Part shown: piece after piece, positions 1 to 64,000 of the stretch | Layout of the letters: each line of letters begins with the position of its first letter | Position numbering within the stretch: the stretch's first letter is position 1 | From: Escherichia coli | GTDB taxonomy: Bacteria > Pseudomonadota > Gammaproteobacteria > Enterobacterales > Enterobacteriaceae | Assembly (NCBI RefSeq): GCF_050320075.1 | Contig: NZ_CP190021.1 | Strand: one strand, 5' to 3' | DNA length: 64,000 bases | Notes under the pieces: model-generated | The model's database searches: none | Told to the model about the DNA's origin: nothing | The model's input: the letters and a program-made list of their open reading frames with translations, nothing else | Program-made: the position numbers and the translations under genes

Positions 1-98
1 TAACGAAGTGTGAACCAGAAACCACCCGCAAAGCAAGCCGTAAATCTGTAAAAACGCAGGAAACTGTCCTGTCTGCCCTGCTGGCGCAGACGGAGGAA

Positions 99-1952
99 GT
101 GAGCGTGCCGCTGGCCTCGCTGATTAAATCACCGCTGAATGTGCGCACGGTGCCGTATTCTGCGGAGTCCGTCAGCGAACTGGCGGAGTCCATTAAGGGC
201 GTCGGACTGCTGCAGAATCTGGTCGTGCATACCCTGCCTGGTGACCGTTACGGTGTCGCCGCAGGTGGTCGCCGACTGGCTGCACTCAACATGCTGGCAG
301 AGCGTGGCATCATTCCGGCTGACTGGCCTGTACGCGTGAAGGTTATTCCGCAGGAGCTGGCGACGGCTGCATCAATGACTGAAAACGGTCATCGTCGGGA
401 TATGCACCCTGCCGAACAGATTGCCGGATTCCGTGCGATGGCGCAGGAAGGCAAAACGCCTGCACAAATCGGTGATTTGCTGGGCTATTCGCCCCGCCAC
501 GTTCAGCGAATGCTGAAACTGGCAGACCTTGCGCCTGTCATCCTCGATGCGCTGGCAGAAGACCGCATCACCACAGAGCACTGTCAGGCGCTGGCGCTGG
601 AGAACGACACCGCGCGTCAGGTGCAGGTGTTTGAAGCCGCCTGCCAGTCGGGATGGGGCGGTAAACCGGAAGTACAGACCATTCGTCGTCTGGTGACCGA
701 AAGTGAAGTGGCGGTGGCAGGTAACAGTAAATTCCGCTTCGTGGGGGCTGATGCTTTCTCACCTGACGAACTGCGTACTGATTTGTTCAGCGATGACGGG
801 GACGGTTATGTCGACCGCGTGGCGCTCGATGCTGCCCTGCTGGAAAAACTCCAGGCTGTCGCTGAACACCTTCGGGAAGCCGAAGGCTGGGAATGGTGCG
901 CCGGACGCATGGAGCCTGTCGGTGAGTGCCGTGAGGATGCCGGAACATACCGCTGTCTGCCGGAGCCGGAAGCGGTGCTGACGGAGGCAGAAGAAGAACG
1001 CCTGAACGAACTGATGACGCGTTACGACGCGCTGGAAAACCAGTGTGAGGAATCCGACCTGCTGGAAGCAGAAATGAAGCTGATGCGCTGCATGGCGAAG
1101 GTCAGGGCGTGGACGCCGGAGATGCGTGCCGGAAGTGGCGTGGTGGTGTCCTGGCGTTATGGAAACGTATGTGTCCAGCGTGGTGTGCAGTTGCGCAGTG
1201 AAGATGACGCGACTGATGACGCTGACCGCACGGAACAGGTGCAGGAGAAAGCGTCAGTGGAGGAAATCAGTCTGCCGTTGCTGACGAAAATGTCTTCCGA
1301 ACGCACGCTGGCAGTCCAGGCAGCACTGATGCAGCAACCGGACAAATCTCTGGCACTGCTGGCATGGACGCTCTGCCTGAATGTGTTTGACAGCGGAGCG
1401 TACAGTAAACCAGCACAAATCAGCCTGGAATGTAAACATTATTCGCTGACCAGCGATGCGCCGTCAGGGAAGGAAGGTGCCGCATTCCTGGCGCTGATGG
1501 CAGAAAAAGCCCGTCTTGCGGCCCTGTTACCGGAGGGATGGTCACGGGACATGACGACGTTCCTGTCACTCAGTCAGGAGGTGCTGTTATCCCTGCTCAG
1601 TTTCTGCACCGCATGCAGCCTTAACGGTGTCCAGACCCGCGAGTGTGGTCGCACGTCACGCAGTCCGCTTGACTCACTGGAGAGCGCCATCGGTTTTCAC
1701 ATGCGCGACTGGTGGCAGCCGACGAAAGCAAACTTCTTCGGACACCTGAAAAAGCCGCAGATTATCGCAGCCCTGAATGATGCCGGACTGTCCGGTGCCG
1801 CACGGGACGCAGAGAAGATGAAGAAAGGCGATGCCGCTGAACATGCAGAGTTCCATATGAAAGACAACCGCTGGGTGCCTGGCTGGATGTGTTCACCACG
1901 TCCACAGACGGATGCCACTGAACGCGCCGATAACCTGGCTGATGCCGCCTGA
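99..1952 (+). CDS. ParB-like nuclease domain protein of the plasmid leading region; the frame is open to the window start, so the 5' end may lie outside the window
   Basis: 617-aa ORF with ParB N-terminal-like motif GGRRLAALNM and HTH-like segment; sits immediately upstream of psiB as in F/IncI leading regions; no stop codon upstream in frame back to position 3. Confidence 0.75.
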   Translation: MSVPLASLIKSPLNVRTVPYSAESVSELAESIKGVGLLQNLVVHTLPGDRYGVAAGGRRLAALNMLAERGIIPADWPVRVKVIPQELATAASMTENGHRRDMHPAEQIAGFRAMAQEGKTPAQIGDLLGYSPRHVQRMLKLADLAPVILDALAEDRITTEHCQALALENDTARQVQVFEAACQSGWGGKPEVQTIRRLVTESEVAVAGNSKFRFVGADAFSPDELRTDLFSDDGDGYVDRVALDAALLEKLQAVAEHLREAEGWEWCAGRMEPVGECREDAGTYRCLPEPEAVLTEAEEERLNELMTRYDALENQCEESDLLEAEMKLMRCMAKVRAWTPEMRAGSGVVVSWRYGNVCVQRGVQLRSEDDATDDADRTEQVQEKASVEEISLPLLTKMSSERTLAVQAALMQQPDKSLALLAWTLCLNVFDSGAYSKPAQISLECKHYSLTSDAPSGKEGAAFLALMAEKARLAALLPEGWSRDMTTFLSLSQEVLLSLLSFCTACSLNGVQTRECGRTSRSPLDSLESAIGFHMRDWWQPTKANFFGHLKKPQIIAALNDAGLSGAARDAEKMKKGDAAEHAEFHMKDNRWVPGWMCSPRPQTDATERADNLADAA

Positions 1953-2003
1953 TGAACAACCACACCGCCCCGCCGGAGACGGGGCGGCAGAGGGAGAAAT
2001 ACG

Positions 2004-2441
2004 ATGATGAATACCGAACTGACACTGAATGCCCTGCAGTCCATGAATGCCCAGGAATATGAAGAAATCCGTGCTGCGGGAAGCGATATGCGCCGTAATC
2101 TCACTCACGAGGTGATGCGTAAAGTGGACGCACCGGCTAACTGGATGATGAACGGAGAGTATGGCAGCGAGTTCGGGGGCTTTTTCCCCGTCCAGGTTCG
2201 TTTCACGCCAGCCCACGAACGTTTCCACCTGGCATTATGTTCGCCGGGAGACGTCTCTCAGCTCTGGATGCTGGTTCTGGTGAATGGTGGTGGACAGCCT
2301 TTCGCCGTCGTTCAGGTGCAACATATCTTCACGCCTGCCGCGATCAGTCACACGCTGGCGCTTGCCGCGACACTGGATGCGCAGGGATACAGTGTTAACG
2401 ACATCATCCATATCCTGATGGCAGAAGGAGGTCAGGCATGA
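2004..2441 (+). CDS. psiB: plasmid SOS inhibition protein PsiB
   Basis: 145-aa product closely matches recalled PsiB sequence ([40 protein letters not shown]); correct size and position. Confidence 0.9.
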
Positions 2442-3157
2442 GCGCACGTTCACGGGCACTGATCCCCCTCAGCGCAGAACAACAGGCCGCCATGCAGGCG
2501 GTGGCTGTCACAGAACAACGTCGTCGTCAGGGACGCACACTTTCAGCATGGCCTTATGCCACCGCTTTCTTTCGCTGCCTGAATGGCAGTCGCCGGATTT
2601 CGCTGACCGATCTCCGCTTTTTTGCCCCTGCGCTGACGAAGGAGGAATTTCATGGCAACCGTCTCCTGTGGCTGGCTGCCGTGGATAAACTGATTGAAAG
2701 TTTTGGGGAAGTCTGTGTTCTTCCCCTGCCATCCGATGCGGGGCACCGTCTGTTCCCGTCCGTGCCTTTTCGTGAAGGTGAGCGTCGTCGTCAGAAAACC
2801 ACGCTGACAGAGCAGAAATACAGCCGCCAGCGGGAACGTGAGGCAGAACGACGGGAACTGGAATACCAGACATGTTTTGCTCAGGCGCAGATTGACCTTG
2901 CGTTTCATACTCCCGCCACGGTCGGAAGCTGGTTGTCCCGCTGGTCTGGTGTTGTTGAGGAGCATGATCTGGAAACGATTTTCTGGGGGTGGTGCGGGCG
3001 TTTTCCATCACTGTCATCATTTGACCGGTTTTTCTGGCAGGAGGAACCACTCTGGCGGCTGATTTTTGAAGCCGGTGAGGCCGGTCGTGGTGCACCGGTA
3101 CAGGTACGTGCACTTGAGCAGTGGATGATCCCGAACAAGCTGGAGAACGTAATATGA
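2438..3157 (+). CDS. psiA: PsiA protein
   Basis: 239 aa, start overlaps psiB stop (coupled), typical psiB-psiA arrangement and size. Confidence 0.8.
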
Positions 3158-3750
3158 TGAAATCAGACGAAAAATACCAGGTTCCCGCGTGGATGCGACC
3201 TCTGTTGCCGTTGCTCTGCAACACCGGGGGGAACGATCCGGAAGAACTGCTGAATGATACAGAAACCACTGCCAGTGCGAATGTTGTCCGTTATGTACTG
3301 ATAGTTGCTGTGCGGTCGCAGGTTGATCTGCTGCAGCTTCTGTACAGGAAAGGGCTGTTGCGCACAGAGATACCAGGTGGCTTTTCACCGGAAGAAGCGC
3401 AGGCACTCCTGGATAATCTGGTGCGCAGCCATATCAGCAAGGCGCTGTCGGGCGAGCGAATGGCAGCCCGTGACAGAAATGCCGATCTGGCCTGGATTGG
3501 ACAGCAACTGGTCGATGACGCCTGGTTTGTCCGTGCCACACTGGAAGCGCATGGGATGAGCGTCGGAAATGAGAGTCCCCCTGCTCCGCCGGAGACAATG
3601 CCGGACATACAGACACGGGAACTGGTGATGTTGATCAAGCGACTGGCATCATCGCTGAAAGCGGTGAAACCGGACAGTTGTGTGGTGCGTGAAGCGCAGG
3701 ACTGGCTGCGCGACAGAAAACTTGTGGATATCACAGATATTCTCCGGTGA
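3154..3750 (+). CDS. hypothetical leading-region protein, translationally coupled to psiA
   Basis: ATGA overlap with psiA stop at 3154-3157; GGAG RBS upstream; 198 aa; no recognisable motif. Confidence 0.55.
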   Translation: MMKSDEKYQVPAWMRPLLPLLCNTGGNDPEELLNDTETTASANVVRYVLIVAVRSQVDLLQLLYRKGLLRTEIPGGFSPEEAQALLDNLVRSHISKALSGERMAARDRNADLAWIGQQLVDDAWFVRATLEAHGMSVGNESPPAPPETMPDIQTRELVMLIKRLASSLKAVKPDSCVVREAQDWLRDRKLVDITDILR

Positions 3751-4211
3751 ACCAGGCATGTATATTTTACGCAGGGACACGCCGATCATGATCGTTTCAT
3801 ATCAGGGGTGGTCTGGAGGTCATGCGGCGTGTCCTCTGCACTCGCCGGAATAAGGAAGTCGCCGGCGGCTCCGCTTTTACCCGGCCATGCGGGGCATGGC
3901 CTTGTGGGGTTTCAGCTCTGTGGCCTCAGCGTCGTGTGCGGGCTGTGCCGTGCCTCCATCTTAGCCGGGCTGGCAGGGATGCAAGGGTACGCTTCGCCGC
4001 TGCGGTCACCCGGTCCCTCCTTCCCGTCTGCCGTGATTTTCCGGTCGTTCGTCCGCTCAGGTTTCGCGGCCTCACCCTGCAACTCCCGTCAGCCGTGTGC
4101 GTCAGGCTGCGGCTTCCCTTGCGCCCCTGCATCCCCGCCTTATCGCCCGGCTTTTATGGAGGCACGGCACCGCCCGGTGTCGCAGAACATGTGACTATGG
4201 AGGATTCGGGA

Positions 4212-4712
4212 ATGTCTGTTGTTGCACCTGCTGTATACGTTGGAACCTGGCACAAATACAACTGTGGAAGCATCGCCGGACGCTGGTTTGACCTGACCAC
4301 GTTTGATGATGAGCGCGACTTTTTCGCCGCCTGCCGTGCTCTTCACCAGGATGAAGCCGATCCTGAACTGATGTTTCAGGATTATGAGGGATTCCCGGGG
4401 AATATGGCCTCTGAATGCCATATCAACTGGGCCTGGGTTGAAGGCTTCCGCCTGGCACGGGATGAAGGCTGCGAAGAGGCTTATCGTCTCTGGGTGGAGG
4501 ATACCGGTGAGACGGATTTTGACACCTTCCGCGATGCCTGGTGGGGCGAGGCTGACAGTGAGGAGGCTTTTGCGGTTGAGTTCGCCAGTGATACCGGCCT
4601 GCTGGCTGACGTGCCGGAGACGGTGGCGCTCTATTTTGACTATGAGGCGTATGCGCGGGATTTATTCCTGGACTCCTTCACCTTTATTGACGGTCATGTG
4701 TTCCGTCGGTGA
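4212..4712 (+). CDS. ardA: antirestriction protein ArdA (166 aa, acidic DNA-mimic family)
   Basis: Start at ATG 4212 after GGAGGA RBS; sequence [36 protein letters not shown] and acidic composition match ArdA; the longer track ORF 3822-4712 is an Arg/Pro-rich artefact of the GC-rich leader. Confidence 0.85.
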
Positions 4713-5078
4713 TTTACTCCCCCGCTCCGGCGGGGGTATGGCCTGCCAGGCCGCCGGAAAACCCTGGCAGGCTTACGCCTGCCTGAAATGCAGGAGGGCC
4801 GCGCCTGCGGCGCTGCCCTTCCTGCCCGTCATGGTGTGAGGCATTTTTCTGTTATGTCGTTTCTGTTGTTCTGATTTCCGGAGGCGGGGACACCTTCGGC
4901 TCCCGGCTGCCTGGCGGCATCCGGTCGTCAGGCCCGACTCCGACAGGCAGCTGCTGGCGCACCCGCCAGTCTCCGCCGAACCCGCTGGCGCGGTTTCGGG
5001 CTGCCGCTACGGTCCGATGTCTGAAAAACCAGGCTTGCAGCGACCGTTCCGGTCGCGCCGCCCCTGTCGCGCCGGAAA

Positions 5079-5395
5079 CGGCGCTCCCTGCACACCTGAC
5101 GGTGTGTAAGGCCACTGCGCCTGATGGCGCAGTCAACCCTTCCGCCGCCACCCCTGCGGCCTGTTTCCCGCTGTGGACTTTCCGGGGGCTGGAGTAACCA
5201 CATCCCGTTTCAGCAGTCCAGGGGAAGATATACCGTCCACAAAATTTTTAGCCATAAACCCGGCAAAAAATTTTGCGTCCGCCCCCGGACAGCTGCCCCG
5301 TGACGTGGTGACGGACGCCCCATCGGAAAGGTCCACTGCGGGGAGAAACCCCGAAGAAGTGGACGGCAGAAGGGGCTTTCGCCCCTCCGGGGAGC
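5079..5395 (-). promoter_or_regulatory. conserved structured non-coding element, copy 1 (candidate single-strand promoter / ssi-type element of the transferred strand)
   Basis: About 320 bp that align at roughly 80 percent identity with 7957-8275; frameshifting indels between copies argue against coding; lies directly upstream of ORF 5441. Confidence 0.5.
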
Positions 5396-5440
5396 AACCG
5401 GTCGGCCCGGCGACCTGATTCAGCAGAAGGAGACGTTTTC

Positions 5441-5875
5441 ATGACAGTCAGCAGCACGATTTCCGTTTTTTGCCGCGACGGGGTGTTCCGTACCGTTTAC
5501 TGCCACCTGCACGGGGAGCCGACCTGGAACGGTCGCATCCTGCATACCCACTATGCCACCGGTCAGCAGGCCGAAGCCCTGGTTGAACACGGTGATATCC
5601 GTTGCCTCGGTCCCCGTTGCGACAAACCCGCCGGGCATACGCTTCAGAACCCGGTGGACGGTGTGACGGCTTATTACGGACGTGACAGTGGTTTCCGGAT
5701 GGACAGTGAGGCGCGTGAGTACCGTTCTTTCAGGGAGGCTATTGCCACTGAAAGCACTGAAGAGGTGCGCTTCCATTATGTGTTCATCGACGGCTACTGG
5801 AAGGTGATGTACCGCACGCCGGAAGGCTGGAAGATGAAAGCGCTCGCGCTGGCACTGCGTCGCTGTCCGAAATGA
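5441..5875 (+). CDS. hypothetical protein (144 aa), first gene downstream of conserved element copy 1
   Basis: ORF with AGGAGA RBS (aagGAGAcgttttcATG); Cys/His-containing, no recognisable family. Confidence 0.6.
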   Translation: MTVSSTISVFCRDGVFRTVYCHLHGEPTWNGRILHTHYATGQQAEALVEHGDIRCLGPRCDKPAGHTLQNPVDGVTAYYGRDSGFRMDSEAREYRSFREAIATESTEEVRFHYVFIDGYWKVMYRTPEGWKMKALALALRRCPK

Positions 5876-5968
5876 AAAAAAGGCAGGGCGATAAACCCTG
5901 CCTCTCTCCGCCGGCGCTTCCCCGCCAGGAAGTCCGGCATCTCAATCACTATCTATGGAGATTATGCC

Positions 5969-6235
5969 ATGAGACCATCAATTATCTTCGCAACCGCCGA
6001 GTATGTAAAGCGTCTGCGTGAAGAGTGCCTGCGGGAGAATAAACCCCTGCACCGCCATACCCGCTTCAGACGTCAGGAGCTGGCACAGGATGAGATTAAC
6101 CCGGACGTCCTGGCGATGAGCGGCCATATCGCCAGACGCTGCAGTGAGCAGAAGCGGGTGCGTATCCCCGCTATGAAAGTCAGCGAATGGGGCCACCTGC
6201 TCCGCGCGCTTGAAATTGAGCGGGTCTGCCACTGA
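5969..6235 (+). CDS. hypothetical small basic protein (88 aa)
   Basis: ORF with GGAG RBS 9 nt upstream; Arg-rich; co-oriented directly after ORF 5441. Confidence 0.45.
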   Translation: MRPSIIFATAEYVKRLREECLRENKPLHRHTRFRRQELAQDEINPDVLAMSGHIARRCSEQKRVRIPAMKVSEWGHLLRALEIERVCH

Positions 6236-6299
6236 TTAACCCTTGCCGTCTGCCTGTGCAGGCGGCAGGATACGTTCAGACATCTCACCAGGAGGAACC

Positions 6300-7238
6300 G
6301 TGAGTCAGAAGAAAACCACCACGACGCCCACGCCGCATGATGCCGCGTTCCGGTCGTTCCTGGCGAATCCCGACGTCGCCAGAGATTTTCTGGAACTGCA
6401 TCTTCCGGCGGAGTACCGGCAGTTGTGCGACCTGTCCACGCTGAAGCTGGAACCCGCCACCTTTGTTGAGCCGGACCTGCATCAGTACGCCAGCGATATC
6501 CTCTGGAGTGTGAAAACCACCGGGGGTGAAGATGGCTATGTTTATACGCTCATCGAGCACCAGAGCACCGAAAATCTGTACATGCCTTTCCGCATGTTAC
6601 GTTACAGTGTGGCGGCGATGCAGAGACATCTGGAGCAGCACAAAACGTTGCCACTGGTGATTCCTGTACTGTTCTATCATGGTGAGCGCAGCCCGTACCC
6701 GTACAGCATGAACTGGCTGGACTGTTTTGAGAATCCGGCACTTGCGGCTAAAATATACACAAAGCCGTTTCCGCTGGTTGATATCACTGTCGTTGATGAC
6801 AATGAAATCATGAACCATCGCCGGATGGCCGCACTGACGCTGCTGATGAAGCATATCCGCCATCGTGACATGATGGAGCTGCTGGACAAACTCCCGCAGG
6901 TCATGGTGGAAATTTCAGACGAGCAGGTGCGTGTTCTGATTCATTACATCGTTAACGCAGGGGACTCTGTATCACCGGAATTTATGCGGGCGCTGGCTGA
7001 GCGTCTGCCGCAGCATGAGGATAAACTGATGACTATCGCAGAACGTCTTGAGCAAAAAGGTCGCCAGGAGGGCAGGATGGAAGGACGCATGGAAGGACGC
7101 ATGGAAGGACGCATGGAAGGAGCGCTTGAAAAAGCCCTGGCTATTGCGTGCCAGCTTCAGAAAATGGGGATGACGCCGGAGCAGATTAAGCAGGCTACCG
7201 GACTTTCCGATGACGAACTGAAGAAAATCACTCACTGA
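6300..7238 (+). CDS. Rpn-family (YhgA-like, PD-(D/E)XK) recombination-promoting nuclease / putative transposase
   Basis: GTG start after AGGAGG RBS; N-terminal HDAAFRSFL..ARDFL and core motifs typical of Rpn/YhgA proteins; C-terminal tail domain after a GRME tandem repeat. Confidence 0.8.
   Translation: MSQKKTTTTPTPHDAAFRSFLANPDVARDFLELHLPAEYRQLCDLSTLKLEPATFVEPDLHQYASDILWSVKTTGGEDGYVYTLIEHQSTENLYMPFRMLRYSVAAMQRHLEQHKTLPLVIPVLFYHGERSPYPYSMNWLDCFENPALAAKIYTKPFPLVDITVVDDNEIMNHRRMAALTLLMKHIRHRDMMELLDKLPQVMVEISDEQVRVLIHYIVNAGDSVSPEFMRALAERLPQHEDKLMTIAERLEQKGRQEGRMEGRMEGRMEGRMEGALEKALAIACQLQKMGMTPEQIKQATGLSDDELKKITH
7071..7118 (+). repeat. in-frame 12-bp tandem repeat x4 (ggacgcatggaa) encoding (GRME)4 in the Rpn linker
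   Basis: Three perfect units plus one imperfect unit read directly from sequence. Confidence 0.9.
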
Positions 7239-7249
7239 GTAAACATCAC

Positions 7250-7276
7250 AGCCCGGCAAAATGCCGGGCTTTTTTG
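7250..7276 (+). terminator. Rho-independent terminator after the Rpn gene
   Basis: Hairpin agcccggc-aaaat-gccgggct followed by a T-run. Confidence 0.7.
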
Positions 7277-7299
7277 TCAGCAGGAGCAGAGCAAATAGC

Positions 7300-7458
7300 A
7301 TGACGATTGCAGAACGTCTTATTCAAAAAGGCGCACTTGAAGTGGCGCGGGAAATAGCCTGCCGGCTGCGGGATATGGGCTGGACGCCGGAACGGATTCA
7401 GGAGGCAACCGGACTTTCCGGTGAAGAACTGAAAAAGCTGTTTCCTGATGAGCAGTAG
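7300..7458 (+). CDS. free-standing Rpn C-terminal tail-like small protein (52 aa)
   Basis: MTIAERLIQKG..GWTPERIQEATGLSGEELKKL parallels the Rpn tail MTIAERLEQKG..GMTPEQIKQATGLSDDELKKI; GGAG RBS upstream. Confidence 0.6.
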   Translation: MTIAERLIQKGALEVAREIACRLRDMGWTPERIQEATGLSGEELKKLFPDEQ

Positions 7459-7488
7459 CCTGGCATTCAGCCAGGCTGTGAATCACGC

Positions 7489-7740
7489 TCACACATCCTC
7501 TGCCGTTTCCCCCAGTTCATTTTCCAGTCGCCTGATGATATCTGCCTTACGCATCCCCTGCATGTGAGGCAGCAGGTCACGGACTGAAAGTGCCTGGGTG
7601 GTCCTCCAGACGGTGACGTCCACCTGTTCCGCATTTTCCCAGGCGTGCCATGTTCTCTGCGTCACGCCAAATTCTCTGGCCGCTTTTTCGCGTGACCAGA
7701 GCATGCTTTTTCGCCAGATTCGCAGTTCCCAGCCGGTCAT
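7489..7740 (-). CDS. small HTH DNA-binding regulator (83 aa)
   Basis: HTH-like segment REKAAREFGVTQRTWHAWE; promoter region carries twin palindromes. Confidence 0.6.
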   Translation of the reverse strand: MTGWELRIWRKSMLWSREKAAREFGVTQRTWHAWENAEQVDVTVWRTTQALSVRDLLPHMQGMRKADIIRRLENELGETAEDV

Positions 7741-7754
7741 AAAACACCTTTGAA

Positions 7755-7775
7755 AAAGTGAAAAAACTTCACTTT
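7755..7775. promoter_or_regulatory. palindromic operator-like site AAAGTGAA-N5-TTCACTTT (copy 1)
   Basis: Perfect 8-5-8 inverted repeat just upstream of the HTH gene start. Confidence 0.6.
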
Positions 7776-7821
7776 ATTTTATCATCACAATTGCCAAATC
7801 AGCGCGATAAATAAGTGTAAA

Positions 7822-7842
7822 AAAGTGAAGAAATTTCACTTT
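7822..7842. promoter_or_regulatory. palindromic operator-like site AAAGTGAA-N5-TTCACTTT (copy 2)
   Basis: Second identical 8-5-8 inverted repeat 67 bp from copy 1. Confidence 0.6.
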
Positions 7843-7956
7843 TTTTGCTTGTAAATGTCGTGCGGTTTTCTCTGTTTTCACCTGTGCGGGAGTGGTGTGC
7901 CAGTGACCACCACATGCCATTGTTGTGCCGTCGTTTTTCTTCAGTCGCGCCGTATG

Positions 7957-8275
7957 CGGCGCTCCCTGCACACCTTACGGTGTGTAAGGCCACTGCGCCT
8001 GATGGCGCAGCTGTCTCTGCCTGTCTGCCGCCGCACTGCGGCCTGTTCTCCGCAGACGGACTTTCCGGGGGTACATACATGACCACATCCCGTTTCAGTC
8101 GTCCAGGGGGGAGATGTACCAGCCACAAAACTTTTTGCCGCAGGCGTCAAAAACTTTTGCGTCTGCCCCCGGACAACTGCCCCGTGACGTGGTGAGCGTC
8201 CCCCGTCGGAAAGGTCCACTGCGGGGAAATCCCCGAAGACCCGGACGGCAGAAGGAGCTTCGCTCCTCCGGGAAA
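7957..8275 (-). promoter_or_regulatory. conserved structured non-coding element, copy 2
   Basis: Homologous to 5079-5395; directly upstream of ORF 8317. Confidence 0.5.
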
Positions 8276-8316
8276 TGACCTGGCTGTCCCGGCAGTCGTG
8301 ACGATGAGGAGACAAT

Positions 8317-9168
8317 GTGATGAATCAGACTTTACCCACTGCTGACCTGAATACTGCCGGCACGACAGATGTTATTCCGTCTGTGGCTATCGACCGCATC
8401 ATCGCGCAGCGTAACGAAGGTATTGCACTGTTCATGCAGGCGATGGAATGCCTGGCGACAGCGCGCAAGATTCTGCTCGATGCGTCAGGTGATATTTTTC
8501 TTTACGGGTTTGAAGACTGCGTGACTGATTCCGTTCGTCGCATAGATAAACCGGAAGAAGCGAAAAGGAATATCACCCGTCTTGCCGACCGGAAAATCTG
8601 GGACCGCCTGATGACAGATACGGGCATGTACACCTTCATGAGTTCATGCCAGCGTGATGAGTGGAACAGCCAGCTGATGAGCGACACCTGTCCTGAAATC
8701 ACCCTGGACAATGTACTGGCAACATTCCGCCATCTGAATGCCTGCAAGATGCAGACATTTGAACAGGGACTGATTGATGTCTACCGGAAATTGTCATGGG
8801 ATTACAGAACCAATAATCCCTGCCGTCTGGGTAAGAAAATCATTATTGAAAACCTGCTGTACCGCTGGAGTAACGGGCGTGTGACGCTGGACTGCAGCGG
8901 ACGGGAGGCACTGGATGACCTGGTACGTCCGTTTTATCTGCTGGAGGGGCGCAACGTTCCTGACTTCAGGAACAGTATCGGGGCGCAGTATGGTGAATTT
9001 CTCGGGAACGGCGACAATGTCGGTAAGCTGTTAGAAGGGGAATATTTTACGGTGCGTGGCTACCAGAAAGGGACCGTACACATTGTCTTTAAGCGTTCTG
9101 ACCTTGTTGAAAAACTGAATGATATTATTGCACGGCATTATCCAGGTGCATTGCCGCCACGAGTCTGA
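8317..9168 (+). CDS. hypothetical protein (283 aa), last + strand gene of the leading region before oriT
   Basis: ORF with AGGAGA RBS; adjacent GTG and ATG candidate starts at 8317 and 8320; no confidently recognised domain. Confidence 0.6.
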   Translation: MMNQTLPTADLNTAGTTDVIPSVAIDRIIAQRNEGIALFMQAMECLATARKILLDASGDIFLYGFEDCVTDSVRRIDKPEEAKRNITRLADRKIWDRLMTDTGMYTFMSSCQRDEWNSQLMSDTCPEITLDNVLATFRHLNACKMQTFEQGLIDVYRKLSWDYRTNNPCRLGKKIIIENLLYRWSNGRVTLDCSGREALDDLVRPFYLLEGRNVPDFRNSIGAQYGEFLGNGDNVGKLLEGEYFTVRGYQKGTVHIVFKRSDLVEKLNDIIARHYPGALPPRV

Positions 9169-9180
9169 TTAAACAGAAAA

Positions 9181-9210
9181 GCCCTGGTATTTATGCCGGG
9201 GCTTTTTTTT
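9181..9210 (+). terminator. Rho-independent terminator after ORF 8317
   Basis: Hairpin gccctgg-tatttat-gccggggc followed by T8. Confidence 0.7.
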
Positions 9211-9253
9211 CTGTAATCATCATAATCTCAGAACACGATGTGACATTGTCACA

Positions 9254-9595
9254 TCAATTGTTGTTCATATCGATGCCATCTTTCCTGCCTGAATCTGTCT
9301 TTTTAGGTGCTGTTTTAGAGGAAGAACGGCGGGATGGTTTTTTCGATTCTGCTTCCCGAATAATGTCACGAAGTGCCTTCTCTCCTACTTCATACCCTGC
9401 ATTTTTGAGCGTGTCACGAACATCTGCCAGTGTATAACCCTTTGTCCTTACCAGGACAATAATGTCATCACGAATGGCATCAAGAAAATCACGCAATGTT
9501 TTCCGTTGAGCGGTGAGATCTGGCAATTCCGATAAAGCAGCTTTTGCCAGCTGGATGTCATCATCTGAGTAAAATTTTTTAGAAGCCATTGGCAC
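9254..9595 (-). CDS. hypothetical protein with Lys/Arg/Ser-rich basic C-terminal tail (113 aa), possible DNA-binding protein, directly beside oriT
   Basis: ORF on the opposite strand to the other leading-region genes; basic tail ESKKPSRRSSSKTAPKKTDSGRK. Confidence 0.5.
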   Translation of the reverse strand: MPMASKKFYSDDDIQLAKAALSELPDLTAQRKTLRDFLDAIRDDIIVLVRTKGYTLADVRDTLKNAGYEVGEKALRDIIREAESKKPSRRSSSKTAPKKTDSGRKDGIDMNNN

Positions 9596-9647
9596 TTTCT
9601 CTCCGTTTCATGTTGAAGTCTGATTTTATCATCAAAAACTGACTCCT

Positions 9648-9776
9648 GGCAGGGCTGCGCCCTGCCTCTGCCGTCTGCATAAGACTATGATGCACAAAAA
9701 TAACAGGCTATAATGGCCTGAAAAACGGGACAGGATGTGCAATTGTATAACCGCGCACGCGCGATTATACAATTGC
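9648..9776. promoter_or_regulatory. oriT: origin of transfer (oriT) with predicted nick site on the - strand
   Basis: Inverted repeat ggcagggc-tgc-gccctgcc (9648-9666); 12-bp inverted-repeat arms gcaattgtataa/ttatacaattgc (9739-9776); minus-strand core CATCCTG/TCCCG resembling IncP/IncI nick regions, placing the nick near 9730/9731. Confidence 0.7.
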
Positions 9777-9821
9777 CTCCTGGTCAGGGCTTCGCCCCGA
9801 CACCCCAGTAAGGAGCTGACC

Positions 9822-10154
9822 GTGAGTGATAAACGTCAAAGAAGTGGTAGTGAAAGACGGCAAAAGACGATCCTGAGAGCGGTCCGGTTCTCACCGGATG
9901 AGGATGAAACTATCTGTAAGAATGCTGAAGATTCCGGACTTACTGTATCTGCTTACATCCGAAATGCAGCACTGAATAAGCGAATTAACTCCCGTACAGA
10001 TGATGCTTTTCTGAAGGAGTTAATGAGACTGGGAAGGATGCAGAAGCATCTGTTTGTTCAGGGAAAAAGAACCGGTGACAAGGAATACGCAGAAGTGCTT
10101 GTTGCCATAACCGAACTTACAAATACATTGCGTAAACAGTTAATGGAAGGTTGA
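9822..10154 (+). CDS. nikA: relaxosome accessory protein NikA (ribbon-helix-helix, 110 aa)
   Basis: GTG start after AAGGAG RBS, next to oriT and upstream of the relaxase; expected size. Confidence 0.8.
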   Translation: MSDKRQRSGSERRQKTILRAVRFSPDEDETICKNAEDSGLTVSAYIRNAALNKRINSRTDDAFLKELMRLGRMQKHLFVQGKRTGDKEYAEVLVAITELTNTLRKQLMEG

Positions 10155-10164
10155 GGATTCTCCG

Positions 10165-12864
10165 GTGAATGCAGTCATTCCGAAAAAGAGAAGGGACGGC
10201 AAGTCTTCGTTCGAAGACCTGGTATCCTACGTCTCTGTCCGGGATGACATGACCGATGAGGAACTGGATTTATCTTCTTCTTCGCAGGCTGAACAACCGC
10301 ACCGAAGCCGTTTCAGTCGCCTTGTTGATTATGCGACACGTCTTCGAAATGAGTCATTCGTGGCGCTGGTTGATGTCATGAAGGACGGCTGCGAATGGGT
10401 CAACTTTTATGGTGTCACCTGCTTTCATAACTGTACTTCTCTTGAAACTGCCGCTGCAGATATGGAGTACATTGCCCGGCAGGCACACTATGCAAAAGAT
10501 GACACTGACCCTGTTTTTCACTACATCCTTTCCTGGCAGTCACATGAAAGCCCGCGTCCGGAACAGATTTATGACAGTGTACGTCATACGCTGAAATCAC
10601 TCGGCCTTGCCGACCATCAGTATGTCTCTGCCGTGCATACTGATACAGATAATCTGCACGTCCATGTGGCTGTTAACCGGGTACACCCTGAAACGGGTTA
10701 TCTGAACCGGTTATCATGGAGTCAGGAAAAACTCAGTCGTGCCTGCCGTGAGCTTGAACTGAAGCATGGTTTTGCTCCGGATAACGGTTGCTGGGTCCAT
10801 GCGCCGGGAAATCGTATCGTTCGCAAAACTGCCGTTGAACGTGATCGCCAGAACGCCTGGACACGCGGAAAAAAACAAACTTTTCGTGAGTATGTTGCGC
10901 AGACAGCGGTCGCTGGTTTACGCAGTGAACCTGTACATGACTGGTTATCCCTGCATCGTCGTCTTGCGGAAGATGGTCTGTACCTGTCTCAGATGGACGG
11001 AAAATTTCTGGTGATGGATGGCTGGGATCGCAACAGGGAAGGTGTACAGCTTGACTCGTTTGGTCCCTCCTGGTGTGCAGAAAAACTCATGAAAAAAATG
11101 GGTGACTACACGCCAGTGCCAAAAGACATTTTCAGCCAGGTGGAAGCACCAGGACGCTATAATCCGGACTTCATTGCAGCTGATGTTCGCCCGGAAAAAA
11201 TCGCTGAAACAGAAAGTCTGCAGCAGTATGCCTGTCGTCATCTTGGAGAACGTCTGCCGGAAATGGCACGGGAAGGACGGCTGGAAAACTGCCTGGCTAT
11301 TCACCGCACACTGGCTGAAGCGGGATTATGGATGCGTGTTCAGCATGGTCACCTGGTTATCTGTGACGGTTATGATCATAACCAGACTCCCGTTCGTGCT
11401 GACAGCGTATGGTCACTGCTGACGCTCGACAATGTGAATCAACTCGATGGTGGCTGGCAGCCTGTACCAACAGATATTTTCCGCCAGGTTACGCCAACAG
11501 AACGCTTCCGTGGTCGTCGTATGGAGAGCTGTCCTGCGACCGATAAAGAATGGCACCGTATGCGTACAGGTACGGGGCCGCAGGGGGCTATCAAACGCGA
11601 ACTGTTTTCTGACAAAGAAAGTCTGTGGGGATACAGCATCAGCCATTGTAGCCCTCAGATTGAAGAAATGATCACACAGGGTGAGTTTACCTGGCAGCGT
11701 TGTCATGAGTTGTTTGCACAACAGGGACTGATGCTACAGAAACAACATCACGGGCTTGTTGTCGTTGATGCTTTTAATCATGAGCAAACGCCGGTGAAAG
11801 CCAGCAGCATTCATCCTGATCTGACACTGGGGCGTGCGGAGCCACAGGCCGGACCTTTTGTGAGTGCTCCAGCAGATTTGTTTGACAGGGTGCAACCTGA
11901 AAATCGCTATAACCCGGAGCTGGCTGTCAGTGACAGGTACGGGGTCAGCAGTAAACGTGACCCAATGCTGCGCCGGCAGCGACGTGAAGCCAGGGCTGAG
12001 GCCCGTGCTGACCTGCGTGCCCGCTATCTGGCATGGCGTGAACAATGGCGTAAACCGGATCTGCGTTATGGGGAACGTTGTCGGGAAATTCATCAGGCAT
12101 GCCGTCTGCGGAAGTCACACATTCGTGCGCAGTACGATGATCCGGCATTACGTAAGCTGCATTATCACATTGCAGAAGTTCAGCGAATGCAGGCATTGAT
12201 CAGGCTGAAAGAAGACATCAGGGATGAGCGACAGAAACTTATTGCTGACGGGAAATGGTATCCACCCTCTTACCGTCAGTGGGTCGAAATTCAGGCTGCT
12301 CAGGGAGACAGGGCTGCTGTATCGCAGTTGAGAGGCTGGGATTATCGCGATCGCCGTAAAGACAAGTCACGCACAACGACGACAGACCGCTGTGTCGTGC
12401 TTTGTGAACCGGGCGGAACGCCGGTATACGGTAATACCGGTGATCTCGAGGCCCGTCTGCAGAAGAACGGGAGTGTTCGTTTCCGTGACCGTCGGACGGG
12501 AGAGTTTGTCTGTACGGATTATGGTGACAGAGTTGTTTTCCGTAATCACCATGACCGCAATGCGCTGGCAGATAAACTGGATTTGATTGCACCGGTATTA
12601 TTCGGGCGTGATCCACGCATGGGGTTTGAACCAGAAGGAAACGACAAACAATTTAACCAGGTCTTTGCTGAAATGGTTGCCTGGCATAATGTGACAGGCC
12701 GTACCGGTCACGAAGACTACAGGATTACGCGACCGGACGTGGATCATCACCGTGAAGGAAGTGAACGCTACTACCGCGATTATATCGCGGCGAACAGCAA
12801 CGATGACGCATCACTGCCTCCGCCGGAGCAGGATAAACGCTGGGAACCGCCTTCTCCAGGTTAA
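10165..12864 (+). CDS. nikB: conjugative relaxase NikB (899 aa)
   Basis: Relaxase histidine triad HTDTDNLHVHVAVN; size and position match the IncI1 relaxase. Confidence 0.9.
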   Translation: MNAVIPKKRRDGKSSFEDLVSYVSVRDDMTDEELDLSSSSQAEQPHRSRFSRLVDYATRLRNESFVALVDVMKDGCEWVNFYGVTCFHNCTSLETAAADMEYIARQAHYAKDDTDPVFHYILSWQSHESPRPEQIYDSVRHTLKSLGLADHQYVSAVHTDTDNLHVHVAVNRVHPETGYLNRLSWSQEKLSRACRELELKHGFAPDNGCWVHAPGNRIVRKTAVERDRQNAWTRGKKQTFREYVAQTAVAGLRSEPVHDWLSLHRRLAEDGLYLSQMDGKFLVMDGWDRNREGVQLDSFGPSWCAEKLMKKMGDYTPVPKDIFSQVEAPGRYNPDFIAADVRPEKIAETESLQQYACRHLGERLPEMAREGRLENCLAIHRTLAEAGLWMRVQHGHLVICDGYDHNQTPVRADSVWSLLTLDNVNQLDGGWQPVPTDIFRQVTPTERFRGRRMESCPATDKEWHRMRTGTGPQGAIKRELFSDKESLWGYSISHCSPQIEEMITQGEFTWQRCHELFAQQGLMLQKQHHGLVVVDAFNHEQTPVKASSIHPDLTLGRAEPQAGPFVSAPADLFDRVQPENRYNPELAVSDRYGVSSKRDPMLRRQRREARAEARADLRARYLAWREQWRKPDLRYGERCREIHQACRLRKSHIRAQYDDPALRKLHYHIAEVQRMQALIRLKEDIRDERQKLIADGKWYPPSYRQWVEIQAAQGDRAAVSQLRGWDYRDRRKDKSRTTTTDRCVVLCEPGGTPVYGNTGDLEARLQKNGSVRFRDRRTGEFVCTDYGDRVVFRNHHDRNALADKLDLIAPVLFGRDPRMGFEPEGNDKQFNQVFAEMVAWHNVTGRTGHEDYRITRPDVDHHREGSERYYRDYIAANSNDDASLPPPEQDKRWEPPSPG

Positions 12865-12870
12865 AAAAAA

Positions 12871-12895
12871 GGCCGCGCCAGAATCCGGCGCGGCC
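12871..12895 (-). terminator. terminator hairpin between convergent nikB and trbC
   Basis: GC-rich hairpin ggccgcgcc-agaatc-cggcgcggcc preceded on the + strand by an A8 run (a T-run on the - strand). Confidence 0.65.
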
Positions 12896-12900
12896 ACTGT

Positions 12901-15192
12901 TCAGTACATTCCGTCCCAGTCCGGACGGTTGGTTTTTTTATGATGAAACCCGTTTACAGGACGCCCTGTCGGGTGGTTATTGTCCTGTGGAAGCGTTAAC
13001 AGGTTTATACCTGCTCTTTCTGCTCTCACTGATATCTGATTTTCCTCTTTTGTTTCAGGTAGTTCTGGTCTGTTCAGCGTGATATAGCGAATTCGTCGCT
13101 CTTCCCGTGTGGTCGTTTTAAGCGTATTCACCGCTGTTTCCCACAAGGCACTTTCACGTGCGTTGATATCTGTGTCGTACTCTTCCAGCATTGCCATAGC
13201 CGCCTGACGTCCTGCAATGCGTTGCTGAAATGTATCCACGATCGTGTGCGGCTCTGTGCGAATTTTTCGTCTTTTTCTGGAGGGTTTTGCAGTCAGGACG
13301 CCAATGATGGCACTGACATTTTCCGGTGACGGTATTCGACGTTGAGTAGTACGGGGAACAAGACGGCGGAGACGGTCCAGGCGTGGCGCATCCACGCTGA
13401 TATACCTGTTTATAACAACGGGATCGCTGCTGCAGCTTTTCTCATCGTCAGGGATGAAGAATGATGCTGATGGTACGGTTTCTCCCCGGAAAATAGAAAA
13501 GAACTCGCCAGGATGAAGTTCAATCAACTCCTGAACATTTATCTTGCTTTCCATCAGGATGCTGATTTGTGGGCTGTCAATCCATGATTCACCAAATATG
13601 CCGTCCTGACGCTGCAGGTTGTTCATTCTCGCCCTGGCTTCTTCACCGGCGGCGCTTTTCAGCGTTCTGGCCGTACTACCCTCGCTGACAATCCTGCCGG
13701 CAAATTTTGTCCCCGTGTTCTGCATCAGTGTTGCAGTATTCGTGGCTGTTGTCTGTCCTTCTATACGTTCCTGGTCCTGTGCCATCAAAATCAGAGCAAA
13801 ATCCAGTGAACGCACCTGAGTGGCTTCCACAGCAATACGGTCCGTATAGTATGCCCCTACTTCATCAAGGAAACACAGATAAGGGAAACGCCCCTTATAT
13901 TTTTTGACTTCCAGTGCATCGGAATCAGTTCCTTCGAGGCGGTAGCCCAAATCACGGGCGAGAATCATACTTTTCTGGGTGATAAACATTCGTCCAAGAG
14001 CAGACGTTGTATGCGCTGATGTATCCAGAGCGGGGATCATTACCATCAGAATCCTGTCGCTGTGAATGCTGTCACGGATATCGATATCACCGGAATCTTC
14101 AGCAAAAATATCCCCGAATGCTTCCGTGAATGTGCTGAAAGTTTCAGAAAACTGCCCGGAGAGATAAGCATGTTGTTTTCTGGGTTCTTCCGTCCAGGCT
14201 GATGGTGTCCTGACCAGCGACAGGTCGAAACCGGGAACGTCCTGAAGGTAGTTACGTAACGGTGCGATAGCTTCTTCCGGCCACTGATCATCGAGGCCAC
14301 GACAGTAAAGTTTGGCCATCCCTTCGAGAGTCATATGTTCACGGAGCATCTGCAGCGACATTGTTTTGCCTTCGCGCACACACCAGAATTTAGTACCAAA
14401 TACCAGTGCCTTATTCATGGCAATGGCCCGGGACTGCCACTCGCCCCCCTGGACGTTCTGGGGCAGCATTGACTGCATTGTCTCCGCTGTGAATGCCTCG
14501 GTGCTGTAACAGAAGGGATTCCAGGTATTTGACTGAGGACGCGTTTTTTCACCACTCAGAATGATTTCACTGCGGGATTTTCCTCCGTTCATGAAGTTAA
14601 TGACTTCCACATCGTCTTCACGTCCAAAGCGTCTGGCCAGATACCAGATCGTTCTTGCCGTATCATTCTGTGCCTTGCCATCGACAAGGGTGAATCCTCT
14701 TGCCCAGCAAAGTGGGTTAATCGCCCAGGCAAAGATGGTTTCCGTTTTACCGCCACCGGTGGTGGCGAAAAACATTATATGGCGGGTCAGATCGTCCATA
14801 CTCAGCCATAACTCCCTGCCAATATCCCTGACGCGTTGATAACCAACATAGAATATGCCGCTGGCCGGTGATTCCAGAATGACCTCATACTGGAACAGGG
14901 TTGGCCAGAAGCTGAAAAGACTTCTTTTAATCATTCTGTCCTGTGACGGGTCAGCACATTCCAGCGTCATGGGCATACGAAGAGGGCAGCGCCATCGCTG
15001 CAGACTAAATACCAGCATTGTTATCAGTGTGAACAACAGACATGCCGGTAATGCAAGTGGCCAGATAAAACTGGCCACAAGACTTGCCACCAGGCAAAAG
15101 CCATAGATATTGAGACTCTGGAGTGCATTCCAGACAGGATTTCCCCAGGCTGTACGATGTAAAAGCTCGGGGTTAACGCGATGTTCACTCAT
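12901..15192 (-). CDS. trbC: TrbC, coupling-protein-like ATPase (DotL/IcmO-like, 763 aa)
   Basis: Walker A FFATTGGGKTE; N-terminal transmembrane segments; size matches IncI1 TrbC. Confidence 0.85.
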   Translation of the reverse strand: MSEHRVNPELLHRTAWGNPVWNALQSLNIYGFCLVASLVASFIWPLALPACLLFTLITMLVFSLQRWRCPLRMPMTLECADPSQDRMIKRSLFSFWPTLFQYEVILESPASGIFYVGYQRVRDIGRELWLSMDDLTRHIMFFATTGGGKTETIFAWAINPLCWARGFTLVDGKAQNDTARTIWYLARRFGREDDVEVINFMNGGKSRSEIILSGEKTRPQSNTWNPFCYSTEAFTAETMQSMLPQNVQGGEWQSRAIAMNKALVFGTKFWCVREGKTMSLQMLREHMTLEGMAKLYCRGLDDQWPEEAIAPLRNYLQDVPGFDLSLVRTPSAWTEEPRKQHAYLSGQFSETFSTFTEAFGDIFAEDSGDIDIRDSIHSDRILMVMIPALDTSAHTTSALGRMFITQKSMILARDLGYRLEGTDSDALEVKKYKGRFPYLCFLDEVGAYYTDRIAVEATQVRSLDFALILMAQDQERIEGQTTATNTATLMQNTGTKFAGRIVSEGSTARTLKSAAGEEARARMNNLQRQDGIFGESWIDSPQISILMESKINVQELIELHPGEFFSIFRGETVPSASFFIPDDEKSCSSDPVVINRYISVDAPRLDRLRRLVPRTTQRRIPSPENVSAIIGVLTAKPSRKRRKIRTEPHTIVDTFQQRIAGRQAAMAMLEEYDTDINARESALWETAVNTLKTTTREERRIRYITLNRPELPETKEENQISVRAERAGINLLTLPQDNNHPTGRPVNGFHHKKTNRPDWDGMY

Positions 15193-16255
15193 GGCCAGAC
15201 TCGCTGTCGGTGGTTTTCAGGAATAAATTAAGCGTGCCAGTTTCCTGCAGAATTCCTGTAGGCAGATGCCAGCCGGTGTCGGACAGCACCCATGGGGTAC
15301 CGGCAAATCCGAACTTACGGAAGGCGACATTGTTAACATCAATCGCAGCTCTGGCTGCTTTCAGGCATGTTTCATCTGCAGGCGTTGTTTCTTCTGATGG
15401 CGTCATCATTCCGTTATCTGCGGAATACAGTCGGTGCCAGCCGGCAGCACGTTTCTGAGCATCTTTTTCACACAGCAGTGGTGCCACACGGTCGGTGGAT
15501 TCCTCTCCACCAATAACTGAAACCGGGTAGATAACGACATTGAAGTCGCTGGCCAGGCGTTTTAAGGCCGGCTCCAGAAGTCTGCAGTTAGGACAGGCAG
15601 GATCGAGAAATGCGAACAGGGTTCGTTCATGACCGGATGACAGGTTGATGGTAAACATGCCCCGATCGGCGTTCCGCTTCAGAACAGTAGCCAGATTATG
15701 TCGCGCAGCTGCGGCTTCCGGATTTTTGCTTGTGATTGTTTTCTCCGGTACCTGGACGTCTTTTTTCGGGGGAACCGGGAGTTGAATGCCTTCATTTAAT
15801 GGCACAGTGTGATTCAGGTGAGGGGGAAGCAGTCGTGGCTCACCTGCTGTCTGTACTGCTTCAGGCGTTGTATCATCCCAGAATACACGATCAACATAGC
15901 GGAACAGAGAGAAGCCAATCGTTGCCATTACGAACAGCACAACGCTGGCGATTATGCCACGGAACAAAGGTGTTCTGCTGAAGCGGCGTTCCATCAGATA
16001 TTCAAGGCGCAGGCAGGAATCAATAGCTGTAAGTATCTGGTCAGCGTTATGCTCCTGTTTATCAATCAGGACGGTTTCTCTGTTACGGGTGCCCATGGCG
16101 TCAAAGGCTATATGAATCAGTTGATTATTTCGTGTTACCAGCCCTGACAGGGCATCCCGTGGAAGGACGGCAATAATTTCTGTCCTGCCATCCGGCCAGA
16201 TTGCCTGCACGGAAATATGTTTTGCAATACGTGTTGCAAAGTACTCGATTGTCAT
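15185..16255 (-). CDS. trbB: TrbB, periplasmic thiol-disulfide oxidoreductase-like protein
   Basis: CPNC thioredoxin-type motif; position between trbC and trbA. Confidence 0.75.
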   Translation of the reverse strand: MTIEYFATRIAKHISVQAIWPDGRTEIIAVLPRDALSGLVTRNNQLIHIAFDAMGTRNRETVLIDKQEHNADQILTAIDSCLRLEYLMERRFSRTPLFRGIIASVVLFVMATIGFSLFRYVDRVFWDDTTPEAVQTAGEPRLLPPHLNHTVPLNEGIQLPVPPKKDVQVPEKTITSKNPEAAAARHNLATVLKRNADRGMFTINLSSGHERTLFAFLDPACPNCRLLEPALKRLASDFNVVIYPVSVIGGEESTDRVAPLLCEKDAQKRAAGWHRLYSADNGMMTPSEETTPADETCLKAARAAIDVNNVAFRKFGFAGTPWVLSDTGWHLPTGILQETGTLNLFLKTTDSESGHE

Positions 16256-16273
16256 TTTCAGTTCTCCGGATAA

Positions 16274-17482
16274 TCAGAATTCGTTGTCTGTAGCAGGTGT
16301 GCGGGGCAGGATGTCGTCGGTGAGGGACCAGTTGGTCAGGATGCGGCGTTTCCGGTCGCGATCTGGTTGTGGTTCATCCCAGATAAGACCGAGACTGAGC
16401 ATATCCCGCCGTAAGCCTTCCACCGCTTCATCAACACAGGGTTCAGGGCAGGGAAGGCCAAAACGCATGGCTTCGGCCTCTGCACGTGCAACGGCCACCA
16501 CGCCAGCGCCTTCAATAAATCCTTTCGTGGTATTGGCGCGGTGTAATGCATAAAACAGCGTCCTGTCCACGCCTTTCAGCCAAATCCAGTTGGGTGGCGT
16601 AAGCCGCAGGTCATGTGCATACAGCCAGACCAGCCCACTGCGGACGTAGCGATGTTGTTTCAGCCATTGCTGTGCTCCGTTGCTTTTAATCACTCTCTGG
16701 AAAGCTGATTTGGCCAGTGAATAAACAGGGGTACAGAATTTCCCACTGTCCCGTTTGCTTTTAATTCTGCATGAGAGGTTCAGTGTATCCATGAGCTTTA
16801 ATGCTGCCTTACGATCATCCAGGAAATACTGAAGACCAAATATGGCAAAGAGCGCTTTTTCATGTGGTGCCATGTCTTTCCAGGACGTTAAAGGTTTACC
16901 CAACTGGGCCATGAAACATCGTCTTGCAGCTGCAACATCGAGCTGCATATTGGTGATGAGAGTATGCTGCTCGACAAATGCTTCCGGGGTGAGAGCAACC
17001 CGCCGTTCAGGTCGTTTGCCACCATGAAAGAGTTTTTCCGGATCACCATCTGCCAGTACAGGGGCGATAGCAGGGGACAACGAAGCAAAGATGTATGGCA
17101 GGCGGGTAATATCTACTGGTCTGCGGGTGAAACGACTTTGTCCCGGATGTTGATACCACTCCCACAAACACCAGAGTGTCACAGGTAAGAGGTACATCCA
17201 CAGAATACCTATGGTCTGCTCCATGACGTTAACCCACTGGCTATAGCTTATGTTGGCGGCGTTGTTACCGGTCATGGCAAGCAGGTTGTATCGTGGTGCT
17301 GCATAGTTATGAAATGGTCCCCAGTCAACCAGTCCCCATAAGGTATGAAGAATCAGGCAGCTGGCGTAAACCACTTCCGGCAAGAATAACCATATAACGA
17401 ATAGCAGCAGGATAAGAAGGACACCAACAGCGCCCCATATCTGCATAGGATCTTCTGCGACAGGCTGTCGATTGTAAGACAT
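16274..17482 (-). CDS. trbA: TrbA inner-membrane protein (DotM/IcmP-like)
   Basis: 402 aa with N-terminal transmembrane helices; synteny. Confidence 0.75.
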   Translation of the reverse strand: MSYNRQPVAEDPMQIWGAVGVLLILLLFVIWLFLPEVVYASCLILHTLWGLVDWGPFHNYAAPRYNLLAMTGNNAANISYSQWVNVMEQTIGILWMYLLPVTLWCLWEWYQHPGQSRFTRRPVDITRLPYIFASLSPAIAPVLADGDPEKLFHGGKRPERRVALTPEAFVEQHTLITNMQLDVAAARRCFMAQLGKPLTSWKDMAPHEKALFAIFGLQYFLDDRKAALKLMDTLNLSCRIKSKRDSGKFCTPVYSLAKSAFQRVIKSNGAQQWLKQHRYVRSGLVWLYAHDLRLTPPNWIWLKGVDRTLFYALHRANTTKGFIEGAGVVAVARAEAEAMRFGLPCPEPCVDEAVEGLRRDMLSLGLIWDEPQPDRDRKRRILTNWSLTDDILPRTPATDNEF

Positions 17483-17770
17483 GACAAAGTCTCCATTTCT
17501 GGAATTTAAATCAAACGGAAAGGTTAAAAATTTATTTGCAGGCGATAAGAGCTAACCAGAGGAATTAGCCGTGTGATAAAAGGATTGTTGCAGATACGAA
17601 AGTCGTTAGAATAGCTGCGGGCGCTTGAGGCTGTATGCCGAAAGCGTTTTGTGGACGGTATACAGCAGAAAGCCCCTGGAGATTTTTTTATCAATCAACC
17701 AAGGGCTCTACTGTAATGCCTAGACAACATTATAGTAGCCCGATAACCGCCGTAAGGCAATGGAGGGGCT

Positions 17771-17926
17771 ATGATGCCACAGCGAACGTTTTTAATGATG
17801 TTAATCGTCATCTGTGTGACGATTCTGTGTTTTGTCTGGATGGTGAGGGATTCGCTTTGCGGACTCCGGCTCCAGCAGGGAAACACAGTGCTTGTGGCAA
17901 CGTTAGCCTACGAAGTTAAACGTTAA
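17771..17926 (+). CDS. pndA: Hok-family type I toxin PndA (51 aa), absent from the ORF track because it is under 60 aa
   Basis: Translation MMPQRTFLMMLIVICVTILCFVWMVRDSLCGLRLQQGNTVLVATLAYEVKR has the Hok/PndA architecture (transmembrane helix plus conserved Cys); GGAGG RBS; an overlapping upstream frame (17635-17919) fits a mok/pndC-like reading frame. Confidence 0.85.
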   Translation: MMPQRTFLMMLIVICVTILCFVWMVRDSLCGLRLQQGNTVLVATLAYEVKR

Positions 17927-17938
17927 CGGGCAACACGG

Positions 17939-17966
17939 CGGCAGGTTTTCTGCCGCCGCTTTGTTG
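17939..17966 (+). terminator. hairpin at the 3' end of the pnd transcript
   Basis: cggcggcag-gttttc-tgccgccg hairpin followed by cttt. Confidence 0.5.
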
Positions 17967-18402
17967 CGAAGGCTGACCTCATTGCGCCCTTTCTTCTTCA
18001 ATGAAGCGTATCCGGTATTGTTTCATTTCCCCTGAAGCCGATTAGCTCCAGCCGAATGCCTTTGCCATCCGGGGCCACGTTCTGCATTTCGCAGATACCA
18101 CGTCGGGTCATGAGTGTGAAGGCTGTCATTGCCAGCATGGCTAACGCATTTTCCTCGCTTCCGCTGCGTTTCTCGAGAGCATCGGCAATTTATTCTATGC
18201 TCCCCACCTGAAAGCAAGAGTCGAATTCTTTACTCCACTTTTCTGACATCGGATTTTCTCTCTGTATTTATGGGTAGTTATCGAACTGAATGTGCCAGTT
18301 TTTTCAGGAGACGGCAAAGTTGAGATGGTTGGTTCTGATTCAAAGCATGAGTTTCCCCGGTGTGACGGGCATGTCGGGCGGATTTTGAGAAACAACAGAT
18401 GT

Positions 18403-18433
18403 AAAAAAACCGACTGGTGAGGTCGGTTTTTTT
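18403..18433. terminator. bidirectional Rho-independent terminator
   Basis: A-run, hairpin aaccgac-tggtgag-gtcggtt, then T7. Confidence 0.7.
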
Positions 18434-18457
18434 ACTGTTCCGTTACAGAGTGGGTGG

Positions 18458-18489
18458 CTCTGGTCGGAAAAGAACTGTCTATAACTGAC
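18458..18489 (+). repeat. 32-bp direct repeat, copy 1 (ctctggtcggaaaagaactgtctataactgac)
   Basis: Matches 18646-18677 at 31 of 32 positions. Confidence 0.9.
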
Positions 18490-18548
18490 CTGTAGATAGT
18501 ACGTCTGGAATTATATTTCTGCAAGTACTGGATAAGTGTATACTCGGC

Positions 18549-18845
18549 ATGTCAGCTCTGAGGCATGTTCTGTCCGGCATATTGTTCAGCGGGAAGAACA
18601 GGTTACAAGTCCTGGCCAAAACATCAGGTGGTGCTGGTTTTGGTGCTCTGGTCGGAGAAGAACTGTCTATAACTGACACTATAGAAACCGTTGTGACAGG
18701 CAGTGTAAGAGCGAACAACGGGGTTCTTTCTCCAGTGATGGAGAAGCGGATGATTAATCTGTTAATCATCGTTCTCAGGGCAGTAGTTGCCGTTGCAAAC
18801 GCGCTGATTGCTGTTCTGGAACTGATCCGGGAACTTATCGACTGA
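18549..18845 (+). CDS. possible small protein with hydrophobic C-terminal helix (98 aa); uncertain
   Basis: ORF ending in a helix-like INLLIIVLRAVVAVANALIAVLELI; weak RBS; overlaps direct repeat copy 2. Confidence 0.3.
   Translation: MSALRHVLSGILFSGKNRLQVLAKTSGGAGFGALVGEELSITDTIETVVTGSVRANNGVLSPVMEKRMINLLIIVLRAVVAVANALIAVLELIRELID
18646..18677 (+). repeat. 32-bp direct repeat, copy 2
   Basis: Matches 18458-18489 at 31 of 32 positions; 188 bp spacing. Confidence 0.9.
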
Positions 18846-18909
18846 TAAGCCTGGAAACGTAACTAAGGGCAGGGAGTTACCGCTTCCTGCCCTTTAACAA
18901 AAAGAGATC

Positions 18910-19086
18910 TCACGTTAAAAATTTGTACCCTTCTTTAACTTCCAGTGCCTGCTCCTTTGACTCAAACATCAGTCTTGTTTTCCCGGGAACGCCCCATGAA
19001 ATGTATTCAACATCTATCCACCATTTTCCATATTCTTTATATGGCCCGGATATTACTTTTTTGACAAAGGCATCTACCAGATTCAT
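18910..19086 (-). CDS. hypothetical small protein (58 aa from the internal ATG)
   Basis: ORF MNLVDAFVKKVISGPYKEYGKWWIDVEY.. in an AT-rich segment; the long track version has an implausible N-terminus. Confidence 0.4.
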   Translation of the reverse strand: MNLVDAFVKKVISGPYKEYGKWWIDVEYISWGVPGKTRLMFESKEQALEVKEGYKFLT

Positions 19087-19471
19087 TGTTTTTTCCTTTT
19101 TGTGTTGAAAATAATTAATGCCAGAGCACAGCGAAAATAATGAATGCGCTGGCTGTGATAATTGCGATTTTCTCCCATATGATATTTTTCTCATGGGGGT
19201 TTCTACGGAGATTATTTCTTCGCATTGAGATACCGGTATTCATGTTTTATCTTGGACTTTTGTTTTGTTGTCTGTCTGGCAGGCTGTTCTGCGCCCGTTT
19301 GTGACAAGGTTAGCTTATGGGGTTAAATGGTCACGGACATCATGCGGACGGTTCCCTGTCACATGCCATCTGGTTTTTTCATTCAAATTGAGAGATATTG
19401 CTAAGTTGAGTCGCTTGCGATAGTGGACTCCTGTTTGTAAGTGAGTGCCATTGTTTATTTCATGAAGAGGA

Positions 19472-19687
19472 TTGATTATGAGCATGCCTCCTGCGATAGC
19501 TAATACTTTCTTGTTTGAAATGATGAAGAGTAAATCAAAAGACGTTACACTTGCTGCGATCTATGCATTAGGTGAAGGCCGGTGTCAGGCGGAGAACATT
19601 ACTCGTGAATTACATAGATTGAGTCAAAGTGATGATATGGAAATAAAAATTGCTGCGATTAAAGCACTTGGTCGAATTTATCGGTAA
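19472..19687 (+). CDS. small HEAT-repeat-like protein (71 aa)
   Basis: Two helix-pair motifs AAIYALGEG and IKIAAIKALGRI resembling HEAT/PBS-lyase repeats; GAGGA RBS. Confidence 0.4.
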   Translation: MIMSMPPAIANTFLFEMMKSKSKDVTLAAIYALGEGRCQAENITRELHRLSQSDDMEIKIAAIKALGRIYR

Positions 19688-19758
19688 CGGCATAAGTTAT
19701 CTGTTGTAATGAACAAAAGCCGGCTCATTTGAACCGGCTGTTATGGAGGGAGCTTATC

Positions 19759-20421
19759 TTAAAATACTTCGGCTACAGGCATGCCTGCAATCTGCTCCCA
19801 CTCCTTACGCTTCTCCTGAATCAGGCGAGGAAAGTCGACAGGGTAATCATATCCTCGACTTGCCATAGCGTGCATGGTGTTTGATGCGGTTTCTGGATGA
19901 GTACACCATGATGGAATAGGAACCATTGGCAGGTTGATGTATTTCGTATGAATTTCCAGTGTTTTGTCGTCTGTTACAGTACGAGTGAAATTATGAATGT
20001 CAAAACCGATAACATCCATAATGTTGCCTGGATAGATACGGACATACAACATTGTGCCATTTTTAAGGTCAATACCGAAATAAGCTCCCTGAGTTAAAGA
20101 TAATCCTTCATACCCCTTCTCTGGAGAGTAGAAGCCTGACTCTTTTATTGTTTGTACAACTTTTCTTATCTTTTCTCTCCTTGTTTTTGCACGTGAATAC
20201 ATCCATATACCTGGCGCAAGTAATAAGAACCAACTACCAAAAGTGACAACATAATCTTCAATGTTGTCACCATAATAACGAGAACTAAATAACATCAGTG
20301 TAGATGTCAGTGCGCAAAATAAAAAGAAAGGTATTCCTAAAAAGAAGTAAGCCTTCCTTAATACATAATATAACAACCACCAAGTTGGAAATCTGTCAGG
20401 TGTCTCTTTTTTATCTTTCAT
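19759..20421 (-). CDS. excA: entry-exclusion inner-membrane protein ExcA-like (220 aa)
   Basis: Membrane protein of expected size in an AT-rich segment between trbA and traY. Confidence 0.65.
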
Positions 20422-20485
20422 ACAATGCCTCCCCTCGTACTATCTATTATTTTAATGCCGATGGGGAGGTTGTGCAATATTTATA

Positions 20486-22717
20486 TTATCCTTTTATTCC
20501 GTCCTTGTCGTCACTTCCTTTATCTTTAAGACGATCTGTTTTCATTCCAGGAGTATGTCGGATATTGCGACTTCCTCCAATAAATATTTCTTTAACAGAA
20601 TTTGCCATGCTGCCAAGAGTGTTGGCTCCCTCACGCCCACCAAGGAAATTAATAACATGATCAGGTAGGTAGGCCTGAAGGGCAAATATGGCAGCTACAG
20701 AGGTTGTACAAATTCTGGCGTATATCAGCAAGAAACCAGCAAGACTGAAAATACCGGTCAGCGAATTGAACTGTACGTTAACCAGGGCAGCGCCAAATAA
20801 TGCATTCAGTATTGTGCCTACGGCGATGATGGCAACAGAAGCAAAGAAAAAACCAAAGACCATGATGGGCGGCCTTATCATACTATCAATTAAGTATATA
20901 TAACCGTAGGCTGCCCGACTTCCTCTATCTTCTGATGTTCCGAGATGTGTTGCAGCCCACAGAGGTCCGGCGGTACATCCTATTAATACACTGACTATCC
21001 AGTTCCCAATGCCTGTCATCCAGAAAATGAATGGTATAAATGGTAGGTAAATTGATAAGGAAAAACCCGCACAAAACAACAGGAACAACAAGAAATATAT
21101 TGGGGGAGCTGCAGCATCCAGCAGAGCAACTAATCCTTTAGGTAATCCAGAGAATAAATTGGCAACCTTTCCGAAAATAGAGTTATCACCTACTGTCGCG
21201 AGAACTCTAACTGTTGTATATCCACTCCAGAGAATCTCTGTTGTTCCTAATGTATAATCACCAATATTTTTCATCTTTATCAATGGATTGACCTGATCGC
21301 TTGTTGTTCCTGTGCCACTTATCTCTGTTGCTATCCAGTTGGTTCGATAGACAAAGAAGCTCATCATTTCAGATAAGGCAGACTTAGGATCTTGCGCATT
21401 GGCCATTCGTTGCTCATTGGCTGATGTAACAGTGCCCAGAGGTGGTGTATAGGTGGTGTTCTGTAATTGAGTCTTGTAGGCACTCATGACTGCACTGAAT
21501 AAGTCAGTATCACCAACTTCTCCCAGTGATGACATTGAAGTTACAGCTGGAGCTCTGTCAGCCAGCTCGGCCAGACGCTGGTTAGCAGTGGCAAAGGTCT
21601 GATACCATGCGCCAAGCGTTACCCACCCGTAGGTTGTGAGATAAGATTTAAGAGCCTCTTTTCTGGATTGCTCTCCGTTATCAGTGGGTAGCGATTTTTG
21701 TACAGCACGTTCATACTCGTCGGCTGCTCTCTGAATCCGTGTCTCGATATCCGGCAATGTTCCGTTGCCAGAATTTCTTTTTTCCAGAAATGTTGTCACA
21801 AACTCACTGGCAGCGTTGTCCATGTCGCTAATCATATTATCCATGGCTGCACGTTGTGCTGAGATAACACCGCTGTATTCGTTTTTACTGAAGGGATTAA
21901 AGAATTTTCCAATCGTCGATTGATCTGTTGTTCCGTTTCCTTCTACTGACAGGCTGGCTGAACCACAGATACCGCTGCCATTGGATACCGTGACAGTGTA
22001 ATTACCACTGGCGGTTTTAGCTGATTCTGTCATCAGTGAAGTCGAGGATTTGGCCGTCTGATTAAAATCATTTAGTCCTGCGTTAACCGCATACTTACAC
22101 AGTTCCATTTCAAAAATGCCACGCGCTGCTGTTTGTGTGGATGCCTGAACTGGCTGTACAGTCATTGAATAACCATTTGCGATATTATCAGCGGCAAGTT
22201 GCACCATCACATTGGCGGACCCAACCCCCATTATCGATGCGCCCCATAACATAATGAGCTGAGCGATACTCCAGCCATTTCCGGTTGGAACGATCATCAG
22301 AAAACCTGCAACGACACTCAGTGTGCCGACGATATCGCGTCCGGTGCTGAATACCTGTCCCTGATGCCCCGAACGCACAACATGACGGATACCAATGAAC
22401 ATAAACCAGACAACGGCAAGTACGGCGATGATACTGTTGAACGCCCCGAACATGCTTCCGATCAGAGTGGGGGCGCTGGTTGACAGTGGATTGGTGACTA
22501 CATCACCGAATATCGTGACCAGCGCCTGGCGAGACAGATCGTCAGGATTGGTTGCGGCAGACACAATATCCTGATAGGTCACTGAAGCCATTGCCGGCAG
22601 TGAGGATATAGCAAGGCCTGCACAGAGTGCGCGAAGTAAAATTTTCACAGTAACTCCGGAATAGAATTGCGTATGGGCAAAGGCCACACAGGATTTAATT
22701 AAGGGGGATGGCGACAT
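20486..22717 (-). CDS. traY: TraY polytopic inner-membrane protein (DotA-like) of the type IVB secretion system
   Basis: 743 aa with many transmembrane segments; synteny and size. Confidence 0.8.
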   Translation of the reverse strand: MSPSPLIKSCVAFAHTQFYSGVTVKILLRALCAGLAISSLPAMASVTYQDIVSAATNPDDLSRQALVTIFGDVVTNPLSTSAPTLIGSMFGAFNSIIAVLAVVWFMFIGIRHVVRSGHQGQVFSTGRDIVGTLSVVAGFLMIVPTGNGWSIAQLIMLWGASIMGVGSANVMVQLAADNIANGYSMTVQPVQASTQTAARGIFEMELCKYAVNAGLNDFNQTAKSSTSLMTESAKTASGNYTVTVSNGSGICGSASLSVEGNGTTDQSTIGKFFNPFSKNEYSGVISAQRAAMDNMISDMDNAASEFVTTFLEKRNSGNGTLPDIETRIQRAADEYERAVQKSLPTDNGEQSRKEALKSYLTTYGWVTLGAWYQTFATANQRLAELADRAPAVTSMSSLGEVGDTDLFSAVMSAYKTQLQNTTYTPPLGTVTSANEQRMANAQDPKSALSEMMSFFVYRTNWIATEISGTGTTSDQVNPLIKMKNIGDYTLGTTEILWSGYTTVRVLATVGDNSIFGKVANLFSGLPKGLVALLDAAAPPIYFLLFLLFCAGFSLSIYLPFIPFIFWMTGIGNWIVSVLIGCTAGPLWAATHLGTSEDRGSRAAYGYIYLIDSMIRPPIMVFGFFFASVAIIAVGTILNALFGAALVNVQFNSLTGIFSLAGFLLIYARICTTSVAAIFALQAYLPDHVINFLGGREGANTLGSMANSVKEIFIGGSRNIRHTPGMKTDRLKDKGSDDKDGIKG

Positions 22718-22744
22718 GCCAGTGGTACTGGCATCTGGACGTGA

Positions 22745-23329
22745 TCAGTATTGTTTACTGGTTACGGCAATTAACGTGGCATTGCGCCAGCCATTGCGGT
22801 CGTTCAGAAAATCACGGAAAGTCCCCTGCTCGGGTTCGCTGACTTTTCGTTCATGCAACTGCCAGAGGCGGTATGTAACAATCAGTGCTCTGGAAGCACA
22901 AAGAGCGACGCCTGACAGTATCAGCACAAGAGTGCTGATGGCGCGTACCAGAGTCGTAAGAGGTAATGAAGAGGCGGCAAAGAGCATACCACTGAGAAAC
23001 AAAGCGATGGCCAGCAGACTCCAGCAACAGAATCGCCATACTGTTCTGCGCCGGCGGAAACGACGATCCAGATCGTCTACTGACATATGGCTGGCCTGCA
23101 GAGCTTCTTCCCACGTGAGGTGGAGTTGCGCCTTTTTATTATTTACCTGACGAAATCTGTCCAGTCTGCGTTTTTGTTGTTCCAGCATATGCTGTACAGA
23201 ATTCGTTATCAGGCGAGTCTCCATCAGAGGAACAAAAATGTTAATAATCCCCCGGGTGGCTATGCGGGTTATGGATGGTGATTTTTTGACGTTTTTCGTC
23301 TGGTCTGAATTTTCCGGTAACTTATTCAT
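22745..23329 (-). CDS. traX: TraX membrane protein
   Basis: 194 aa, transmembrane segments, synteny. Confidence 0.65.
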   Translation of the reverse strand: MNKLPENSDQTKNVKKSPSITRIATRGIINIFVPLMETRLITNSVQHMLEQQKRRLDRFRQVNNKKAQLHLTWEEALQASHMSVDDLDRRFRRRRTVWRFCCWSLLAIALFLSGMLFAASSLPLTTLVRAISTLVLILSGVALCASRALIVTYRLWQLHERKVSEPEQGTFRDFLNDRNGWRNATLIAVTSKQY

Positions 23330-23357
23330 TTTTTCAGTCCTGTTCTGACGTCAGCTT

Positions 23358-24560
23358 TCAACGTGCGTTTGCCTGATTGATTGTTTTCTCAAGGCTACCG
23401 AGTTGTTTTTCATAATACTGGCGGGCGGTCAGAGCCAGTTGCTGTCCAGAGATGACATTACCCTGGCGGATCTGTTCTTTCAGGTCGTTCAGTTGCCAGT
23501 TCATTTGCGCAGTGATTCTTACCAGTTCACGGAGCAGGTTATCTCCCTGCATTTCCTGTAAATCCACCAGGTATGCTGTGTTGGCGTAGCGCCGGCCAGC
23601 CTCAAAAGCTTCAAACTCACGGGTACTCATATATCCCCGTGCTTTTGCTTCTGGTGAAGCCACCTGGTCGAAGTAAGCGGCCGCTGAGTCTGACTGCAGT
23701 GTTTCAGCCAGTGCTTTACGTGTGCTTTCATTAGGCGTGCTGTCAGCAATCAGCGTCAGTTGGGGATTCGACGCAGAATCAATGATGCCGTTGTATTCGT
23801 TCTGGAGTCCGACGTAGGTTCGCCCACTCTGGGTATTCACTTCTCCTTTACCCAGAGCACGACCGGCAGAGGGGCGGGAAGTGTTTTTCATGTAAGCCGT
23901 CGCTGCATCTATTTGCTTCTGATCCCATGTCAGTGCTGCAGGTGTGTCCGCTGTACCTGCGCCGTGGTAAATCGAGCGTACCTGACTGTCTCCACCTGGT
24001 ATTTCGCCCACAGAAGGACAAACGGCGGTTCCTCCAAAACGTGCATATTCTGCTTCTGTACAGTAACTGGCGTGTATGGCCGCGCCATCATAAGCTTCCC
24101 GCACGGGAGAGTTTGCTGCGCTGGCCAGACGGTCGCGGATGCTACGGTTGCTCACACCGCCACCTTTACTGAGTTTTGAGGCTGCGGATGCTGAGGCACT
24201 TTTGCTTTCTGTTGCAATCCCTGATGCGGATTCACTGCAGATGGAGTCTGGCACGGTGAAGCTTTTCCGTGCCTCCTCGAGGCGCTGAGTTTCATTACTG
24301 AAAATCATCTGCTGACGTGTCGCCTGTCCGTTCTGGGCAATGACACTTGCCAGCTTTTCAGAGTTCTGATTGATAGCGGTACCCGTGGCTGTCTGGGTAC
24401 TCAGTATGTTGCCAAGGACATCTTTGATGGCTTCCATTCTGGGGATGACCTGCTCTTCAACAGGCCGGCTGGCGACGACGGTGACTGAATAAGCATGAGC
24501 CTGGCATGCCGTTCCACTCAGGGTGGCTATAAGGGCTGCGAGTAATGTTTTTCTTTGCAT
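23358..24560 (-). CDS. traW: TraW lipoprotein
   Basis: 400 aa with signal peptide and lipobox-like LSGTAC; synteny. Confidence 0.75.
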   Translation of the reverse strand: MQRKTLLAALIATLSGTACQAHAYSVTVVASRPVEEQVIPRMEAIKDVLGNILSTQTATGTAINQNSEKLASVIAQNGQATRQQMIFSNETQRLEEARKSFTVPDSICSESASGIATESKSASASAASKLSKGGGVSNRSIRDRLASAANSPVREAYDGAAIHASYCTEAEYARFGGTAVCPSVGEIPGGDSQVRSIYHGAGTADTPAALTWDQKQIDAATAYMKNTSRPSAGRALGKGEVNTQSGRTYVGLQNEYNGIIDSASNPQLTLIADSTPNESTRKALAETLQSDSAAAYFDQVASPEAKARGYMSTREFEAFEAGRRYANTAYLVDLQEMQGDNLLRELVRITAQMNWQLNDLKEQIRQGNVISGQQLALTARQYYEKQLGSLEKTINQANAR

Positions 24561-25141
24561 TTTATTGTCTCCTGCTCGGGATGGAGCACAAGGTCAGGAA
24601 GGCTGTCGTATTTTCTGTTTTCAGGTAGTGGGGCCAGTGGGAAACACTGAAATCGCCTGGTGATATAACCTTTCCTGTTCCGGTTATCGATGATGCTGAA
24701 AGAACGACGTCTGACGCGCCGTAAGGTGGAAGGGTCAGTATCCATAACAGGCCAGTCACCGGCACTCAGTGCCGGCGTTCCGGGAACGGATGGCCATAAC
24801 CAGGTATCATCGGACATCAGCGAAGCCAGCGGTGAAGGGAGTATCCACTGGATGACATGCTGAACGTCGAATGGTGCTTCATCCGGGACAGAAACCTGCC
24901 ATATTGCCGTTGTTATCAGCTCATCTGTGCTGGACGGCAACAACAACCGCATGCCTGTAACCTTTCCCTGTGTTCTGGCATCCGAGGCGTATATCACTCT
25001 GGGATTGGGGGCCGGATGTAACCTGAAGACACGTGACGGCAGAGTGAATGAGAAACTGTCACCTTTTACCTCAAGTTTTTTAAGAAATACCTGCCCTCTG
25101 GCAGGTCTCCGGCAGCGTGGGGTGATATGAATTGTACACAT
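24527..25141 (-). CDS. traV: TraV
   Basis: 204 aa, overlapping coupling with traW and traU. Confidence 0.65.
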   Translation of the reverse strand: MCTIHITPRCRRPARGQVFLKKLEVKGDSFSFTLPSRVFRLHPAPNPRVIYASDARTQGKVTGMRLLLPSSTDELITTAIWQVSVPDEAPFDVQHVIQWILPSPLASLMSDDTWLWPSVPGTPALSAGDWPVMDTDPSTLRRVRRRSFSIIDNRNRKGYITRRFQCFPLAPLPENRKYDSLPDLVLHPEQETIKCKEKHYSQPL

Positions 25142-28100
25142 CAGAGATTGTATCCCTGTTTTCGGATGAGCTCCGAGGCCAGTTCTTCAATAACATTGTC
25201 ACTGTTATGTTGGCCCGCCCGGTGCTCAATTAATGACGTTGCAGAACCTCTGGGGAAGTTTTCGGCCAGAATCTTACGTGCCCGAACTGAACCTAACTTA
25301 TTTGTCAGTGTTTTACGCAGGGCACTGTCTTTTGGCGATGAGTTCAGCGCCCATAGCTCCAGTGGACCGACGGTAAATTTGAGTATTCTCGCAAGCGTGC
25401 CACTTTTTACCCTGAATACTCCCAGAACAGGAACACCACTACCATCTGGTGCCGGGCCTTCCGGCATTTTCAGGAAGCGTTTCAGCATAAATTCAGGAAC
25501 GTTGAAGTTATCCCTCAGTACGGGGATATCTTCGGGTTTGTAGCGCAGTAACCAGAGAGTATTTGCTGACTTAAGAACGCTTTCCGGGTAGTCCCTCAGA
25601 TACTGCGTACTCAGAACCGTGCGGATAGCAAACTTGCGTTGCTCACGCTCCTGGGTATCCAGATTTTCCCAGATGAAGTCAATGCCCCGGGCGTTATGCA
25701 GTTCATCATAAACTTTTGTCTTAACCTCCTGATCAAGTTGGTTAATACGTTTAAGAGCGATTTCATGGTATTCCCGTGGAAGCTGCTTTAACACTTCATC
25801 CCTGTATTGTGGCAGGGTGAAGTCACCACCGGCGATCTGACCTGCAAGCAGGTACATGATGCCGGTTTTAAGCCTGCCTGCAGGCGTTTTGTCACCGGCA
25901 ACATTATTCAGATCGACAGCGATGACCCGGGTTTCCGGGTTGATCATAAACCGGGTATACCCGGATATCATGGGGTAGTCGTTATGTCCCTGCTCCAGGG
26001 CGCGGCGGATGTAGTCCAGCAGAAGCTCGTTTGAACCATCACGCTGAACAGTACCGAAAACATCCCTGAGACTGGTATGGCCCAGCATCGAGGACACTTC
26101 GGGAAGCTGGGGCATTGCCTGATAATGTGCCCGCTGAGCCGCCATGATATACCCGGCATTGTGGAGCATATCCCGGACTTCGAACCAGGTTGATCTGGCC
26201 CACCAGGTTGCATCATGTTTTTCATACAGTCCCGAGTCCTGCAGTGCTGAATCCACCAGTTCTTCCGTTGAGGCGCGATAAAGTCGCGGATTATTTTCAC
26301 CGTACTCTTTAAAAGCCAGCTCGATAAGCTGGTTGATAATTTGTCGGGTGTCTCCGGGGTTACAGGGTTGACCGGTACCGGTATCGACACAGAGAGCACA
26401 CAGCACCGATGACATGAAATTCTTTTCCGGCGTAATAGGCTTTTTAGCGCCGTACATCACGTCAAAAAGGTTACGGGTGTATTCCGGATCATTGCTCAGA
26501 ATAATACCGACAGCTTCGTCTTTTCTTTCCGGAGGAAGACTGTCGCGAATAAGCTGAACCAGTCCCTGAGCACTGTATCCCTTATCGATATAGGCAATGA
26601 AGGGCAGGTTTTTCTGAGCAGATGATATCTGTATTTCCGACAATGTATTAATCAGAACTGATTTACCCAGTCCCGGATCGCCTGGTGCGAGTTCTGTATG
26701 TTTATTTTGTTGGGATGACGCCAGACCAACCTCAATTGCGGAACCGTCTTCTGTATGTAACATCAGATTCCCTTTGCCTCGCCAGACAGAGCCTGCCCTG
26801 TTAAGCGGGAAAAGCGAGATGGCATGTGACAACGGGGGATACAGGGGAACCGGGCCGGAGCCTCCGGATGCCGCGAGAATGGTATTCACCCAGGCGCGTC
26901 GGGGATCGCCAAATGTTGTCGTGGTGCCACATACGCCCCAGCCTTCAATGGCTGATTTCAGAATGGCCTGGTTTCGTGTGCATATTTCACGTGTTTTTCC
27001 CCACGTGGAGGCCATGATGGTCATTATGCAGACAGGTTCTTTTTCATCCGTTGCCGCCAGGGCCATAACGGATTCATACATTGGACGAACGGCAGAAATG
27101 AAACTGCTGTAAGTCAGAAGCGTTTTCTTCAGATTAAGAGCCTTCATCCCGCCGGGCATCAGATCCATTCTGATGCGCCAGGGGACTGCGCGTGGGACGG
27201 CACGGACCAGTTCGTTAAACGTCTGCAGATTTTGCGGAGGTAAAGTAATCGATACCATTCCGTGCCAGAGTCCGCCCGCCTGAACCAGGTTGCCCTGTGT
27301 GGTCACCTGAGTGTTGAATAACTGCAAATGCAATGAAGGAGCATGTAGTACGGATTCATCGTCAGTCCAGCGATATCCCGCTGGCTGGGCATCTTCAGGC
27401 AGGTGGGGTTGCCAGTTACGCGGTGTGCTGTGCCGTTCTGTCTGACGACGTATTTCACGCCCGACCTCGTGTATATCCAGTAGCCGGAGAATCAGGCCAT
27501 CAGATGAATGTCTCAGTGCCTGTTCCACATTATCAAGAAAAGCTTCGTGGCGGATTTTCAGTGCAGATAAGGTCCACTGCCAGGGGGACTGGGCAAAGCG
27601 TGCTTTCGGTACCCGTTCAGCCAGTCTTCTGACAAGCTCATCATGGGCGGTACGATCGCTGTTGCTGATAAGGTCGGGTCCACTCCAGATCGCCAGCCAG
27701 CAACGCTCCCGGACCAGCCATGGGGACAGTGTTGTGACTTTCTCATCGACCACATCCTGTAACTGGATACCTGTATTAGCCAGTGAGCGCTTTTGTGGGG
27801 CGACCATGTCTTCGATTTCTTCTTTCCCCATGTCAGGATCACGCTCAAAAACGAAGCTGATTTTATGACCGCTGTTTTTATATGCCGTATTCAGGCTGTC
27901 ACTCATGCTGGTGATCAGCGATTCCAGTGAACCTGGGCCAGTCTGGTCGGATGCTTCATCCATTTCCCTGAAAGCACCGCTGACTTCAAAGACAGAGAGA
28001 TATTCTCCACGCTTTGTGGCTGCAATATAGGGCGAATTCAGCCATGGGCGACGTTCACGATCCTGTCTGTCCAGACCTATTACAGTACGTAAATCGCAAT

Positions 28101-28185
28101 ACTCAACAAAACTGCTTGCGACAGAGAAACGGGATAGCGTGTTCAGACAGTCTTCGATAGTGAAGATTAAACGGTTTATGTTCAT
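25141..28185 (-). CDS. traU: TraU, VirB4/DotO-like conjugative ATPase (1014 aa from the internal ATG at 28185)
   Basis: Walker A GDPGLGKS; length from the MNINRL start equals the recalled 1014 aa of IncI1 TraU. Confidence 0.9.
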   Translation of the reverse strand: MNINRLIFTIEDCLNTLSRFSVASSFVEYCDLRTVIGLDRQDRERRPWLNSPYIAATKRGEYLSVFEVSGAFREMDEASDQTGPGSLESLITSMSDSLNTAYKNSGHKISFVFERDPDMGKEEIEDMVAPQKRSLANTGIQLQDVVDEKVTTLSPWLVRERCWLAIWSGPDLISNSDRTAHDELVRRLAERVPKARFAQSPWQWTLSALKIRHEAFLDNVEQALRHSSDGLILRLLDIHEVGREIRRQTERHSTPRNWQPHLPEDAQPAGYRWTDDESVLHAPSLHLQLFNTQVTTQGNLVQAGGLWHGMVSITLPPQNLQTFNELVRAVPRAVPWRIRMDLMPGGMKALNLKKTLLTYSSFISAVRPMYESVMALAATDEKEPVCIMTIMASTWGKTREICTRNQAILKSAIEGWGVCGTTTTFGDPRRAWVNTILAASGGSGPVPLYPPLSHAISLFPLNRAGSVWRGKGNLMLHTEDGSAIEVGLASSQQNKHTELAPGDPGLGKSVLINTLSEIQISSAQKNLPFIAYIDKGYSAQGLVQLIRDSLPPERKDEAVGIILSNDPEYTRNLFDVMYGAKKPITPEKNFMSSVLCALCVDTGTGQPCNPGDTRQIINQLIELAFKEYGENNPRLYRASTEELVDSALQDSGLYEKHDATWWARSTWFEVRDMLHNAGYIMAAQRAHYQAMPQLPEVSSMLGHTSLRDVFGTVQRDGSNELLLDYIRRALEQGHNDYPMISGYTRFMINPETRVIAVDLNNVAGDKTPAGRLKTGIMYLLAGQIAGGDFTLPQYRDEVLKQLPREYHEIALKRINQLDQEVKTKVYDELHNARGIDFIWENLDTQEREQRKFAIRTVLSTQYLRDYPESVLKSANTLWLLRYKPEDIPVLRDNFNVPEFMLKRFLKMPEGPAPDGSGVPVLGVFRVKSGTLARILKFTVGPLELWALNSSPKDSALRKTLTNKLGSVRARKILAENFPRGSATSLIEHRAGQHNSDNVIEELASELIRKQGYNL

Positions 28186-28274
28186 AGGTGAGGGAACTCC
28201 GGACTTACAGGAGGGAGGTTTGTGCAGTTTGATTTTTTTAATGCCACCCCGCGCTGGAGTGGCATGAAGAAAAA

Positions 28275-29075
28275 TCAATCAACGTATTCTTTTTTGATGA
28301 ATGAATCTGGTGTCAGAATCAGGGCAATCCCGTTCATTTTTTCACGCAGGGGCGAACGACCGGAAGGTGGATAGCGACGAAAAACGTCAGCGAAATCGGC
28401 CGGGCGGAAACTGCGGAATTTATCCTCAACCGCCAGTCTGTTTTGCATCAGTGCAGAGAGCGCTTCCCGTCCCCGCCGGACCCGGAACTTATCATTACTG
28501 AAAACTTCCTGTAATGAACGACGGTTAAGGGCCACGACCGTGGATGGATGAAGGTCGGGTAGCCACACCATAACGCCCTGTGCTGCGGCATAACCATTCA
28601 GTGAATGCCAGGCGTGGCAGAAAGCACATAAGCTGTAAGGCGGGCCGTCTTCATGAAACAGTTCCTGCTCTTTCTCTGACAACGACTCTGTACTGGTGAT
28701 TTCAGCTTTCTGTACATGGCGGAGTGAAAGACGTCTGGCAGACAGACGGGCCTGCTCAAGCGCCCGTTCAGCGGCTTTTACTGCCGTGTTGTACTTTTCC
28801 TTTTCGCCGGTTGCGACTGGTTCACCACGCTTTTTTAACTTATCCAGATGTTCTGTGGCCTTATTAAGACGAACTCGTGTGTCACTGATTGTGTCGGTAA
28901 GCTGTCTGAGTGGCCATGAGTCATCCAGTCTGAAACGGTGCCTGACGTTTTGCCGGCAGCAGATACATCGACCGGGCGTTGTTAATTCCGGTTCCGGTAA
29001 CAGTGGCTCCTGTGTATGAACCACATCAATTTCTGGAAAGGGATACAACCACAAGTCTTTAATGCTGTGTTGCAT
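28275..29075 (-). CDS. traT: TraT
   Basis: 266 aa, synteny. Confidence 0.65.
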   Translation of the reverse strand: MQHSIKDLWLYPFPEIDVVHTQEPLLPEPELTTPGRCICCRQNVRHRFRLDDSWPLRQLTDTISDTRVRLNKATEHLDKLKKRGEPVATGEKEKYNTAVKAAERALEQARLSARRLSLRHVQKAEITSTESLSEKEQELFHEDGPPYSLCAFCHAWHSLNGYAAAQGVMVWLPDLHPSTVVALNRRSLQEVFSNDKFRVRRGREALSALMQNRLAVEDKFRSFRPADFADVFRRYPPSGRSPLREKMNGIALILTPDSFIKKEYVD

Positions 29076-29247
29076 GAGCAGGCTCCGTACTGGTGTAACG
29101 TTTCACGGCTTCCAGAATGATGTTTGCGATTTCATCGGAACAGCATTCTGCAAAAATGAATTCCTGATCGTCCCGACTGTCGTGGGCAATCACATTGCCG
29201 TTTTCTGTTCGTCGTAACGTTATGTGCTCCGGGCTCCAGGCAGACAT
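29059..29247 (-). CDS. traS: TraS small protein
   Basis: 62 aa, coupled to traT. Confidence 0.5.
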   Translation of the reverse strand: MSAWSPEHITLRRTENGNVIAHDSRDDQEFIFAECCSDEIANIILEAVKRYTSTEPAHATQH

Positions 29248-29310
29248 ATGTGCCTCCTTGTATTGCCGAACAGGAAGGGCACCGGATAAATGCCAGTGCC
29301 CTGGACAGGA

Positions 29311-29715
29311 TTAGCCAATGGAAATTGAGGAAATCCCCAACTGTTTCTGGCTGCGACTCATCATTTCAGGTCCGGCGGCAAGTAGCGCCCCAATGACGAT
29401 AGATAGAATGCAACCAGCCAGTCCCATCCCCCCTTGTTTCCCAACTTTTTTCAGCCCAATCAGGCCCCCGAGAAACGCAATTACGCCGATGAACTGCGCA
29501 ATAGTCAGTGATGATGACTGTGCTGTTTTGGCACCTTGTTCGACATTGCGAACCATATCGGCAAGATCTCCATCGGCAAGAACGGCTTTGGGCAGCAACA
29601 TCATGGGAATGAGCAGCAGGAACTTAGTCAGTTTGCTCCGGCATGACATTACAAACAGTTGTGCGTGGATAAATGCGGCGTACAGACGGGCCGCTACGAC
29701 ACGAATACGTGACAT
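29311..29715 (-). CDS. traR: TraR membrane protein
   Basis: 134 aa, transmembrane helices. Confidence 0.65.
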   Translation of the reverse strand: MSRIRVVAARLYAAFIHAQLFVMSCRSKLTKFLLLIPMMLLPKAVLADGDLADMVRNVEQGAKTAQSSSLTIAQFIGVIAFLGGLIGLKKVGKQGGMGLAGCILSIVIGALLAAGPEMMSRSQKQLGISSISIG

Positions 29716-29765
29716 AGTTTCTCCTTAAATGGATATATCAGTGGTTTATATGAAGGTGAAAAAAA

Positions 29766-30293
29766 TCAGAAGACGATTCCAATGCTTGCCAGCAGGGCAT
29801 TGAGGACACGATCGATAAAGACCAGCAGGACGCCGGCAATAAATTTGACGTTTCCCTTACTGACGGATTCACTGGCACTCAGTGCGGTATGTCCATCGAG
29901 TCCGGCCTTGCGCCAGATGGATATCCCGTTCATTACAAATCCAACACCGGCCAGCTTGGCCAGCGACAGAACTGCATTTGCTGCGCCAGCAGCAGCGCCA
30001 AACGTCTGAGGTTGTACATATGCAATCGGGCCAAATGAGTCAGCCCTGAATCCCATTTGTACGCCTCCGGCGTTAATCATTGCCGGGAGTGATACGAGCA
30101 TGCAGCTGGTTAACATCCCCGCAATAAATTTTCCGGGAGACATTTTTACCGGACCGGCTGAACGGGCGCGGGCAAACAGGGTAATCATGCTGATCACCCC
30201 GATGAATTCTCCCCAGGTAAACAGGAAATCCATTCCGGCACTGAAAATACTGCTGGCAAAGTTCTCAATGGCGGTCAGGGCATCCATGTTCAT
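29766..30293 (-). CDS. traQ: TraQ membrane protein
   Basis: 175 aa, hydrophobic. Confidence 0.7.
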   Translation of the reverse strand: MNMDALTAIENFASSIFSAGMDFLFTWGEFIGVISMITLFARARSAGPVKMSPGKFIAGMLTSCMLVSLPAMINAGGVQMGFRADSFGPIAYVQPQTFGAAAGAANAVLSLAKLAGVGFVMNGISIWRKAGLDGHTALSASESVSKGNVKFIAGVLLVFIDRVLNALLASIGIVF

Positions 30294-30997
30294 CAGCGTA
30301 ACGTCCCTGCACTGGTGATGATGGTCCGGGTAGTCGGATCAATCCGCTGGATCACCACATTGCCCAGCGTCTGACCTTCTCTGACAGCCCAGGTACTACC
30401 CTGCCAGCGAATCCAGGCCATACCAGTTTCCATCGACATGATTTTCATTCCGTTAAGTACAGACGACGTTTTTTTCTTTGCTGGATGCGGTGTGGAAGAG
30501 GATTCAGTGACGCTTTTCTGTGTCATTATTCCGTTCAGGCGGCTCCGGATATCATCCAGCTGACGGCGTGTTTCCTGTGCGTATTCTTCATCCTTTTTTA
30601 TAGCTTCGCCCAGCTTGTTAATGCTGTCGTGAAGCATATTCAGTGTTGCCTGAATTTTTTCATCGCGGTTATCCAGCTCTGTTTTTACATCCCGGGCAAG
30701 CTGGCTCATATCTTCTCCTGTCCGGACAGTCATAGTCTCAGTGGACTGAACGGAAGGTGATGATTCTTGTGTGGTTTGCCAGGTCTGTACGCCAGCATCC
30801 GCATCATTAAACGGAGGCATGCCTGTTTCCGATGGCGCTCTCAGGAACAGATACCATATGGCTGCGAGCAACACGACTGCACATAGCCCCCATGTTGCTA
30901 CAGATATCCCCCAGACGGAACGTTTCCAGAAGGGGGCGGGTTTCTCTTCGGGTTCACCGAAGCTGCCGGTTTCATCTATTTCTGTTTCAGGTTTCAT
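30293..30997 (-). CDS. traP: TraP
   Basis: 234 aa, one transmembrane helix plus coiled-coil region. Confidence 0.7.
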   Translation of the reverse strand: MKPETEIDETGSFGEPEEKPAPFWKRSVWGISVATWGLCAVVLLAAIWYLFLRAPSETGMPPFNDADAGVQTWQTTQESSPSVQSTETMTVRTGEDMSQLARDVKTELDNRDEKIQATLNMLHDSINKLGEAIKKDEEYAQETRRQLDDIRSRLNGIMTQKSVTESSSTPHPAKKKTSSVLNGMKIMSMETGMAWIRWQGSTWAVREGQTLGNVVIQRIDPTTRTIITSAGTLR

Positions 30998-32286
30998 TAT
31001 GGTGTCTCCGGTTGTTCATCATACCGACGTTGCATCACAGCTTTTCTTTGCTCCATGGCTGTCTGCATTCGTGCCTGCGAGCGTTGTTCCGCCTGTGATG
31101 TACGATTAACTGAAGGGGAAATGCCACTGGAAAGGGAAGATGACCTGGCGTCGTTTGTCATTACCGGGTCAACAAACAGAATTGATACGACTTCATGCTG
31201 ATACACTTCTACCTGTTTATAGGGCTCACTTTCTGCCTGGCGGGTTAATATCTGACTTCCTCTTTCCGCCATACCACCGGCAATAACGCCCGCAACAGCT
31301 TCACCACTGGGCATTCCCACGCGTCCGGTAACCGTGCCATAGTTACCCTGAATAACCTGCGTGTTGGCATCTTTATAAAGTGTGCCAATACTGCCCACAC
31401 CTCCTAACACTGACGGCAGAATGATATGTTTAAACCAGCGTGTATTCACATTGCTGGCCACGGATGACATCAGGTTGTCTTCCCGTTGAGCATATGCATT
31501 GACCTTAAGGTCCATGCCGTTCCAGCTCATCCGGTCGAAATGGATCTCCACGCCGTTACCCACCAGTTTGACTCCCGGACTGAACAGCGTTGCCCCTGCC
31601 CAGGGGCCAGCGGGAATGGTTGCGATAACCTTGGATGACGGGTTATCAGAATCCACTGCAGTATCAATATATGCCGGTATACGGGTCAGGGCAGGTATCA
31701 GTTGTATCCCTTTTTCTGCTACAGGCGTGGACAGGCTGGCATTCTGTAATGCGAATTGCTGCGTACCATTCTGCCCTGTTGTTTCTGCCGGAGATTTATT
31801 CCACATAGTCGTTGCTATGGTTGGTGTACTACCGGCAGGATGCTGATCTTTTATTCTTACAATCAGCTTTTGCAGCCGTTCCATACGCTTTTCACTGGCT
31901 GCTCGATCCTCCTGTGGTGTGCCGGAAGCCTGGCGATAAGCATAGTTTTCCGGTTTTGCTGCAGGCTGTTGTTGCTTTTCCGGAGTGTCCGGAATATCAA
32001 GCCCCTGCGGAAGACTGGCAATGAACGTCTGATTATTGCGGGCTGCCGCCGCAGCCCCTCGTTCATTATCCGCTCTTAACAGTTCACGATAGTGAGGCGT
32101 TTCGGTAACGCTGCGCGTACCGCCACTTGCAGCACTGTTTATGTTCACGGCTGACTGCATATCGCTGTTACTCCCTGATACTTTGGAAAACGCGATATAG
32201 CTGCCGCCAAATAAGATGATGCTGCTCAGCCCAAGCAGGGCAGCCAGTTTCTTTCCGGATTTACCGGCATCCTGTTCAGCACTCAT
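30997..32286 (-). CDS. traO: TraO (DotG-like core component)
   Basis: 429 aa, synteny and size. Confidence 0.75.
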   Translation of the reverse strand: MSAEQDAGKSGKKLAALLGLSSIILFGGSYIAFSKVSGSNSDMQSAVNINSAASGGTRSVTETPHYRELLRADNERGAAAAARNNQTFIASLPQGLDIPDTPEKQQQPAAKPENYAYRQASGTPQEDRAASEKRMERLQKLIVRIKDQHPAGSTPTIATTMWNKSPAETTGQNGTQQFALQNASLSTPVAEKGIQLIPALTRIPAYIDTAVDSDNPSSKVIATIPAGPWAGATLFSPGVKLVGNGVEIHFDRMSWNGMDLKVNAYAQREDNLMSSVASNVNTRWFKHIILPSVLGGVGSIGTLYKDANTQVIQGNYGTVTGRVGMPSGEAVAGVIAGGMAERGSQILTRQAESEPYKQVEVYQHEVVSILFVDPVMTNDARSSSLSSGISPSVNRTSQAEQRSQARMQTAMEQRKAVMQRRYDEQPETP

Positions 32287-32288
32287 GA

Positions 32289-33272
32289 TTACTCCAGTTC
32301 TGGTGTCACGTGAACGGACTGGCCATTCACAGAGAAAGTCAGTAGTGGGGTGACGGGAAGCTTCCAGAGATGAGTTCCGTCGGCAGAGGACAAGGTCTGT
32401 TCAAATTCATCGCGCAATATCGCCCGGGAACGAACCAGAAGGTCATCGCCGTGTTGCCAGATCGTTGTATCCGGGACATTACCTGTGAATTTCAGCCTCT
32501 TAACTGAAGGGTCCCGGGGAGGAATACCATCCAGAAATGCCTGTAATGTTGCATCATGCAGGGCGATTTTATCCGTCGGGATGGAGACAACCGGGCTGGT
32601 TGGTCCCTGCCGTGGTATTCGCAGATCCAGACGACTGTCCATTTCCTGACTGGATGACGGCGTATCTGTTTCGCCACTGGTTACGTTCAGGATGACCGGT
32701 ACCGACAGACCTTTCAGGTAGACAGAAATGTTTCCGGATGCCCATGGCCGCAATGGTGTGATTGTCACCATGTTCTCGTTGTACTGCACATCAAAGAGTT
32801 TTGGTGCCGCGTTATAAGGAGGATCGGATTGTGGCCATGGTGAACCGTTGATATCGGTAAATGTCACTACGCTCAGGTTGTTCATGGCTGTGCGAACAAG
32901 AGGAAGGCTGGCACCGGGGGACAGATTAACTGTCAGAGAGCTGATACGGGGTACAACACTGGTGATGGGCGCATTGATGGCCCGCTCGTTATCCGCCATG
33001 AGACTGCGTAGTGAGCGAATCTCATCGGCGGAGAGCTCAGAATCAAGTCTTGCCGCATCCTGTACCAGCGGGCTGGCCTGCCCGGGGGCAGGCAGCTCAC
33101 CTTTTACCAGTGTTGCCGGAACACCTCCGGTGTTTTGGGAGGCGTTCTGAACGTGATCGCTGGCAGAATTTGTCGTTTGTGGTGTGCGTGCGTTCTGCCA
33201 TCCTGCGTTATCGGCAGACGTGGCGGCGCTGCACACCAGGAGCAGTGTGCTCAGTAAATAACGTGATTGCAT
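32289..33272 (-). CDS. traN: TraN periplasmic/outer-membrane component
   Basis: 327 aa with signal peptide. Confidence 0.75.
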   Translation of the reverse strand: MQSRYLLSTLLLVCSAATSADNAGWQNARTPQTTNSASDHVQNASQNTGGVPATLVKGELPAPGQASPLVQDAARLDSELSADEIRSLRSLMADNERAINAPITSVVPRISSLTVNLSPGASLPLVRTAMNNLSVVTFTDINGSPWPQSDPPYNAAPKLFDVQYNENMVTITPLRPWASGNISVYLKGLSVPVILNVTSGETDTPSSSQEMDSRLDLRIPRQGPTSPVVSIPTDKIALHDATLQAFLDGIPPRDPSVKRLKFTGNVPDTTIWQHGDDLLVRSRAILRDEFEQTLSSADGTHLWKLPVTPLLTFSVNGQSVHVTPELE

Positions 33273-33282
33273 ATTACTTATC

Positions 33283-33975
33283 TCAGGAGTTCGGTCCGGC
33301 GTTACGGGAGATCATCTGCCGGATTTCCATACCGGATGGTTTCAGTCTGGGGTCAACACGCTGGATGGTGATTTCGAAAACAAAAGACTGTTCTGGCTTG
33401 CTGGTTGTCTGGCCGACCAGACGCATACGGACAGGATACTGAAATGTCCAGAACCATACGCCGTCGGACATTTGTCCCTGTCGTACCAGAACGCCAGCGC
33501 CTGTCGTGGCGGTCAGATTCATCTTCTCTTTCTTGATCGTCTCCAGAATGTTAGATGCCTGTAATGCATTCACATATCCGGCAAAACCTTCGTCAGAAAA
33601 ACGCGGAGACAGGGAGGAAATCTGTGAACGATAGTGCACAAAATCCAGGTTGAATGCGGTCGCCAGTGCCTGGCTGCCAAAGGCCATTGCGTCATTCTGA
33701 CTCCATGCTGGCTGATTTGTTGGTGCCAGCCTGACCAGACGACCATTGTCTGTAGCGAAATATTCGCGCTCCACATTCGTTGAGTGCCAGTACTGAATGG
33801 CGTTGCCAGTAATACTGATAAGAAGACATGTGCCCGTACATAAAAGCGCTTTTATCAGCGCAGGGACATTATTTGCCCGCTGTTCTGACTGCTTCATAGC
33901 CCTGATTGTGCTCTTCAGTATTTCCGGGTCAGGTGCCGGATGTGATGGCGAGGATAGCTCGGTATTTTCGGTCAT
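33283..33975 (-). CDS. traM: TraM
   Basis: 230 aa, transmembrane helix, synteny. Confidence 0.7.
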   Translation of the reverse strand: MTENTELSSPSHPAPDPEILKSTIRAMKQSEQRANNVPALIKALLCTGTCLLISITGNAIQYWHSTNVEREYFATDNGRLVRLAPTNQPAWSQNDAMAFGSQALATAFNLDFVHYRSQISSLSPRFSDEGFAGYVNALQASNILETIKKEKMNLTATTGAGVLVRQGQMSDGVWFWTFQYPVRMRLVGQTTSKPEQSFVFEITIQRVDPRLKPSGMEIRQMISRNAGPNS

Positions 33976-34319
33976 AGGTTGTAGTCCTTCCAGGGATCAA
34001 TATTCCCCGGCAGCTTTTCATTCACCTTGTCCACGACCGCGTCGCAGACCTGGTTTTCCAGCTGCGACAGAATGTCGTCAAGGCTGGGGAACTGGGGGAG
34101 GTTTATGCTGATTTTTTTGATTCGTGACAGACAGGACTGCAGGGATGAGGAAACATCGTTTTCACGTTGTGACCATGCATCCGCAGCTGCACGTGCTCGC
34201 TCATATCCTGTATTACTACCGGCCTGTGCCGCGCTACCCGCACGACAGGTTGCAGCACTTGCCGTGGATGAAATCAGGATAAGGCCGAGCACGGCAACCA
34301 GAGACTTATGCATGTTCAT
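33972..34319 (-). CDS. traL: TraL periplasmic protein
   Basis: 115 aa with signal peptide, coupled to traM. Confidence 0.65.
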   Translation of the reverse strand: MNMHKSLVAVLGLILISSTASAATCRAGSAAQAGSNTGYERARAAADAWSQRENDVSSSLQSCLSRIKKISINLPQFPSLDDILSQLENQVCDAVVDKVNEKLPGNIDPWKDYNL

Positions 34320-34336
34320 ATGGCTTCCTTACCGGC

Positions 34337-37300
34337 TCATCGGCCGGGGCTGTGGGAGAGATCCTGATGCAGAGTTTTTTCCTGCCTGTCCTCCGGCTTT
34401 TGGCTGTTGGACCACTGCTGCCATGACTGCTCGAAGCCCAGGTTCCGGTACAACGCATCAGGTTGTTTTTCCGGCGTGTAGACAGCAGCAAAAAGCGGTT
34501 CTTCCCGGGTTTTCAGATGAAACTGCATAAGCTCCGGTGCGGGGCGATTCGTGCTGTCAGCATCGTGGTTTACCGCTTCACCATAACCTGCAAAGCGTAA
34601 ACCTTTGTCGGTCAGCGCATTGATAACCAACTGACTGTTGTCGGCCGATGGGGTGGCCAGTGCCGGATACAATGTGCCGTTCAGCCGGACCACACCCTGC
34701 AGATGTTCATCGGCACTCTGGACAAGTAGCAGGTTGAGTTCACGCGTATCCTTATCCACTGATCCCAGAACAGGTGTCAGCTTGTCAGGGGCTGCGCTGG
34801 TTATTTCTGTTACCTGATTTGCGTTCTGTGGCGCGGAGACCGGATGTCGGTCTTCACCGATAAACAGATGTGAGCCGACGTTTTCTGGCATACGTAACGC
34901 TTTCATCTCTTCGGGCCACCCCTGGCTGATTTGCGCAGCCACTTTCATAAAGGTTTCGACCGGAATCGCCTGAATACGCTGACCTTTATCCGGATTATCA
35001 TGTGATACCGAGATCCCGTTGGTAACTGACTCCATGGACCACTTATTCCGGAAACGTGCTTTTTGCTCACCAGGGAGAATGAATTGTTCGCGGTTCTGAA
35101 GTGTCAGTGTCACCACGTCACCTTTCTGATGGTTTTTGACCAGACTTTCCAGTTGTTCCCCCCAGTAGAGTTTGCTGCCACTGCGGTTTTTAAGCTCAAC
35201 AAAGAAACTCTCTCCTTTGCCGGGTGCATATTCAGCACGACCAAAATTGTGCAGTACGGCAGTCACGCTCTCTCCCGGGCGAAGTTTTCCTGGTGGTTCT
35301 TCACCTTGTGCCGCATCTGCCGTTTTGCCAGGTTCAGCCGGTGATGATGCAGGGACGGTGCTGACGGTTGATGCTTCAGGGGCAACTGGGGACGCCGGGG
35401 ATTGTGTGGCTTCTTTTTCCTGAACGGGGTCAGGGACAACCGGTTGTTCAGGGGTATTCCGGTTAAGTTCCGGCGTTGGCTGATGGGTGACAACAGCATC
35501 CTTACCGACAGCCATTTCCTTACGTAATGTATCGAGCTCCAGACGCTGATCAGCGTGTTTCATGCGCACATTGATGTTGTGCTCGATAATCAACCGCATC
35601 GCTTTTTGCTTAAAGGCATCACTGCCTGTCAGCTCAATGACGCCACCATAGAAATTAGTGGCCACAGCAAGTGCGGCCAGAACACTGCGATCGTCATTGC
35701 TGGCACCGTCGACCATTTCCAGCCGGTTTACCCGGTCAATGAAGGCTGGTTTGCCATCCAGCTTGTACAGGACGGTTCTGTCTGCTCGTTTTTCACCCTT
35801 CAGTGATTTTATGATTTCGTCCAGATTAAGCGATATCGGTGCATCAGGACGTTCCGGGGCGTAGACAATACTGTCAGGTGTCGGTGTGGTCGTCGTGGTT
35901 TCCGGTGAGGGCGTGGGATCACTGTTCTCATGTGCCTGTGAATCCGTTTTTTTACGCGTAAAAAAGCCACGCGCTTTGTCGAGAAACGATGAAGTATTAT
36001 CAGAAGGTGATGTGCTCTGAACAGGTTGCTGTGGATTGGGTTCATCCCGGACAGCCGGTTCTGCAGTATCTGTTGTGGCCTGAAGTTCTGACTCATCTGC
36101 CTGAACGTGGTCTGTGTCCGGTTGCGACGGCATATCACTGTTTTCCTGCAGATGCTCAGGATTTTCATTGTTCATCAGCTCCTGATATGCGCTGTAGTTT
36201 TCGTATTCTTCGGGGCCATCTGACTCAGGAAGGAACGGCTCTGGCTGAAGGGGAATGTCTTCAGTTACATGGCTGACCGCCTCTTCCCGGGGAGTATCCG
36301 GGGATATTCCGGTGCTTTGTTTGTCATCAGGCTCCGTCATCACGGTCATTTCCTCTTTGACTGCATCAGGGGAAGGTGATGGCTCGGCTGATTCATTCAT
36401 GGTTTCAGATGAGGGACTGTCTTCAGGGGATGCGGGGGCGGCAGCAGGGGCCGGTATTTCAGGTGAAGTGCCGGATTCCTGTTGTGACTCGTTTTTTTCC
36501 GGTTGTGACAGTTCGGCTTCAAATTCACGCCAGTCTTTATCTGTGGCCACCGAGACAACTTTTTCCGGAGGTTCCGCCGGATGAGCGGGTTCATCAGGGG
36601 CAGATGCCGTTGTACTTTCCGGGGACGCCGGTGATTCTGCAGGGGAGTCCTGAACTACAGAGCTTTCCGTTTGCGCCTGAACGTTATCAGCGTGCCGCTC
36701 ATCTTTGCCGTTATTTTCAGTGGCGTGACTGGTAAATGACTGTGTTTCGTCAGCAATGTTACTGCTGGAAGCAGCTGGTTGTTCCTGCTGCGTGGCGGAC
36801 GGCAGAGAAGGTCCCTGGTCATGGCTGTGCCCTGTATCGGGTGATGTTTCAGGATATTCTGTCGGAGTCATGGTTTTTTCCTCAGTGTGGACCGGTGTAA
36901 AAACGAGGTTGCCGATCACCAGTGCCTCGCGGATTTCCGGGGTGTTACTGTTGGGGGTGGAAACCCCGATGTGTTCTAACTGGGCGTTGATGACATGCTG
37001 AAAAGCGGCCCGTCCCCGGCTTGCGTCCAGGTCATTGAAATCGGTCAGCCCCTGCGCTTTTTCGGCATCGGTGAACGCAGGAAAGATGACCGTTCCTCCT
37101 GTCAGTTCTGCGGCTTTTGTTGCACTGACGATACCTTTGTTAACCCGGATTGCATGATCGTTGTCGGCACAGAAGATAAAGGGGCTTTGCGTCCACTTTT
37201 GCCGGGCATTTTCGGCAACGGCAATCATGTTGCCTCCATCCACCGTCATCAGTACCGGAAGGCCCGTGGCTTCGTGCAGGGAGGCCGCAGTGGCATAGCC

Positions 37301-38140
37301 CTCGGCAAACAGTACCGGCTGACCGTTGCGCGGTGTGCCCAGCGCAAACCAGTTACCGGTTTTCTCTGAATCTTTCAGGATGCGGGCATCCTTCCCCCCG
37401 GTGACCGGAATACGCTGGTAAGAGCGTATCGCGCCGTTACGGTTACTGAAGGGAATAACCAGTTCATTTTTGTTGTTTACCCGCACCCCCGGTGCAGCCT
37501 GAATGCCTTTCCGGGTCAGGTATTCATGTGCTGTGGCCTGCGGCCATTTGTTGACATAGCGGCGGGCATACGCGGCCTGTCGGTTGTACTGTGCTTTCAG
37601 TTCCCGCTCCGCGTCCTCCCTGCGTTGCATTGAATGCGCTTTCAGGTGGAGTCTTGCGCGGGGATCTGTCTGTTCTCCGCCGGAGAAGGTCCAGGTGATC
37701 GGCGAATCATCCGCGCTGCGATAATCCCTGTACCAGCCGGCAGGTCTGCCGTCCAGGAATCCGCGATATGCGCCACTTTTTTGTCCTTTTTTGTCATCGG
37801 CAGTCGGGACACGGTGGATTTTCCCGTCCATGACCGGCAGTTCTTTCAGAACCAGTCCGGCATTCTCCAGAACCTGGGCAAACTCGGTGACCGGATCACT
37901 GCCGTTCATGGAGACGTCCTGTGGCCGGGGCAGCCAGCGGTCCAGCCTGGACAGGTCCGCCCCCGGGCGGGCGAACCAGAGTTTGTGCTCCTTGTCCCAG
38001 ATGACGGGCGTGTGCCCGTTCATCGGGGGATGTGCTTTTTTGAGATCTTCTATTTCATCTGCAGGCACGGCAAGCCAGGTGCGGTAGCGGGATACAGACG
38101 GCATGAGTGCTTCTCCTGAAAAAAGACGGAAAAAAACCAC
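34337..38140 (-). CDS. sog: Sog DNA primase (SogL, 1267 aa) with Toprim primase domain and long acidic Pro/Ser/Thr/Glu-rich linker
   Basis: Primase motifs (LFAEGYATAASL, DGGNM, CADNDHA); about 450 aa of low-complexity acidic sequence; position between traL and traK. Confidence 0.9.
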   Translation of the reverse strand: MVFFRLFSGEALMPSVSRYRTWLAVPADEIEDLKKAHPPMNGHTPVIWDKEHKLWFARPGADLSRLDRWLPRPQDVSMNGSDPVTEFAQVLENAGLVLKELPVMDGKIHRVPTADDKKGQKSGAYRGFLDGRPAGWYRDYRSADDSPITWTFSGGEQTDPRARLHLKAHSMQRREDAERELKAQYNRQAAYARRYVNKWPQATAHEYLTRKGIQAAPGVRVNNKNELVIPFSNRNGAIRSYQRIPVTGGKDARILKDSEKTGNWFALGTPRNGQPVLFAEGYATAASLHEATGLPVLMTVDGGNMIAVAENARQKWTQSPFIFCADNDHAIRVNKGIVSATKAAELTGGTVIFPAFTDAEKAQGLTDFNDLDASRGRAAFQHVINAQLEHIGVSTPNSNTPEIREALVIGNLVFTPVHTEEKTMTPTEYPETSPDTGHSHDQGPSLPSATQQEQPAASSSNIADETQSFTSHATENNGKDERHADNVQAQTESSVVQDSPAESPASPESTTASAPDEPAHPAEPPEKVVSVATDKDWREFEAELSQPEKNESQQESGTSPEIPAPAAAPASPEDSPSSETMNESAEPSPSPDAVKEEMTVMTEPDDKQSTGISPDTPREEAVSHVTEDIPLQPEPFLPESDGPEEYENYSAYQELMNNENPEHLQENSDMPSQPDTDHVQADESELQATTDTAEPAVRDEPNPQQPVQSTSPSDNTSSFLDKARGFFTRKKTDSQAHENSDPTPSPETTTTTPTPDSIVYAPERPDAPISLNLDEIIKSLKGEKRADRTVLYKLDGKPAFIDRVNRLEMVDGASNDDRSVLAALAVATNFYGGVIELTGSDAFKQKAMRLIIEHNINVRMKHADQRLELDTLRKEMAVGKDAVVTHQPTPELNRNTPEQPVVPDPVQEKEATQSPASPVAPEASTVSTVPASSPAEPGKTADAAQGEEPPGKLRPGESVTAVLHNFGRAEYAPGKGESFFVELKNRSGSKLYWGEQLESLVKNHQKGDVVTLTLQNREQFILPGEQKARFRNKWSMESVTNGISVSHDNPDKGQRIQAIPVETFMKVAAQISQGWPEEMKALRMPENVGSHLFIGEDRHPVSAPQNANQVTEITSAAPDKLTPVLGSVDKDTRELNLLLVQSADEHLQGVVRLNGTLYPALATPSADNSQLVINALTDKGLRFAGYGEAVNHDADSTNRPAPELMQFHLKTREEPLFAAVYTPEKQPDALYRNLGFEQSWQQWSNSQKPEDRQEKTLHQDLSHSPGR

Positions 38141-38193
38141 CGCCGGAAGCCGGGGGTGGCTGGGGGGATAGAAAATCGGGGGAGAAATGTTTG

Positions 38194-38745
38194 TCAGGGT
38201 TTCCAGTCTGTACCCTTATTCCAGCGATCCTGCCAGTGTTCAAGATATTGTGCGGCTACATCCGGCATATTCTTGAGCACAACGACATTCTCTGAATTCT
38301 TGCGTGCAGCAGCACGAGAGAAGTTATAGGAGCCAGTTTCAACCGTGTTTCCGTCAACAATGATGACTTTGTCGTGATGGATGGGGAAGGCATCTACAGT
38401 CCGGAGAGGAATGTCCAGCAGGTTGATATATTTCATCGCTTCCTGACTTGCCCGGTTCGTATTCCCCTTGTCATCAACAACAATACGGACGTCCACTCCG
38501 CGTTTTTTCGCTTTTGCCAGCGCATGCATTACATCCGGGTCGGTGAAGGAATATGCCATCATCCTGATGGAGCTTTCCGCACTGTTGATTGTGTCAAGCA
38601 CCAGAGCGGATGCGCTTCCTTCAGGAGAAAAGCCGACCTTCACGGATGGCGTGTCGATCATTGCAAACGATGGTGTCGTGAACAGTAACGGGCATGCCAG
38701 TAGCGATACCCGGAGCAGAGTAACGATAGTTTTTTTACCTGACAT
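38194..38745 (-). CDS. nuc: phospholipase-D-family endonuclease (Nuc-like), secreted
   Basis: Start at internal ATG 38745 giving signal peptide MSGKKTIVTLLRVSLLACPLLFTTPSFA; HKD motif HHDKVIIVDG..GSYNFS. Confidence 0.8.
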   Translation of the reverse strand: MSGKKTIVTLLRVSLLACPLLFTTPSFAMIDTPSVKVGFSPEGSASALVLDTINSAESSIRMMAYSFTDPDVMHALAKAKKRGVDVRIVVDDKGNTNRASQEAMKYINLLDIPLRTVDAFPIHHDKVIIVDGNTVETGSYNFSRAAARKNSENVVVLKNMPDVAAQYLEHWQDRWNKGTDWKP

Positions 38746-38759
38746 AAAGACTCCAGAAT

Positions 38760-39050
38760 TTAATCGAGGCCAGTCCAGTCTCGTGGTGATTCCGTATGGT
38801 GGCGATACCACCATGGACGACCGGAGGCGATGGCCCCTCTCAGAATGCTGAAAATGCGTGTACAGATAGTCCTGACAGTCCAGCCTGAACGGTCGAGAAT
38901 AACGAAAAATAAAATGATGCCGGTGCAAATCCAGAAGGTTGTTTTGGAGGGAAAGGGGCATATAAACAGATAAATCATGGTGAACGGCAGAGGTACGCCC
39001 TGGATGTTGACTGGCGGTGTTGCATATCGCCAGAAACCTTCTCTTTTCAT
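38760..39050 (-). CDS. traK: TraK small membrane protein (IcmT-like, 96 aa)
   Basis: 96 aa with transmembrane helix, ATGA-type overlap with traJ stop; alternate frame to the spurious N-extension of nuc. Confidence 0.6.
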   Translation of the reverse strand: MKREGFWRYATPPVNIQGVPLPFTMIYLFICPFPSKTTFWICTGIILFFVILDRSGWTVRTICTRIFSILRGAIASGRPWWYRHHTESPRDWTGLD

Positions 39051-40195
39051 GACCGTAACTCCCCTGGCGGGATAAAAAGAATCGCTTCTCTTCGGTCAAC
39101 TTCATTCCGGATATACATTTCCAGAATCTGGTCCCGGATACGGCGCTTCTCCTGCCGGATTATGGCATCAATGTGATGCCCCCACTCTGCATGCGGCATT
39201 CCGGAAAGATTGTCGCGAAGCTCATCGTTAATGACGATATATTCCCGGACGGCTTTACGACCACCGTCATTTGTTCTGACCAGAACCTGAACCAGAATGA
39301 ACTGCAACAGTGACAGGACAGCCCAGGCCATCGAATCCCTGATGACAGGGGGAAACAGCCCAAGAAGACGTGCCAGCGTTTCACCAGGAGATTTCGTATG
39401 CATGGTGCTCAGGCAGTAATGCCCGGTGTTGCCTGCCTGTACCGCTGCGTCGGCGGTTTCGTTATCCCTGATCTCACCAACACCGATAATTTCGGGATTA
39501 CGTCGTACAGCAGAACGCAGTCCGGCAGCAAAACTGACCACATCACGCCCGATTTCTGCCTGATGCGGTGGGAGCAGATCGTTTTCATTTCCCAGGATAT
39601 ATTCCACCGGGTCTTCATATGTCACGATTTTGGCGTCGGGGAAATTGTCCATAATGTAACGGTACAGTGCTGAACACAGCGTTGATTTTCCTGACCCGGT
39701 TTCACCACATACAAATCCCAGACCGCTTTTGCAGACCATTGCTTCAAGCAGGTCTGGTTCAATGTTCATGGAGAGAATGTCCGGTATTTCTGTCGGGATG
39801 ACACGCATGGTTATTGAGATTGCTTTCTCCTCCGCACCAGATGTGCCCTGAATGAGGTGAGAGCGTAACCGGATGCGTTCTCCGCGTTTAAGACCATAGC
39901 GCCCGGATGCATCCCCGTTAATCTGTATCGTCCTGTCAACCGGATTGCCTGCCAGAACGCGGGGAATGACTTCCCGACCGAACAGTTCATCAATCAGGGA
40001 GGACATGAGTGTGGTTGGTAACGTTGCACTGGAACAACGCACCCGTCGGCCAAAGCGACTGACAGATACAGGTGACCCGCCGGTCAGATCCACATCACTG
40101 ACTTTATGTGCGGCACACCAGACAAAGAAATGCCGTAGTTCATCTGCAGTGAAACGCTGAAACGGAAAAAGACCAAACTCATCAGGAATATTCAT
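39047..40195 (-). CDS. traJ: TraJ, VirB11/DotB-like secretion ATPase (382 aa)
   Basis: Walker A GETGSGKST; size matches. Confidence 0.9.
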   Translation of the reverse strand: MNIPDEFGLFPFQRFTADELRHFFVWCAAHKVSDVDLTGGSPVSVSRFGRRVRCSSATLPTTLMSSLIDELFGREVIPRVLAGNPVDRTIQINGDASGRYGLKRGERIRLRSHLIQGTSGAEEKAISITMRVIPTEIPDILSMNIEPDLLEAMVCKSGLGFVCGETGSGKSTLCSALYRYIMDNFPDAKIVTYEDPVEYILGNENDLLPPHQAEIGRDVVSFAAGLRSAVRRNPEIIGVGEIRDNETADAAVQAGNTGHYCLSTMHTKSPGETLARLLGLFPPVIRDSMAWAVLSLLQFILVQVLVRTNDGGRKAVREYIVINDELRDNLSGMPHAEWGHHIDAIIRQEKRRIRDQILEMYIRNEVDRREAILFIPPGELRS

Positions 40196-41010
40196 CGGGA
40201 GCCTCCTTCAGTGCCTATAAGCGGACGCCAGTGAGATTTCTGAAGATTGAATTCCGCATGATTTTTAAGGCGACGAACACGATCTCCAGTGACCAGTTTT
40301 TTCCCGTCACCTGTAACGGTTTGCATTTGATCAGAAACATCCGGACGGGTGATCATGCCCTGACGCCAGAGAAGTGAGTACAGCATCATGCCCCGGTAAT
40401 CACGGGTGAGGGTTTTCTGGTTGGCTTCAAGCGTCAGGTCGGCGTTTTGTCTTCCTTCCTGCCATCCCTGCCGTAATGCGGTTTCCCACACTTTTCGTTG
40501 CACGCTGTCTTCTGGAACGACGCTGCCTTCTGTACCCGGAGTGGCTGTTGTTGAAAGCCCCCGGAGAAGCCAGTCACGCCAGCCCGGTGGATTGCTGACA
40601 AAGCGTTCAGGGCGAATGATGGTCCAGACCCGGGAAGAGGTCCGGATTTGATCTGGCGTGATATGAGCTACGTCCTGTGCTTCATCAATAACCGGTGGTA
40701 GCCAGCCTTCCGGGCTAATCAGTGGCCGGAAATCGTATAAGGCATTAAGTGTGCTTTCCCGGGCGTTGAGCGCCTGAATCAGCTCCCATGAACGCTGAGC
40801 CTTGCCACCACGAAATCCAAGCGTTTTACCTGCGTCTGTCAGCATTTTCCAGCGTGTTTCTGACAGACTATCCGGCTTTTCACTTCGTGGTTTAAGCCAT
40901 GCATTAATGTCAGGTGGTGGCGTATTGACACCACCTGGCGAGATGGTAGGGGAAGAAGAACAACCAGTAAGCAGTATTACTGGCAAAAGGAGAGAGGTGA
41001 GTGCTTTCAT
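40192..41010 (-). CDS. traI: TraI lipoprotein (DotC-like)
   Basis: Lipoprotein signal LLTGCSS; 272 aa. Confidence 0.8.
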   Translation of the reverse strand: MKALTSLLLPVILLTGCSSSPTISPGGVNTPPPDINAWLKPRSEKPDSLSETRWKMLTDAGKTLGFRGGKAQRSWELIQALNARESTLNALYDFRPLISPEGWLPPVIDEAQDVAHITPDQIRTSSRVWTIIRPERFVSNPPGWRDWLLRGLSTTATPGTEGSVVPEDSVQRKVWETALRQGWQEGRQNADLTLEANQKTLTRDYRGMMLYSLLWRQGMITRPDVSDQMQTVTGDGKKLVTGDRVRRLKNHAEFNLQKSHWRPLIGTEGGSR

Positions 41011-41465
41011 TTTTTCCGGTTCTCCGGCTGCATGAAGCTGACCTGTAACAAGCCCGGATATTGATGGATTGTTGCTCTCCAGGCTGTCTGGGCTTCAATA
41101 AGTCTCAACGTATTGGAAAACGTCATATCCCGGACGTGAAGGTTGACTGGTAACGGCAGGCGGACACCATTGTAGTTAAACTGCATCCCCCTGACTCTGG
41201 CCAGTTCGTTCAGTAATTCAATTGCATCACCTTCCCAGTCAAAGGAAAGGCGATCGCTGTTAGCTGTCAGAAGATGAGACCCCGTTGAAACCGGAAGTTG
41301 GCCGGAAAATACACCTTTGTCCCATAATGTGTACTGAGTGTGCCGGGTAACCGCCACATCAGAGGCAGCACCGTAGTTACGCGGAACAGGAGTATGCTGA
41401 GAAGGGGAGTTGCAGCCAGCCAGAAAAAGGGCGGCAAGACACCCCGCAGGTATAATACGGTTCAT
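41007..41465 (-). CDS. traH: TraH lipoprotein (DotD-like)
   Basis: Lipoprotein signal FLAGCNS; 152 aa. Confidence 0.8.
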   Translation of the reverse strand: MNRIIPAGCLAALFLAGCNSPSQHTPVPRNYGAASDVAVTRHTQYTLWDKGVFSGQLPVSTGSHLLTANSDRLSFDWEGDAIELLNELARVRGMQFNYNGVRLPLPVNLHVRDMTFSNTLRLIEAQTAWRATIHQYPGLLQVSFMQPENRKK

Positions 41466-41671
41466 AATAATTCCTGAGCAGTTAAATCAGAATGGGATAT
41501 ACCGGTGCTCCGGTACAGACAGGATGATGTTTGTTTCCGGCTATACTTGCGTTACCGGAAATAAATGCCAGTGTGGCCAGGTAAATAGCCTCATAGTTTA
41601 CTGAAGGTGATTATTCCTGATACTGGCTGGTTGATGTGTCGTCAGACATAAAACGAATATGAGCGTAATCT

Positions 41672-41798
41672 TTAACGCTCCGCGCCGAATCGATCCATGA
41701 TGGATGACTCGACGATTTATGAATCGAACGTACCGGCGCTTGTCCCTGAAACAGTTCCCGGCCCTCGTCCGGATAACCTGCAATTCAGACAGGCACAT
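41672..41798 (-). promoter_or_regulatory. bipartite conserved leader element, copy A, upstream of traH
   Basis: Box 1 ttaacgctccgcgccgaatcgatccatgatgg and box 2 ctgcaattcagacaggcacat recur at 62169-62292 and 63231-63361. Confidence 0.5.
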
Positions 41799-41859
41799 GT
41801 GCCCGTACACTCTTGTATCTTACTGAGTATATCAGAATTTATGTAAATTCAAATATCCT

Positions 41860-42444
41860 CTATGCCTCTTTGTTGTATTTTCCGTCAAGTATGAGCCGGG
41901 TACCATCGTAATGCATGATCAGGGCATCAAGGTACGCCGGTTTGAATTTCTTGCCGAGCCTATCTCTGGCCAGAAATGATAAACAATGATTATGTGTCAT
42001 TATTACTATGTTCCTTTTATGAGATTCTCTTGCGATTGATTCAAGCGTCTTATAAAGATCATTATTGCAGTCTGATAAACTGTCCATAACGACGGGTTCT
42101 TTACCGGAGAAGAATTTTGCAGTTTGTATGGTTCTTACCGCATTGCTGGAGTAAATATCATATTCACTGAAGATTGTTGCGAACTTAATACCTTCCTGCT
42201 GTGCTTTCTCTGTACCGGTAATAGTGATTCCGCTTTTATCCGAATAGCATGGCATATCTGAACGGTCGCAACGTTCTCCATGGCGGAAAAGGAAAATAAC
42301 GGTGTTATCAGCATTAATTTCTTTTGCCTGTTCCAGGGTGATATCGGGAAGCGAGCTTTTTGCTTTTGTCACTGCCGCTACCAGGAAAACAGAAAATAAA
42401 AGAATGAATGCTGTTTTTGAATAAGAAGAACGTGGTTTCATCAT
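41860..42444 (-). CDS. traG: histidine phosphatase (phosphoglycerate-mutase-like) family protein with signal peptide, at the traG position
   Basis: RHGER catalytic motif (LFRHGERCD); N-terminal signal peptide; symbol is positional only. Confidence 0.55.
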   Translation of the reverse strand: MMKPRSSYSKTAFILLFSVFLVAAVTKAKSSLPDITLEQAKEINADNTVIFLFRHGERCDRSDMPCYSDKSGITITGTEKAQQEGIKFATIFSEYDIYSSNAVRTIQTAKFFSGKEPVVMDSLSDCNNDLYKTLESIARESHKRNIVIMTHNHCLSFLARDRLGKKFKPAYLDALIMHYDGTRLILDGKYNKEA

Positions 42445-42503
42445 GTTATTTAAACTGAATATAAAAATACCCCCGGGTTTAGTGCCGGGGGCGGGGACAG
42501 TAA

Positions 42504-43706
42504 TCAGAAAGTGAACTGAAGTTGTGCCATTGCACCGTAATCGTGGTCAGTTCCTACCAGGCCGGAAACATCGATATGTACGACGTCAAATGGAGAGATA
42601 CCAACGCCAGCGGTGAAGGCGCTTCCGGAGTTTGATGCCATGTTCTGACGATAACCGGCACGCAATTGCGCCCATTTCCATGCGTTAAATTCAGCACCAA
42701 CACTTGCAAACTGACGTTTGCTGTCAGAAGTGAAGCCACTGGCAGGAGTCAGATCAATGTCAAGAGCAGTGGTAAACAGGTCATTATGCCAGGATACACC
42801 GGCGGTTGCCTGCGGACGAACTTTGAAGGTTTCTTTAAAGCCATTGACGACTTTAGTATCAATACTGCGTGGAATGATGTTCTGGGCAACAAGACCGACA
42901 GTCCAGTTGTCATTCAGGTCTGTATAAGCACCAATATCGGCGTTGAATCCGTTTTTCGTGTTGTGGTACTTGTCACCGTCAAAATCGTCTTTGTCGTAAT
43001 CACGAACCGTTACGTTGTAGTTAAACAGGTCCACACGCTGATATTTTGGTGTGACGCCAAGAGACCATTTTTGTCCGGCCGTTTCCAGTTCTTTGGCAAA
43101 TGAAATTCCGACGTCGGTAATTACAGCTGCACGCCCGAATGCGCGTGAGGTCAGGGCATTCTTATCGACGTCGGTAATTGTTCCATTGGCAACTTTGTCC
43201 AGATAATCCAGGTCTGCATCGTTTACTTTTCCGTTTACGCTGACAGTTCCGTAAGACTTGACCATAAGGGCAAACGGCAGAGTGTCATTTGCCATGGCTG
43301 CTACAGCTGATACACCTACCTGAGCATCTGCATTGATATTGCGGAATTCCTGCAGACGATGTTTAAGATTTGCCGCTGCCTGTTGTACGCCATGCTGGTT
43401 ATCTACAGCACTGTCAAACAAATCCCAGTCATCTTTAACATCATCAGCTTTATTTGATACATCATCAGGATCAGCAACTTGTGCCCCAACAGACGGCAGA
43501 AGAAGGCTGAAATCATCATTGCTGTTGTGCTTTGTCAGTAAAGCCGGGTTTGCCAGAGGTGCCACACCATAATGGGAAGATGCTACCCCGGTACCACCCA
43601 TTGCATCGTTACGCGCTTCAAAATATGACGTCGCTGCTGCAGCGTTAAAGGAAAATAATACAGCAGATGCAATGATGGTGCGGGTAATATGATTTTTCTT
43701 CATCAT
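42504..43706 (-). CDS. traF: TraF outer-membrane beta-barrel-like protein
   Basis: Signal peptide, alternating beta-strand pattern, C-terminal aromatic LQFTF; 400 aa. Confidence 0.7.
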   Translation of the reverse strand: MMKKNHITRTIIASAVLFSFNAAAATSYFEARNDAMGGTGVASSHYGVAPLANPALLTKHNSNDDFSLLLPSVGAQVADPDDVSNKADDVKDDWDLFDSAVDNQHGVQQAAANLKHRLQEFRNINADAQVGVSAVAAMANDTLPFALMVKSYGTVSVNGKVNDADLDYLDKVANGTITDVDKNALTSRAFGRAAVITDVGISFAKELETAGQKWSLGVTPKYQRVDLFNYNVTVRDYDKDDFDGDKYHNTKNGFNADIGAYTDLNDNWTVGLVAQNIIPRSIDTKVVNGFKETFKVRPQATAGVSWHNDLFTTALDIDLTPASGFTSDSKRQFASVGAEFNAWKWAQLRAGYRQNMASNSGSAFTAGVGISPFDVVHIDVSGLVGTDHDYGAMAQLQFTF

Positions 43707-43790
43707 TTAATTTCCTGTTTATCAGAATTTAGACAAAACAACGCTATGACACGGATGTGCCGTAATTTTTACTTTGGTACTATCTGGTAT

Positions 43791-44615
43791 TTACCAGGGT
43801 AATAAAGACGTATTAAATAAGCTAACAGGTAGTATTTGCCCTGTAATAAGGTTCCCGGCAAGGCCAGGTCTCAACGTGACGCGTCGCAAAGACATTGTTG
43901 TATTCTGCCTGGTTGTATATTCAGTTAACCATTTTCTTTTTTCATCGTTCAGAAGTGTTGGTGATAATGATAGTGCCGGATATATTACAGAGCCATTTAT
44001 TTCTTTTTTCTGTCTCAATATTACCCCGCAATATTCTCTTTTCGTATTTCCTGCGAAGGGGAAACTATGCCAGAAAATAACTTCAGTGTTGCTGCTATCA
44101 CTAATAAGCATTCTGAAATTATCAGCAGTATCTGGCCATTCACCGGACAACGCTATCGGATAGTTTTCATGGCCATTCAGCCAGTCCGGATTGAGATTAA
44201 AACATTCAGCAAGATGTTCGAGAGCGTCAGCTGAAAGATAGTCTGCAAGTCTGGCCGGGTCCTGTATAACCGTGGAGCGGATATTCCATGGCGACAGCAA
44301 TGTTGCCAGTAATGGCGCATTTATATCATGCGACAGCATGATGTATTCAATTCTGCTTATTATGTTTCCTGTGGTGTTATCCGCAGGCATAAACATATTA
44401 TGAAGAGCATCCTCAAGCAGGATTCGGGTTAAATCAGCGGTGGATATGGCTAATTGTTCGCTCATTATCCCCAGAACTTCTCTTACCCCTTGGGGGTAAC
44501 GGACCTGCAGAGGTGTCGGGTTTATCTGACGACCGTTGATGAGTTTTTCGCCGATTGCTTTTTTGTCCAGCGAGAGCATCATTCGGGCCGCAATACCGGT
44601 CGTATTCAGTCTCAT
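43791..44615 (-). CDS. traE: TraE
   Basis: 274 aa; last tra gene before rci; synteny only. Confidence 0.6.
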   Translation of the reverse strand: MRLNTTGIAARMMLSLDKKAIGEKLINGRQINPTPLQVRYPQGVREVLGIMSEQLAISTADLTRILLEDALHNMFMPADNTTGNIISRIEYIMLSHDINAPLLATLLSPWNIRSTVIQDPARLADYLSADALEHLAECFNLNPDWLNGHENYPIALSGEWPDTADNFRMLISDSSNTEVIFWHSFPFAGNTKREYCGVILRQKKEINGSVIYPALSLSPTLLNDEKRKWLTEYTTRQNTTMSLRRVTLRPGLAGNLITGQILPVSLFNTSLLPW

Positions 44616-44765
44616 TGTTCCTCCGACTGAAAAAGTCTTTTCAGCTCATGTGGTTATTGTATCTTCGGTGTTTTTTCTGGTGAAACGAATAATTTCGATC
44701 ATGCAGATCGAATGTGTTTGGCGAGTTGTTGCAACTCGCCTTTCTGTATGTGTTTTGAATGATGT

Positions 44766-45920
44766 TTACAGCGGGGTGCTGCCCGGGTTCAGAGGGCAAA
44801 TCATAATGTAGTCAGGGTCGTTAACAGGTAACGCTCCGGGAGATGGGACACGTTCGCCTTTCTGTGCTGCAATGGCCAGTGTACGCAACAAAACCTCACT
44901 GGCGCGGTGAACTGCTTCCTCTTTCGTTGTGGCAGTGACGTGAAGGTTATCAAAATCACCGATCTCAATACGATGCGCTTTCTGCCCATTTTCTTCATCG
45001 ATGGTCGTGATATGGGCAGGATACGGCACAAACCATGCTGCTACTTTTTGTGTCTGCCGCCGGCGGGCATCAAGCTTACTGACCAGTTGCCATGCACGAA
45101 GATGAGTATACCGTTTCAGCATATTCATGGAACGATGTCCTGATATTGCAGCAATCTCCATTACATTCAGGCTACCCAGTTCGAAGAAGCGGCTTATTGC
45201 TTCATGCCGTAGATCGTGAAAATGCAGGTCCTCGATGCGAAGTCGTTGTGTGGCTATTCTCCAGGCATTTTTAAAGCCGGATGCGGTGTAATCAAAAACA
45301 TTGCCGTGGAGATTAACGGGCATCATCTGAAGAAAGTTACGGGCACGTCTGGACAGAGGAACATCCCGTGAGTGACCGTTTTTGGTTTCAGGTAAATGAG
45401 CCACACCGTGGCGCAAATCAATGTGCTCCCAACGTAAGGCCAGTATTTCGCCCTGCCGCATGGCTGTCTCAAGGGCAAGATGGAAAATGACATACAACAT
45501 CAGATTTTTTTCGCGGAAATAGCGAGAAAGGCGACGTTCTTCTGAAGACGTTAGCCGGCGATCTCGTCCCGAGGATACTTTCGGCTTGCGAACCAGTTCA
45601 ACCGGGTTAGTACGACAGGTTCCCCATTCAACACGAGCAATATTGAACAGAGATGACAGAAGGGCGAGTTCAAGACGTACAGTATTACCTGTAATGGGTT
45701 TACCCGTTCGGGGGTTGATTTCTGCTAAACGAACGTCTCTGTATGTAGCAATATCAACGGTTGTTATTTCGTCCATATTCCGAAGGGCAATGGGATATCG
45801 CTTGATAACATTGCTCCGGTAAAACTCCTGTTGATGCCCTTTCTTGTGAACAGAAACTGTTTTCAGGTACTTATCCAGTGCGCGTGACAGGGACATTTTA
45901 CGGATGCGTGGAGACGGCAT
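44766..45920 (-). CDS. rci: shufflon-specific tyrosine recombinase Rci (384 aa)
   Basis: Start [19 protein letters not shown]; tyrosine recombinase motifs (R..HDLRH..Y); directly adjacent to the 19-bp shufflon repeats. Confidence 0.92.
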
Positions 45921-45971
45921 GCTAACCTCAAAAGAGGCAAAAAATAATGCCAACAATCATTCTCTGCAAGC

Positions 45972-45990
45972 GTGCCAATCCGGTACCTGG
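45972..45990 (+). repeat. shufflon sfx repeat 1
   Basis: gtgccaatccggtacctgg. Confidence 0.9.
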
Positions 45991-46446
45991 GGCGCTCCTA
46001 AAATTCAATTCACAACGCAGACCTACAACATAGCTAAAAACACTCGTAATTTAAGGCTCGGGGTCCATGCATATTGCTCATGGACTTACCTGAATGGCTC
46101 ACCCTTTGGTGGTTTTCAACAGGTATATTCCGACCAAAACAACGTTTGGTATGTGAGTAATTATGCTTGGGGAAATTATGAGTCTGGTGGGACCATATCA
46201 GTCACATGCCTCAATCTTCCTGGTGCTGGAGCTTAATTAAAGGGGCAACAGTAGGCATCGACATGTTCCTCATCAACACCATCACCAATACCGTACATGC
46301 GTGTTCCAGTCATAATGTATCCAGTCGGACATTGAATCGGCTTGTAATAGATCGAACCACCACTCTTACCGCCGATAAAGTGATTCATTGCTACGGATGA
46401 TTTGTACCAATTACATGCTGAGTAATTAATTTTATTACCCCCTGAC

Positions 46447-46465
46447 CACCGACCGGATTGGCACG
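46447..46465 (-). repeat. shufflon sfx repeat 2
   Basis: reverse complement gtgccaatccggtcggtgg. Confidence 0.9.
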
Positions 46466-46472
46466 TAGGCCA

Positions 46473-46491
46473 GTGCCAATCCGGTACTTGG
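46473..46491 (+). repeat. shufflon sfx repeat 3
   Basis: gtgccaatccggtacttgg. Confidence 0.9.
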
Positions 46492-46801
46492 CGTAAAAGC
46501 AATTCTGGTAGTACGGTGATAACTGGTCGTATAGCAAATGGTCAGCAAATACCGCTGCCAACAGGATTTTCTGCCAGTCAGTGCTCATGGAGTGTGAGCA
46601 ATGCAGAAAACCCTCAAGGTTGGAAGCCGAATTACTTTGCAGGATCAGTTGCAACTTATGATGCAAATCGAATTGTTAAATGTGGTTTTTATGATGAATA
46701 CAATTTCCATAAAGGGACATTTAGAGCTGATTTAACCGGAAAATGTAGTTATGTCGTCGCGTGTCAGAACTGAGATTAAATTGCTGGCGCTGCTGGCCTA
46801 C

Positions 46802-46820
46802 GTGCCAATCCGGTACCTGG
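46802..46820 (+). repeat. shufflon sfx repeat 4
   Basis: gtgccaatccggtacctgg. Confidence 0.9.
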
Positions 46821-47307
46821 AGAAAGGTAGGATCTGGTGAGCTTCAAATTGCTACAGCACAGGCCACAGGTTGGCGCTTTCCTGGAGCAACAGCTACTTG
46901 TCCAACTGGAAAACGTGTTACAGGTGGCGGCGGAATATGCACCTCACGAACTGGTTACATATGGCTTACCAGGTCATTCCCATCAGCCAATAACTCATGG
47001 TCGGCTGCGTGCGATACAACCGAAGATCAGAATGGTTCAATAACTGTATATGCCATTTGCCAATAAGCTATTTCAAGCAAGTAATCTTCATAAAGTAGGA
47101 CGAATACTGTGTGTAGTTTTTGGCTTGCCAAGTCATCTCGCCGTTAGAGTCAGGCATGTCAATAGGAACGACTTCTGTTTCTGCCATTTCACGCCCGTCA
47201 ATACGATAGGTGTTAATACACAGTTTAAACCTCCCTAAGACCTGTGTGTTTTTGGGATATAACGTAAATGTTTTTATATTCGTCCATATCGACGCTGATG
47301 ATGATTT

Positions 47308-47326
47308 CCAGGTACCGGATTGGCAC
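47308..47326 (-). repeat. shufflon sfx repeat 5
   Basis: reverse complement gtgccaatccggtacctgg. Confidence 0.9.
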
Positions 47327-47334
47327 GTAGGCCA

Positions 47335-47353
47335 GTGCCAATCCGGTACGTGG
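47335..47353 (+). repeat. shufflon sfx repeat 6
   Basis: gtgccaatccggtacgtgg. Confidence 0.9.
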
Positions 47354-47685
47354 AAGACTTCTGGTTCGCTCAATGGTTCTTACACAAACTTAGGTTCACA
47401 TAGAGGTTCATTCTCAGGGCGGAATTCAGGGGGCAGTACATTGTTTATTTATGCATCTGGAGGTAATGGAGGATCTGCCGGAGGTGCATGTGCAAATACA
47501 TCCCGACTGCAGGGATATGTTGGTGGGACGCTAATTAGCGTGAATGCCAGCAATAACCCTGCATATGGAAAAACAGCCTTTATCAGCTTTGCTGTACCTG
47601 CAGGTACTTCCTATCAGATAACATCCTATCCAACAGAAAATACATCATGTGGTGCCGGGGTATTTTCAGTATTTGGATATCAAAC

Positions 47686-48990
47686 TTAATTGAGCGTTAC
47701 ACACGACGCAATACAACCTGTCTTATGCTCGTATTTGTACCATTTGCGTGAACCTGCTGGGCTCTCAACTACCTGGCAGTAGTGGGCATCCTCTGCGTTG
47801 CCCATTCTGGCAATGGCACAGAAGTCGAATTGCCCCAGATAACCTGTGGTGGAAAGCTGAGTAACTTTGAGTTTTCCACCTATTGTCCCCCACGTACCGG
47901 ATTGGCACGAAAGTATTGCCCCTGTATTATCGCGGCCTACAAGGCCGTTAGGCGAACATGATGCGCCAGCAACGGCAGTTCTTTCCAGTTGTAAGTATTC
48001 ACCAGTATAAAGGCGACCATCAGCCCGAACAGTACCGCCTTTCACCTGACCGCCGGTATAGATGCCCTTGTTGTTTACACTTCGAACCCATGATCCATCG
48101 GACATATAAAATCCGCCACCGTGAGTTTCATTGAGCCAGCCTTTACTGTTACGAGTAATTAACCAACCATTATTACTTCTGATATCACCGCCAGCGGTGA
48201 CATTTACGTCAAAGTTTCCGCTATTGCCTTTTACCTGACCGCTGAAAGTGCCATTTACACCATTCACATTGCCGCTGAAATTACCTGTCTGGGCATTTAC
48301 TGCCCCAACGTTATTCAGGTTATTTGATCCCATATCAATGGCCGTGTGCATTTTGTTTAAGTCAGGGCGACCATTGACCTGGAATCTGTAAAGACGATCA
48401 GTGTCCTCAGCTGCACCACTAAGTTCATCTGTCGATAACAATACGGCAATATGCCCGTTACCGCTTTTGGCACCATAATTACTTAAAGCTACTGACCAGG
48501 AACGTAATGCACCTGTGGCTGTTTTGCCGTCCTGGATATATCCACCAAGACCAGTGGTAATATCCTTAGCCATCTGGATAAGTGCTTTCACTGGATAAGG
48601 TGTGCCACCACTGGATACAACCATTGCCTGTAGTAATTCCGGGTTTTGGGCGTTTCGAACCACATATGCCTGTAACCGCTGCCCCTCGCTGTTTGTCTCA
48701 GTAAACCCGCTGGACAAAAAGCCGGTATTTTTCAGCATGGTTGTCGTGATAACGGCAGGAGTTGTTGTGGTACTACTGCCCTGGAGAGTCGTGTAGTTTT
48801 TCCCTATATAAGAGCGGGCCGCACTGGTCCAGTTGCTGACAAGACGTGCTTCAGTTTGCCATCCTTTTGTTTGAATATAGTCCTGCCATATGCCCGCTCC
48901 CCAGGCAATCAGGAGCATAACAATCAGTAAAGCCGCGCCAGTTTCCAGCGATGCCCAGCCTCGGTCATATTTTTTCATCAGATTACCCAT
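47686..48990 (-). CDS. pilV: PilV thin-pilus adhesin / minor pilin with shufflon-selected C-terminus
   Basis: Type IV pilin-like N-terminus; CQSGTW junction encoded by sfx repeat 7. Confidence 0.9.
47889..47907 (-). repeat. shufflon sfx repeat 7, inside pilV at the constant/variable junction
   Basis: reverse complement gtgccaatccggtacgtgg. Confidence 0.9.
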
Positions 48991-49661
48991 AGTGGTTGAT
49001 AAAGATTATCCAGCAGCAAAAGGACATGGCCAAAACATAGCCATGGACCCAGAGGGCCTTCTTTATGCCCTTTTATGCACCATGTTGAATGCCATAAGAC
49101 AAATCCTCCTGTGCCCAGCAACACACACCATATGGCGTTATATAACCCTGACCATGCGGTAATACCTGCAATAAGCCACAGGTCTCCAGTGCCAATATTA
49201 AGACGATGGCGGTTAACTAATTTATGAAGGCAGAATAAGACAATTGCAGCAGTGGCAAATTCTGTTGTACGGAACCACCATATATCAGTCGTGATTTGTG
49301 ATAGCATTCCTGCAATTAAAAAACGTCGGGTGAATGTTCCTGGTAATAAACCTGTCAGTGCATCCGTTACCGCCATTTGCAGTATGAACGAAAGAATAAG
49401 GACAGCATGAATACGGTAGAGCAGTGGTGATGATGATAAAATAATTAACGCCACAGCTATACTGTATAGCCATATTCCTGACAGAACAGCAGGGTGTGTC
49501 TTATACCAGAGATGTCCCGTATCAGATAAAAAATAACGAACTCTGAATAGCAGAGTTCGTCCAATAATGGAAAATGTGAACATCAATGGCAGTATATAAA
49601 CAGGGGATAGACTTATGCCTACGATTGTCTGCATTGCCTGCCTCCCTGTCCGGGAAGACAT
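48978..49661 (-). CDS. pilU: PilU prepilin peptidase (A24 family)
   Basis: Polytopic membrane protein with prepilin-peptidase-like core; synteny. Confidence 0.8.
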
Positions 49662-50179
49662 ATCCCTTTCATGTCACGATAAATTCTCCATATTTTATTG
49701 GCATATTGCTCTCTTGTTTCATGTCTGTCCTTACGGAATCCGGCATTGTATGACCCAAGGCAATTCCAGCTGACGCCACATATCTGAAAATGTCTTGCCA
49801 GTATCCAGCTTCCTATATGGATATTAAGGCATGGTTTGGTAATTAAATCCTCAGACTTTTTTATTACGCCCATATTTATCAGCTTTGGAATATGGGTTGA
49901 GTTTATTTGCATCAACCCATAATCCGTGCTACTGGCTTTACCTGTTTTTTTGTCCTTATTTATATTAATTGCGCCCGGCCTCAACGAAGATTCCCCGGCA
50001 GAAATAGCCTTCAATAATAATGGTTCAATTTGATAGCGCGCGCCGGCAGCGGCAAAGCAATTGTCCCACTTGTTGGTCCAGATCTGTTTGGGAGCTACGT
50101 ATGAAGCTCGGGCGGGTGGAATAAGAGAAAAAAGCAGGATTAATGAAATAAGTCTGAGGGGTACTGTACCCCCTGACAT
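49619..50179 (-). CDS. pilT: PilT lytic transglycosylase
   Basis: SLT-domain motifs AGESSL and GLMQIN; signal peptide. Confidence 0.8.
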   Translation of the reverse strand: MSGGTVPLRLISLILLFSLIPPARASYVAPKQIWTNKWDNCFAAAGARYQIEPLLLKAISAGESSLRPGAININKDKKTGKASSTDYGLMQINSTHIPKLINMGVIKKSEDLITKPCLNIHIGSWILARHFQICGVSWNCLGSYNAGFRKDRHETREQYANKIWRIYRDMKGICLPGQGGRQCRQS

Positions 50180-50188
50180 TAAAACTCC

Positions 50189-50803
50189 TTAACCATTGAT
50201 GGTGAAGATAAGTTTGTTTGTACCAGTGCTGCCATTATCTGCCTTGCATTGCGTACTGGCTTCTTCAGTAGTGACTTTTCCATCACTGTGAGCAGTACTG
50301 TTCAGGGTAATGCCGTTAGTTAAACCAGTTTTACTGATTCGTGTGGCAATCTGGATACAGGCATCCTGTGGGACTTTATCATAGGTAACGGTAAAACCGT
50401 TGTTGAACCCTGATGTTGAAGCCGGGGCAACAGTTACAGCACCGCCCCATGCGTTATAGAGCGTTGCTGTACCAGATGTTTTGTCGCCCTGTACGGTCAT
50501 CCCAGAGGGAATGACACCCATCTGAATGAGGGCACCTGTCATTTTGGCACTGCTGGTAAATGTATATCCATCGCTACCTTTTAGCAGGCTCTGGGCACTT
50601 GTGATAATTGTTTGTATATTTGCGGTTTCAGTTGCCACATTGGCTCTTGTACGCAACGCATACAAACTACCCAGAACAACGACTATAACAAAAAGAACAA
50701 CGAGCGCTATTGTTCCCTGCTCCAAAATTGCCCATCCTTTATCATGAGGCTCATTCTTCTTATTATTTCCAGTTAAAGTGGTATTAATATTTTCTACTAA
50801 CAT
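50189..50803 (-). CDS. pilS: PilS type IV prepilin (major thin-pilus subunit)
   Basis: Long leader followed by hydrophobic pilin helix GWAILEQGTIALVVLFVIVVVLG. Confidence 0.8.
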   Translation of the reverse strand: MLVENINTTLTGNNKKNEPHDKGWAILEQGTIALVVLFVIVVVLGSLYALRTRANVATETANIQTIITSAQSLLKGSDGYTFTSSAKMTGALIQMGVIPSGMTVQGDKTSGTATLYNAWGGAVTVAPASTSGFNNGFTVTYDKVPQDACIQIATRISKTGLTNGITLNSTAHSDGKVTTEEASTQCKADNGSTGTNKLIFTING

Positions 50804-50820
50804 AAATATCCTCGTTTTGT

Positions 50821-51918
50821 TTAAAAGTTACCCATGCTGTTGTCACTAATAGACTGAATATCCATAATGGCAAAAACCAGTAACATGAGAGACATGACAA
50901 GAAATATCAGCATAATTAAACGAATCACGTTTGCCCGTTTCTTTACACGTTGAAGTGTTTGACTAAGCCATCGTTGACCATAATTGCTGATTAGCTCTGT
51001 TGCGCCATCTCCCTGTAATAAAGACAGGAAGTTGGCTGCTTCCCTGGATGGGAACTGATAACCGCACTGACGCAAAGCCAGTCCAAGATGATCCCCCTGG
51101 CGGACGCGGTAAATAATGCTGTCAAGACGTGTGCTTAACCATGGTGATGCAAACTCCTGAAGAATGTTTAGCGAGTTGAGCGTCGTCATTTTGGCTTTCA
51201 GAAGTGCAGCCATATTCAGGAGAAATGTTGCTCCCTGTATATCCTGATAAATACTCCATGGCATTATCTTGTCGGCAAAAGTACGAACACTGTCAGGGCT
51301 TTTCCAGTTTGGAAGAGACCATGATATTAAACCTGTGATCACTGCAAAAAGAACGGCACATATAGCGCCGTAATTATCGACAAAAACAGATAATCCATAA
51401 AGAAAACCAAGAGCACCACTCCATGAATCGGGGGAGCTTATTTTGCTCAGTTCAGGTATTAGCTCTGTATTCAGAACATATAATGTCCCCGTCATCATGA
51501 TTAACAATCCCACCGGATAAATAGCCATTTGCCATATAGCCTGATGGATTTGTTCTTTTGCATCTGTAAGAGTGGTGGCGAATTGCAGTGCATCCACAAT
51601 TGAACCACTTCTTATCCCGGCGCTGATTACTGCGGCCTCTTCCTGAGGAACCCATAAACTAAGAGTATATTCCAGAGAGTTTTCGCCACTGTTTTCACGA
51701 AGAGACTCAATGCAGTCTGTGGCCAGTTCAGCAAAGGGATGCCATTTTCGTCCAAAGTCTGTCCAGGCATCCCGCATCTGTTCCAGTGCGGTCTTTAATG
51801 GCTGTTTATTTTCCAGCAGAAAACGCAGGGCTTCGTAAAACTGCACCCTGTAGGGGGCGCTGAACGTTTTTCTGACAATGAAACGCCTCAGCCGTTGACT
51901 GAAATTCATTTCACGCAT
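50821..51918 (-). CDS. pilR: PilR inner-membrane platform protein (GspF/PilC-like)
   Basis: 365 aa polytopic membrane protein; synteny. Confidence 0.8.
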   Translation of the reverse strand: MREMNFSQRLRRFIVRKTFSAPYRVQFYEALRFLLENKQPLKTALEQMRDAWTDFGRKWHPFAELATDCIESLRENSGENSLEYTLSLWVPQEEAAVISAGIRSGSIVDALQFATTLTDAKEQIHQAIWQMAIYPVGLLIMMTGTLYVLNTELIPELSKISSPDSWSGALGFLYGLSVFVDNYGAICAVLFAVITGLISWSLPNWKSPDSVRTFADKIMPWSIYQDIQGATFLLNMAALLKAKMTTLNSLNILQEFASPWLSTRLDSIIYRVRQGDHLGLALRQCGYQFPSREAANFLSLLQGDGATELISNYGQRWLSQTLQRVKKRANVIRLIMLIFLVMSLMLLVFAIMDIQSISDNSMGNF

Positions 51919-51930
51919 GTTGTTCTCCTG

Positions 51931-53484
51931 TTAGACATCATCGATGCTGAGGCGCTCGTCTTCGTCCAGAGGGATGATTCTGTCGGCTTCAAGAGGGTCT
52001 ACCAGACCTTCATTGATACGGCGAAGAAGATGCTCTACACGACTGATGCCTTTCATGTTTTCCAGCCAGTATTTACGTGCTGCAACTTTGCCGCGTGTTT
52101 TCAGAATCTGAAATAAGCGGTTATCAGGTTCTATCACCTCAGCAATTACAGTCCTGCCGGTGAGGCCTTTACCTATTTCACCGCGCTTTCTGCCGTTAAT
52201 GATTACGTCGTGATTACATTCAGAGCATCCGTGATGATTTCGGAACCAGATATTATCTGTACTGCAGAGTGAATCTTTATTGCAGTGCCGCTCAAGGTAA
52301 TCACGCTCGTCGTCGCTAAGTTCAGGTGCTCGCTTTTCCCATGGAATACGGCAGGAGGGACACAGAGTTGGTACAAGGCGCTGGCTGATCATCCCAATCA
52401 GTAATTGCGCATCGCAAATAAGATCGGCATTCATACCCATCGTAATCATTCGCTCCGGTATACCCAGAGCTGAGTTTGTATGTAATGTCGTCAGAACTAT
52501 GTGCCCGGTCTGTGCCGCGTAGGTGGTTGACATCATCGAGATAAGATCGCGCATTTCCCCTTCCATGATGGCATCAGGGTCAAGTCGCATTGCCGATGAA
52601 ATAGCCCGACTCCATGCCAGTTTGACGGCATCTTCGTCGGATTTGTCGCAGATAATCGGAGTCTGTGTTGCTCCCAGTATCTGTCCTTCCAGCGGATCTT
52701 CGATTGTTAGCAGGTGTCGCCCCTGATTATCGTCAAGATATACACGGCAGGCGCTGCGTAACGTTGTCGATTTACCGGAACCGGTTGGACCTGACAGGAC
52801 TATTTTTCCTTCCGGGCGGCGCAGCATTATGTTCAGCAACCGGATTTGTTCCGGGATAAAGCCCAGTTGTTTAAACGTGGGAACTTTATCTCCGTCATCG
52901 GGTATCAGGCGCATAACTGCAATCAGACCGTCTCCCGTAGGTCTGTGACTGTAGCGTGCACCAAATATTCCTATTTTTCGCATTAATTGTGGGGACAGGC
53001 GCGCATCCTGCTCCCTTTGAGGGAAGAAACTGGTTTCAGTGACATCAGCCATTGACAGAATGGCTGTTGCGCAAAGTGAATAGCCCAGTGCTGGTTGATC
53101 TTCATCTACAGTCTGCAGTTCACCGAATATTCTCATGCGAACTTTGAAAATAGACTCTGAAATTAAGAAATGAATATCTGAAGCACCAAGTTTTCTGGCA
53201 GTTTCAAAATAAGATAGAACTTTCTTCTCACTTTCACTGACATCAGCAAGGTCTTTCAGATGAATAATTCGTTCTTTCGGGCCTCTGTTTTTCTCATCCT
53301 GACCTGCCTCCTGTAACTCCGACAACGAGACTACTTTTGGGTTGATATCCGGATATAATTTTAGCAGCTCCTGGAGATTACTTTGTACGTCAGGCCTTGT
53401 CCGCTGGTTTGTTTCTATAAGAATTTCATGGGTGTCTCCCCTGGATATAAAAAGGAGAGCATCCTTCAGATTATATTTATCCAT
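51931..53484 (-). CDS. pilQ: PilQ secretion NTPase (GspE/PilB-like)
   Basis: Walker A GPTGSGKSTT; C-terminal Cys-rich region; 517 aa. Confidence 0.9.
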   Translation of the reverse strand: MDKYNLKDALLFISRGDTHEILIETNQRTRPDVQSNLQELLKLYPDINPKVVSLSELQEAGQDEKNRGPKERIIHLKDLADVSESEKKVLSYFETARKLGASDIHFLISESIFKVRMRIFGELQTVDEDQPALGYSLCATAILSMADVTETSFFPQREQDARLSPQLMRKIGIFGARYSHRPTGDGLIAVMRLIPDDGDKVPTFKQLGFIPEQIRLLNIMLRRPEGKIVLSGPTGSGKSTTLRSACRVYLDDNQGRHLLTIEDPLEGQILGATQTPIICDKSDEDAVKLAWSRAISSAMRLDPDAIMEGEMRDLISMMSTTYAAQTGHIVLTTLHTNSALGIPERMITMGMNADLICDAQLLIGMISQRLVPTLCPSCRIPWEKRAPELSDDERDYLERHCNKDSLCSTDNIWFRNHHGCSECNHDVIINGRKRGEIGKGLTGRTVIAEVIEPDNRLFQILKTRGKVAARKYWLENMKGISRVEHLLRRINEGLVDPLEADRIIPLDEDERLSIDDV

Positions 53485-53494
53485 ATCACGTTAC

Positions 53495-53947
53495 TCAGAA
53501 AGTAAGGGTGGTGCCATCACTTAACGTGACGCCAGACAATGAGATCGACTTCACTGTGACGGATGTGCCTGGAAGCTGGCTGCCAGTGGTGACGCTTGTC
53601 TGACGTCCATCAGCCATGCGAAGAACGGCATTAAGACGTTTATCTTTGCCGTTTATTTCCATAATAACGGGCAATTCCTTTCTGTTTTTAGATGTCGGCT
53701 GCTCTGAAACTGATGGCAAAGAGGCAGTCACACCAGAGAAACCTGAAACAGTTTCAGATGATGAAGTAACATCTGATTCTTCGAGTTGTTTCTGTAGCTG
53801 TGCGCCCTGAACTTTTGCCTGTAAAAGAATATTCCGGTTTTGTTGTGCTTCAAGTTCTCCTATTGTGACAAGAGGTTGTGTTGTTGCAAATGAAAAACCG
53901 GAGAAGAAAAATATGGATGGAATAATGAGTAATTTACCTGGACGCAT
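53495..53947 (-). CDS. pilP: PilP
   Basis: 150 aa with signal peptide, synteny. Confidence 0.65.
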   Translation of the reverse strand: MRPGKLLIIPSIFFFSGFSFATTQPLVTIGELEAQQNRNILLQAKVQGAQLQKQLEESDVTSSSETVSGFSGVTASLPSVSEQPTSKNRKELPVIMEINGKDKRLNAVLRMADGRQTSVTTGSQLPGTSVTVKSISLSGVTLSDGTTLTF

Positions 53948-55229
53948 AAATATGACCTTCTGAGGAATAACTGAAAGTACCGCCGTTTAATTCAAAATGG
54001 ATATTGCTCAGACGAACGCCGGTATCCTGAAATAAAGGGAACAACTCATCAGGATTTACAGGCGTTGATAAACTGAACTGATATTCTTTCCATTTCTGAA
54101 CAGGGGCTGGTTCACCATCGTTACCTGGTAATGGTTCCGGTATGGCTATTTCATTAATGGCCGGCGTTAACTGTTTTTTCTGAAACCACGTGAACACCCG
54201 CATCAGTTGTTCTGAGGGGGTAGGGACTGCCTCATCCCTGCGGGGCAGGGAAGGCAGTGGCCGGGTTACAGAAGCCAGGCGTGCACCATCTTTAAGGTTA
54301 AAGTCAGGAATAACATTAAAGATTTCTTTGCTTCTTGCCAGAAAGCCTTCAATAGTTCCTCCTGGCTGTCGTTCGTAAATCAGTGTGAATGTCTCGGGAG
54401 TACATGTTCCACCGGTAAGTTTCCAGCCTTCTAGCGCGACCGGTGATGGTTTTCGAAGGTCCGCGCAGGCTTTCAGAAAATCACTGATTACAGGTTGTGA
54501 TGCCCATGGATGCGGGAGTTCTGGCGGTGGATCGGGCTTTTTAAACTGCAATCTTGCCCGTGCAGCTATCTCCTCGGGCGTCGGTACGACATCCGGCTCT
54601 GGCTGAGTCATCCAGAATACAGTGCCTGCGCTGGCTGCTACTAAAAAAAGTACGGCAGGCAGTGTGAATTTGCTGCGATTGCCGACAGTAAGTTTGCAAC
54701 GGCGGAGATCTGCTGATGATAACCGGGTAATAATACTTTCCCAGTTATCAGGATGTTCCAGAGGAGATACGACCTGCCATTTTTCGGGGGGCTCTTCGTT
54801 CATCGTCAGAAAAAGACTGACCTTTTGAGCAACATCAGCATCATTTCCTGACAGATCAGCCATAACGGCAGGCTGGCCATTAATGGAGGCAAGGAATAAA
54901 AGCTCCTTATCGCTGTACCGGAAGACGCCGTATCCATTTCTCACCCATGAGCAGAAAGCCAGAGCAAGGGAAAAATAATGATTGCGCTCCGGCCTGGCCA
55001 GTATTCCTGTGCCGGTAATGCGGCTGATCTTCCCACGGGAACTTCTGCTGCCTACAGTCACTTTCAGAGAGGTAAGCCGTCTGGATTTTACATGGGGCTT
55101 GTGTTTCTGATGAGAAGGGACTCGCTGTTTTTTTACGACAGGACTCCATTTAAGACAGGCTGCCCACACGCGATGATTTACTTTAGGATCTGCGAGAAGT
55201 ACAACCGGGTTGATATCTTCATCAGCCAT
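53934..55229 (-). CDS. pilO: PilO
   Basis: 431 aa, synteny. Confidence 0.7.
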   Translation of the reverse strand: MADEDINPVVLLADPKVNHRVWAACLKWSPVVKKQRVPSHQKHKPHVKSRRLTSLKVTVGSRSSRGKISRITGTGILARPERNHYFSLALAFCSWVRNGYGVFRYSDKELLFLASINGQPAVMADLSGNDADVAQKVSLFLTMNEEPPEKWQVVSPLEHPDNWESIITRLSSADLRRCKLTVGNRSKFTLPAVLFLVAASAGTVFWMTQPEPDVVPTPEEIAARARLQFKKPDPPPELPHPWASQPVISDFLKACADLRKPSPVALEGWKLTGGTCTPETFTLIYERQPGGTIEGFLARSKEIFNVIPDFNLKDGARLASVTRPLPSLPRRDEAVPTPSEQLMRVFTWFQKKQLTPAINEIAIPEPLPGNDGEPAPVQKWKEYQFSLSTPVNPDELFPLFQDTGVRLSNIHFELNGGTFSYSSEGHIYASR

Positions 55230-56904
55230 TGTTGCCTCCTGACGGGAAAGTCGGGGTAATGATGATTACAAGCGTGCTGCGTTCATTTTTCCCGGTTTGT
55301 GAACCACCAAATAATGGATTTGCTGGCGTAAACGTACCGGCTTTACTTGTCGTCGTATTGTTCTGATCGAAACCAGTAACGACAAGTGATTGCCCTTCTT
55401 TCAGATTGACCTTCTGGCTCAGTGAACGCAGTTTGGTATACGGCATTTCGATGTAACTGTTTCCGTCTTTTGACGTAAAGCTACGGATTGTTGGGGGATC
55501 TGACAGATTAAAATTCATCTGCAACTGGAGATTGCCCGTTTTCTGAATTAAAGGCAGCAGGGTCATATTGAATCCGGTGGTGATCATGCCCGGCGTTAAT
55601 GTTGTTGTTGCTCCTACATCCGTAGTCGTTGTTGTTGCTGACTGGGCGACGTAAACCGTCTGATCTGCCATCTGGATAGGTACCGGCGTCAGGTTTGTGA
55701 CAGTGCTTTCTTGTGAAGTCACAACACTGACATCGCCCTGTTCACTCAGCGCTTTAATCAGAAGACTGGAACCGCTGAATTTGGCGGCATTCCCTGTTGC
55801 CGTATCCAGAATTGATACGCCTGCAGATGTAGCGCCTGTAAAATCTCCGCTTGCATTGTTCAACGTTGCTCCGGCGGAATGTAGCGATTTATAAACAAGG
55901 TTCCAGTCCAGACCGAACTGTTCGTTTCTGGTATTGCTGACGCTCAGAACCTGTACGTTCAGGGCTACCTGGCGGTTCATAATACTGTTTTGTTCGTCCA
56001 CATATCGTGCGACGGCTTCCTGGACAGCTGGAGTATCAGTGACAGTCAGCGTTGAGCTCGATGCAGATAACCAGTAACGGCCTTTTTCTGGTGTCAGCAT
56101 TGCTTCAATAGTTTTCCGGATGTCTTCATACAGATCGTATTCCTGACCAACGGTTGTGCTCTGAGAGGACGTTGCATCACCGGATGCTGAGTTATCCTGG
56201 CCTCCTGTTGCCCCCATTGTGCTTGTTGAGCCAGAGCTGACACTGGAACTGCTGCTGGTTTTGGTGTTCAGCATATGAAGTGGATACGTTCTGGTTTCAG
56301 TCAGATAGAATACAATCCGACCATTATCCATGCGCCAGTACAGACCACTCCGGCTGGCCATCAGATCCAGAAGACCATTGATATCTCCCTGCCACATGAG
56401 GTTATTCAGCGTTAATGGCTGAGTGGAGGTAGTCATTGTTGTGCTGCCCAGGCTGCTTAACGGTAGACGCCCATTTTCATCTGGTGCTGGTAGTGTTCCT
56501 GTCATCTGGCGGGTAGCGCCTCCTTCAAGAGTTGAATTGGCTGCGTCAGGCGTGATGATCACAGGGATGCCGCATACGGCAGTAATACGTTGCCCCAGTT
56601 CCTGCAGAGTGATCTCTCCTTTTCTTGCCTGCGTGATGTAGCAGGCCGGAGCTGTTTGTTTTTTCTCTCTTGATACCTGAGCGACCGGAACAGGGTTTAT
56701 CCATTGATTATCGAGCCAGGTAAGAGCCTGCGATTTACGGGCCGAAAGGGCTGATACCTTTTCCCGTGCATGTGCTGAGTCTTCCTGTGCTTTTTTCTGC
56801 ATTTTGTTGATTTCGCTGAAAGTACATCCGGAGATGGAAAGAGCGACGGCGATCATGCAGGGGAGCACCGCCAGCTTCATTGAACGCTGGTGTGATTTTT
56901 TCAT
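55222..56904 (-). CDS. pilN: PilN secretin-family outer-membrane lipoprotein
   Basis: Lipoprotein signal SISGCT; secretin-like C-terminal domain; 560 aa. Confidence 0.85.
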   Translation of the reverse strand: MKKSHQRSMKLAVLPCMIAVALSISGCTFSEINKMQKKAQEDSAHAREKVSALSARKSQALTWLDNQWINPVPVAQVSREKKQTAPACYITQARKGEITLQELGQRITAVCGIPVIITPDAANSTLEGGATRQMTGTLPAPDENGRLPLSSLGSTTMTTSTQPLTLNNLMWQGDINGLLDLMASRSGLYWRMDNGRIVFYLTETRTYPLHMLNTKTSSSSSVSSGSTSTMGATGGQDNSASGDATSSQSTTVGQEYDLYEDIRKTIEAMLTPEKGRYWLSASSSTLTVTDTPAVQEAVARYVDEQNSIMNRQVALNVQVLSVSNTRNEQFGLDWNLVYKSLHSAGATLNNASGDFTGATSAGVSILDTATGNAAKFSGSSLLIKALSEQGDVSVVTSQESTVTNLTPVPIQMADQTVYVAQSATTTTTDVGATTTLTPGMITTGFNMTLLPLIQKTGNLQLQMNFNLSDPPTIRSFTSKDGNSYIEMPYTKLRSLSQKVNLKEGQSLVVTGFDQNNTTTSKAGTFTPANPLFGGSQTGKNERSTLVIIITPTFPSGGNNG

Positions 56905-56917
56905 GAATATATCCAGA

Positions 56918-57355
56918 TTAGTTAACGTAGACGACAGAACCAGCAGTAATGCCTGCCGGGGGTGTCAGACCGGTTGCAGTTCCTGATAGCCAGGTGAGTT
57001 GCCCGTTTTGGAAGATCCCTATTAGTGCAGAACCACGACTTTTTGAACGCAAAGTTTCAACAAGACCTGGTTGTTCAGGCATCCATACCCACAGACGCCC
57101 CTGTTGTAACTGATGTTTAATTCGGGAGTCCGGAGTGACAGGGAGAGCCAGTTTATCTGAGGAAATTACTCCGTCCTGCTGGCCTGATACGTATCTGATA
57201 TCATTGATTCTGTTAGCAATCATCAGTATCTGACTTGCCCATACAGACGCACTTGCATATTGCTGGGCGTTTGTGGTTTCAGACATCTTCTGATTCTGGT
57301 AGCTACCAGTGATAATCAGAATGGTCAGGCCGACGGCCATGACCAGCCATCCCAT
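56918..57355 (-). CDS. pilM: PilM
   Basis: 145 aa with N-terminal transmembrane helix; synteny. Confidence 0.65.
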   Translation of the reverse strand: MGWLVMAVGLTILIITGSYQNQKMSETTNAQQYASASVWASQILMIANRINDIRYVSGQQDGVISSDKLALPVTPDSRIKHQLQQGRLWVWMPEQPGLVETLRSKSRGSALIGIFQNGQLTWLSGTATGLTPPAGITAGSVVYVN

Positions 57356-58422
57356 TAGCGACCATCCCTTGTATCAGAAACTGTAATGATGCACTGCATG
57401 CGAGAAGCCTGTGCGTATAAAGGTTTTTGCGCAGTCCGATATAACTCAAATACCTGCTCCATGGCTGATTCAAATGATCCCCGGAACATTAAAGGCGCAT
57501 CCAGACGGTAATCGGTTACAGAAAGTGGCCATATGACCATCCAGTGCGTTGATGCCATGCTTTCGCATTTTGTTTCTTCTGCCCACTTGATAATGTTCTC
57601 TCTTAATGTGGTGCCTGCCGGCGCACGCCACTCTTTACCCTGAGATACCGGTTTAACAGGCGTTCCGGTCATGAGCGGGATAGACTTGACTGTGGAGCCG
57701 GTTGGAGTCGGGGTGGCGGCGGGGGTTGACGAAGATACGCTGTTTCCTCTGAATGGATTTCGTGGTTTGTTCTGGCTATTTGCTGTTGTTGGAGATTCAG
57801 GGGAAGTGGATGTGGTTACCATGGCTGCTGGCGAGATAGTGGTTGCCGTGTCCTGTGCCGGTGCAGCAGCTGATGTTGTGACGGTCAACGTTTTATTATC
57901 CCAGTCCAGATGGCCCCATAGGTGTTGTTCTTCCAGCAACCGATTCAGAGAACGGGTCCACTGATCATTGGCAGACCATGAAACCAGTTTGGTATTCAGC
58001 TTGGGCGTGGCTGCATTCTCTTGTCTGAATTTCCATCCTTCCGGTAGTAATGTTTTTATCCACTGACTGACGGTCCGGTTACGGGCCGTCGGCGATAGTG
58101 TTACAGGGGCGCTACCAGGCTTGCCTGTAATGATTAACCGGGAGAAATTCTGACTTATTGTTGGTGAAGGTAACGGTCGGGATTCGCTGACTGGATGTGC
58201 TGTTTTTACTGTCTCTGGCACGCTGACTCTCGGGGGGGGAGTTATTTTAGGTGGAGAAAGACGTTGTTGCGTAAGTGCCAGAACGCCAGCACTCTCACTG
58301 ATTTGTCCGTCAACAAAAACCAGAGCAGGCGTATCTGATGGTGCCACGTTATTGCTGCCGGAAATTCCGGCACAGCCGGACAATAATGACGGCAGTATAA
58401 GTGTCAGATAGTTTTTTTTCAT
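57355..58422 (-). CDS. pilL: PilL lipoprotein
   Basis: Lipoprotein signal LLSGCAG; 355 aa. Confidence 0.8.
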   Translation of the reverse strand: MKKNYLTLILPSLLSGCAGISGSNNVAPSDTPALVFVDGQISESAGVLALTQQRLSPPKITPPPRVSVPETVKTAHPVSESRPLPSPTISQNFSRLIITGKPGSAPVTLSPTARNRTVSQWIKTLLPEGWKFRQENAATPKLNTKLVSWSANDQWTRSLNRLLEEQHLWGHLDWDNKTLTVTTSAAAPAQDTATTISPAAMVTTSTSPESPTTANSQNKPRNPFRGNSVSSSTPAATPTPTGSTVKSIPLMTGTPVKPVSQGKEWRAPAGTTLRENIIKWAEETKCESMASTHWMVIWPLSVTDYRLDAPLMFRGSFESAMEQVFELYRTAQKPLYAQASRMQCIITVSDTRDGR

Positions 58423-58455
58423 AACGGAGACTCCGTGTTCGTATATACGTGTTTG

Positions 58456-59046
58456 TTAATTGGTGTGAGGCGGCTGGAGAGGACGAATGACGACTGTCAT
58501 TCCGTCCGAATGCAAATGCGGGAGAGACCACTGAAATAAGAGATATACAAAAGGAATTGATAATCTTTCATACAGACTTGTTTTCCGTGGGCATGTAATA
58601 ACAGAGAAATTCAAACCATAAGATTCCAGTCTCTTTATAAGTTTATTTATTCTTGCAGGAGTAAAGAGATGTGAATGCATAACAATGGTTTCATCATTAT
58701 TAATTGCTTTTGATATCAGAGAAAGTAACACATCCCAGTGTTTCCTCATTGACTCCGGGCAACGTGTATCGGCATAGGGGCTAAGATGTATGCTTGATTC
58801 TTTACTGCCATTTTTTTTCGCAAAGAATGTGAAGTTGTATTTAGATACAGACCTTACGATAAGAAGCACGCATCTGAAAAGTAGTGGGGAAAAGCAGATA
58901 ATAACCACTATACAGAAATATAATATATAAGATAGTGATATGTGGTCAGTGTATAGATAACGGAAGTATTGCCACGGGGTAGTGATGTACAGGCAAAACG
59001 TACACCAAAGTAACCATAGATATAATGGTACGTTATTATTTTTCAT
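58456..59046 (-). CDS. pilK: PilK-like membrane protein; paralogous to the product of 60113-60739
   Basis: N-terminal transmembrane helices; C-terminal region similar to ORF 60113-60739; AT-rich; symbol positional. Confidence 0.55.
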   Translation of the reverse strand: MKNNNVPLYLWLLWCTFCLYITTPWQYFRYLYTDHISLSYILYFCIVVIICFSPLLFRCVLLIVRSVSKYNFTFFAKKNGSKESSIHLSPYADTRCPESMRKHWDVLLSLISKAINNDETIVMHSHLFTPARINKLIKRLESYGLNFSVITCPRKTSLYERLSIPFVYLLFQWSLPHLHSDGMTVVIRPLQPPHTN

Positions 59047-59095
59047 GTTAGTTGATGCCGGCGACTAAGATAACAGAGTAAGGGGGATTAACTGT

Positions 59096-59548
59096 TTAAT
59101 TCTTTGGAACGAAAAAATGCAGTTCCTGAACATCACACACCATTATTTCCACAGGCTTACCATTTTTATCCAGTAAATTTGAATTGGTTTCAAAAGATTT
59201 GCAGTTGTTTTTACTTTTAAATGAATCAAGGTACAGGGTGTTAATGTCAGATTCGTCATCTGTTGTTTCTCTTGAAATAATACTGTTTTTTATCACCACA
59301 TTTTCATGTATCTCATTTGGCATTTTGTACTGTTGCAAATATTGTTGGCGGCGGATGCGTGCCTGTTCACTGCTTTCTATGAACACCACCGTGATGATTG
59401 CCCCGTACATGATAATCAGGAAAACCCAGAAATCTTTTGGTATCTTCCAAAAAAGTGCGGACAGTTTGTTATCTGATGAAATTAAAATCGGAAAAAGGAT
59501 TGCAAAGACAATCAAAATCGCGATGGTTAATTTAAATAAAAACGACAT
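59096..59548 (-). CDS. pilJ: PilJ-like small membrane protein
   Basis: 150 aa, two transmembrane helices, AT-rich; symbol positional. Confidence 0.5.
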   Translation of the reverse strand: MSFLFKLTIAILIVFAILFPILISSDNKLSALFWKIPKDFWVFLIIMYGAIITVVFIESSEQARIRRQQYLQQYKMPNEIHENVVIKNSIISRETTDDESDINTLYLDSFKSKNNCKSFETNSNLLDKNGKPVEIMVCDVQELHFFVPKN

Positions 59549-59590
59549 GGTCCCCTCCTGTTTTGACGAGGTCTTTTGTTTTTGTTGTTT

Positions 59591-59845
59591 TTACGACAGC
59601 CAGTCCTGCAGGTGCTGATGGCGGGAGCGGCTACCCTTGCGCCAGCGGCAGTGGCTACCGGGTGCACGTTCCAGGCGGAACAGAAATCGGTTGTTGCATA
59701 GTACCACCACAAGGCAGTTATCCGGCGTGCAGAAGCGTCGGGCAAGCTCATCGGGATCTGTCTGTGTTTTCGTTGAAAACAGCTTGCGTTTGCAGTGCGT
59801 GTCGACGACCAGTACCTGTAGTCGTCCGGGATGTTGCTGTGGCAT
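59591..59845 (-). CDS. pilI: PilI-like small protein (84 aa from ATG 59845)
   Basis: ORF of expected size at the head of the pil operon; symbol positional. Confidence 0.45.
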   Translation of the reverse strand: MPQQHPGRLQVLVVDTHCKRKLFSTKTQTDPDELARRFCTPDNCLVVVLCNNRFLFRLERAPGSHCRWRKGSRSRHQHLQDWLS

Positions 59846-60112
59846 CAAAGACTCCTTTCGGAACGGGAAAAGAAGCAGCTGTACCGTCGTAACTGCACGT
59901 ACCGGTTGCGAAAAAACGGCACAAGCGAGTAGTGACAGAAAGAATCCCGGGAACGGCAGAAAGGGTGGTACAGGCTGCGAAGACGGGTCACGGGGTGTGT
60001 CGGGAATTAACGCACGTGAGGCGTAATGAGAGCGAAGCTCTTTTTGCCAGGGTCATCTACGTTGATTTTCATGTATGTTTTCCTGTCGGAAATCGTGGTG
60101 CTCTTATAACTG

Positions 60113-60739
60113 TTATTCCCTGTTTCCAGAATCGTTTTTCAGGGTCAGAATGACAATACCACAGCGGGGATTTATGTGAGGCACTTTCCACTGAGATAAG
60201 ATTCTGCTGACGATGAGGATGCGGAACATGACGCTATTCATGGCGGATTCCCTTCGTTCCGCTGTTACATCCAGCCCTTTTCGGCGCAGAGAGCAAATCA
60301 GCTTTTGTGTCCTGGCTTCAGTCAGAAGATGGGATTTCATGTAGATACGTTTCTTCTGGCGTAATAAGGGGGGCAGCTTTTCGAGTAATTGCTTGAAGTG
60401 TTTTTTTATCGCCTTCTTTGAGGAAGTATCTGCGAGTGCGCTCAGGAAAACACATACTGTGTGATTGTCAGACATGTCTTTGGTTTTAAAACTATTTTTC
60501 CTAAATATTATTCTAAGCAGAATGAAAAACGGACGGACTAACAGCGGGAGAGCTATCATCCCCAATATCTCTACTAGCGTCCATATGTTCATCTGGTACA
60601 AGCCATCCTTGCAGAGCAAAATCGCTATAATGCACCAGACGCTATATATAGCTAATGGAATACGATATTGGAGTTTCATGTATTGCTCTTCCTCAGTGTA
60701 ATGTGATAGTCGTCTGCTCCTGTGTTGCACCCCAGACAT
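60113..60739 (-). CDS. traD: TraD-like membrane protein, paralog of PilK
   Basis: Transmembrane N-terminus; C-terminal similarity to the 58456-59046 product; start may be the internal Met; symbol positional. Confidence 0.5.
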   Translation of the reverse strand: MSGVQHRSRRLSHYTEEEQYMKLQYRIPLAIYSVWCIIAILLCKDGLYQMNIWTLVEILGMIALPLLVRPFFILLRIIFRKNSFKTKDMSDNHTVCVFLSALADTSSKKAIKKHFKQLLEKLPPLLRQKKRIYMKSHLLTEARTQKLICSLRRKGLDVTAERRESAMNSVMFRILIVSRILSQWKVPHINPRCGIVILTLKNDSGNRE

Positions 60740-61376
60740 CTTCTGGCAGGCTGGGCAGCCCGATAAATAAGGTGTGAAAGAGGGTTTCTCTGCGTTCGAT
60801 CCCGAATTGATGTTCGTATCCTCTCACCACCTGAAATCCTTCGTCGGAGAATATTAACTCTGCCGCTTCCAGAAGCTGCATAGTTTTGCGGTGTAGTGGA
60901 GTGATCAGCTGCAACGTAACTGGTGCCCTCATATCGCCTGTCGGTAGAAAACACTCTTCGGTGCGACTTAGTTGTAGCAGATGACGTTTCCCGGAACAGG
61001 CCCGTTCAATGGATTCATTGAACACCCTCTCAGGCCATGGGCAGACATATGTGCGCCAGCCTGCTTTCTGTAATTTACCCAGTGCAGCCCGAAAACGAAA
61101 CAACGGACATTCCCCGACAGTGGCAGAGCTGAGAAAGAGCGTATTCAGCGTTCCGATGATGGGAATATTGCGATCTTTTTCGGTCAATGCTTTTAACGCC
61201 ATGATTTCGCCAGGGAGACTACGGAACTCAGGATGTCTGCTGGCACCAGAAAGCCATTCAAGCAGGTAATGCCGTAATCCGGTTTCACTGGTTATATTGT
61301 GGTTTTCCTGTGCCGTTTTCAGGGCATTCAGTGCACACCAGAGCAACTGGCGCACGGGATGTTCTGTCGTGGTCAT
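60693..61376 (-). CDS. traC: TraC-like putative transfer regulator
   Basis: 227-aa ORF between the NusG-like gene and traD; symbol positional. Confidence 0.55.
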   Translation of the reverse strand: MTTTEHPVRQLLWCALNALKTAQENHNITSETGLRHYLLEWLSGASRHPEFRSLPGEIMALKALTEKDRNIPIIGTLNTLFLSSATVGECPLFRFRAALGKLQKAGWRTYVCPWPERVFNESIERACSGKRHLLQLSRTEECFLPTGDMRAPVTLQLITPLHRKTMQLLEAAELIFSDEGFQVVRGYEHQFGIERRETLFHTLFIGLPSLPEDVWGATQEQTTITLH

Positions 61377-61629
61377 GCGAATGTCCTACTGTGAGATGAA
61401 AAGAAGACCGGTATCCGTTCTCTCCGCCACACGTGATGGCACGGGCCGGCCTTTGATAAAACGAATCAATACTCTGGGGTGAAGCCTTTTATTTCTTTCG
61501 CCATTAAGAAATACACGGTTCCATCAAAAGACAGGGGGAGTCCATGGTGGGGATGGCTTCGTGCAGGCTTCACTCCGGAATATTCTCTTGAATTGAAAAA
61601 AGCCCGGCCCGAAGGCCGGGAAATACTGG

Positions 61630-62184
61630 CTATGGGATGTTTACAAGGCGCTCCATAAAGCCGTGATGTTCGGCATTTGATACCAGTTCCAGGAGCAGGG
61701 ATATCCTCGACTCAGGCTGGAGAGTATTTTCCATTCTGAGGAGATACTGATATTGTGCTTTTGTCAGCCATATGCTGGAAGCCGCATTCAGCTCTTCCCT
61801 GGCTCCCGGATTTAGCACAGGGTCCGGGTAAATCTTCATTAATCCATCAACAATATCTTTATTGACGGGTTTTATTTCACCGCCAAACTTCACGAAATCA
61901 ATGAAGGCGCTATGTCGACGTAATGCTGATACTGGGTGAATGTCAAAATTAGCCAGAATAAAAAAGTACCCTGGAAAAATAGCGAATATTCTTTCACGGT
62001 AACAGCACCTGGAGTCTGCCCGTCTTATCTTTCTTGTTATTAATGGAGTCCATGGTACGACGTTTTGCTCATTCAGCCATGAGAATAAAGATTCTCTGTT
62101 TTTGCCGGCTGTATTATATTGCGCAAGATACCAGTTCCGGTTATTCAGGTGTTCTATATTCACGAAGTTCAACGCTCCGCGCAA
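61630..62184 (-). CDS. traB: NusG/RfaH-family specialised transcription antiterminator (TraB/ActX-like)
   Basis: NusG N-terminal-like NWYLAQYN..PGYFFILANFD..FVKFGGE; the track start is a TTG, and a GTG at 62163 with a GGAG RBS is a more likely start. Confidence 0.75.
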   Translation of the reverse strand: MRGALNFVNIEHLNNRNWYLAQYNTAGKNRESLFSWLNEQNVVPWTPLITRKIRRADSRCCYRERIFAIFPGYFFILANFDIHPVSALRRHSAFIDFVKFGGEIKPVNKDIVDGLMKIYPDPVLNPGAREELNAASSIWLTKAQYQYLLRMENTLQPESRISLLLELVSNAEHHGFMERLVNIP

Positions 62185-62292
62185 AACCGATCCATGATGG
62201 ACGATTTTGCGATGTCAGGCGAATATGCTAAATCATATGTCTGAAGCAGTGTCCAGCCCATATCTGGATAAACTGCAGTTCTGACAGGCATA
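62169..62292 (-). promoter_or_regulatory. bipartite conserved leader element, copy B, at the traB start
   Basis: Box 1 tcaacgctccgcgcaaaaccgatccatgatgg, box 2 ctgcagttctgacaggcatat. Confidence 0.5.
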
Positions 62293-62604
62293 TAACCAGC
62301 AGACTCTAGTACGTTCTGTATCGGTGATTTGGCGAACTCACAGATAAAGAACGGCTAAGCACTAATATCAGCAATACAGTGGCACAGTATTGTGATACGC
62401 GAAATAAAACATCAGCACGTCAGTTCAGAGTAAGGTCGCCATATATCGGGCATGAGCCAGATACAAATAACTGGGACACCGTCTGAAGTGATTTGCTTTA
62501 TTAAAGTAACTTGTGCTTGGTGTTTATGTTTATCAATTTGGGATCGCCTGTAAAGTGCAAAATGCAATTTCCATGAAAGTGTCCCCTTTAATGGGGACAC
62601 CTGT

Positions 62605-62892
62605 TCACATTTTTTCGTTTTCTTTAGCTGTATTGCTAATCATGAAAACGAAAGTTCGCATCAGCACAGCAGAGCGAAGTGCATCATATCCTTCCAGATT
62701 TAAATTCTTCAGGCTTCGCTTCAGGTAGGTTCGTACCGTTTCGGGAGAAAGCCGACAGTTCTGAGCAATGGCGTCGTAAGGAACACCCATTGCGTAAAAA
62801 ACGCAGACTTTAAGCTGGTTTGTTGATAGCTCGGGAAACATGCCTTCCAACAGAGTGATGGCCGGGAGTTTCTGTATCAGTTGAGGTGACAT
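62605..62892 (-). CDS. traA: LuxR/FixJ-type HTH transcriptional regulator (TraA-like)
   Basis: C-terminal HTH pattern LSTNQLKVCVFYAMGVPYDAIAQNCRLSPETVRTYLKRSLKNL; ATG 62892 with GGAG RBS preferred over the TTG at 62913. Confidence 0.6.
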   Translation of the reverse strand: MSPQLIQKLPAITLLEGMFPELSTNQLKVCVFYAMGVPYDAIAQNCRLSPETVRTYLKRSLKNLNLEGYDALRSAVLMRTFVFMISNTAKENEKM

Positions 62893-63230
62893 AGCAAAGG
62901 TCTCCGATGACAACTAAAAACGCTATCACCGAGTTCCTACGCTCATTGGTGATAGCCCAGACGGGGGTAGGAATACCGGCGTCATCGGAAACCGGCCAGG
63001 CTAATGCCTGCCCCGCCTGAGCTACCATAGATGACGACAAGAAATACAAGTTCCTGTCTTTATGGTATGGCAAAAAACGACGCCAAATGAAGAAATTAAC
63101 TTCTGCGCCGACGATGACTACGCGGGTTCCTACGCCCGATCACAGTTTTGCCTGTGACCAGTAAAGGGTACTTAGTATAACGCACCGAGTCAACTAACAG
63201 CTTAAAAAACATACAAAAAAGCGTCAAAAC

Positions 63231-63361
63231 TTAACGCTCCGCGCCGAAGCGATCCAGGCATGATGCTTCTGCTTTGTGGCGTTCGAACATGCTGGTCCAT
63301 ATGCACGAAACGGTGTCTGACCCTCGTCCAGACAATCCGCAGTTCTGACGAACATATGAAC
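63231..63361 (-). promoter_or_regulatory. bipartite conserved leader element, copy C, upstream of traA
   Basis: Box 1 ttaacgctccgcgccgaagcgatcca, box 2 ccgcagttctgacgaacatat. Confidence 0.5.
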
Positions 63362-63884
63362 AAATATGCTCTTGTAGAGGCTGTTGTTACACAATTGGCG
63401 GGTTGTGTAACAAATGGTTTTATCATCTAAGAATCATTCTATTTACGATCGAATGATCTACAAAATGATTTTTTAAAGGTTATTTAGATCGTTTAATTGC
63501 ATTAAAACAGAATATTATTCTGTTAGGTAGATCGGTTGTAAGATAAATGATCGTGAGTAGGATAAAAGTCGATCTTTTAATCCAAAAGAAAGATCTAAAG
63601 CAGAAAAATCTGCTTTTAAAAATAGATTTTATTTTTTTGACGCAGGTCAAGATTAACTTATTAGAGGTATCAGTGAGGAGGCACTGGAAGAGAAGAGATC
63701 GTTGTAATGCTTTTCAAATTAACGTAAAGCGGGTATATTTCGGCTGTTATTAGCTGTGCAGAGGGTGGCACTCTGTGGAGCAAAGCGGCGAAAGCCGGAC
63801 GGCAGAATGCGCCATAAGGCATTCAGGAGAGATGGCATGTACGGGCAGTAAGTCAGAAGACTGAAGATGTTCCGGAAGCCATAA

Positions 63885-63950
63885 AAGGAAAACCCCCACT
63901 ATCTTTCTTACGAACTTGGCGGAACGACGAAAGATAGTGGGGGCCTCACA
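63885..63950 (-). ncRNA. candidate antisense Inc RNA of an IncI/IncB-type replicon, complementary to the repZ-leader stem-loop I; rep genes would lie beyond the window end
   Basis: + strand stem cccccactatcttt / aaagatagtggggg (63893-63943) with a 23-nt loop containing TTGGCG, the recalled target-loop motif of ColIb-P9-type copy control. Confidence 0.4.
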
Positions 63951-64000
63951 GAATACGGGTAAAGTATAATGAAACCGTACCAGAGATTCAACCCTGTGCA

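Follow-up and report, generated by a model that had tools for sequence, protein, structure and literature searches.

In the control region of an IncI1 plasmid, eight GATC sites are crowded together on one face of the DNA helix, and their number, order and spacing recur in related plasmids. Consensus Lrp boxes accompany the array, and on a sister plasmid in living cells its sites are methylated unevenly. These observations support a functional Dam-related element in the divergent control region of the tra regulators and the rep gene. We propose that the eight sites make up a cis-regulatory element at which Dam and a DNA-binding protein, probably Lrp, compete for access, and which acts on a predicted leftward promoter (hereafter P_left) in a pap- or traJ-like manner, a reading that we consider about evenly balanced between right and wrong.

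The GATC array and its place in the IncI1 control region

The window, by which we mean the whole stretch of 64,000 nucleotides analysed here, ends in an IncI1 (I-complex) plasmid control region with a repZ pseudoknot leader, its antisense Inc RNA and the neighbouring traABC genes. The last 1.6 kb are 100% identical to IncI1 plasmids in which TraA, TraB (NusG-like), TraC and RepA are annotated, and about 1,300 PLSDB records cover at least 80% of this segment. The genes traC, traB and traA lie on the minus strand (traA, 62605‒62892). By Pfam, TraA is LuxR/sigma-70 region 4-like and TraB is NusG-like, and the small ORFs between traA and the array gave no match. On the plus strand, the Rfam match to the repZ leader pseudoknot region (63885‒64000; PK-repZ, RF01087, 144.9 bits) is cut by the window end, just past which repY and repZ start, and a promoter scan places the promoter of the Inc RNA gene, antisense to this leader, at 63991‒63963 on the minus strand. 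The best plus-strand candidate of a position-weight scan (TTTTCA, 17-bp spacer, TATATT; 63711‒63739) is presumably the promoter of the repZ mRNA. It stands at +196/+219 from the central box of the array described below, and the same offsets are repeated in IncB/O/K and in the Klebsiella plasmid pmk1. An earlier reading of this DNA from its letters alone (hereafter the sequence-only reading) had placed the cluster with the tra regulatory genes on one side and the replication-control leader on the other, and the gene map and the Rfam match agree with this placement.

The eight GATC sites start at 63447, 63455, 63487, 63530, 63549, 63571, 63592 and 63697, exactly as that reading had listed them. 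The density of eight sites in 254 bp, with seven in 150 bp, compares with 0.61 expected in 254 bp from the local composition (~30% G+C). This excess of about 13-fold makes the earlier estimate of eight times the random expectation a conservative one. The 64-kb window as a whole is poor in GATC (167 sites versus 266 ± 15 in shuffled sequences, 63% of expectation), and any other 254-bp stretch of it holds four at most. When 167 sites were placed uniformly at random, eight in 254 bp were reached in 0.06% of trials. Besides GATC, the AT-only TTAA is the sole palindromic 4-mer enriched at the cluster. CTAG occurs only four times in the 64-kb window.

Seven of the sites form the core array (63447‒63595, 26‒29% G+C), with spacings of 8, 32, 43, 19, 22 and 21 bp and a common helical face. 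The eighth (63697‒63700) follows after 105 bp, 11 bp upstream of the -35 element of the predicted repZ promoter, and is in helical phase with the array, 210 bp or 20 turns from 63487. Its position is not kept in IncB/O/K, where GATCs are found just downstream of the -10 element instead. For all eight sites, the Rayleigh R is 0.875 at a period of 10.5 bp (p = 0.0006), the best period tested within 9.5‒11.5 bp, and p is 0.002 when six periods are allowed for. The differently spaced array of a Salmonella locus (L009) is likewise phased (p = 0.009). No known RNA family in Rfam was found over the array itself. A coding explanation was rejected, as indels between lineages disrupt the ORFs (68 and 56 aa) that overlie the array, and so were iterons or longer direct repeats, the only recurring flanks being of the AGATCG type.

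Left of the array lies the Hft region of pESBL, which maps to 62915‒63184 of the window with the coordinates of PMC4288162. Transposon insertions in Hft raise pESBL transfer 20-fold, by a mechanism that the pESBL studies left open. In those studies traA expression is assigned to Hft, which lies 250 bp to the left of the array, and this counts against the reading proposed here. The array itself is mentioned neither in the pESBL papers nor in the I-complex TraDIS paper. Hft coincides with a phage P1/P7-type C4 antisense RNA (Rfam RF01695, 77.5 bits against a threshold of 45), upstream of which are sub-threshold a1b1-target and isrK-like matches. An annotated 'Hp1/ash' ORF, which matches Pfam Phage_ASH, overlaps the C4 RNA gene. 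The Rfam and ORF features of this region lie on the minus strand at 62945‒63032, 63073‒63158 and 63119‒63171, and no connection between Hft and a C4 RNA was found in the searched literature.

A search of the literature on IncI1, repZ, ColIb-P9 and pCol1B9 together with GATC, Dam, SeqA and Lrp, with older subscription papers outside its reach, yielded no account of the array. The GenBank records of ColIb-P9 (NC_002122), which carries the array, and pCol1B9 (CP002489) both start at a BglII site (AGATCT) at 63592, so that the array is split between the two ends of each record. This cut inside the element may be why it went unnoticed.

Methylation in vivo and conservation across plasmid lineages

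Published 6mA data are available for IncI1 pCol1B9 (CP002489) in S. Typhimurium 4/74, obtained by nanopore sequencing (bioRxiv 10.64898/2026.01.27.702048). They describe a sister plasmid in Salmonella and not the window's own plasmid. Since the GATC spacing of pCol1B9 across the record junction (309, 196, 8, 32, 43, 19, 22, 21 and 105 bp) is identical to that of the window, the mapping of the sites is exact. Methylation counts were taken from Supplementary Table 5 and pooled over four samples; the coverage is low, at ~30 reads per strand. In Supplementary Tables 5 and 10 of that study, the traA-repY intergenic region is among those with unmethylated or conditionally methylated sites, and the main text does not mention it.

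Methylation rises from left to right across the array. In the left three sites, methylated reads on the plus and minus strands were 4/31 and 4/32 (63447), 10/30 and 3/35 (63455), and 4/29 and 4/37 (63487), together 29/194 or ~15%, with 9‒33% per strand in both growth phases. The next site, 63530, showed 12/28 and 13/37 (25/65, ~38%). The right three sites, 63549 (20/27 and 27/34), 63571 (13/29 and 23/35) and 63592 (20/30 on the plus strand, the minus strand not being listed), together reached 103/155 or ~66%, with a range of 45‒79%. The flanking sites were methylated in 95/118 reads, ~81% (63251, 29/36 on the minus strand; 63697, 36/40 and 30/42, that is, 71‒90%), and site 63138 at 90‒100%. 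The difference between the left and right sites is highly significant (p = 2e-23). The authors call eight plasmid positions never methylated; six are the adenines of the left three sites, and the other two are at pefB. A similar pattern is seen in that table at pefB (pSLT), a known Lrp/Dam switch, and at opvAB, another known switch.

Since both strands are unmethylated at steady state, something blocks Dam at the left sites over several generations, as happens at sites of Lrp, OxyR, Fur and HdfR (PMC7708049). The left-half pattern is stable protection from Dam, and an array of which half stays unmethylated in living cells bears the mark of an epigenetic switch. The Dam-related role suggested by the sequence-only reading is thus upheld by the non-uniform methylation that the sites carry in vivo on pCol1B9.

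That reading had also made its case depend on conservation of the GATC positions in related plasmids, and their number, order and spacing do recur there. The clearest case is pmk1 (L014), whose TraB is 48% identical and whose rep gene is divergent: its GATC spacing of 22-19-43-32-8 is the exact mirror of 8-32-43-19-22. In the pmk1 alignment, the bases of the GATC sites are identical at 24/28 positions versus 66/146 (45%) of the other bases (p = 5e-5). IncB/O/K keeps three GATCs in place, has lost two and gained another in phase, and lacks the doublet. The doublet, one GATC, the palindromic box and three to four further GATCs are found in IncI2, Salmonella L009 and Citrobacter amalonaticus L030, at spacings that differ from those of the window. 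Where a lineage has lost GATCs, new ones in phase have taken their place. No 4-mer is more enriched than GATC over the 201-bp modules of six lineages (34 versus 3.3 expected, 10.4x), and the runners-up are its own overlaps, ATCG and AGAT being in excess because AGATCG-type flanks recur.

The array is absent from IncL/M and copB-type IncFII relatives and was not found in those replicons of Pantoea, Erwinia and Yersinia that share the antisense loop. Many IncFII-like replicons of Pantoea, Erwinia, Kosakonia, Cedecea and Yersinia (loci L022‒L050) carry a GATC pair 10‒14 bp apart, situated ~135‒210 bp upstream of the UUGGCG stem-loop of the antisense RNA. Judged from their sequences, these pairs hint at Dam-sensitive rep promoters across the IncFII-like replicon superfamily. 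The pESI-type megaplasmids of Salmonella Infantis combine the IncI1 tra regulators with seven of the eight GATCs at ~98‒99% identity (L005, 4548‒4791); the similarity ends at ~63690, just before the repZ promoter, with unrelated DNA beyond. Two further loci, L013 and L012, encode a TraB with 53% identity and have no adjacent rep gene, and L013 also shares the C4 RNA region. Both carry a GATC triplet or doublet only (7‒11 bp spacing; L013 586‒607, L012 601‒611) beside a small divergent gene, and neither has an Lrp-consensus box.

Lrp-like boxes and the predicted leftward promoter

The array is centred on a consensus Lrp box, CAGAATATTATTCTG (63508‒63522), which matches the E. coli Lrp consensus YAGHAWATTWTDCTR at 15/15 positions and also fits AGAATwwwATTCT. 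Both consensus sequences, the former from SELEX, are quoted in PMC5554404. The central box is the only exact match to the Lrp consensus in the 64 kb, where 0.01 would be expected. IncB/O/K, IncI2, an IncI1 variant and L030 carry it without a mismatch, and L009 with one. In pmk1, where the GATC spacing is kept, the central box has three mismatches, which counts against Lrp.

Weaker boxes flank the central one at a distance of 93 bp. The +93 box, AAGCAGATTTTTCTG (63601‒63615, minus strand), has two mismatches and lies inside a palindrome (63597‒63616). The -93 position (63415‒63429) is weak in IncI1, with five mismatches here, which again counts against Lrp; it is good in pmk1 (two) and in L009 and L030 (three). 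In a scan of all offsets from -130 to +200 from the central box over five lineages, the best mean Lrp matches after offset 0 were at +92/93 and -93, with 3.2 and 3.8 mismatches versus 6.7 ± 1.0. Boxes that differ in sequence between lineages keep the frame YAG-N9-CTR at -93, 0 and +93, and the next-best frame, a partial one, is at -62. In most lineages, the GATC centres are no more than ~5 bp away from positions ±31 and ±62 relative to the central box. A distance of 31 bp is three helical turns, the spacing that aligns Lrp dimers in pap and ilvIH. From this sequence evidence, we infer that Lrp is the probable binder. Other regulators, compared by eye with their consensus sequences, were rejected: the spacing is wrong for ArgR and OxyR, the orientation is reversed for LexA, and nothing in the box resembles a CRP or Fur site.

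The top minus-strand match in the position-weight scan is the predicted P_left (63436‒63463), with a -35 element TTGTAG (63463‒63458), a 16-bp spacer, a -10 element TAGAAT (63441‒63436) and a start at ~63429. Relative to the central box, the -35 element is at -52 and the -10 element at -74 to -79. The top leftward candidate has the same offset in IncB/O/K and IncI2, as has the second candidate in L009. GATC 63447 lies inside the predicted P_left spacer, and GATC 63455 abuts the -35 element.

At +17 to +46 the predicted P_left RNA would form a hairpin (63384‒63413, minus strand) with an 11-bp stem and the loop CCCGCCAA (z = -3.1). This 8-nt loop has seven bases in common with the Inc RNA loop, and those seven are complementary to the loop UUGGCGG of repZ stem-loop I. 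The leader loop co-varies with the rep loop: GUCGCCA stands against UGGCGAC in pmk1, and GCCUGGAA against UUCCAGG in IncI2, with 9 nt when flanking bases are included, whereas cross-lineage matches among the three loop types reach only 3‒5 nt. Related leader hairpins are found in L014 (~2340‒2375), L008 (~1797‒1821) and L009 (~1715‒1740). By complementarity, the leader hairpin may be a second, trans-encoded regulator or a decoy of the replication control loop. If real, it would link P_left to replication control, as the sequence-only reading had guessed.

A consensus scan places a predicted terminator-like hairpin with a T-run at 63218‒63240 (minus strand), ~200 nt downstream of the predicted P_left start. 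Since the pESBL studies put traA under Hft, P_left may yield only an RNA of ~200 nt that ends at 63240‒63218. Two overlapping terminator-like hairpins with T-runs can be drawn at 63218‒63251 on the minus strand, and antitermination is conceivable there because TraB is a NusG/RfaH-type protein.

Competing readings and comparison with known systems

Competition between Dam and a bound protein could work as follows. The central box (63508‒63522) would be a high-affinity Lrp site, the boxes ~93 bp to either side would be weaker ones, and the GATCs near ±31 and ±62 bp would lie where further dimers of an Lrp multimer touch the same helix face. In most plasmid copies, the protein would occupy the central box and the left half, covering the predicted P_left and keeping 63447, 63455 and 63487 unmethylated, while the right half is methylated. 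Replication or conjugative entry would produce hemimethylated or unmethylated DNA and reopen the race between Dam and the protein, and a minority of copies would then adopt the other pattern and fire P_left. P_left would read towards the transfer regulators, in IncI1 through a long leader and the C4-like module to traA/B/C and in IncB/O/K directly to traB. A link of the array to replication or copy number is possible.

A stronger form of this proposal would be a heritable two-state switch, in which the Lrp multimer pivots on the central box between an OFF state on the left set, the pattern seen in bulk, and an ON state on the right set. The choice would be reopened at each replication, above all on entry of a single methylated strand into a new cell, and the Inc RNA loop mimic in the P_left RNA would also feed the translational control of RepZ. 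We regard this extended version as doubtful. Cells newly infected with ColIb-type plasmids show a classic burst of high-frequency transfer, which such a switch, if true, would explain.

That the cluster arose by an accident of composition or history and serves no function is hardly credible: only the absence of a tested phenotype speaks in its favour, and the site excess, the phasing, the conservation of the GATC bases, the 4-mer enrichment and the methylation gradient in vivo speak against it. The same Dam-competition switch might instead use a protector other than Lrp, such as H-NS/Hha, a plasmid protein (TraA or TraC), RNA polymerase held at P_left or another host regulator. The methylation data show protection from Dam without naming the protector, pmk1 keeps its GATCs despite its degraded central box, and the 26‒29% G+C of the region would suit H-NS/Hha. 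In addition, deletion of lrp in pESI, which carries the same region, caused no significant change in pilV transcription (PMC5013300), and this counts against Lrp. However, four lineages retain the Lrp consensus exactly and a fifth differs from it at one position, and the boxes at ±93 bp keep the Lrp frame, so that a different protector seems somewhat unlikely to us. A plasmid-encoded one also has to contend with array lineages that share no one regulator set, IncI2 having a CaiF/GrlA-type neighbour and not TraB. Sequestration by SeqA, which would bind the hemimethylated same-face GATCs after replication and briefly shut repZ and/or the leftward promoter, we judge very unlikely. SeqA prefers same-face GATC pairs (PMC2691817), the array has a site density similar to that of oriC with all sites on one face, the turnover of sites at a kept density fits a reader of GATC alone, and the right-hand sites are only 45‒79% methylated. 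Hemimethylation should nevertheless leave ~50% methylation per strand and not the ~15% on both strands of the left sites, and the conserved Lrp boxes would go unexplained. To our knowledge, SeqA neither binds unmethylated DNA nor blocks Dam across generations. At the right-hand sites, SeqA may contribute.

The sequence-only reading had seen the cluster as the mark of a SeqA- or Dam-regulated promoter or origin. The Dam-related element has held up, and plain SeqA control fails at the left sites. That reading had noted neither the exact Lrp match in the middle of the array nor the predicted P_left beneath its left half. The origin reading fails as well, with no DnaA box (TTATCCACA) within one mismatch at 63300‒63800; the GATC flanks are not conserved as 13-mers either, so that an unwinding element was also rejected. 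The I-complex origin we take to lie downstream of repZ. The array might also serve mainly to tune the repZ promoter as an upstream Dam/Lrp-sensitive element, tying initiator synthesis to nutrients or recent replication and leaving the transfer genes as bystanders. This would agree with the adjacent RepZ-type rep gene in every deeply diverged array lineage, where the left neighbour varies, with the fixed +196/+219 position of the repZ promoter from the box, and with the GATC pairs that are common near rep promoters of related replicons. Yet of the two halves of the array, the protected one is more distant from repZ, and pESI keeps the array without the rep gene. The ColIb-P9 and pCol1B9 records begin at 63592, a hint, though no proof, that the left part was not included when the replicon was defined. 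We therefore hold a role mainly at repZ to be quite unlikely and return to Dam competing with a bound protein, probably Lrp, at P_left.

IncI-complex plasmids (IncI1, IncB/O/K/Z and IncI2) are major carriers of ESBL, AmpC and mcr-1 genes, and the repression of IncI transfer and its flare-up in new transconjugants are poorly understood. The array offers a concrete, mutable target and suggests that the nutritional state of the host, via Lrp, and the age of the DNA, via methylation, set transfer competence.

Two kinds of Dam-dependent element resemble the array in part. The SeqA clusters of oriC and the dnaA promoter share its GATC density and same-face phasing, but one half of the array stays stably free of methylation on both strands, DnaA boxes are lacking and the array is not the plasmid origin. 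The OxyR/Dam switches (agn43, gtr and opvAB) likewise have several GATCs with alternative methylated and unmethylated patterns. The OxyR half-site is ATAG-N7-CTAT; it does not fit the array boxes, which are YAG-N9-CTR with 9-bp spacing.

The likeness to pap (and to pef, sfa and daa) is closer. GATCs would lie within phased putative Lrp sites upstream of a promoter, here a predicted one, and methylation is missing from the GATCs close to that promoter and present at those farther away, as in the OFF state of pap. However, pap has two GATCs (GATC1028 and GATC1130) 102 bp apart, whereas the array has seven to eight, with one exact-consensus central box and flanking boxes at ±93 bp. The target here is a plasmid transfer and replication control region and not a fimbrial operon, and the array has no sequence homology to pap. 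ACGATC is a sequence known in connection with PapI, and among the local ORFs from traA to the array, Pfam revealed no PapI-like protein.

The other close parallel is traJ of the Salmonella virulence plasmid pSLT, where one GATC is involved and not many as in the IncI1 array. Here too, host Lrp (putative in our case) and Dam would act upstream of the promoter of a conjugation master regulator, and competence for transfer would depend on how DNA is methylated just after replication or transfer. According to the account in PMC5013300 of Camacho and Casadesus (2002), Lrp activates traJ at its upstream activating sequence and Dam modulates this activation. The plasmid with the array is of the MPF_I/I-complex type and pSLT is F-like, with unrelated genes and sequence, and the promoter of the array is divergent from a replication initiator gene. 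As proposed, the array would work like the control of pap/pef and of pSLT traJ but is a member of neither family.

Follow-up and report, generated by a model that had tools for sequence, protein, structure and literature searches.

The right-hand end of the window, by which we mean the whole 64,000-nucleotide stretch of DNA analysed here, appears to carry the replication-control region of an IncI1 (I-alpha) plasmid of the ColIb-P9/R64 kind, a reading to which we assign a probability of about 0.97. According to this reading, the plus strand would encode the leader of the repZ mRNA and the minus strand the antisense Inc RNA. Competition of this kind, in which an antisense RNA opposes an activating pseudoknot, has been standard textbook material from the 1990s onwards, and the hairpin at the window edge is the well-studied antisense target and pseudoknot switch of IncI1 plasmids. 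Since nothing in the region departs from the ColIb-P9 picture, the finding is correct and already known.

Stem-loop I and the putative Inc RNA gene

A perfect inverted repeat lies within the final 120 bases of the window. Its arms at 63893-63907 (CCCCCACTATCTTTC) and 63929-63943 (GAAAGATAGTGGGGG) are 15 nt each, 100% complementary and separated by 21 nt. Three more pairs (63886-63888 with 63944-63946) lie under this 15-bp stem, below a 4-nt bulge, and the heptamer TTGGCGG sits in the loop at 63916-63922 (+). An earlier note on this DNA had placed the hairpin on the plus strand at the right site and with a TTGGCG-containing loop, yet had given its stem as 14 bp, whereas the inverted-repeat arms make it 15. 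Folded as plus-strand RNA, the element reaches -27.6 kcal/mol compared with a mean of -13.75 kcal/mol for 200 dinucleotide shuffles (z = -4.93), not one of which folded as well (0/200). The heptamer by itself occurs in eight copies in the window when both strands are counted, that is, at chance frequency; the combination of heptamer, stem and flanks is far beyond chance. We therefore annotate 63886-63946 (+) as the putative stem-loop I of the repZ mRNA leader and target of the Inc RNA, based on the inverted repeat, the fold, the Rfam match and the covariation described below. Its loop motif, 5'-UUGGCGG-3' in the RNA, would act as the kissing site of the Inc RNA, while GGCG(G) within it would provide the 5' half of the activating pseudoknot, a role that has been described for ColIb-P9 (PMC4705826).

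When 60000-64000 was scanned against all Rfam families, the family RF01087 (PK-repZ, "Pseudoknot of the regulatory region of the repZ gene") matched at 63885-64000 (+) with 144.9 bits (gathering score 44, E 3.7e-33). The match covers model positions 1-117 of 150, its 3' part being lost only to the window end; the full-length element (150 positions) scores 194.5 bits in pFORC44_1, and diverged relatives of the I-complex score ~183-185 bits. Besides, comparison across the complex speaks for the fold itself. Over eight distinct I-complex sequences, 97.8% of the cells in the proposed pairs hold standard pairs, and in five pairs of the 15-bp stem both partners have changed in a compensatory way; shifting the partners by 1-3 columns leaves 0-1 such cases. 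The same hairpin fold was found in every relative examined. The earlier note had suggested aligning the loop to Inc RNA targets; this alignment gave a match, with UUGGCGG invariant in 9/9 aligned I-complex leaders. Likewise, neither the loop GGCGG nor the distal CCGCC varies across the I-complex relatives.

On the minus strand, the putative Inc RNA gene (63880-63957, ~70-75 nt, ends approximate) would consist of the complement of stem-loop I with the loop CCGCCAA, followed by UUUUCCUUUU. The minus-strand fold is predicted at -33.9 kcal/mol (z = -5.79), with CCGCCAA in the loop and a U-run after the hairpin. A candidate Inc RNA promoter at 63963-63991 (-) joins a -35 hexamer TTGAAT (63991-63986) through a 17-nt spacer to a -10 hexamer TATACT (63968-63963), in agreement with the consensus at 9/12 positions; it overlaps the start region of repY, and both hexamers are invariant in 9/9 I-complex sequences. 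A transcript running from this candidate promoter to the U-run would be ~70-75 nt long, the 5' end being deduced from the position of the promoter. According to published work, Inc is a ~70-nt RNA that ends in 4U, and FopA, the FinO-domain protein of the plasmid, has it as its principal ligand (PMC7491321). The published map places fopA to the right of repZ, so that the gene is expected outside the window.

For the repZ mRNA, a plausible promoter can be read from the sequence at 63711-63739 (+), where a -35 hexamer TTTTCA, a 17-nt spacer and a -10 hexamer TATATT again agree with the consensus at 9/12 positions. The -10 TATATT is kept in the diverged pVP444 and in the IncK2/Z plasmid pMS1718-3 despite differing surroundings, the -35 TTTTCA only in pMS1718-3. 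About 60 nt upstream of this candidate promoter lies a palindrome, TTGAC-GCAG-GTCAA (63637-63650, +), which by its sequence may be an operator; both the TTGAC and the GTCAA arm are conserved in pVP444, and the second arm reads TTCAA in IncK2/Z. Within the repZ mRNA leader, upstream of stem-loop I, a block at 63801-63838 (+; GGCAGAATGCGCCATAAGGCATTCAGGAGAGATGGCA) is nearly invariant between IncI1 and IncK2/Z, with diverged flanks on either side and a small AATGC/GCATT hairpin inside.

Continuation past the window end and the proposed copy control

What lies to the right of the window was read from plasmids identical to it, in particular pFORC44_1 (L001), which is 100% identical to 62000-64000 (window coordinate = L001 coordinate + 57999). 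The 5' part of repY, a putative leader peptide beginning MKPYQRFNPV..., starts at the ATG at 63969 and occupies 63969-64000 (+), so that its first 10 codons fall inside the window, and the open reading frame runs for 58 nt further. In the window-identical plasmid, repY comprises 29 codons (MKPYQRFNPVQCINTRHNRSAISDSLWQV; L001 5970-6059). Its end at +58 lies 10 nt past a GTG at +46 (L001 6047), which in window-identical plasmids opens a 343-aa RepA/RepZ annotated as the replication initiator. In pESBL-EA11, repY is found at the equivalent position (PMC4288162; alignment offset verified). The RepZ of the window-identical plasmids is 95% identical to that of ColIb-P9, and its match to the Pfam family IncFII_repA is marginal (23.0 bits vs a threshold of 22.9 bits). 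The CCGCC partner of the loop GGCGG lies outside the window at +27 to +31 (L001 6028-6032), and CGCC is present in all identical continuations (L001, L002, L009, L010 and L011). A predicted hairpin (CCGCCAUAAGC/GCUUGUGGCAGG; -31 kcal/mol, z = -5.19) would hide both the CGCC and the GUG. This is the arrangement described for ColIb-P9, where the GUG start and a weak Shine-Dalgarno sequence are masked by a hairpin, and a CGCC directly upstream pairs with the GGCG loop (PMC4705826). Going by the window-identical plasmids, the CGCC partner, the masking hairpin and repZ should thus lie 27-1080 nt beyond the window end. Extending the sequence rightwards, as the earlier note had proposed, accordingly led to repY, repZ and CCGCC. 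Its expectation that the rep genes would lie on the plus strand just right of the window held for repZ; repY, on the other hand, begins inside.

The mechanism is established for ColIb-P9; for the present plasmid, we infer it from sequence identity. Translation of the 29-codon repY and termination at its stop codon would unfold the hairpin that conceals the GUG start codon of repZ and its weak Shine-Dalgarno sequence. Once released, the CGCC could pair with the GGCG in the loop of stem-loop I, and the resulting pseudoknot would hold the weak GUG site open, allowing the replication initiator RepZ to be made. The Inc RNA, whose level would follow plasmid copy number, is expected to kiss the UUGGCG loop in competition with the pseudoknot; pairing would subsequently extend and occlude the ribosome-binding site of repY, thereby blocking repY translation. 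The hairpin of the Inc RNA would double as its own terminator. The predicted outcome is a negative feedback on copy number together with incompatibility towards other IncI1 plasmids. Of these parts, the window itself holds the promoter-like sites, stem-loop I, the Inc gene and the beginning of repY.

The Hft locus and other elements between traA and the rep region

A by-product of the analysis is more useful than the copy-control hairpin itself. The Rfam scan returned a C4 antisense RNA (RF01695) at 62945-63032 (-), with 77.5 bits (gathering score 45), and a below-threshold match to a C4 a1/b1 target-like element at 63119-63171 (-). Over 116 nt, the region of this C4-like RNA shares 82% identity with the satellite phage P4, in the part that encodes the cI/"ash" immunity RNA. 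A phage origin of the DNA, such as from a P1-like phage-plasmid, was considered on account of the C4 match and dismissed, as megablast of 62000-64000 against a phage collection gave no match, compared with 1689 plasmids.

When pESBL-EA11 was aligned to the window (gap-free over 62521-64000, offset 27521), the published 270-bp "Hft" region of that plasmid (pESBL 35394-35663) fell on window 62915-63184, which contains exactly the two C4 elements. Transposon insertions in Hft, a superspreader locus of IncI1 resistance plasmids, increase transfer ~20-fold by a mechanism that was left unexplained (PMC4288162). The second hairpin of the C4-like RNA (GGUUUCCGAUGACG) has 14-nt complementarity to UGUCAUCGGAGACC at 62912-62899 (-), a target that includes GGAG, the Shine-Dalgarno sequence preceding the traA AUG (62892). 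The predicted duplex between the RNA and traA reaches -38.0 kcal/mol vs -26.1 ± 3.9 kcal/mol for shuffled targets, 2/500 of which were as good. Published point mutations can be placed on this map as well. From the published mutagenic oligonucleotides, the X2 substitution of R64-drd11 corresponds to window 63021 G>T, and X2 alone brings transfer to the level of the transposon mutants (PMC5801416). X2 is nucleotide 12 of the C4-like RNA, where it breaks a C:G pair (C12:G77) in the 17-bp closing stem and weakens the predicted fold from -48.6 to -41.8 kcal/mol. X1, in turn, maps to window 62931 and introduces a stop codon into the overlapping open reading frame Hp1; it had no effect (PMC5801416). 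The Pfam Phage_ASH match of Hp1 (residues 9-52) overlies the RNA gene, which suggests that the signal of this "protein family" reflects the RNA. The C4-like RNA is present in R621a, which has traA, and absent from two relatives without an annotated traA.

By sequence, then, the Hft locus coincides with an RNA resembling P4 CI and P1 C4 that is complementary to the ribosome-binding site of traA. According to published data, deletion of Hft abolishes traA expression, and insertions raise it ~50-fold. By analogy with P1 immI and P4 immunity, the Hft phenotypes would fit a promoter combined with a cis-encoded antisense repressor. None of the papers searched links Hft to a C4/CI-like RNA, although such a link may be published elsewhere. 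With the C4-like RNA at Hft, the 10- to 20-fold increase in ESBL plasmid transfer caused by single mutations would have an explanation open to direct testing.

A second perfect hairpin lies at 63384-63413 (+), in unannotated DNA ~500 nt upstream of stem-loop I. It has 11-bp arms (TTGTTACACAA/TTGTGTAACAA) around an 8-nt loop (UUGGCGGG), with UUGGCGG at the 5' edge of the loop, and is followed by the T-rich ATGGTTTTAT. Such hairpins, perfect over 11 bp or more and with a real loop, are few: at least five among the matches listed, and presumably ~7 in all once stem-loop I and the present hairpin are counted. R621a has the second hairpin with one arm change, which is uninformative, and it is absent in pVP444 and IncK2/Z; nearly all of the 1447 plasmids matching this region are at least 95% identical, so that there is too little diversity for a test of conservation. 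If transcribed on the plus strand, the hairpin could kiss and titrate the Inc RNA; if transcribed on the minus strand, its CCCGCCAA loop would mimic the Inc RNA. We consider it very unlikely that this hairpin is indeed a second partner of the Inc RNA, one that couples copy control to the Hft/traA region. If it were, the coupling might relate to the published and unexplained ~2-fold rise in copy number of Hft::Tn mutants, whose repZ mRNA is unchanged.

Between the transfer-regulator region and the rep promoter, within an AT-rich stretch (63420-63660), seven GATC sites are clustered in 146 nt (63447-63592, 27% GC), the densest such cluster in the window. The GATC sites at 63487, 63549 and 63571, together with a palindrome ACAGAATA-T-TATTCTGT (~63507-63523), are invariant in otherwise diverged I-complex plasmids. 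This suggests a control site bound by Dam/SeqA or another protein; a literature search for a GATC cluster upstream of the rep promoter found nothing relevant.

Replicon identity and comparison with known systems

Over 63839-64000, the window is 100% identical to ColIb-P9 (NC_002122) and R64 (NC_005014), with 0 differences, and pESBL-EA11 is identical to it within stem-loop I. Together with the PK-repZ match, this bears out the earlier note, which had recognised the target loop of the ColIb-P9 repZ leader. R621a (IncI-gamma) shows eight differences over the same interval, all of them in the upper stem and loop of stem-loop I, and the leaders of IncK2/Z-type and other I-complex plasmids differ from the window by more than R621a does. 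Because the hairpin equals that of ColIb-P9 and R64 and differs from those of IncI-gamma, IncK and IncZ-type relatives, the replicon is, by the sequence of its Inc determinant, IncI1 (I-alpha). The placement in the IncI/IncB/K/Z complex with which the analysis started was therefore right and could be narrowed.

It is scarcely credible that the replicon belongs to another member of the I-complex or to a related antisense-controlled group (IncI-gamma, IncB/O, IncK, IncZ, IncL/M or IncFII with CopA/CopT). The UUGGCGG loop, the lower stem and the flanks are common to the complex, whose diverged members also score highly on PK-repZ, and MOB-suite labels the window-identical plasmids 'IncI-gamma/K1', as opposed to 'IncI1/B/O' for ColIb-P9 and R64. 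However, that disagreement tracks the 5%-divergent RepZ allele rather than the Inc RNA, and the parts of the hairpin that distinguish the groups, in which the window follows ColIb-P9 and R64 base for base, are those reported to decide incompatibility (PMC10724649). Weak matches to PK-repBA (RF01089; 35.1 bits in the window, 35-41 bits overall) and, on the minus strand, to CopA (RF00042; 38.2 bits) might also point elsewhere, yet both stay below their gathering scores of 45 and 60, respectively, and membership in either family was rejected on these grounds. As for the hairpin being a chance inverted repeat or the intrinsic terminator of an upstream plus-strand gene, its perfect, G+C-rich stem and the chance frequency of TTGGCGG would be in keeping with such an origin. 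On the plus strand, however, the hairpin is followed by CCTCACAGAATACGG instead of a T-run, the U-run being on the minus strand, and the Rfam match, the shuffles and the covariation in relatives rule this origin out, leaving it a negligible probability.

We likewise regard it as highly improbable that the IncI1 control region is a mere remnant, in which the hairpin and Inc gene are intact and the rep genes missing or broken, for example through cointegration, insertion of an IS or a break in the assembly at the window end. What leaves room for this reading is that the sequence ends 46 nt ahead of repZ, so that the state of that gene lies outside the window. Against this, the last base of many complete circular IncI1 records corresponds exactly to window 64000; these records begin GTGTATAAATACACGG... 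and have an intact repA/repZ annotated at 46-1077. Megablast of 62000-64000 retrieved 1689 plasmid records, of which 1300 cover at least 80% of the query and 1075 match at >=99% identity; the great majority of the matching plasmids are conjugative, of the MOBP/MPF_I type, and come from Escherichia and Salmonella. Since the window ends where circular IncI1 records do, the break would be a linearisation artefact, and the window edge most likely represents the point at which a circular plasmid was linearised rather than a biological boundary. The start of the records is the GTG of the longest open reading frame (358 aa; L001 6002), located inside repY, 45 nt upstream of the repZ GUG, and rotation to this GTG leaves repY and the PK-repZ element each cut in two where the record ends meet. 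The value of the present finding is one of annotation: the replicon is typed as IncI1, repY and the Inc RNA gene extend across the end shared by window and records, and repZ would truly start at the GUG 46 nt past that junction, not at the longest-ORF GTG used for rotation.

The 25 kb preceding the region are IncI1 transfer backbone (pilN-pilV, the shufflon, traF and traABC). In the pilV region, inverted copies of ACCGGATTGGCAC / GTGCCAATCCGGT occur at 46452-46485 and 47306-47355, consistent with the recombination sites of the IncI1 shufflon. Elsewhere in the window, 9739-9776 holds an 18-bp near-perfect inverted repeat (GCAATTGTATAACCGCGC / GCGCGATTATACAATTGC) with 2 nt between its arms.

Among known systems, the IncFII plasmids R1 and R100, with their CopA-CopT-tap-repA arrangement, resemble the IncI1 region in that an antisense RNA kisses a leader hairpin and the initiator, a RepA of the IncFII_repA family, is translationally coupled to a leader peptide; the CopA model, however, stays below its gathering score here, and R1 is not known to have an activating pseudoknot. 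As judged by alignment, the PK-repBA family resembles the window in having a UUGGC-type loop on its hairpin and a complementary tract located distally, yet its stem sequence is unrelated and its score sub-threshold. Closer are R621a and the IncK, IncZ and IncB/O plasmids (RNAI/SLI/repB-repA), which have in common with the window the invariant UUGGCGG loop, the lower stem, the distal CCGCC and the start of the leader peptide, and differ from it in the upper stem and internal-loop bases, with compensatory changes. Closest of all are ColIb-P9 and R64, whose inc-repY-repZ control by Inc RNA, stem-loop I and a GGCG:CGCC pseudoknot was reportedly worked out by Asano and Mizobuchi. Their control sequence is identical, in window-identical plasmids through the CGCC partner and the repZ GUG, and they share the layout of Inc promoter, repY, masking hairpin and GUG start (PMC4705826). 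Nothing sets them apart in the control region; the one difference is that the RepZ of the 100%-matching plasmids is a 95%-identical allele.
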